This document shows positions 1-32,000 of a stretch of 32,000 bases of DNA, in pieces. Source of the DNA: Promethearchaeota archaeon (GTDB lineage Archaea > Asgardarchaeota > Lokiarchaeia > Sigyniarchaeales > Promethearchaeaceae). Position numbers and translations under genes: made by a program. The first letter of the stretch is position 1. Each line of letters begins with the position of its first letter. Below the pieces are notes generated by a model. It worked only from the letters and a program-made list of their open reading frames with translations. It was not told the origin of the DNA and did no database searches. The DNA lies in assembly GCA_016933055.1 (NCBI GenBank), contig JAFGBS010000001.1:270001-302000 (forward strand), given 5' to 3'.

Positions 1-67
1 AATTGGTTCAATTTCAGTAATAATTGGAATACTTCTAAAAAAAAGAGAATTTAAAAAATAAACTCAA

Positions 68-562
68 TTATAACCCAGTTTTCAAGGATTGTCCAAAAGT
101 TTTAGCATTTTGGAGGTCCTCGTCTGAGGGATGCTTTCGAACGTAATCAGGTTTTTTTTTTTCGAATTTTATATCCCCCTTGCAACAATATCTCTCTACC
201 AAAATTTCGATATTGGGATTCTTTCGAAGCTTCGATTCCATTTTTTCCCACATTATATCTTTAATGAATTTTGGAGGTTTTCCCTCTTCTTTTCCAAACG
301 GATATTCTTCTTCTGGACCTCCACTTGTGAAGAATAACGCAACTTTGCCAGAATAGTTCTTCGCTATTTTTTTAAACATGTTTGCCCCCATTAACATTCC
401 TGCAGCCATCCATGAACCTGCTACAACAAGATCATAACGTGAGAAGTCTTTTGGGCAATTTTTTTTATCATAAGCTTCACATCCCAATCCTTCTGCAATT
501 TTTAATCCTACTGCTTTTGTATTTCCACTCTTACTATTATACAACACAATTGCGTTAACCAT
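68..562 (-). CDS. Flavodoxin-like protein
   Basis: N-terminal FMN phosphate-binding loop IVLYNSKSGNTKAV, then YDLVVAGSW and VALFFTSGG; ends HPSDEDLQNAKTFG, typical of flavodoxin_4/5-like proteins. Confidence 0.85.
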   Translation of the reverse strand: MVNAIVLYNSKSGNTKAVGLKIAEGLGCEAYDKKNCPKDFSRYDLVVAGSWMAAGMLMGANMFKKIAKNYSGKVALFFTSGGPEEEYPFGKEEGKPPKFIKDIMWEKMESKLRKNPNIEILVERYCCKGDIKFEKKKPDYVRKHPSDEDLQNAKTFGQSLKTGL

Positions 563-830
563 ACTAAATCACGTGATCATTTTTTAATCGGATCTTTTAT
601 ACCTTACTGAGCTCAGATCTTATCAGATTTGGTTATGCAAAATTAAATTTGAATTTAGTTCCCAATTCAAGAATCATTTAGAAGTTTTATCCAATCTATG
701 TGTTGGTTCTCATTACTGGGCGATCTATATGAAAACATAGCATGAAAGAAATCAAAGAAAAAGAGGAAATCAAAGAGTAATTAGAAGCTTTTTATAAGTA
801 TCCAGAATTTCAGTTTTTTTTTTCAAAAAT

Positions 831-1523
831 CTACTTTTTTCTTAGCAAATAAAGGGAACCCACTGCTTGGATAGGGATCATTACTATCATAATATACACA
901 ATAGCTTTTTGGGCCAGCACTTGGATAACACGTCCATCAAAATAGGATAAGTCTGGACCACCAAACAAGAACCACAAATATCCTCCCATAGCGACCGTAA
1001 ATACAATTAGTAACCACCCATAAACATTGGGATATGATTCCTCGATAAACACCGCAATACAAAGTAAAATACTATAAAAAGCAGATATGGGAAACGCAAA
1101 AAAAACAAAGAAAATATGTGGTGTTAGTAATACGTCCCATGGAGTAAAAGCAATTCCTACGAAACCCAATGCTGATAATACTGCAAATACTGAACCAGCA
1201 ACAGCCAATCTATATTGATGAGTATATTTTTGAAAATATGATGGCAATGTTATCGAATAAAACATAAATGATAACCCCATTAAAGTCAGCGCAAACCCAA
1301 ATAATATGCTCGATGTTAAATTAGGTAATCCTGTTTCCGTAGTGAGCATCCCTAAGTCGCTGAAGAAGTTCATTTCAAACTTATAATAAGTGGTTGGGAA
1401 TACGATGTCTCTAATACTATATCCTCCGGGAAAGAAGAACATCGCAAGTGTGGTTAAGACAACAAAAAAAATAGGGCTAATAAGCACTCCAATAGCAGCG
1501 ATTTTTTTAAAACCATCTTTCAT
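831..1523 (-). CDS. Multi-pass membrane protein, DUF998-like
   Basis: About six hydrophobic segments; NFFSDLG and GIAFTPWD..H motifs. Start moved from the TTG at 1688 to the ATG at 1523 (MKDGFKKIAAIG), which directly precedes the first TM segment. Confidence 0.7.
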   Translation of the reverse strand: MKDGFKKIAAIGVLISPIFFVVLTTLAMFFFPGGYSIRDIVFPTTYYKFEMNFFSDLGMLTTETGLPNLTSSILFGFALTLMGLSFMFYSITLPSYFQKYTHQYRLAVAGSVFAVLSALGFVGIAFTPWDVLLTPHIFFVFFAFPISAFYSILLCIAVFIEESYPNVYGWLLIVFTVAMGGYLWFLFGGPDLSYFDGRVIQVLAQKAIVYIMIVMIPIQAVGSLYLLRKK

Positions 1524-2021
1524 ATTCCAATTATGATAGGTTGATTTTTTAATTATATCTAAGGGTATTTTTAAAATTCTACTCTTTTTTAACAGACTAT
1601 CGAATTCTAAAAATGGAATTAATTTAATAAAATATAATGATGCTAATGAATCAATATTAGATTGTTGCCAATTATATGCTTTATTCAACAGCAGTCAATT
1701 CATGAATTTTTCTAAATTGTCTGGAATTTCGTATTACAGTCTTAGAAACATCATTTAATAGTAATATACCAACACGATTAGAATATCAATATCCTCATTA
1801 GTTTTTTCCATAGTTTCCATGTAATCATAAATTTCTGAAACCTCTAGCTCGGTTTTATTTTTCACTAAATTAGAATACTTGTTGGTGTTATCGTGAAATG
1901 CCGATTTCACGTAAAACGAGAAATATAGGAGTAACATCTAGAAATGACACAGATGTGATGAAAACTATCAATTCTTCGGGTATTTTGGTAAAATAGACAC
2001 TTTATATGAGATAAATAGTAT

Positions 2022-2510
2022 CTAGAAATCAAAATCTGGATGTTCTAAAAATACTTCAGGTTCTTGTTCTTCAATTTGAACTAAAAGTGCATTGAATTGC
2101 TCTTCATCCCCATAAAACTCTAAATGAATAGATTGTTCCTCGGCTTCTGTTTCCATTTTAAAATCTAAAGTTGCTTGTTTTTTCTCCTTAATATCTTTGA
2201 CTTTCTTATTTGTTTTGATGAAAATATATTCGACAACATACCCTGTTGCTTCATCGTCATCGTCACCATCATCATCACCATTCTCCTCATCTTGTTCTTC
2301 TTCCTCAGTCTCGTCTTCTTTAAGTTCTTCATCAGGAAAGAATTGAAGTATTTGAATTCCAAATAAAGATCCCGACTCCTCTCCTACAATAAAATCAATA
2401 TCAAAATCACTCGATTCGAATACCGATGGGATAAATCCCACTTCTTCTCCAAAATGGTTTTTGAACACATCAAAAAATTTTTTCCACCTTGCGCGCTCTT
2501 CTGAAAACAT
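2022..2510 (-). CDS. Highly acidic hypothetical protein
   Basis: 162-aa ORF with ATG start; 51 of 162 residues are D/E by my count, with a central acidic tract. Confidence 0.8.
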   Translation of the reverse strand: MFSEERARWKKFFDVFKNHFGEEVGFIPSVFESSDFDIDFIVGEESGSLFGIQILQFFPDEELKEDETEEEEQDEENGDDDGDDDDEATGYVVEYIFIKTNKKVKDIKEKKQATLDFKMETEAEEQSIHLEFYGDEEQFNALLVQIEEQEPEVFLEHPDFDF

Positions 2511-2662
2511 AAGAGATTCATGGCGTTGAAGCTTATGAAGCTATCTATTCTTGAATAATTAAGGGCTGAATTTTAATCGAAAATCCTTTCATGCAAAAAT
2601 GGACATCAAATAGTTGAATTTTACAAAGATGATTTAAAGGTAAAGAAGATAGAAGAAATTAA

Positions 2663-3520
2663 TTAACGAAAACGATATCCGCAATTGCTACAGATGTTCT
2701 GACCTTCATAAATTGTATTTCGACAAATAGGACAAGATTGCTTGGCTATTTTTACATCTCTCCGCTGAGATACTAGTGGTTTTTCCGTTTTAAGTGAAGG
2801 TTTATTTATTATTCTCAATCCCAAAACAGTGTATCCGATCATATTTAGCAAGATCCATCCAAAACTAGAATAAGTCGCCCAGGCAGCCATATCAAATTGC
2901 ATGAAAGCAGCCGGGTATGAGGTTGGTAATAGTTCCCGCAGAATAAAGATGCCACCTATAAACCCTATAATGCTGGAAATGATCGCAATTAAATTTCCAA
3001 TAACTATAATGATAGGAATCCCTCCAAATTCTATTCTTAGGATTTTTGTAACGTTATTATCAACAGTTTTGTAGTATTTATATAAACCAATCCATGCGAT
3101 GTTTTGAATAAGATAGGCTAGAATCAATAGAACACTGTAGATCATGCCTGCTGTTGCAGTTATTTTAACGAATTCTTCCTCTAAAAATTCAACTGGAAAG
3201 AAACTGTATATTAAGTTTACAATGACGAATAACACAATAGTGAATCCTGATATTAGATAAATCATCGTAAATCTTGAAAATCCGTTATCATTAGTTTCCT
3301 TACCTATTCTATACAAACGTAAACAAATTATGATCAGAAAAATATTTGTAATCAGCACAAAAACAAACCATACAATTTTAGGTTGAAAGAATCCAATTTC
3401 CAATCTGAGATAGAAATATGAATAAGGACAATAATTATTGAGTCCAAAAAAGCTTAGTAAACCATATATAATGAACAAAGCACCTACACTAGTAAGTCTT
3501 TCCTTGAATAATACGACCAT
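2663..3520 (-). CDS. Multi-pass membrane protein with C-terminal zinc ribbon
   Basis: Six to seven hydrophobic segments followed by CPIC-x10-CSNC at the C-terminus. Confidence 0.8.
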   Translation of the reverse strand: MVVLFKERLTSVGALFIIYGLLSFFGLNNYCPYSYFYLRLEIGFFQPKIVWFVFVLITNIFLIIICLRLYRIGKETNDNGFSRFTMIYLISGFTIVLFVIVNLIYSFFPVEFLEEEFVKITATAGMIYSVLLILAYLIQNIAWIGLYKYYKTVDNNVTKILRIEFGGIPIIIVIGNLIAIISSIIGFIGGIFILRELLPTSYPAAFMQFDMAAWATYSSFGWILLNMIGYTVLGLRIINKPSLKTEKPLVSQRRDVKIAKQSCPICRNTIYEGQNICSNCGYRFR

Positions 3521-4107
3521 GATTATTCTTATGTTGAATTGATTTTTAAAGTCTATGGGATTAAAGAGGACTCCAATATTAGGTAATTTCCACCATTTTT
3601 CGAGGAAATAGCCTGATTCCTTGAATTTGAAGTCACTAAGGGATAAAAAAAAATGGAAAACTGTTAAATCAGAAATATTTTTCTGTTAAATCTGTTAACT
3701 CTTATTTCCACAATATTCAGAATTACTATGCGACTTTATGATTTATATAGGGTTTGAAATACATAGTTTTTGATCCTTTTTCTGTGATATCCTCCAATCA
3801 TTCAACGGATTAATATCAATTAACTTGGTAACTTAAAAGTAACAATAGATCTTTAATAATGTCCCCTACATCCGTATATTTCATTTATATATTACCGATT
3901 CTCTCAAATGGTTCCTCAATTTAACCAAAAACACTTTCTAGATGGTTATCAGAATAAGGCGAGTACATAATAAGCAGAGGAGAACATAGTGTTCGAACGG
4001 ATCAGACCGTACATAGAGAATTTATAGTAAAGCAAAAATTTACAGGAATGGTGAGATAGAAAAAAACTCATCATCAGATTTTTAGGGGCACATTCCGTCT
4101 TTGCCTT

Positions 4108-4776
4108 ATGAGAATTTTAGTTGTATCTGACCTCCATTTAGGGAATGGTAGTAAGAGTGATGACTTTGGATACGGGAGGGAAACTTTTGAGAGAGAAGCC
4201 AGATTTTTGGAATTTGTTGAATCCCAGAATCCCGACAGAGTCTATTTAAATGGAGATATATATGAATTATGGCAAGCTCGTTGGAAAAAAATAAAAAAAG
4301 CACATGAAAAATTAGTTAAAGTGTTTGAAAATGACCCGAAATATATATACATCGTTGGAAATCATGATTTTAATTTAACTGGTCTTTATTCCGATGAAAT
4401 TCGGACAAAATCTGGAAAGCGTGTCATAATTGCACATGGTTTCACTGCAGATCCTTGGATGAACAATGTATTCACTAGAACCTTAATTTGGTTTATAGGA
4501 GGATTAGAACGGTTAATTTCTCCAAATATCGATTTATGGCCCCATATGTTACGTCGATCAGGTGAGAAATCCATATTAAAAAAACGACAGACAAAGTATG
4601 CCGAGAAACTCCTTAAAACCTATGATATTTGTATCTTAGGCCATACTCATTACCTCGATATCGATACAAATGACGTAGGCAGGATTTATGCAAACACTGG
4701 AACTTGTCAAACTGGAAAACTACAAGGAATTTTATTGGATACAGAAACTGATGAGATTAGAATAGTAGAAGGGTGA
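4108..4776 (+). CDS. Calcineurin-like metallophosphoesterase (LpxH/UDP-2,3-diacylglucosamine hydrolase-like family)
   Basis: All five metal-binding motifs present: SDLHLG, NGDIYE, GNHD, AHG, GHTH; also YANTG. Confidence 0.88.
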   Translation: MRILVVSDLHLGNGSKSDDFGYGRETFEREARFLEFVESQNPDRVYLNGDIYELWQARWKKIKKAHEKLVKVFENDPKYIYIVGNHDFNLTGLYSDEIRTKSGKRVIIAHGFTADPWMNNVFTRTLIWFIGGLERLISPNIDLWPHMLRRSGEKSILKKRQTKYAEKLLKTYDICILGHTHYLDIDTNDVGRIYANTGTCQTGKLQGILLDTETDEIRIVEG

Positions 4777-5013
4777 TCTATTCATCTTGATTTTTCTTTT
4801 CTGAAAAAAAGGAAATGAGGATTTTAGGCTCTTAACGGGTTGCTATATGGTTCTATTTCGCTCTATTCTGTGTTATGCTTATTCTAAGAACATAATTCCG
4901 ATATAATCCAAGAATCTTCTTAAAGGATAACCGATTCTTGATTCTCTCTGTAAAAGAGTGCCTTAAACCCTAGTTCTTATAGTCGGAAGGATACTTATAG
5001 GATTAAAATTTTT

Positions 5014-6006
5014 CTAAGGAGGATATGCTATAGTGTAAATATGAGCACCACCTTCTTTAAGGGGTCCTTTTATAACTCTTTCCAATAATTTCTTGTCTTT
5101 CTGACTTAATTCATCAACTGGAGGAAGTTTACCTGGGGGAAATTTCTCAAGAATCTCGTTAACAAGTTTTTCCATATAATCAAGCAATGCATTCACACCT
5201 CCCTCAGCTTTTTTGGCATCTCCTTTGGTAGGACTTCCGACATTACCTTCTGGATATGCGGCGAATTCTACGGGACCCATTCCCACTTGTCCATACCATT
5301 TTATAGGCAACATATAAGCATTTCCTGCTTTATCTACATGCCCGTCAGAGAAATATCCTCGGGGTTCCGTGTCATCAGCATTTTCAATTTCAATCATTTC
5401 AGGAAAAAGGGCAAGACTGTAAGATGTTTCGCATTCATCTGCATGAATAAAGGGAGTTTCAAATTGACCAGTGGAAGGAAGACCGTATTTTTCTGCAGTT
5501 TTTTTATCTCGAATATGGGGATAAATTGCATGATACCAATTTAAATTGATGAAGATCCCAGGCACTTGGTATCTTTTCGCAAATTCATGAATAGCAGAAG
5601 GAATCACGTATTCTTGTCCATGCCCATTGAGAAGAATTTGTTTTCGAAATCCCATATTCCACAATCCCGCCATAATCGCACGAACATTTCCCTTAAAATG
5701 ATTTTCTGGTACCAATACGGTTCCTGGAAGCCCCATATGATGAAAGGGATGAGAACCATACCATACAGGTTCTGCTACAGTGCATCCTGTTTTCTCTGCA
5801 ATCATTTCAGCCATTCGAGTTACTAAAAAGGTATCTTCACCAATACAAGCTGCACCTCCATGGTTTTCAGTTGAACCCAACGGTATGATAATGATGTCGT
5901 TTTTCTTAAGCCTATCTTGAATTTGCTTGATAGACATTGTTTGTAGATAAATCCCTGCGGGTTTATCCATTACCGCTCCTTTCGGAGGAAGATTCCATTT
6001 TGTCAT
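5014..6006 (-). CDS. iolN: 3-dehydro-scyllo-inosose hydrolase (creatininase family)
   Basis: Creatininase metal motifs GSTENHG, EDT, NGHG, HADECETS. PAGIYLQTM, EDTFLVTRMAE, GFRKQILLNGHGQE, LNWYHAI, GHVDKAGN and AYPEG match Thermotoga IolN as I recall it; adjacent to iolM. Confidence 0.85.
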   Translation of the reverse strand: MTKWNLPPKGAVMDKPAGIYLQTMSIKQIQDRLKKNDIIIIPLGSTENHGGAACIGEDTFLVTRMAEMIAEKTGCTVAEPVWYGSHPFHHMGLPGTVLVPENHFKGNVRAIMAGLWNMGFRKQILLNGHGQEYVIPSAIHEFAKRYQVPGIFINLNWYHAIYPHIRDKKTAEKYGLPSTGQFETPFIHADECETSYSLALFPEMIEIENADDTEPRGYFSDGHVDKAGNAYMLPIKWYGQVGMGPVEFAAYPEGNVGSPTKGDAKKAEGGVNALLDYMEKLVNEILEKFPPGKLPPVDELSQKDKKLLERVIKGPLKEGGAHIYTIAYPP

Positions 6007-6026
6007 TTTTTTCCACCAATATAATT

Positions 6027-6046
6027 TATCAATATTTAAGTTGATA
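6027..6046. promoter_or_regulatory. Candidate operator TATCAA-N8-TTGATA in the divergent iolN/iolM intergenic region
   Basis: Perfect 6-bp inverted repeat (6027-6032 / 6041-6046) in a 106-bp divergent spacer; AT-rich, so chance is possible. Confidence 0.25.
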
Positions 6047-6112
6047 TGAGATCATTTTATCGACATTAAAATTCGATCTTTAAGATTAAATGAAAATTCG
6101 TAGGTTTTTAAA

Positions 6113-7291
6113 ATGAAAACAGTTCGATTATATGCGAGTTGGGATCCAAAGCCAGCATTCAAGCTGGGAAATAAAGATATTTCTGGAAAATTAACCTACT
6201 TAGGTTCACAAGTTTGGAGAAATCCAGAATTAAGGATTGAGGATGTTCCAATACCCACAATTAAACCAAATGAGGTACTAATCGAAGTAAAACGCTGTGG
6301 AATATGTGGATCGGATGTCCATATGTATCAGATAAATGAAGATGGATATATATGGTATCCCGGATTAACGGCTTTCCCGTGCACTTTGGGTCATGAATTT
6401 GCTGGTGTTGTAGCAAAGGCAGGTAATGAAGCTATCAATAAACGAACAAACAAACGATTTGAGGAGGGGGAACCCGTTACTGTTGAAGAAATGGTTTGGT
6501 GTGGACAATGTAAACCCTGTTGTGATGGCTATCCCAATCATTGTGAAGCCCTCCAAGAAATAGGTTTTTCCATAGATGGTGCATATGCAAAATATATTGC
6601 AGCTCCCGCAAAACTCTGCTGGTCTCTTAAGAAACTCGAGGGAAAATACCAAGACATATTTATGAACGGATCACTAGTGGAACCCACGAGTGTAGCATAT
6701 AACGCAGTTATAGAACGTGGAGGGGGAATTCGTCCAGGAGAGAATGTCGTTATTTTAGGAGCAGGACCAGTTGGAATTGCTGCAACTGCAATCCTAAAAC
6801 GCGCTGGGGCATCTGTGGTACTTGTCTCCGAACCAAATCCGCATCGGGCTGCGATGGCAAAAAAAATGGGAGCAGATTATACAATCAATCCTGCAGAAGA
6901 AAATTTTGTAGATAAAGTGAAGGAATGTACAGATAATGAAGGAGCAGCTCTTTATCTGGAAGCCACTGGATTGCCACATATTGTAACTGATGATATTCAA
7001 AACTGTATCTGGGAAACAAAATCGGTGAATTCTACTGTGGTTATTGTAGCTCGAGCGGATCAGAGAATGCCTTTAATGGGTGAAGTATTCCAGGTACGTA
7101 GAGGAAAAATTGTGGGTGCTCAAGGTCATTCGGGCCATGGAACCTTTCCAAACGTAATTTCCTTGATGGGTTCTGGTATGGATATGAGTCCTATGATCAC
7201 AAAAACCATAAAACTGGAAGAAGTACCCGAAAATCTTAAACTGTTACAAACTGATCGAGAGAACTGCAAGATAAGTGTAAAAATGGATTAA
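6113..7291 (+). CDS. iolM: scyllo-inosose 3-dehydrogenase (Zn-dependent MDR family)
   Basis: CGICGSDVH, GHE, structural Zn CGQCKPC..C and GAGPVG. The N-terminus VRLYASWDPKPAFKLGNKDISGKLTYLGSQVW and the motif GEVFQVRR..IVG.QGHSGHGTFP match Thermotoga IolM as recalled. Confidence 0.9.
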   Translation: MKTVRLYASWDPKPAFKLGNKDISGKLTYLGSQVWRNPELRIEDVPIPTIKPNEVLIEVKRCGICGSDVHMYQINEDGYIWYPGLTAFPCTLGHEFAGVVAKAGNEAINKRTNKRFEEGEPVTVEEMVWCGQCKPCCDGYPNHCEALQEIGFSIDGAYAKYIAAPAKLCWSLKKLEGKYQDIFMNGSLVEPTSVAYNAVIERGGGIRPGENVVILGAGPVGIAATAILKRAGASVVLVSEPNPHRAAMAKKMGADYTINPAEENFVDKVKECTDNEGAALYLEATGLPHIVTDDIQNCIWETKSVNSTVVIVARADQRMPLMGEVFQVRRGKIVGAQGHSGHGTFPNVISLMGSGMDMSPMITKTIKLEEVPENLKLLQTDRENCKISVKMD

Positions 7292-8106
7292 AAAATATTC
7301 GAAATATATTCTGAGGATTGTTTAGCAACACTTTCGAATGATGGTTTCATGATCGCCTCGATACTAAAGAATCCACCATAGCTATTATTAAATAATGTAT
7401 GAATTATTTTTTCATAATCTATTTCCCCTGCTTTCATTGCTCTACGATCAGGTCCTGCAAAATGGACATGATGAATATAAGGTGCATATTTTTCCAGATT
7501 TTGATAGAAGGATTCACTATCTTCTTCTAAATAGACATGAAAGGAATCAATCATTGCGAAGGTGCTAGATAAATTCACTTCTTGCAACAGATCAACCACT
7601 TCAGATAACGTGTGCAAAAAATCAATCTCAAATTGATTAATTGGTTCTATTACCAATTCGATATTGTATTTTTCTGCAATTTCATCCACAAGACTAAGGG
7701 ATTTCTTAAAGAGAGTTATTTCTGATTCTTGATTTTGATTGTAAGATCTTCTTCCCCTAATTAAACCTAAAATTACTTTTGGGTTTCCAATTAACTCACT
7801 GGCTAATTTACAATATAGATCCATGCGTTTGATGGCTTTTTCTCGCATTTTGTCGTCAATAGCACTTAAAGAATATCCATAGCGAAGAAATGTACTTCCC
7901 GTACCGATTGCTGAAATTTTCATATTATAACTTTCTAAATACGCATTGATTTTATCAACAGGAATATCTTCGGGTCTTAATAGTGCCAATTCAACTCCCG
8001 TATAGTCAAGATCCTTTAGAAAGTCAAATTTGGCTTTTATGGTTTCATCAAACTTGTTTAAGAAATTACTGTCAATTCCAATGACGATGCTTAGAGGTGT
8101 TTTCAA
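7288..8106 (-). CDS. iolO: 5-keto-L-gluconate epimerase-like sugar epimerase (xylose-isomerase-like TIM barrel)
   Basis: AIGTG, GLIRGRR, IEPINQFE, DSFH, HVH, SIE metal/catalytic motifs as in IolO/tagatose 3-epimerase; TTG start; 3' end overlaps iolM by 4 bp; genomic context supports the call. Confidence 0.75.
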   Translation of the reverse strand: MKTPLSIVIGIDSNFLNKFDETIKAKFDFLKDLDYTGVELALLRPEDIPVDKINAYLESYNMKISAIGTGSTFLRYGYSLSAIDDKMREKAIKRMDLYCKLASELIGNPKVILGLIRGRRSYNQNQESEITLFKKSLSLVDEIAEKYNIELVIEPINQFEIDFLHTLSEVVDLLQEVNLSSTFAMIDSFHVYLEEDSESFYQNLEKYAPYIHHVHFAGPDRRAMKAGEIDYEKIIHTLFNNSYGGFFSIEAIMKPSFESVAKQSSEYISNIF

Positions 8107-8193
8107 TTCTATCAGTTTATGATTTGATCCAATACAATAAATAACTAAAGGTCAAACATTAAGATAATTTCATACTTCAAATATGATGAAAAT

Positions 8194-9216
8194 ATGTTGC
8201 AGAAAATTGTTGCTGGAATCATAGGAGCGGGGCGTATTGGTAAAATTCATGCTGAAAATATCATGAATCATATCGAAAACGCCTACATTAAAACTATTGC
8301 AGACATAAAGATTGATCATTTAAAAAAATGGGCAGAGAATTTACGAATTTCACATCTCACGACAGATTACAGAGAAATCTTAGAGGATCCAGAAATTCAA
8401 GTGGTAATAATCTGTTCCTCTACTGATACCCATGTAAAATTTATTACTGAAGCTGCGAAAGCTGGAAAGCACATATTTTGTGAGAAACCAATCGATTTTG
8501 AGGTTTCGAGAATAAAAGATGCTTTGAATGCTGTAAAAGATGCAGGAGTTAAATTCATGATAGGATTTAACCGCAGATTTGATCATAATTTTCAACGAAT
8601 GAAAAAAGCTGTGCAGAAGGGGGATCTCGGAGAACCACATATCATTAAAATCTCATCTCGAGATCCAAATCCTCCTCCAATAGAATATCTCAAAGTTTCA
8701 GGAGGATTGTTTTTCGATATGGCAATCCATGATTGGGACATGTGTCGATATCTTTCAAACTCAGAAATCGCAGAAGTGTATGCTCAAGGTGCCGCATTTA
8801 ATGATCCCGAAATAAGTAATATTAACGATATTGATACGGCAGTCACTTTGTTGAAATCCAAATCGGGAATCATGTTTATAATTGATAATTCACGAAAAGC
8901 AGTATATGGATACGATCAACGAGTTGAGATTTTTGGATCTAAAGGAATGATTCTAAATTATAATGATACTATTAACAACGTCGAAATTTATTCAGAGAAC
9001 TCAATTGCAAGAGATAAAATCCCCTATTTCTTTTTGGAAAGGTACAGGGATTCTTATATTGTTGAAATGCGAGAATTATTCGAATGCGTTCAAAACAATT
9101 CAGACCCGAGCGTGAGTGGTGTAGACGGACTTCAAGCTGTGTTGATTGCAAAAGCAGCTTCACTATCCATGAGGGAAAACCGTCCAGTTAAATTAAGTGA
9201 AATAGAAGACAGTTAA
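8194..9216 (+). CDS. iolG: myo-inositol 2-dehydrogenase (Gfo/Idh/MocA family)
   Basis: GIIGAGRIG, CEKP, GFNRRFD, SRDP, GGLFFDMAIHDWD, GYDQRVEIFG, FFLERY. Confidence 0.9.
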   Translation: MLQKIVAGIIGAGRIGKIHAENIMNHIENAYIKTIADIKIDHLKKWAENLRISHLTTDYREILEDPEIQVVIICSSTDTHVKFITEAAKAGKHIFCEKPIDFEVSRIKDALNAVKDAGVKFMIGFNRRFDHNFQRMKKAVQKGDLGEPHIIKISSRDPNPPPIEYLKVSGGLFFDMAIHDWDMCRYLSNSEIAEVYAQGAAFNDPEISNINDIDTAVTLLKSKSGIMFIIDNSRKAVYGYDQRVEIFGSKGMILNYNDTINNVEIYSENSIARDKIPYFFLERYRDSYIVEMRELFECVQNNSDPSVSGVDGLQAVLIAKAASLSMRENRPVKLSEIEDS

Positions 9217-9319
9217 AAATCCATTTAATGATCGATAATTATCCTATATTTTACGAAATTATTTAATCAATATAATTCGATACTTCTTAGCATAGAGGAT
9301 AATCTTAAGGTGATAATAA

Positions 9320-10333
9320 ATGAAGCGTGTTTGGTCAAAGATTTTGAAGAATTTTGGAATTTTTATGTTGATAGTAGTTATAATAATGGTACCATCGATC
9401 TTGCTTAGCGTTTATGGACCTAGGCAGTACAAATATGATGATAATAGCTTCGAATGGACCTATAGTGTACCCGAAGCGAGTGAATCCAACATCATATTTG
9501 ATCAACATTCTCATACCAAATATTCAGACGGAATTCTAACGGTAAGACAAAATATTTTGTGGCATATTGCCCATGGATTTAACGCAATGGTTCTCACAGA
9601 TCATAATAATCTGAGAAATTCAGATGATCTTCAAGAATTAGCGTTGGAATATACAAGTGAATTTATTATTATCCAAGGAATGGAGTGGACAACAAATCGA
9701 ATACATTTAAATTTCCTCGGAATTTCAGATTGGGATCTGAGGATCCCATGGAATCCAAGCGATGCTCAAATTCAAGAGGCGATCAATGAAGCTCATTCAC
9801 AAGGAGCTGTAGTAACGGTGAACCATATTCCATGGAGTCTAGAACGAATGCCCAATCACCCTACTCGGCAACAACTACTCACATGGGGTGTTGATTACAT
9901 CGAAATTGTAAACGGAGATGATTATGATATCGACTCAGACTCGTGGTGTAACAATACAGGAGGATTTGGCAGTATTACTGGAACAGATATGCACACTCCA
10001 ATGAATGTAAAAGCATGGACTTTGATGAATACTACAGAGTTCACTGCTGATGCGATTATGAACGAATTACGAGCTAGGAATACAACAATTATATATAACA
10101 CAACAGGGTCGGTTGATTTATCTAAGGGTTATAATAATATATTGTATGACATATTTAGTCCGTTTATCTACATTGGAGAATATTTCGAAAATTTCTATGC
10201 CAATCGGATTACAATCCCGTTCTTCTTCTCATATTTGATAGCTGGATTTGCAGGATATACTGCAATCCAATATGCTATTCAGAAATATAAAGAAAATAAG
10301 AAAAGAATACCAGAAAAAACTGAAAAAAAATAA
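9320..10333 (+). CDS. Membrane-anchored PHP-domain metallo-phosphoesterase
   Basis: N- and C-terminal TM helices enclosing PHP motifs DQHSHTKYSDG, LTDHN, GMEWTT..H, VNHIP, GTDMH. Confidence 0.85.
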   Translation: MKRVWSKILKNFGIFMLIVVIIMVPSILLSVYGPRQYKYDDNSFEWTYSVPEASESNIIFDQHSHTKYSDGILTVRQNILWHIAHGFNAMVLTDHNNLRNSDDLQELALEYTSEFIIIQGMEWTTNRIHLNFLGISDWDLRIPWNPSDAQIQEAINEAHSQGAVVTVNHIPWSLERMPNHPTRQQLLTWGVDYIEIVNGDDYDIDSDSWCNNTGGFGSITGTDMHTPMNVKAWTLMNTTEFTADAIMNELRARNTTIIYNTTGSVDLSKGYNNILYDIFSPFIYIGEYFENFYANRITIPFFFSYLIAGFAGYTAIQYAIQKYKENKKRIPEKTEKK

Positions 10334-10370
10334 ATAAAACAAAACCATACGAGTGTAAGGTAAGGATTTT

Positions 10371-10612
10371 CTAATCAACTGGCACCCTACTTCATTCTAT
10401 AGTCTTTTTCTCATAGCACTACGCTAAAAAGCCTTTCTGAAGTGCATAGAAAGGTGCTTTTTATCGTAGGTGCACCTAAACCCACTAAGCCTATCGTAGA
10501 TAGGTGGAATTTTCAAAAAATTACGGTTCTGACGTTTTGCGATAAATTACGTTAAAAAGAAGTGGATTATGTTACATTCGGATCCTTAAGAACTCAGATA
10601 GGTGTTGATTAG
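10371..10612. mobile_element. Candidate MITE-like or structured non-coding element A
   Basis: 9-bp perfect terminal inverted repeat CTAATCAAC (10371-10379) / GTTGATTAG (10604-10612); long internal hairpin 10416-10473; second hairpin 10490-10504; motifs shared with element B. Confidence 0.4.
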
Positions 10613-10642
10613 TAAATTATACTCTCTTATTGTTGAGGAAAT

Positions 10643-10930
10643 TCACTTAATTTTGAAATTTTGTTTGAAATGTAAAACTGAAACAATCTTTATTGAGTTT
10701 TCAGAGAACAAGTAAATAATTTGATAACTATCAACGAAAATTTCTCTTAATTGTTTGGATTTATCTTCTGGAACGATTCTACCGATCTGTGGGAAATTCT
10801 TAAGTAGTTCAATTTTTTCATCAATTCTTTCTTTTAGAATATAACAATAATCAGATTTCTGCAATTCATAATATTCCAAGATTTCTTCTAACTTCTGAAG
10901 TGCAGGTGCAGTCCAGATTAGCGTGACCAT
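10643..10930 (-). CDS. Type II toxin, RelE/ParE family
   Basis: LIWTAPA..LEEI, LKNFPQIGRIVPE, LREIFVDSYQIIY, IVSVLH; overlaps the upstream antitoxin by 13 bp. Confidence 0.88.
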   Translation of the reverse strand: MVTLIWTAPALQKLEEILEYYELQKSDYCYILKERIDEKIELLKNFPQIGRIVPEDKSKQLREIFVDSYQIIYLFSENSIKIVSVLHFKQNFKIK

Positions 10931-11103
10931 CGTTTCAACCTTTCAGCAGCATCTTCTTCAGAAATTAAATCTCCTTTTCGTATTGCATCCAATCCAATCT
11001 TTATATTTTGTTGAACGTATATTTCGTAAAGAATATCTTCCAAAGTAGCGTCGTCGGGTAGGGATTTGAGTATTGATTCTACTGTCTCTTTTGCAGAAAC
11101 CAT
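10918..11103 (-). CDS. Cognate antitoxin of the RelE/ParE module
   Basis: 61 aa, AKE...LPDDATLEDI.YEIYV.Q.I..GL..I..G..IS.E.A..RL.RW pattern of small antitoxins; directly upstream of the toxin. Confidence 0.85.
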   Translation of the reverse strand: MVSAKETVESILKSLPDDATLEDILYEIYVQQNIKIGLDAIRKGDLISEEDAAERLKRWSR

Positions 11104-11140
11104 AAGATAATCAATTCAACAAAACTAAAAAATATGTGGT

Positions 11141-12145
11141 GTGAAGATGAAATCATGGATTATTTATTTTTTCAGAAAAATAATCGGCACAGGTTATTTT
11201 GGTATCAGTTGTTCGTAACACACATCTACGAGTTTTATGATTCGGGAAACAGAGAAAATGATGATCGAATGGGATGACATACTTGTCGTGAAAGTTCCAG
11301 AGAAAAAAAATAATAGGGATATGGTGCAATTGTACCTTGAAGCATTTCAGGTAGCAGAGAAGAATGGCTTCGCTCTCAAAAAGGATCTGGGGGGCTAAAA
11401 AATCGTATCCCTGAAGGAGAAATATAGTATGTGGGTTCTAACACCATTGTTTGGAACATTTTTTGGTTTCATCTTCCTTACGGGTTTTTTGGTTGGGTAT
11501 CCTTGGATAGGGAAACTGACACTAAAAAAACTATGGCTGAATTAGCTATTGAGTAGTTTACGAGCCGTTCTCTTTTCAATTTTTGCTTATTATGCACTTT
11601 TAATGCTAGATACAATTGTAAAGATTCTCGGATTAGGTATATTAGGATATGGAAATATTTGGTTTCAATCTGCAGGATTGATCTTAATGTTTGTATTAGG
11701 TATTTTCTTTTTATTTGTGGCTGTATTTAATTTACCCACTTATCAAACGCTATTTTCATTCTTGTGTATATTAGTTTTTTGCATCTATTTTTTCGAGTTC
11801 CATCTTTCAACATTTTTCATCGGAGAAAGAGAGGTATTGACAAAGACACCATTCATTACTGTTGCAATCATGCTAGGATCGAACCTTTTGACTTTTCCCC
11901 TCCGTATATTACGTTATAGAAACGATTAAACGTTGGAATTTAAAACCATATGGGATATCTCGGAAAAAGTCAAAAAATTCATTAATTTCAAGAGCGTTTT
12001 GATACTATGGATATTTTTTATGATTGAATCCATATTTCAACTCGAAGTTCTATCCATTTTGTATTGGTTTGGTTTTCTCTAGCTTATTTCAGACAAAATG
12101 AATCTTATCACCCCATTCTCTAACAAATTAGAAAACAAAAAATGA
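11141..12145 (+). pseudogene. Decayed multi-pass membrane protein gene, one frame with five internal stops
   Basis: One + frame (includes ORF 11549-11929) interrupted only by TAA 11216, TAA 11396, TAG 11543, TAA 11927 and TAG 12080, ending TGA 12143. An alternative start is ATG 11429, preceded by AAGGAGA (11414-11420). Confidence 0.55.
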
Positions 12146-12251
12146 AATTAATAAGAATATGAGGATTAAAAGATATGAAACCATTAGTTTTTGGATCAAT
12201 CGGTAAAATGGATAAAGAAGGAAGAAGAAGAAGAAAAAAGATGCAATAAAA

Positions 12252-12701
12252 ATGAATGAGGAATATAAAGGAGATTTGTTAGTTTCGGCAATTAAACACA
12301 GACAATCTAATGTAGTGAGAGAATTGCTTTCCGATGGAGTGGATCCTAGCAAGTTTGTGAACCGGGAATTACCTTTGAATATAGCAATCGAAAATGGGGA
12401 TGTCGAGATGGTAAAAATATTGCTAGAACACGGAGTCAATTGTAATCCTCAAGTATTTTATCCCCTCTATCCACTACGTATTTGCGTGGATCTTGTAATC
12501 AAATCTAAAAATTTGGATGAGGAAAATCCTTATGTAATTATACTTCAATTACTAATAAAAAATGGATCTGATGCAAAAAAGTTGGTGGATGCTAACTATT
12601 CTGAAAAAAGTCTTTCTCCTGTAAGTGGACTATCTACTTTACTCAGACGCTACGGTTGGTACGATATTTTTGAACGAGTATCTCATGGTGGTCCACCATG
12701 A
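12252..12701 (+). CDS. Ankyrin-repeat protein
   Basis: Repeats LLVSAIK..Q..VV.ELL..GVD, PLNIAI.NGD.EMVKILLEHGVN and PL..CV...IILQLLIKNGSD. Confidence 0.85.
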   Translation: MNEEYKGDLLVSAIKHRQSNVVRELLSDGVDPSKFVNRELPLNIAIENGDVEMVKILLEHGVNCNPQVFYPLYPLRICVDLVIKSKNLDEENPYVIILQLLIKNGSDAKKLVDANYSEKSLSPVSGLSTLLRRYGWYDIFERVSHGGPP

Positions 12702-12876
12702 ATTTTCCAATTTTACTACAGATCACCAGATTCGTGGTTTCCAAATTAGGTGAAGTGGTGTTAACCTCGTGTCAATGCTGGGATTCAACCCCACTTTAGG
12801 TTTTATCAATACCATAAATTTTATTGGGAAACCGATTTTTGATTAAAAAAACGCACTTAATTCGGTTTGAACATCA

Positions 12877-14418
12877 ATGGGAAAACAAGACATAGAACAG
12901 GATGAGATGAAAAAACTTCCTAATAAGGAAGAAAATTTCATTGATTGGCTAAACGAAGTTCTTCTTAGGACTGATGTATTAGATTATCGCTATAATCTTA
13001 AAGGATGTGGCGTATGGAAAGGTTATGGATTCAAGTTAAGGAAAAACATTTTATCAATCCTTAGAAATTTGTTAAACAATACACCAGTTCCCCATGAGGA
13101 ATACATGTTCCCATTGCTTGTACCAGAACCACAATTCATGAAAGAAGCTGAGCACGTGAAAGGTTTTGAGAATGAGGTTTACTGGGTTACTCATGGTGGA
13201 TTAACAGAACTTGATATAAAACTTGCCCTCCGTCCCACTTCTGAAACAGCAATTTATCCTATGTTTGCGTTATGGATACGTTCCCACACAGATTTACCGC
13301 TTAAAACATATCAGATTGTAAATACATTCCGTTGGGAAGGAAAAAATACCCGCCCGATGTTACGAGTAAGAGAAATAACCACCTTCAAAGAAGCACATAC
13401 CGTGCATGCAACGGCTGAAGATACAGAACAGCAAATAGCGGAAGCTGTTAAATTGTACTCGAATCACTTCAACACCTTGGGAATTTCATATGTAGTGAAC
13501 AAAAGACCAAAATGGGACACATTCCCAGGTGCTGATTACAGTATCGCATTCGATGCTATTATGCCCGCGAATCATAAAACTTTACAAATCGGGACGGTAC
13601 ACAATCTTGGTCAGAATTTTGCGAAAACTTTTGACATCACATTTGAGAACCTAGAAAAAGAAAGACAATACGTTTACCAAACGTGTTATGGAATAAGTGA
13701 AAGAGGAATTGCAGCTCCTATTGCTTTACATGGAGATGACAGAGGATTAGTGTTACCTCCAAACATTGCTCCAATCCAGATAGTAATTGTCCCCATTATC
13801 TTCAAAAATAAGGAAGAACTTGTGCAAGAAGAAGTAAAAAAAATAGTAAAAATCCTAAGGAGACATTTTACCGTAGTAGTGGATGATCGAGGGATTAAAC
13901 CAGGTTCTAAATTCTTTCATTGGGAAGAAAAAGGTGTACCTATTCGTATAGAAATTGGTCCTCAAGATGTAGAAAAAAGGCAAATCACCATTGTTAGACG
14001 GGATACGGGCGAGAAGTTTACCAGATCTTCCGCAACAACCAAAGAAATCGTGCAACAGATCAAGTCATTATTTAAACAGATATTTGAGGAAATGGCTCTT
14101 AAAGTGGCAGAAGATACAAAATCTCGAATTTTAGTAACAGAGGATATTAATGAAGCTTACCAATGGCTAGAGGATGGGAAAGGAATCGCAGAAATTCCAT
14201 TCTGTGGTTCTCAAGAATGTGCGTCCGATATTGAAAAACGAGTCGATGGCTTAAGGTTTCTAGGAACACCTGTTAGATATTTGAATTATATAGAGAAACC
14301 AAGTAAAAGAATGAAATATGGTGAGATGAATCAATTCACGCGAGAAAAAAAGGAGATATTCTGCCCAGTATGTTCGAAAAAGGTGAACCAGTATTGGACT
14401 ATAGCTAGAAGTTGGTAA
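12877..14418 (+). CDS. proS: Prolyl-tRNA synthetase, archaeal/eukaryotic type
   Basis: [68 protein letters not shown]-terminal Zn cysteines. Confidence 0.97.
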
Positions 14419-14430
14419 TTTTTTTAATAC

Positions 14431-15957
14431 CTAAACCTCAGGCCATTGTAACCATTTTCGCAGATGGGTAAATCTCTTCCAATTGCTTGGATCTACTTCC
14501 TCCAATTCCGCATATGGTATCCCCAGCGCATCCAGAAATTTCAGTAACTGGGGAATTCTCTTTTTGAAAAGGGCATAATTCATCAAATTAGGCTTTGTCC
14601 ATGCTACCTCAGCTGTTGCAAAGAGTCTTGGGAATACTTGCCAACCTAATCGTTCCAAATTGGGTACCCACTCTGTCCAGATTGGAGTTTCGACACCTAT
14701 AATGCCAGACTCATAGGTTTTCACGGGATTCGGTACTGGTTCAAAATAGAACTTTCTCATTGGATGCATTAAATAATTATAATCAAGATAGGTTTTCCCA
14801 AAAGGACTCATCACAAATTTTCTACCTTTAGGAATGTATTTTTTAACTTTTTTTGGATTTCCCAACCACCATTGCACTATAGCATTTTTGTTAAGTGATT
14901 CCCCAAGAATTTCATTCCATCCGATGATACATTTTCCTTTGGATTCAAGATATTTTGCTACTCGATTGGTGAAGTACACTTGTAGATCCCGTTCATCTTT
15001 CAGATTTTCTTTTTTAATCCGTTCTTGACAATATGGACATGCTTTCCACCTTGTTTTAGGTGCTTCATCGCCGCCGATATGAATGTATTTTGAAGGAAAA
15101 ATCTCTATTACTTCATCCAACACTCCTTCAAGAAAGTCGAACGTTGTTTCTTTCCCTGCACAATAGATGTCAGCATAAATACCAGGTTTTGTTTTGACTT
15201 CTATCTGTTCCCCCTTGCATGAAAGATTTGGGTAGGATGAAATTGCAGCAGAAGAATGACCCGGGATGTTTATCTCTGGGATCACTTCTACATATCGTTT
15301 TTTTGCGTATTGAATAACGTCTCGGATTTCCTCTTGAGTATAGAATCCACTATGAGGTTCTCCGCGGAACTTTTTGGAAAGATGAGAGCCAATTTTTGTA
15401 TCTTTACGTTTAGAACCGATCTCCGTTAACTTGGGATAGTTTTTGATTTCGATTCGCCATCCCTGGTCTTCGGTTAAATGAAGATGGAGTTTATTCATTT
15501 TGACGAGACAAATGGCATCAATTAGTTTTTTTATGGTTTCTACGGGTTGATAATGCCTACAGACATCAAGCATAAATCCTCTCCACTCAAATCGGGGTTT
15601 ATCTATAATTTTCACTCCATCTACAAACCACTTTCCTTTTTTTTCGTACAATAATTGACGTAGAGTTTGAATTCCATAAAATAATCCCTCTTCACTCGAA
15701 GCACTGATAATGATGGAGATTTCACTCACTCGGAGAATATATCCCTCACATTCCAGTTCGAGAGATTCATCTAAGAAAAGTTCAATTTTAGAATCAGTAG
15801 AAGTCTGTTCTAATATAATGCCGGTATCAAGAGCTAAAGTTGTTTTTAAGTATTCAGCTAGATCGGATATAGTTGTATTTATTGATGTTTCTTTTGAGAA
15901 AGTAAAGACATTCTCATTTGTAATTATCTCTCGGGGTTGCGGAGTAATGATATTCAT
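14431..15957 (-). CDS. beta-N-acetylhexosaminidase, GH20
   Basis: EEGLFYGIQTLRQL, PRFEWRGFMLDV.RH, HLHLTEDQGWR, GFYTQ, IPEINIPGH, catalytic HIGGDE, WTEW, FPRL.A.AE. Confidence 0.95.
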   Translation of the reverse strand: MNIITPQPREIITNENVFTFSKETSINTTISDLAEYLKTTLALDTGIILEQTSTDSKIELFLDESLELECEGYILRVSEISIIISASSEEGLFYGIQTLRQLLYEKKGKWFVDGVKIIDKPRFEWRGFMLDVCRHYQPVETIKKLIDAICLVKMNKLHLHLTEDQGWRIEIKNYPKLTEIGSKRKDTKIGSHLSKKFRGEPHSGFYTQEEIRDVIQYAKKRYVEVIPEINIPGHSSAAISSYPNLSCKGEQIEVKTKPGIYADIYCAGKETTFDFLEGVLDEVIEIFPSKYIHIGGDEAPKTRWKACPYCQERIKKENLKDERDLQVYFTNRVAKYLESKGKCIIGWNEILGESLNKNAIVQWWLGNPKKVKKYIPKGRKFVMSPFGKTYLDYNYLMHPMRKFYFEPVPNPVKTYESGIIGVETPIWTEWVPNLERLGWQVFPRLFATAEVAWTKPNLMNYALFKKRIPQLLKFLDALGIPYAELEEVDPSNWKRFTHLRKWLQWPEV

Positions 15958-16099
15958 AGGTTTTGTAGGGTTTAGTGAAATTTATTATTTTGTAGAACGA
16001 AATCCTTAGTTGTTTTCTATTCTCTACATCATTTAAAAATAGAAATATACAAAAATAAGTGAGGCAATATCTAAGTAGCATAATAATTAGGTTGATAGT

Positions 16100-17083
16100 A
16101 TGATCGTAAAAACAACACCAGAATATTTCGAATTATTAAATAAAGCCGTCGCCCGGGAAATTCAAGTAAGTGCACAATATATGCTCCAACATAGTGCGAT
16201 GGAAAAATTAAAACGAAAAGTAATCAAGGAAAACTATCTTCTTGACACAACCACCTATGATGAGTTAGGGGAACTACTTGAAAAAATGGCAATCGAGGAA
16301 ATGAAACACCTGGCAGATATTATGGAACGGATCTATTTCCTTGGTGGAGAAGCCATAACAAAGCCTACTAAGATTACAATCGGTAAATCCATGAAAGAAT
16401 TCATGAAATTGGGAGAGAAAGCGGAGATTGAAGCTCTCGAACTCTATCGTGAAGTTTTAAAAATGGCTAGAAACCTCGGTGATGATGCAACTTTCAAACT
16501 TTTCCGTCAGATCTATAAGGATGAGGAAGAACATCTGCTGAAATTCCAAGAATATCTAGATATTGAAGATGAAATTCCAGAGATCGAAAATGAACCACCA
16601 GAAAACGAGTGGCGGAAGATATTCACAGCTGATTACATCAAAATGTTAAATAAAGCTCTTGCAGCTGAAATGTCTGCCATAATTCAATATACAAATCAAC
16701 ATGAAAAAGCAAGTAAGGAAACTTTACGAAAGAAAAAAGCACCTTTAGAATTGCTTAAGGGATCAAATAAAGCCGAAGTTATTTCCGGGATGTTAAAACC
16801 TATATTCATGGAAGAAATGCAACATTTGGAAGATATTGCGGAGAGAATCTATGAAATCGATTTTGAGGCCGTAGCAGATATTGATCCTTTACCAAAAATT
16901 GGTGAGGGACCTGATGATTGGATCATTTTGGATCGTGAAGCAGAAGATTATGCAATTATTTTATACCGAAGCATTGTGAAAAAGGCTACTGAAATAGGGG
17001 ATATCAAAACAAAACGTATGTTTGAGAAAATCCTTGAGGAAGAGGAAAACCATTATTGGCAATTCGATGACTATGTTCTCTAG
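16100..17083 (+). CDS. Tandem (two-domain) bacterioferritin/ferritin-like diiron protein
   Basis: Two copies of LNKA.A.E...QY..QH ... EEM(K/Q)HL..I.ERIY ... E..A..LYR ... GD..T...F..I...EE.H. Confidence 0.88.
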   Translation: MIVKTTPEYFELLNKAVAREIQVSAQYMLQHSAMEKLKRKVIKENYLLDTTTYDELGELLEKMAIEEMKHLADIMERIYFLGGEAITKPTKITIGKSMKEFMKLGEKAEIEALELYREVLKMARNLGDDATFKLFRQIYKDEEEHLLKFQEYLDIEDEIPEIENEPPENEWRKIFTADYIKMLNKALAAEMSAIIQYTNQHEKASKETLRKKKAPLELLKGSNKAEVISGMLKPIFMEEMQHLEDIAERIYEIDFEAVADIDPLPKIGEGPDDWIILDREAEDYAIILYRSIVKKATEIGDIKTKRMFEKILEEEENHYWQFDDYVL

Positions 17084-17124
17084 ACTATTTTCATAAATCA
17101 TTCGTTTTTTTTTTTCTCTTCTTT

Positions 17125-18666
17125 TTAATCGATTTCCGGGTATTCCAATCTTTTAATTCCGTCTTGGTCAAGGACAATTCGTACTTTTTTCAGATAAGGG
17201 ATCTTGGTCGTAGTTTTATTAAGTGTTCGAACGCGGAAAATTAAATTAATATGATAGATTTTGTATTGTTTGATATATTCTACATCATCTGTATCCTTAT
17301 TCCATATGGGGTATTCTTTAAAGGGGTCATCAGCATATCGGATGATGTTTTTAATATTAAATCGTATTATATCATGAATGTCTCCTTCTCGTTCGTGAAT
17401 TTTAAGTAATTTGAAGGCATCTAACTGCATTATCTTCTTGTATTTAAACACATTCTCTAAATTTTCTTGTTTTTCAATTGTCAATTGGTTTCTTTGCCGA
17501 GATTTTGCAATTTCCTGAGGAATTTCGTTCTCTTCTAAAAATCGCATTGTTTCTCGCATGCTGCCTATGTGGGTTCTTTCAAAAGGGTCTCGGATCTGAT
17601 GAGTTCGATCCGAAATAATTATCCTCAACGTACGATTGGATACAAGCTTAATTAAAGATTTGATACGGTCTTTAAATACATAAATAACCACTGCCGCAAG
17701 AAAAAAAGGGGTTGAATATTCCTGAAATGGCTCTAATAGTAGCAAAGTTAACAAAACCGAGACTACCATAGCTAACCCAGCAGCGACTGAATAGAATAAC
17801 TGTTTTAACCTTTTTTCTCTCTTTTTCCTTTTTTGTTCCAAATATAACACTCTTTGAGTGAATTTTTTTAATAACCCCTCTCCATATTCAAAACTCTCAC
17901 CAGTTTTGATCAAATCCAGTGATAAAGGTGACATTATTTCCTTTCTGTCAGCCCTTGTCGATTCAATGCACTGAATCGTTTTATTCTTAATTTTGTCCGA
18001 TAGTAAAGAATCGAATTTTGCAAGGAATTTGTTAAATCTTATTTCGATTTGTACATGTATGAATTGTGATACATAATGAAAGGCATTTAGAATCTCATTA
18101 TCAATTTGATTCGTTTCCATTTCCTGAGTGAGTTGATTGATTTTAGTTAACAATGGGGAAATGAAAGAAAGAAATTCAAGATATTCTTGTTCATTTTTGT
18201 TCATTTTTGATGAATCGAGTTCAATTTTATTCCCAAGATTTTCCAAATTATCACGAACACATGCTCTAACCATTGCTCCAAATAATCTTATTTCGTACAA
18301 AATTTGGGATTTGGTGCGATTCTGAGAATTTATTAACGTTCTGATGCGATTTAAGGGAGAAAGTGTGTTATTGGGATTAATCAATGCTGAAATTGATAAT
18401 TCGGGAGTTTTATAACGCATATAAAGATTTAAATCACTATAAAAATCAAATTGAGTGTATGTTTCCTCGTTTATATGAAGTGATTTCGGTAGAAAACAAA
18501 ACATTTCAAGTAAAAAACCGTTTTTCCTTTGCGATGGCTCAATAGTATAATCGAGCTTTACTTCAAAATTATATCGATCGTGTCTTTCAAATTCAGGACT
18601 TTCAATTTCATGCTCAAAATGTTCAATTTTATCCGATCCCGACATACTAAGATAACAAGGAACCAC
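17125..18666 (-). CDS. Hypothetical protein with two central TM helices
   Basis: 513-aa ORF; hydrophobic pair LFYSVAAGLAMVVSVLLTLLLL / TPFFLAAVVIYVFKD; start may be the ATG of MSGSDK rather than GTG 18666. Confidence 0.8.
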   Translation of the reverse strand: MVPCYLSMSGSDKIEHFEHEIESPEFERHDRYNFEVKLDYTIEPSQRKNGFLLEMFCFLPKSLHINEETYTQFDFYSDLNLYMRYKTPELSISALINPNNTLSPLNRIRTLINSQNRTKSQILYEIRLFGAMVRACVRDNLENLGNKIELDSSKMNKNEQEYLEFLSFISPLLTKINQLTQEMETNQIDNEILNAFHYVSQFIHVQIEIRFNKFLAKFDSLLSDKIKNKTIQCIESTRADRKEIMSPLSLDLIKTGESFEYGEGLLKKFTQRVLYLEQKRKKREKRLKQLFYSVAAGLAMVVSVLLTLLLLEPFQEYSTPFFLAAVVIYVFKDRIKSLIKLVSNRTLRIIISDRTHQIRDPFERTHIGSMRETMRFLEENEIPQEIAKSRQRNQLTIEKQENLENVFKYKKIMQLDAFKLLKIHEREGDIHDIIRFNIKNIIRYADDPFKEYPIWNKDTDDVEYIKQYKIYHINLIFRVRTLNKTTTKIPYLKKVRIVLDQDGIKRLEYPEID

Positions 18667-18715
18667 TCTTTATATCTCTATTAGAAAAGTCTTAGTAATT
18701 AAAGATTTAGAAAAA

Positions 18716-19297
18716 TTAAAAACACAAGTAGAAGGCATTTTTGTTATTCAATTCGTAAACGTTCACGTTTTTGAAGTAATTGTTAAGTTCATTCAAACCT
18801 TTGTTACAAAAATCTCTATACGCTCCTCCCTCCAGCCACTCGATAAATTTTGTCTTCCATCTATGCTTTTGAAGAAGATTATAATCATAAAATAAAGTAA
18901 ATTTCTTGGAAACTCGTTTACTTTCTTGATAAACATGAATGCGATTTTCATATGCAAGTCCATGGATAAAATTAGCACTAATGACAAAATCAAAAAAGTC
19001 ATCATTAAAAGGCAATCCATTTGGTATATCACACAATTTGCATTTCAAGTGATTTTTTCGACATATTTTTACCATCTTTGGAGCGACATCTACGCCCGTT
19101 ACCTCATATCCCAACTCTTGGAATACATAACCAAAAGCCCCAGTCCCAGTGCCTAAATCTAGAACTCTACCAGATTCTGGAAGAAGTTTTCTTATTACAT
19201 GATTCGATAACAGGTTTCGATAGTTTCGGATTTGATTTGGAAAAGTAAACTGATAAAAAATGGCAATACGATTAAATAACTTTCCATGTTTATCCAT
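18716..19297 (-). CDS. Class I SAM-dependent methyltransferase
   Basis: VLDLGTGTG, VTGVD.APKM, LPF.DD.FD.V. Confidence 0.9.
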   Translation of the reverse strand: MDKHGKLFNRIAIFYQFTFPNQIRNYRNLLSNHVIRKLLPESGRVLDLGTGTGAFGYVFQELGYEVTGVDVAPKMVKICRKNHLKCKLCDIPNGLPFNDDFFDFVISANFIHGLAYENRIHVYQESKRVSKKFTLFYDYNLLQKHRWKTKFIEWLEGGAYRDFCNKGLNELNNYFKNVNVYELNNKNAFYLCF

Positions 19298-19350
19298 GCA
19301 CTATTTGAAGCATCCAAATCTAAAAAAAGGATAACATCGAAAGCAGTGAT

Positions 19351-20271
19351 ATGATAGAATCAGAATCCCTATTACTCAATAAAAAAATTATCATTAATGG
19401 AGCCAGTAAGGGGATAGGAAGAGCTGTTGCCATAGGATTTGCAGAATTAGGTGCAACTGTTGGATTAATAAGCCGAAATGAGAAACTCTTAAAGGAAAAT
19501 ATCAAATTCATAAGATCCAAAGGTGGAACTGCATATTATCGTGTGGCAGATGTTAGTAAATTTAACCAATTAAAAAATGCAATGGAAGGGTTAATTAAAG
19601 AAATGGGAGGAATAGATGTTCTAGTCAACAATGCAGGAATAGCTAAACCGCATTTTATACCTGAATCTGTGGAAGAGATCGATCAAATACTCGATATTAA
19701 CTTGAAAGGCGTAATTTATGGAATTTATATAGCTCTACCCTATTTTCAAGATCAAAAGAAGGGATCTATAATCTCAACTAGTAGTGGATCGTCAATGATC
19801 AGTACATTGAAAATGATTAATAATAACGCTCTTTACGCAGCCTCTAAAGCAGGCATTAATCTATTTTCGTTTTCAATATCTCAAGAGTTATCAAAACGAA
19901 TAAAAGTAAATGTGATACTACCCGGGTGGGTTCGTACAGATATTGTGGCTGTTGCCAGTAAAAATGCGATCGAGAATCTGGCCAAACATTTCGATGTCGC
20001 AGAGCCCGAAGACATTGTCCCGTTTTACACATATTATGCATCCGATGAATCCAAAAGAGTTTCGGGTGCAATTGTGAATTTACCATTAATGAGAATGGCC
20101 GTCCGCTTTTTTAAGGAAAAATATCAAGGATCACTCGGTGATTGGAATGAAATGGGATATGCTCTAGAGAATTATAGTCGATCAATCCACCAGCATGTAA
20201 AGGATCACGTAAATCTAATGAAATTCTTGCTAACAGTGGATGCAAAAGGAGCAAGTATGATGCCGAGATAA
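19351..20271 (+). CDS. Short-chain dehydrogenase/reductase with C-terminal extension
   Basis: INGASKGIG, ADV, LVNNAG, catalytic YAASK, VN.ILPGW..T. Confidence 0.9.
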   Translation: MIESESLLLNKKIIINGASKGIGRAVAIGFAELGATVGLISRNEKLLKENIKFIRSKGGTAYYRVADVSKFNQLKNAMEGLIKEMGGIDVLVNNAGIAKPHFIPESVEEIDQILDINLKGVIYGIYIALPYFQDQKKGSIISTSSGSSMISTLKMINNNALYAASKAGINLFSFSISQELSKRIKVNVILPGWVRTDIVAVASKNAIENLAKHFDVAEPEDIVPFYTYYASDESKRVSGAIVNLPLMRMAVRFFKEKYQGSLGDWNEMGYALENYSRSIHQHVKDHVNLMKFLLTVDAKGASMMPR

Positions 20272-20745
20272 AATTTTATACTCTGTTACCCTATACTTTA
20301 TGGATTGCCCTCGTCCCCGGAGGATGAGGTAGGAGAAGAATGCATTCAATCCGCCTCCTATAATCCCAGCGTAAAAAGCCGCATCAAATCACCACTTAAT
20401 GACCTCTAATACAGTAAGGATGAAGACAATTGAAGCAATCACCGTGATCGCAAAGCCTGCCGCAGATGTGAGAAACATGAGATTGAACTTGTTTGTCCAT
20501 TTTGATTCTGATTTGATTAGAGTTACTAAGGATTAGAAACTCGTTGTAACAAATAATCCAGCAAGGGGTAGCATCCATAAAAAGGACCACCATACCATTT
20601 CGGAAAACATGTGTTGATATCGGTAGATATCATAATCATATGGTCGATAGATATACCATCCTCCAAAATCCGTAGCAAAGAATAAGACAAATGTTGTTAT
20701 TGATAATCCCGCTACCAACCCTAGTAAAACTATCTCATTGATCAT
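20230..20745 (-). pseudogene. Small membrane-protein gene broken by two in-frame stops
   Basis: The frame of ORF 20533-20745 continues past TAA (20535-20533) and TGA (20391-20389) with further TM segments: VTTSF*SLVTLIK...FAITVIASIVFILTVLEVIKW*FDAAFYAGIIGGGLNAFFSYLILR. The 3' boundary is uncertain. Confidence 0.6.
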
Positions 20746-20924
20746 TCATTTAGTAGACTTTTGCTGTTCAGTCACAATATAATTGTCGTCACGCCAGCAT
20801 ATATATCATATACTAAAATCGATAATCTTTCCTAATGATACTGACAGTGGAGAGTAACTACTAAACGTACAGGATAGAATATAGATCTCAATACACAGAT
20901 AGTTTTTATTATATCACCCAAATT

Positions 20925-23435
20925 TTGTATCTAGAGAAAATGCGAAAACGAATTATCAACATTTTGTGTGCAGGAAAAATCTTTGCTCTAATTATTGTTG
21001 CTTATGAGACATTGTTTTTAATTATGTTTTCTCATCTAGTGGATTTTGAAACTGGAATTCAATTTCTAAGATTATTTCGGTATGAATCATTCATTCCAAC
21101 AGGATTTGGACCATTTCTAGCATGGTTAACTCCTCATGTGTTGATTTTTATCGTCGTTTTCGGATTTTTTTGGTGGGATTGGGGAGAGGTGCCCAAATAT
21201 ATTGCAATAGGAGCCGTGATTGTTCTTAGCATTATGAATTCCATTTGGTTTGCATCCCTACTTCCGTTTTTTATGTGGATATTTCTGATCTATCTTTTAA
21301 TACGAGTTCCCCCCATAGCATTTCGGAAATTATTTTACTTTGCGATAAAGAGGAAGAATACACCGCTCAGAATTTTGACTAAACAAATTCCGAGTTGGAC
21401 ACAACTACTGGGAATCATTCTCATTTTGCCATTATTCATCCCCAGTATTCCCTATATCACGGGTTCCTTGGAACAACCCGAACCTTATATTTGGAATTTG
21501 GAATATCACGGTGGAAATTTTACTGAGCGAAAATTACTTGCAGGTAATGATAGTTTAACCTATGCTCCTTCAAGTCCCAATACACAATTCATTAACGTCT
21601 ATTTAGGAAATCCAGTTGTAGAATCACAAATCCTAGGAGGATTATATAAAATCTATGGGGAAGATGGGGGAGATTTTGAAATGAATAAAGTCCTCCGCCT
21701 TCTATATCTAAATAATGTTACCGACGTACTTACTAATGAAACCCGTACACTAATTGAAGGAGCTCTTTTATACGGTAAATATTGGGTTGACCAACAGGGA
21801 GTCTCAAATGGATTATATTGGACGGAAAATCACCAGATTGGATATCATACCGCTGAATTATTATCGGGACAGATGTTCCGGGCGAGAACATTTAATCGTA
21901 CTTTAATGACAGGAGAAGAACATATTGCTCATGCAGAGTATATGATTACCAAATGGATTGATTGGCGAGCCCGATTTGGCTTTAGCGAATACCATAGTAA
22001 TGTCTATTATGACATTGATTTTCGTGCTTTACTTAATCTTGTAGATTTTGCGGAAAACGCAACTATAGCGAATAAAGCTGCTATGCTATTAGATTTGATG
22101 AATTTTGATTTTGCAAATAACTATTTCAAGGATATCTATGCAATAGCCCATGGCCGATGTTATGGGGAATCCAAAGTTGCCACGGTTACGGGTAGCTTTC
22201 AAAATAGAGATAGCATCGCAGATGCTGTATGGTTATGGCTCGGTATTGGAGGTTATAATGGGTGGGGAATTAGTACCACCGAAGCATTCATCCTAACTAG
22301 TACATACCAACCCTCATCGATTTTGGAGAAGATAGCACAAGATGCGAAGGTTTTCAATGAACATAAAGACAGAAACGGTATGAATGTAGATGAGGGTGAA
22401 TCCTATGGGATTGAATATAACGAAGAAGATATCATGTATTGGTGGGGAATGACGAACTACCTAGGTTCGGAAATCATTGAAACCACTTTTGACTATGTCG
22501 AAAAATACGATATTGATCCTGCACTTGTGTTCGGACCAGGAGTGATGAATTATACCAGATTTGCGGCAAATCTTCGAGCTTTATCTTTATCCGAGTTTTC
22601 TTTATTAATGAAGGAATTTACAGAGGGAATCGCCCAAGAAGCGGCTAATTTATACACTTATCGTACGTCATATTACCAGTTATCTGGATTACAAGACTAC
22701 CAAAAAGGAAAAAATAGCGTACAAGAGCATATATGGCAAGCATCTTTGTCCAATAATGCATATATATTTACTAATGCACCTGGAGGGTTGAACTGGAAGG
22801 GTGGTCCGTTCATGGGAGGGTGGATGCCGCGGGGTGTATTCCATAAGAATATCGGTGTAATCCAATACGACCATCGTCATGAAATTATAGGAGGAAAATT
22901 ACTCGCACAGTTAGCAGATGCGGGATTAAATATGTTCACTGGCAACCGCCCGAAAAATCATGCTTATTTTCCAAAATGGGCATTCGATCAAGTGGTTTCG
23001 AAAGGAAGATGGACATTTGGTTCTAAAGATGGTGGATATGTGGCTTTGTTCTCTAAAAATCCGACGTTCTGGGCATCAGATTATGAATTAACAGCTCTTG
23101 GGGAGAAAAATGTCTGGATCGTGGAAATGGGGAGCGAATCAGAATATGCTTCTTTTGCTGATTTCATACAGCAAATTTTGTCAGCCCAAATAGATATTAA
23201 ATCTGCAAGAATAGGATTCACAGTAAGTTATGACTCCCCCTCCCAAGGATTAGCTTCTGTGGGGTGGGAGGGAGATTTTATTGTTAATGGCACCGTAATG
23301 GATTTGGAATATGAACGCTTTGAGAACAAATATGTGAGTACTGCTGGTTTTAACTCATTGGAGACTATTATCGAGTTTAATGGAGAGAAATTAACGCTAA
23401 ATTTTGCGAATAACACGCGATTATATGAACCATGA
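20925..23435 (+). CDS. Large membrane-anchored protein; putative extracellular glycan-lyase/heparinase-like fold
   Basis: About five N-terminal TM helices, then a ~650-aa soluble region with helical WTENHQI, GFSEYHSNVYY and HGR.Y segments and a beta-rich C-terminus. Probable ATG start at 20940. Function is inferred only. Confidence 0.6.
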   Translation: MYLEKMRKRIINILCAGKIFALIIVAYETLFLIMFSHLVDFETGIQFLRLFRYESFIPTGFGPFLAWLTPHVLIFIVVFGFFWWDWGEVPKYIAIGAVIVLSIMNSIWFASLLPFFMWIFLIYLLIRVPPIAFRKLFYFAIKRKNTPLRILTKQIPSWTQLLGIILILPLFIPSIPYITGSLEQPEPYIWNLEYHGGNFTERKLLAGNDSLTYAPSSPNTQFINVYLGNPVVESQILGGLYKIYGEDGGDFEMNKVLRLLYLNNVTDVLTNETRTLIEGALLYGKYWVDQQGVSNGLYWTENHQIGYHTAELLSGQMFRARTFNRTLMTGEEHIAHAEYMITKWIDWRARFGFSEYHSNVYYDIDFRALLNLVDFAENATIANKAAMLLDLMNFDFANNYFKDIYAIAHGRCYGESKVATVTGSFQNRDSIADAVWLWLGIGGYNGWGISTTEAFILTSTYQPSSILEKIAQDAKVFNEHKDRNGMNVDEGESYGIEYNEEDIMYWWGMTNYLGSEIIETTFDYVEKYDIDPALVFGPGVMNYTRFAANLRALSLSEFSLLMKEFTEGIAQEAANLYTYRTSYYQLSGLQDYQKGKNSVQEHIWQASLSNNAYIFTNAPGGLNWKGGPFMGGWMPRGVFHKNIGVIQYDHRHEIIGGKLLAQLADAGLNMFTGNRPKNHAYFPKWAFDQVVSKGRWTFGSKDGGYVALFSKNPTFWASDYELTALGEKNVWIVEMGSESEYASFADFIQQILSAQIDIKSARIGFTVSYDSPSQGLASVGWEGDFIVNGTVMDLEYERFENKYVSTAGFNSLETIIEFNGEKLTLNFANNTRLYEP

Positions 23436-23462
23436 CCTAGCATTTTAGCATATATCTTTTCG

Positions 23463-24398
23463 TTAAATCTGGGGGATATAGCTATATAACTTGTTGATAT
23501 TTGGGGTAGGTATATTCGCTTTTTGAATTAAAATTTGAAATTCATCAGCTAATTTACGCATCTCGTCCACTCCATGCTCCACATGAGCTTTTAAAACAAC
23601 ATCGTACCATTTCCACTGAAACATTAATATGATTTTTCTTTTCAAGACTTCAAGATCTGCAATTTCTTGCTCAAAAGACTCCGGAAGAATCGGATACCTC
23701 AATTTTTTAAGAACTTCTACCCCTTCAATAACGGCTTGAACGGCTACTTCCATTTCTTCAGAGGATTCATGTAATTCCTTAGTCTGTTTTTTTAACATGT
23801 AATAAAGATTAGCGAGAGGACTCACCCATGCAATATGGGTTTTCAACCAAGAATCAATATTCTCTGAAATAATAACATTTAAACCCGCTTTCTCTAGTAA
23901 AAGTTTGATATCTTTAACACGGGGGGTTTTATCACCCGAAGTTTCCCCTAAATAGAATCGGGTTACTTTTGGATCAAAAACCACTTTCATTAAATGACCT
24001 TGTCGCATACCTCCTGCGCTAAAAAACCCTAAAAGAATCCGGTTTGGATTGATTCGATCCTTATAATCTTCAATTGCTGTTCCATTGTTGCCAACAAATA
24101 GAATAGTTGCTGTGGTGGAAAAATTCGCTAAATCCGGTAAGATAGTATGAACTTGAGTTTTTTGCATAATAACAATAATTAAATCAAATTGAGTTTCCTT
24201 AGATAGCTTTTCCTTTATAGTCTCTATAGGCGTAGTAGTTATTGTTTCACTGACAAGGTTTTCAATTACAATACCCTTTTCTTCAATCTCTCGTAACCGT
24301 TGACCGCGTGCCAATATAGAAACATCTGTTCCAGCGCGCTTCATCAAACTTGCCAATAAACTTCCTAACACACCAGCACCATATACTAAAATTTTCAT
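23463..24398 (-). CDS. Ketopantoate reductase (ApbA/PanE) family oxidoreductase
   Basis: MKILVYGAGVLGS, V.ILARG.R, FVGNN, WLKTH.A. Confidence 0.85.
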   Translation of the reverse strand: MKILVYGAGVLGSLLASLMKRAGTDVSILARGQRLREIEEKGIVIENLVSETITTTPIETIKEKLSKETQFDLIIVIMQKTQVHTILPDLANFSTTATILFVGNNGTAIEDYKDRINPNRILLGFFSAGGMRQGHLMKVVFDPKVTRFYLGETSGDKTPRVKDIKLLLEKAGLNVIISENIDSWLKTHIAWVSPLANLYYMLKKQTKELHESSEEMEVAVQAVIEGVEVLKKLRYPILPESFEQEIADLEVLKRKIILMFQWKWYDVVLKAHVEHGVDEMRKLADEFQILIQKANIPTPNINKLYSYIPQI

Positions 24399-24430
24399 AG
24401 AACTTTCCTACTTTTTATGATTTATATTCT

Positions 24431-25603
24431 TTATTTAATATCGATTGCGTAAACTTGCCGTCCATGAGCCCCCAATCCATCAAAACTTAATTGAGATCCA
24501 TCCGGCTTCCAACGAGGATGAGGATCGCAACGGATATCCTCTTTAATATGCTTAGGGTTTTCAAATTCAGCCACAATCAGTAGATCTTCTGCCTTCATAT
24601 CAAAAATGTAAACAAATCGCTTATTTTTTACAATGTATGTGTCCGTAGCTAAGTACTTCTTATCTGGACTGAACACAGGATGTCCATTCCATGTTAATCG
24701 TTGCGGAGATATCGCATGAGATTCCCCATCGCGATCTTTGATCAGAACATGGGAATAATTTGTTTCCTTTAAGTATTTCATAGTAACAATGAGAGTAGAG
24801 TTGCTATACCATCCAAAGTGAGAGAGTTGATTATTAAAATCCACTACCAGGTAAGGATCTGAACCGTCTGTATTCATCGTCCACATACTCGAAACAAGCA
24901 TTTTATAAGAATTAGTAAAACGTGCAAGGAAGAAAAATCGATCATCTTCCGGTGAAAATCCCAGATGGTTGAACCAATAGTTTTGTCCTTTCAACAGTAA
25001 ATCCTGTCCTTCCCGAGTAATTTTATTCTTATTCCAAATCTCATCAAAACTTGCGATAAGGTCGGATTCTCCACTTTTTAAGTTCATTAAAAAAACTCCG
25101 TCATCTTCAGGATGCAAACCACCTGTGGCATAATCATACTCAGACGGATAAGAGACAACTGGTCGATTTTTCCGTAAACGCGCAAAATTCACACATAATG
25201 CTAGATCTTTAGAATGGGCGATTGCGTTAATTGCACGGGGAAGTTTTCGTTCTTCTTCTGATTGGATGTCTATTATTCGAGAAAAAATTCCCTTGGGGTC
25301 GCAATCATTGAATACTATTTTATTATTAGGTTCAGAAGGTAGCCAGTGTAAAAGGCAACCTTGCTGAAAATTCCATCCTTGAGTTTCAGTTAGCACTCGG
25401 TAAGTTTCTTCTTTCAGATCTAGCAATATAATCCGAGCCTTATCACCCATCGAGGGCATATGATCTTGGAAATCTGTTTCCAAGCATACAAAGTATCGTC
25501 CATTCTTTGACCATGGACTAGTCTCGTAATACCCAAAGAAATGATGGGGATAATTGGGAGTTAACTGAATTGGATCCGAAAATTCCATAGTAAGTTTAAA
25601 CAC
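24431..25603 (-). CDS. Beta-propeller protein, oligogalacturonate-lyase/TolB-like
   Basis: FFGYY..SPWS, WNFQQG, WFNHLGFSP, SHFGW, GHPVFSPD, RCDPHPRW.PDG..LSFD repeats. Confidence 0.7.
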   Translation of the reverse strand: MFKLTMEFSDPIQLTPNYPHHFFGYYETSPWSKNGRYFVCLETDFQDHMPSMGDKARIILLDLKEETYRVLTETQGWNFQQGCLLHWLPSEPNNKIVFNDCDPKGIFSRIIDIQSEEERKLPRAINAIAHSKDLALCVNFARLRKNRPVVSYPSEYDYATGGLHPEDDGVFLMNLKSGESDLIASFDEIWNKNKITREGQDLLLKGQNYWFNHLGFSPEDDRFFFLARFTNSYKMLVSSMWTMNTDGSDPYLVVDFNNQLSHFGWYSNSTLIVTMKYLKETNYSHVLIKDRDGESHAISPQRLTWNGHPVFSPDKKYLATDTYIVKNKRFVYIFDMKAEDLLIVAEFENPKHIKEDIRCDPHPRWKPDGSQLSFDGLGAHGRQVYAIDIK

Positions 25604-25688
25604 CGTACCTAAAATAAATCATACCTTATGATTAAATCCCATTTTAATTCAATTCTAATGGAAAAAAGTAATTAAAAATGAAATAATA

Positions 25689-25970
25689 ATGGATTTATGG
25701 ATACGACTGGCGATAAGTTTTAACGGAACAATCTTATTTATGTCTCTATATATTGAATTCTTAGCGGATTTATCAACACTTCGACATCCGGGATTAATGG
25801 GTTACAACATTATTTTTTGAATTGGTTTTGTTCCGTTAATCGTGGGACAATTCTTCCACTGGCAAATTTTTCATGGAATACAATCCAATTTTGAATAATG
25901 GCTTCAATCTCTTATTCTTAAAATCAAAAATAGCAAAAAAAACAAAAAAGGTAAAGCTCCCACAAAATTA
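25689..25970 (+). pseudogene. Possible remnant of a small membrane-protein gene
   Basis: ATG 25689 frame MDLWIRLAISFNGTILFMSLYIEFL...YNIIF*IGFVPLIVGQFFHWQIF...FE*WLQ... with TGA 25818 and TAA 25896, ending TAA 25968. Confidence 0.35.
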
Positions 25971-26130
25971 AGTGTATATTTTAGATTAATCAAAACCTAA
26001 CCATGAGATCTATTTTTTTCCATACTTCATTGTAAAGGGATTGCATATTTTTTGCTCAGCATTGATAGATTTTTATGTACTTTAATTCCATTTATATTTA
26101 GCATCTTAAAACTGAAGTTAAGCGAGAACA

Positions 26131-29100
26131 ATGAGTGGAACTTTCAAAATTATTCTAAACAAGGCGAAAAATTTTTTTAAGCACAAGAAAAAGGAAGTAA
26201 TCGTCTATATTGGCATCACTATTTTAACAATTGGAGGTTTTCTGGGTGCTTTTTTTTCATTCTATGGTGTAATTAATCGTGGGGATTTTCAACCTCAGAT
26301 ATCTGAATATGGTCCTAAAATAAATCCCATTTTGACTCAAACTGAGTCGTATGAATTCTTTGTAAGCGCATTTGATCCAGAAGGAAAGAGTCTAAGTTTT
26401 AATTGGAAACTAGATGGAGCAGATCAAGGTGTACTAAGTAATTATTACACCTATACTAGTGGTAAAGCCATCCCTGGAAAACACACAGTAGAAGTTGATA
26501 TATCTGATGGACATAATACACAAACCCATGAATGGAACCTAACGATTCTTGATATCAATTTATTAGCTGATTTTAATGAAGAATCAGGAGATTCAGGAAT
26601 TAAGAATCCATATAATTGGAACGGAACTCTCTTTTTTTCTTGCAATGATGGAATTCATGGCATTGAGCTCTGGAAAAGCGATGGCACTGCTGAAGGTACG
26701 GTTTTAGTTAAAGATATCAATGAAGGTGATAGTTACAGCTCCTCTAATCCCAGTTTCTTTACGGAGATGGGAGGAAAATTATACTTCAGAGCGTATAATA
26801 GCAGTTTTGGATATGAATTATGGAGTACAGATGGTTCAGAGGAAGGTACCTCTATAGTAGAGGATATGATACCAGGTCCTTCTTCTTTTGATCCATGGGA
26901 ACTAGAAGCGTTAGATAACATTCTGTTATTCCGGGCTTCAAATTCAACTGTTGGTCTAGAGTTATGGGCATTGGAAGATGGCGGGAGTCCGTATCTTGTA
27001 TATGATATCGCACCAGGAATAGGAGGATCTTATCCAAATTACTTAACTAGATATAAAAACGAAATTTACTTCTCTGCTACAAATGGAATAGGTGGACATG
27101 GGACGGAATTATGGAAAAGCAATGGTACAAAAGCAGGAACCGTAGAAGTTCGTGACATACGAGTTGGATCAATAGGTTCATATCCAAGATATCTAACTGT
27201 AATGAATGATAAGCTATTTTTCGTTGCTTCCAATAATTCAGACGATAAAGAATTATGGATTACGCAAGGTGATTTTAGTAGCACTCAGCGAGTCAAGGAC
27301 ATAAACCCTGGCTCTTTGGGTAGCAATCCAAACTTACTCACAGTCGTAAATAATACACTTTTCTTTCGGGCTGATGATGGTACACATGGTAGTGAACTAT
27401 GGATTTCTGATGGCAGCGAGGCAAATACAACTTTAGTAAAAGACATTTGGCCTGGATCACCCCATCCAAGTCTAAATTCTTTGGTTAATTATAAAGGACA
27501 GGCATATTTCCGCGCACATAATGGAGAACAGGATTATGGAATCGAGCTTTGGCGTAGCGACGGAACTGAAAGCGGAACTCAACGAATTGCGGATATAGAT
27601 CAAACAGAAGGGTATGGGTCTTCCCCAGAGTATCTAACGGTCATAGGGAACACACTTTATTTCAAAGCGACTAATATTACTGTGGGTTCTGAATTGTTCA
27701 AATATACCCCTGAAGAAGGAGTTAGACTCGTTGTAGATTTAGTATCAGGAGATGGTAGTTCGGATCCTAATTGGTTAATTGATGTCAATGGAACGCTATT
27801 TTTAGAGATGAGAGATGTATGCCAAGGAAGAGAACTGCGGAAATATGATGAGTGTGCAGATTCTATTGTTCTCGTAAAAGATATAAACATAAACACGAAA
27901 AATTTTATCGATTCAGAAATAGAATCCTACCAATTCATTCAATTTACAGATTACGTATATTTTGCAGCAAATGATCCCCTATTTGGAACAGAACTCTTTC
28001 GTACCGATGGGACCGTTCTTGGAACAACGTTAGTTTGTGATATAAATCCAGGTTATCGTGATAGTAATCCCGAATATTTTACGAAAGTAGGAAATAAATT
28101 ATTATTTTCGGCTACAAACGTATTGAATGGCACGGAATTGTGGTGCTTGGAAGAGGGGGGCGATCCATATTTGTTGATCGATATTAATGAAATACCAACG
28201 GAAGGTTCGTATCCCTCCGATTTAGTTGCATACCAGAATAAAGCGTATTTTAATGCGTATACAGAGGATTTTGGAGTAGAAATTTATGTCACAGATGGAA
28301 CAAAGTCAGGTACATATCGGATAGAAGATGTAAATGAAGGAACTGAAGACTCTCATCCGACTCAATTTACAGGTATTGGAGAGTATGTTTATTTTGTTGC
28401 ACAAAATGATATGTATGGTGAAGAAATTTGGAAAACAGACGGTCTAACAGTTCAGCTTGCTTCTGATATTGCTTTTGGCACAGATAGTTCTGATCCTGAA
28501 AACTTAGTGGCATTTGGAGGAAAATTATTTTTCACAGCAGAAGAGAACTCCCATGGATGCGAATTATATGTTTTAGACCCCTTTGATGATAATTATTCAA
28601 TTTTCGACATAAATGATGGTTCAGATTCTTCTGAACCATACCAATTGACAATTTGTGGAGACTATCTCTATTTTATTGCGTACAATAGCACCATAGGAGC
28701 TGAATTATTCAAAACTGACGGTGTTTCCATGGAGCTTGTATTGGATTTAAACAGCGGATCCAATGATGGCAATATTGAACATTTGATCGAAATGAATGGC
28801 ATTCTGTATTTCAAAGCAGACAACCTGATTAACGGTTCAGAACTATGGAGATCTGATGGAACAGAAAGTGGCACATATATGTTAAAAGATATCTGGCCTA
28901 ACAGCCCAAACTCCAATCCAACAAGATTTACAGTATTATACGACCATTTGTTTTTTATAGCGGAAGATGAAACAAACGGATTTCAACTCTGGAAAACAAA
29001 TGGAGAAATGAAATATACTAGCATGGTTGAAGCACATTTTTCAGGAACTCTTGACGATATTGGGGTCGTATGGATAGGAATTAATGGCCATATTCTTATT

Positions 29101-29148
29101 TTAGGACAAGATGGGACACACGGTGAAGAAATTTACAGCGCTTCTTAA
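26131..29148 (+). CDS. Membrane-anchored ELWxxDGT-repeat surface protein with an Ig/PKD-like domain
   Basis: N-terminal TM helix after KHKKK; DPEG-containing beta domain; 18 copies of G.EL(W/F)..DG(T/S)-like motif about 47-50 aa apart. Confidence 0.9.
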   Translation: MSGTFKIILNKAKNFFKHKKKEVIVYIGITILTIGGFLGAFFSFYGVINRGDFQPQISEYGPKINPILTQTESYEFFVSAFDPEGKSLSFNWKLDGADQGVLSNYYTYTSGKAIPGKHTVEVDISDGHNTQTHEWNLTILDINLLADFNEESGDSGIKNPYNWNGTLFFSCNDGIHGIELWKSDGTAEGTVLVKDINEGDSYSSSNPSFFTEMGGKLYFRAYNSSFGYELWSTDGSEEGTSIVEDMIPGPSSFDPWELEALDNILLFRASNSTVGLELWALEDGGSPYLVYDIAPGIGGSYPNYLTRYKNEIYFSATNGIGGHGTELWKSNGTKAGTVEVRDIRVGSIGSYPRYLTVMNDKLFFVASNNSDDKELWITQGDFSSTQRVKDINPGSLGSNPNLLTVVNNTLFFRADDGTHGSELWISDGSEANTTLVKDIWPGSPHPSLNSLVNYKGQAYFRAHNGEQDYGIELWRSDGTESGTQRIADIDQTEGYGSSPEYLTVIGNTLYFKATNITVGSELFKYTPEEGVRLVVDLVSGDGSSDPNWLIDVNGTLFLEMRDVCQGRELRKYDECADSIVLVKDININTKNFIDSEIESYQFIQFTDYVYFAANDPLFGTELFRTDGTVLGTTLVCDINPGYRDSNPEYFTKVGNKLLFSATNVLNGTELWCLEEGGDPYLLIDINEIPTEGSYPSDLVAYQNKAYFNAYTEDFGVEIYVTDGTKSGTYRIEDVNEGTEDSHPTQFTGIGEYVYFVAQNDMYGEEIWKTDGLTVQLASDIAFGTDSSDPENLVAFGGKLFFTAEENSHGCELYVLDPFDDNYSIFDINDGSDSSEPYQLTICGDYLYFIAYNSTIGAELFKTDGVSMELVLDLNSGSNDGNIEHLIEMNGILYFKADNLINGSELWRSDGTESGTYMLKDIWPNSPNSNPTRFTVLYDHLFFIAEDETNGFQLWKTNGEMKYTSMVEAHFSGTLDDIGVVWIGINGHILILGQDGTHGEEIYSAS

Positions 29149-29421
29149 CTATTTTATTATTTTTCACATCAAATTATTTATTTAAATGAATTTTGATTTC
29201 TTCTTTTTTTTCTTCCAACGATTTGGTCTTTTTTCTTCTTCAATTCGATCTATTCTTGAAATTAGCCTTTATATAGAGAATAAAAGATTTGGTATAATTT
29301 CAACAAACTCATTTAACAGAAAAAAATTGGTTATCTAAGATTGGTTGTCATAAATAGGATCCCAACGAGGAGTAAGAAATAGGCTTTAAGCTTCGGTTGA
29401 GTCTGATTTTGGTTCACCACA

Positions 29422-30807
<1,386 letters not shown>

Positions 30808-31204
30808 CTATATAACTCTTATCTAAGGTTAAAACCTAGTATAGATATATATTTGGTATATTGAGTAAAAAACGAATAATCATAAAAAACGGGAATCAAT
30901 CCAATTAGGACAATCCCCACAATTATTACGAGTGAAACTATAGTCAATTTTTTTGAAACCTTGTTTTCACACCTTTTTTTGATTTAGTAGATATGATTCT
31001 ACTATTAAAAAAGCAGCAAATGGATTTATAAACAATTTAGCAATAGCCTTTTCCTTTTTTCGATAATAAATTTTTATTTACACGAGATTAAAATTAAATA
31101 TCCGCAGAAAAAAAAAGTTCTCTATAGCTAGCAGTGTTTTTATTTTTTCTAGCATCAGTTCTTTTGGTTGGTTTTTGAGTAATTGGGTTGTGAAAAAAAT
31201 TAGG

Positions 31205-31432
31205 AGGTTACTCAACACCTATCCTACTTAACCGACGGTCTATGTGAATGTTGTGACTAAAAACCACCAATCTGACCACAGTCAGATGGGTTATAGGCGT
31301 TCCATAGTAGGGTTATAGGAACACGCTAAAAACTTACGACCTACATGGTCGAGTAGGGAGTAGGCTTTTATTATAGTTCCTTTTTTGTGTGATATAGTCA
31401 CATGGATGCCATAGGATAAAAAATGAGTACCT
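31205..31432. mobile_element. Candidate MITE-like or structured non-coding element B
   Basis: Imperfect ends AGGTTACTCA (31205-31214) / TGAGTACCT (31424-31432); long-range stem 31218-31229 with 31361-31374 enclosing three hairpins; motifs shared with element A. Confidence 0.4.
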
Positions 31433-31447
31433 AAGAAAAGAACATAA

Positions 31448-32000
31448 TCAATCTCCATGATTCATATCATTTTTTTCTGTTTCTATTCCTGATTTGGGTA
31501 TTATTAACATAGAAGATTCTTTGAATGACTGAAATCTTAGATTATGATATACATATTTTGGGGGATTTCCCTTTATTGTAAATAATTTTAGATATGCATA
31601 GGAATCTGCTGATTTTATTAGAGCGTTTTTTAGCTTGCCCCCATTCCTTTGCTTTGATGATCTGGTGGAATAGAGATATGATATACAATTAGTTCCTTCT
31701 CATGCCAGAGTCCAATAACACACAATCCAATCATTCTGAGATATCCTTCTGTTTTTGTTCGGTCTCTTTTCGGATTCCTCTGTTTCATGGTGGTCTGGTT
31801 AGCATGGACAATAGAACAGGGGGTTCAGTAGGTTTTTTCATATTCAAATTTTTCTCAGCTTAGATTCAGTGTCTTTAATACCCATAACGCTGTTACTATC
31901 ATTAACGTTTTTCTGCTATAAATTTGATATCAACCAACAATTAGGTTTTCATTTTCTTAAATGATCAATTTACTTCTCTCTTTGAAATCTTTAAGATCAT
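31448..32000 (-). pseudogene. GNAT acetyltransferase pseudogene, 5' end runs off the window
   Basis: Minus-strand frame reads MIGLCVIGLWHEKELIVYHISIPPDHQSKGMG (GNAT motif A-like). A frameshift in a G5 run is followed by KLKNALIK, and a second shift by YVYHNLRF. Four upstream in-frame stops. Confidence 0.6.

Follow-up and report, generated by a model that had tools for sequence, protein, structure and literature searches.

Does a four-gene cluster of a Lokiarchaeon enable its host to degrade inositol, and does the route end as in Thermotoga maritima, whose oxidative inositol pathway was reportedly described by Rodionova et al. in 2013? The cluster lies at positions 5014-9216 of the window, i.e. 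the whole 32,000-nucleotide stretch that we analysed, and consists of four adjacent ORFs, all intact. The iolN gene (5014..6006, minus strand) codes for a 330-residue creatininase-family protein, the predicted 3-dehydro-scyllo-inosose (diketo-inositol) hydrolase. An AT-rich, divergent intergenic region of 106 bp (6007..6112), presumed to carry promoters, separates it from iolM (6113..7291, plus strand), which codes for a 392-residue Zn-dependent MDR protein, the predicted scyllo-inosose 3-dehydrogenase. On the minus strand, the iolO-like gene (7288..8106, TTG start) overlaps iolM by 4 nt at their stop codons and codes for a 272-residue TIM barrel of the ketose 3-epimerase family, probably a 5-keto-L-gluconate 4-epimerase. 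A second divergent intergenic region, of 87 bp (8107..8193), precedes iolG (8194..9216, plus strand), coding for a 340-residue Gfo/Idh/MocA protein, the predicted myo-inositol 2-dehydrogenase. As the strands alternate (-,+,-,+ in the order iolN-iolM-iolO-iolG, i.e. two divergent pairs), this is a gene cluster and not one Thermotoga-style operon. The gene order and orientation are identical in GCA_048886965, and the divergent iolN/iolM layout is also found in the related loci L261 and L262. As none of the related iolN loci L001-L100 contains a homologue of the phosphoesterase genes on either side (4108-4776 and 9320-10333), we left these out of the system. Uptake probably relies on an MFS or GPH transporter whose gene lies elsewhere.

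The sequence-only reading had proposed an Asgard host. This is borne out: the genome, which is 91% complete, contains an archaeal 16S gene and belongs to Lokiarchaeia, in the family of Ca. Lokiarchaeum ossiferum, and the taxonomic check on the ProRS encoded 3.7 kb from the cluster gave 58-60% identity to the ProRS of three family members, as expected of an archaeal rather than a bacterial contig. The route was first described in bacteria and the Loki IolM sequences nest among bacterial ones in the IolM tree, which might suggest that the contig is bacterial and mis-binned into an archaeal genome, or that the genes were recently acquired from Thermotogota. Nevertheless, the contig is 303 kb long with a GC content typical of the genome, the GC3 of the cluster genes is native, their products have their closest homologues in Promethearchaeota, and monophyly of the Loki and Thermotoga sequences is rejected for IolN (AU test, p=0.017). 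Together, the trees, the ProRS and the AU test effectively refute this explanation, to which we give almost no credence.

The trees, built with about 40-70 sequences from the top matches after many near-identical ones had been thinned out, showed the Loki copies to be monophyletic for all four genes, in supported clades. IolN is present in 78/135 genomes of the sister family f3 (58% of the largest sampled Lokiarchaeia family) and in only 3 of the 239 sampled genomes of the phylum outside the class. Given these clades and this frequency, the route appears to be a long-standing resident of the Loki order and not a recent acquisition. Thus, the lateral transfer considered probable at first does not hold as a recent event. 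The IolM tree is compatible with an ancient one from bacteria, whereas for IolN a grouping of Loki with Thermotoga is rejected. As the trees of IolN and IolO have no firm root, we name no donor. Nothing was found to link the route to archaeal or eukaryotic lipids, for which it had been deemed relevant, nor did the analysis support a connection with the origin of eukaryotes, as IolN is so scarce outside the class.

How secure are the enzyme assignments? IolN, IolM and IolG score above the cut-offs of their NCBIfam families (NF041098, 495.5 bits for a cut-off of 245; NF041097, 500.4 for 450; TIGR04380, 457.9 for 355). In contrast, the IolO-like protein has IolO (NF041099) as its best family with 192.6 bits, below the cut-off of 300, so that the identities first proposed hold for three genes and less firmly for the fourth. 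The reference for global identities was a Thermotoga locus that has exactly the same IolN as T. maritima MSB8; the values are 63.8% for IolM, 61.8% for IolN, 46.1% for IolG and only 30.0% for IolO. Still, each of the Thermotoga Iol proteins finds its best match of this genome in the cluster. The IolN motifs GSTE, GED, NGHGQE and HADE are identical to those of the Thermotoga protein. IolM aligns with PDB 3ip1 (E 1e-175), which we take to be TM0412, keeps the ligands of the catalytic and structural Zn sites, and falls inside the Thermotoga-type IolM clade with 100/100 support. The best PDB match of IolG is 3ezy (E 2e-103), presumably TM0414, and its CEKP, GFNRRFD and DMxIHD motifs are kept.

For the IolO-like protein, the best PDB match is TM0416 (E 1e-32, the next best being 2e-10), and the IolE family gives 29 bits. 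It retains E154, D187, H190, H215, R221 and E250 as well as GLxRGR, and so keeps the catalytic residues assigned by analogy with TM0416. It sits on a long branch (0.71) within the Loki IolO clade, is fast-evolving and has unique changes. The gene is orthologous to the IolO-like genes found beside uxaE in the relative genome G026, which has uxuB-uxuA-uxaC-uxaE between iolM and iolN, in keeping with tagaturonate as the product of the upper route. In Luteolibacter, an IolO homologue with 35% identity has proven activity (PMC12632266). With family membership observed and the chemistry transferred from T. maritima, the cluster quite probably encodes the upper route from inositol to tagaturonate. 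IolG would convert myo-inositol to scyllo-inosose, IolM would oxidize the latter to 3-dehydro-scyllo-inosose, IolN would hydrolyse the ring to yield 5-keto-L-gluconate, and the IolO-like enzyme would turn this into D-tagaturonate.

The cluster might instead act on another cyclitol (scyllo- or chiro-inositol, a methylated or a phosphorylated inositol) or deliver another keto-acid, or the specificity of the IolO-like enzyme may have drifted. The Loki IolO copies tested are all under the cut-off (192.6 and 221 versus 300), the window copy having the long branch and unique changes described above, and free inositol does not support growth of T. maritima itself (PMC3750489). In addition, the IolG slot in family f3 is held by a Zn-dependent MDR protein in 14 genomes and by IolG in four, with both in none. 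However, IolM and IolN share 62-64% of their residues with the Thermotoga enzymes and have lost none of the motifs. Furthermore, IolN is carried by 27/28 UxaE genomes of family f3, as by 29/32 UxuA genomes, and the tracking of IolN by UxaE indicates tagaturonate as the product, in that family at least. We thus regard a different substrate or product as unlikely.

What happens to tagaturonate is less straightforward. Of the lower-route enzymes that the sequence-only reading suggested looking for, KdgK and Eda (KDPG aldolase) are present in this genome. UxaE and UxuA were not found, nor were UxaA and UxaB, and there is no UxuB orthologue (best match 28.5%). Without UxaE, UxuB and UxuA, the route cannot finish as in Thermotoga. 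The proposal that inositol is catabolised by the Thermotoga route therefore stands for its upper part, in line with the gene families and with the tracking of iolN by uxaE, uxuB and uxuA in relatives, and fails for the exit. The T. maritima operon TM0411-TM0416 comprises IolR, IolM, IolN, IolG, IolK and IolO (Rodionova et al. 2013, cited in PMC5931981 and PMC12632266). The Loki locus resembles it in clustering IolM, IolN and IolG orthologues and a probable IolO with conserved catalytic motifs. It differs by the alternating strands, the IolO score below the cut-off and the missing exit enzymes. With Thermotoga queries, we found no match to IolR or InoE in this genome, only 22% identity for IolK, and no InoEFGK of the Thermotoga type. 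Nor did we find orthologues of IolE, IolD (best match 27%) or IolB of the Bacillus-type route, using as queries the IolBDE-like proteins encoded beside iolG in G003, G007, G016 and G018.

Could uxaE, uxuB and uxuA simply be hidden in the 9% of the genome that is not assembled, making the route identical to that of Thermotoga? Incompleteness leaves room for this, and in family f3 UxuA is found in 32 genomes and UxaE in 28. In the host's own family, however, none of 14 genomes, three single-contig genomes included, has UxaE or UxuA. Moreover, the host has a PfkB kinase that co-occurs with UxuA in 0/161 genomes. This makes the missing-gene explanation highly improbable.

That kinase, uncharacterised and encoded on another contig (C17:756157-757326), is our first candidate for a different exit. 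Among the 78 IolN genomes of family f3, 29 have UxuA, 36 have the kinase and none has both, an exclusion that holds within four genera. The second candidate is a 702-residue fusion of two barrels (C36:107431-109539) whose C-terminal domain matches the PF22649 family of Cgl0159-type class I aldolases. This aldolase occurs in 27 IolN genomes and in two without IolN, never with UxuA, and 25/29 aldolase genomes have the kinase. In f3 genomes without IolN, any of the kinase, aldolase, UxaE or UxuA is found in only 8/57 cases. Fisher tests (p down to 1e-11) overstate these associations, as related genomes are not independent. A sign test on the IolN tree, scored only on genomes with one of UxuA and the kinase, gave three supported independent pairs (five on the best tree), all concordant (p=0.25); with just three to five independent switches, a phylogenetic test cannot reach significance. 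The aldolase is missing from 16 kinase-positive f3 genomes, in which another aldolase would therefore be needed.

The C-terminal barrel of the fusion belongs to the Cgl0159 family (E 6e-67), and its model superimposes on the Cgl0159 structure (PDB 3FOK) with a TM score of 0.88. K576, the GG pair G598-G599 and G628-R629 of the GRN motif are invariant in 13 sequences; by analogy with class I aldolases, K576 is presumably the Schiff-base Lys, and GG and GR are taken to bind phosphate. Unlike Cgl0159 of Corynebacterium glutamicum, whose activity is putative, the Loki domain is fused to an N-terminal, tagatose-3-epimerase-like barrel of the epimerase/isomerase kind and tracks the IolMNO route. The Loki kinase has no NCBIfam match at 1e-20.

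Gene neighbourhoods outside this genome are suggestive. In L. ossiferum, genes for the fusion, an Fe-ADH and the kinase stand side by side with uxaC, all in the same orientation. In a Njordarchaeia-like contig, iolOMN adjoin genes for the aldolase, a PFK-family kinase and a glyoxylate/hydroxypyruvate reductase-like protein, and in an Anaerolineales locus (L038) aldolase and PFK-like genes follow iolNO. That PFK-family kinase has no orthologue in this genome (27% partial match). Here, the kinase, aldolase and iol genes are on three different contigs, and the fusion gene usually adjoins an aminotransferase gene and not sugar genes. Both candidates also occur without IolN, in L. ossiferum and family f4, and are therefore not inositol-specific.

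We lean slightly towards a lower part in which tagaturonate is phosphorylated and cleaved to DHAP and tartronate semialdehyde. The PfkB kinase would phosphorylate the keto-uronate at its terminal CH2OH, and the Cgl0159-type domain would cleave the resulting phosphate into these two products. The C3 acid could then reach glycolysis through a tartronate-semialdehyde-reductase-like enzyme (C35:23729-24613), or a 2-hydroxyacid dehydrogenase, and a glycerate kinase (C11:78739). Phosphorylation of tagaturonate has been raised as a possibility for TM0415 (PMC5931981). In the lower route of Bacillus subtilis, a 5-keto-hexonate is similarly phosphorylated and cleaved to DHAP and a C3 semialdehyde (by IolC and IolJ, to DHAP and malonate semialdehyde). 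In contrast, the proposed Loki substrate keeps its 2-OH, and the enzymes would be of the PfkB family and of the class I Cgl0159 type, whereas IolJ of B. subtilis is of class II.

Alternatively, tagaturonate might leave the same upper route by reduction and dehydration with non-orthologous enzymes, followed by KdgK and Eda. The genome has a KdgK (C27:20881) 57% identical to kinases encoded beside eda in relatives, as well as Eda, UxaC, two IlvD and three enolase-family proteins, and Desulfofundulus has an iolM-MDR-iolN-iolO-eda-kdgK arrangement. Nevertheless, the Loki loci show no linkage between any of those genes and iol genes. The presence of KdgK and Eda has other possible explanations: homologues of positions 20925-23435 of the window lie beside eda-kdgK in four family members, and the window contains an Ogl-like gene. 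This exit, which would also leave unexplained why the kinase never occurs with UxuA, is in our view rather unlikely. Enzymes that could serve in it include an SDR or MDR reductase, an IlvD- or enolase-family dehydratase and perhaps LarA. The Luteolibacter LG18 pathway for L-glucose and L-galactose also converts 5-keto-L-gluconate to D-tagaturonate, with LguG, a distant IolO homologue (PMC12632266). Unlike the Loki route, it begins from L-sugars, and it exits via tagaturonate reductase and altronate dehydratase, as in the E. coli L-galactonate type; the corresponding UxaB and UxaA families are those not found in this genome. Further candidates set aside for want of a tie to iol genes are the eda operon on C2, the IlvD clusters on C10 and C22 and FGGY kinases. 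Also set aside were the split transketolases encoded beside iolN in NC10 and Bacillota, which have no match in this genome.

Overall, the reading that we favour, by a little over even chances, joins the oxidative ring-opening route of Thermotoga to a different exit. More tentatively, and just short of even, Lokiarchaeia may ancestrally have combined IolGMNO with an undescribed phosphorylative exit, formed by a new keto-uronate kinase family and a Cgl0159-type aldolase, with the bacterial UxaE/UxuB/UxuA route later taking its place on several occasions. If so, Pfam PF22649 and a PfkB family of Promethearchaeota would each gain a function, and the Zn-dependent MDR protein would act as a non-orthologous inositol dehydrogenase in most of the sister family.

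A 2022 survey that looked for IolBCDE only considered degradation by that gene set to be confined to bacteria (PMC9430895). With IolN in 58% of the largest sampled Lokiarchaeia family, inositol may be widely used by Lokiarchaeia of sediments and have been overlooked as a substrate, also for their enrichment. No study of inositol breakdown by Asgard archaea came up in an incomplete library, nor any on Cgl0159 or on a route with a tagaturonate kinase and aldolase. The presence of the four-gene route is in itself modest news, as the route is known and NCBI annotation already assigns the name IolM to proteins of Promethearchaeota MAGs. The kinase-or-UxuA pattern goes further, pointing to two particular enzymes, both uncharacterised, for a tagaturonate exit of which we found no description.

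Four intact genes stand side by side at 5014-9216: iolN (5014-6006, minus strand), iolM (6113-7291, plus), an iolO-like gene (7288-8106, minus) and iolG (8194-9216, plus). Their strands alternate, and the cluster is therefore not one operon. IolN, IolM and IolG exceed their NCBIfam cut-offs (495.5 bits vs 245, 500.4 vs 450 and 457.9 vs 355, respectively) and are 61.8, 63.8 and 46.1% identical to the proteins of one Thermotoga locus, which encodes the same IolN sequence as T. maritima MSB8. The sequence-only reading, which had named all four enzymes of the Thermotoga route, is borne out for these three. For IolO the call stands in part: the protein, 30.0% identical to its Thermotoga counterpart, scores 192.6 bits, under the cut-off of 300, and forms a long branch with unique changes, but its top PDB match is TM0416, ahead by 22 orders of magnitude. 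Since a Luteolibacter protein with just 35% identity to IolO has IolO activity (PMC12632266), such low identity does not exclude this function. Motifs for metal, cofactor and catalysis are preserved in all four proteins. For each Thermotoga protein, the best match in the host genome is the window gene, and the same gene order and orientation occur in another assembly. The cluster is a real, native set from a known pathway.

The contig (303 kb) belongs to a 3.76 Mb genome, 91% complete. The Asgard assignment, previously given as probable, holds. The window ProRS shares 58-60% identity with the ProRS of three members of its family. The cluster is flanked by genes for a calcineurin-like phosphoesterase (4108-4776) and a membrane-anchored PHP hydrolase (9320-10333), homologues of which were not found beside iolN in the related loci L001-L100. 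Further on are a ParE/RelE-family toxin gene (10643-10930, minus strand) with a 61-aa ORF upstream, likely a type II toxin-antitoxin pair, and a gene for a 327-aa ferritin/bacterioferritin-like protein with two domains in tandem (16100-17083).

IolN is present in 78/135 genomes of the sister family (f3), 0/13 further genomes from the host family, 2/7 elsewhere in the class and 3/239 outside it. In f3, the common order is a dehydrogenase, an MFS or GPH transporter and iolM, then divergent iolO and iolN; this block occupies a conserved chromosomal slot, from which it is absent in some genomes. The Loki clades are well supported (IolM 100/100, IolN 99/93, IolO 99, IolG 99/99), with the window lineage sister to f3 in the IolM, IolN and IolO trees, and GC3 deviates from the mean of the genome by no more than 1.2 SD. 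Loki IolM falls within the Thermotoga-type clade, with Desulfofundulus, and Loki IolN clusters with other archaea (95/91). A joint Loki and Thermotoga clade for IolN was rejected (AU p=0.017). Lateral transfer had been proposed; the simplest reading is that the genes were acquired long ago and then inherited, with losses. Our literature search found no paper on this inositol route in Asgard archaea. Automated annotation already covers the cluster, which is common in one Loki family: many of these proteins carry the NCBI label scyllo-inosose 3-dehydrogenase. In other members of the host's order (L188-L191, in G003, G018, G007 and G016), Bacillus-type iolB/iolD/iolE-like genes adjoin iolG, and their IolG falls in the same Loki clade; thus, one Loki order has both inositol routes.

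In f3, a Zn-dependent MDR (14/22 genomes) and IolG (4/22) are mutually exclusive and fill one slot upstream of the transporter (L029:1182-2246; L102, L104, L105, L181-L200), which suggests that the MDR replaces IolG as a candidate non-orthologous inositol dehydrogenase. Against this, Desulfofundulus has a 41%-identical MDR together with an IolG-like gene, and several f3 genomes retain either enzyme without iolN.

The product of the Loki route is probably tagaturonate. In G026, uxuB, uxuA, uxaC and uxaE are inserted between iolM and iolN, and in f3 IolN is carried by 27/28 UxaE genomes and 29/32 UxuA genomes. A 274-aa protein with no Pfam or NCBIfam match separates iolO from iolN in G023 (L107:8290-9114), and a homologue 80% identical to it lies beside iolN in G241 (L151); both genomes use UxaE/UxuA.

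The host genome encodes UxaC, KdgK and Eda. The lower-route genes sought after the earlier reading were thus found for KdgK and Eda but not for UxaE and UxuA in this 91% complete genome; searches for the UxaA and UxaB/mannitol-dehydrogenase families were also negative, with positive controls detected. The route therefore cannot finish Thermotoga-style unless genes are unassembled. UxaE and UxuA were found in no genome of the host family. The host kdgK lies on C27 (L265:5363-10721) in a tight run with an SDR, a 666-aa FAD-binding protein and a 514-aa protein that belongs to no Pfam family. Eda belongs to a conserved operon at the end of C2 (L115:15584-19599; also L238, L240, L243), with shikimate-dehydrogenase-like, cupin GPI-like, 2-hydroxyacid dehydrogenase and metallo-beta-lactamase-fold genes, extended in G026 and G028 to an FGGY kinase, a glycyl radical enzyme and its activase. 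In the window, an 836-aa protein without Pfam match (20925-23435), homologues of which adjoin eda-kdgK in G006, G009, G010 and G013, is near an oligogalacturonate-lyase-like gene (24431-25603); a uronate glycan lyase route supplying KdgK and Eda is possible.

The chemistry of IolC and IolJ offers a model for an alternative exit: tagaturonate would be phosphorylated, the phosphate cleaved to DHAP and tartronate semialdehyde, and the latter converted to glycerate. Tagaturonate has been proposed as a possible acceptor for TM0415 (PMC5931981). On a Njordarchaeia-like contig, iolO, iolM and iolN are adjoined by a 2-hydroxyacid dehydrogenase, a Cgl0159-type aldolase and a PFK-family kinase; in nine bacterial loci, this aldolase type is encoded no more than 6 kb from iolN, once with the same PFK family following it. 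In the host, this aldolase forms the C-terminal half of a two-barrel fusion of 702 aa, the N-terminal barrel being similar to tagatose 3-epimerases; the presumed Schiff-base lysine and phosphate motifs of the aldolase are invariant. In Ca. L. ossiferum, a cultivated Asgard archaeon whose genome lacks UxuA and UxaE, genes for the fusion, an Fe-ADH and a PfkB kinase lie next to uxaC in one orientation (L283:6780-12703) and may form a hexuronate route. The best host match of that kinase is 35% identical (C17:756157), and the same small-GTPase-like gene adjoins the kinase in f3 and in the host. A 2-hydroxy-3-oxopropionate-reductase-like protein (254 bits, under the cut-off of 341) and a glycerate-kinase-family gene of DUF4147 type are likewise present in the host. 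Split transketolase-like genes adjoining iolN in NC10 and one Bacillota genome (L037, L051-L053, L067, L070, L072, L075), with iolM and iolO also nearby in the NC10 loci, possibly represent a third exit.

UxuA is present in 29 of the 78 f3 genomes with IolN and the kinase in 36, with no genome carrying the two together. Of these 78 genomes, 71 encode one or more of the kinase, the aldolase, UxaE and UxuA, vs 8/57 IolN-negative genomes. Four genera include both the UxuA and the kinase state, always in separate genomes. UxuA is absent from every genome with the aldolase, and 25/29 aldolase genomes have the kinase. On the IolN tree, the UxuA state is dispersed among kinase-bearing lineages, requiring five changes (three forced by supported branches). 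This profile comes from related, incomplete MAGs, and a phylogenetic sign test gave 3/3 concordant pairs (p=0.25). Sixteen kinase genomes are devoid of the Cgl0159-type aldolase, the kinase, aldolase and iol genes are unlinked in the host, and kinase and fusion are found also without IolN; they may be general keto-uronate enzymes. Inositol alone does not support growth of T. maritima (PMC3750489), and gene presence is therefore no proof of growth. The main interest of the cluster lies in its probable, so far undescribed, exit.
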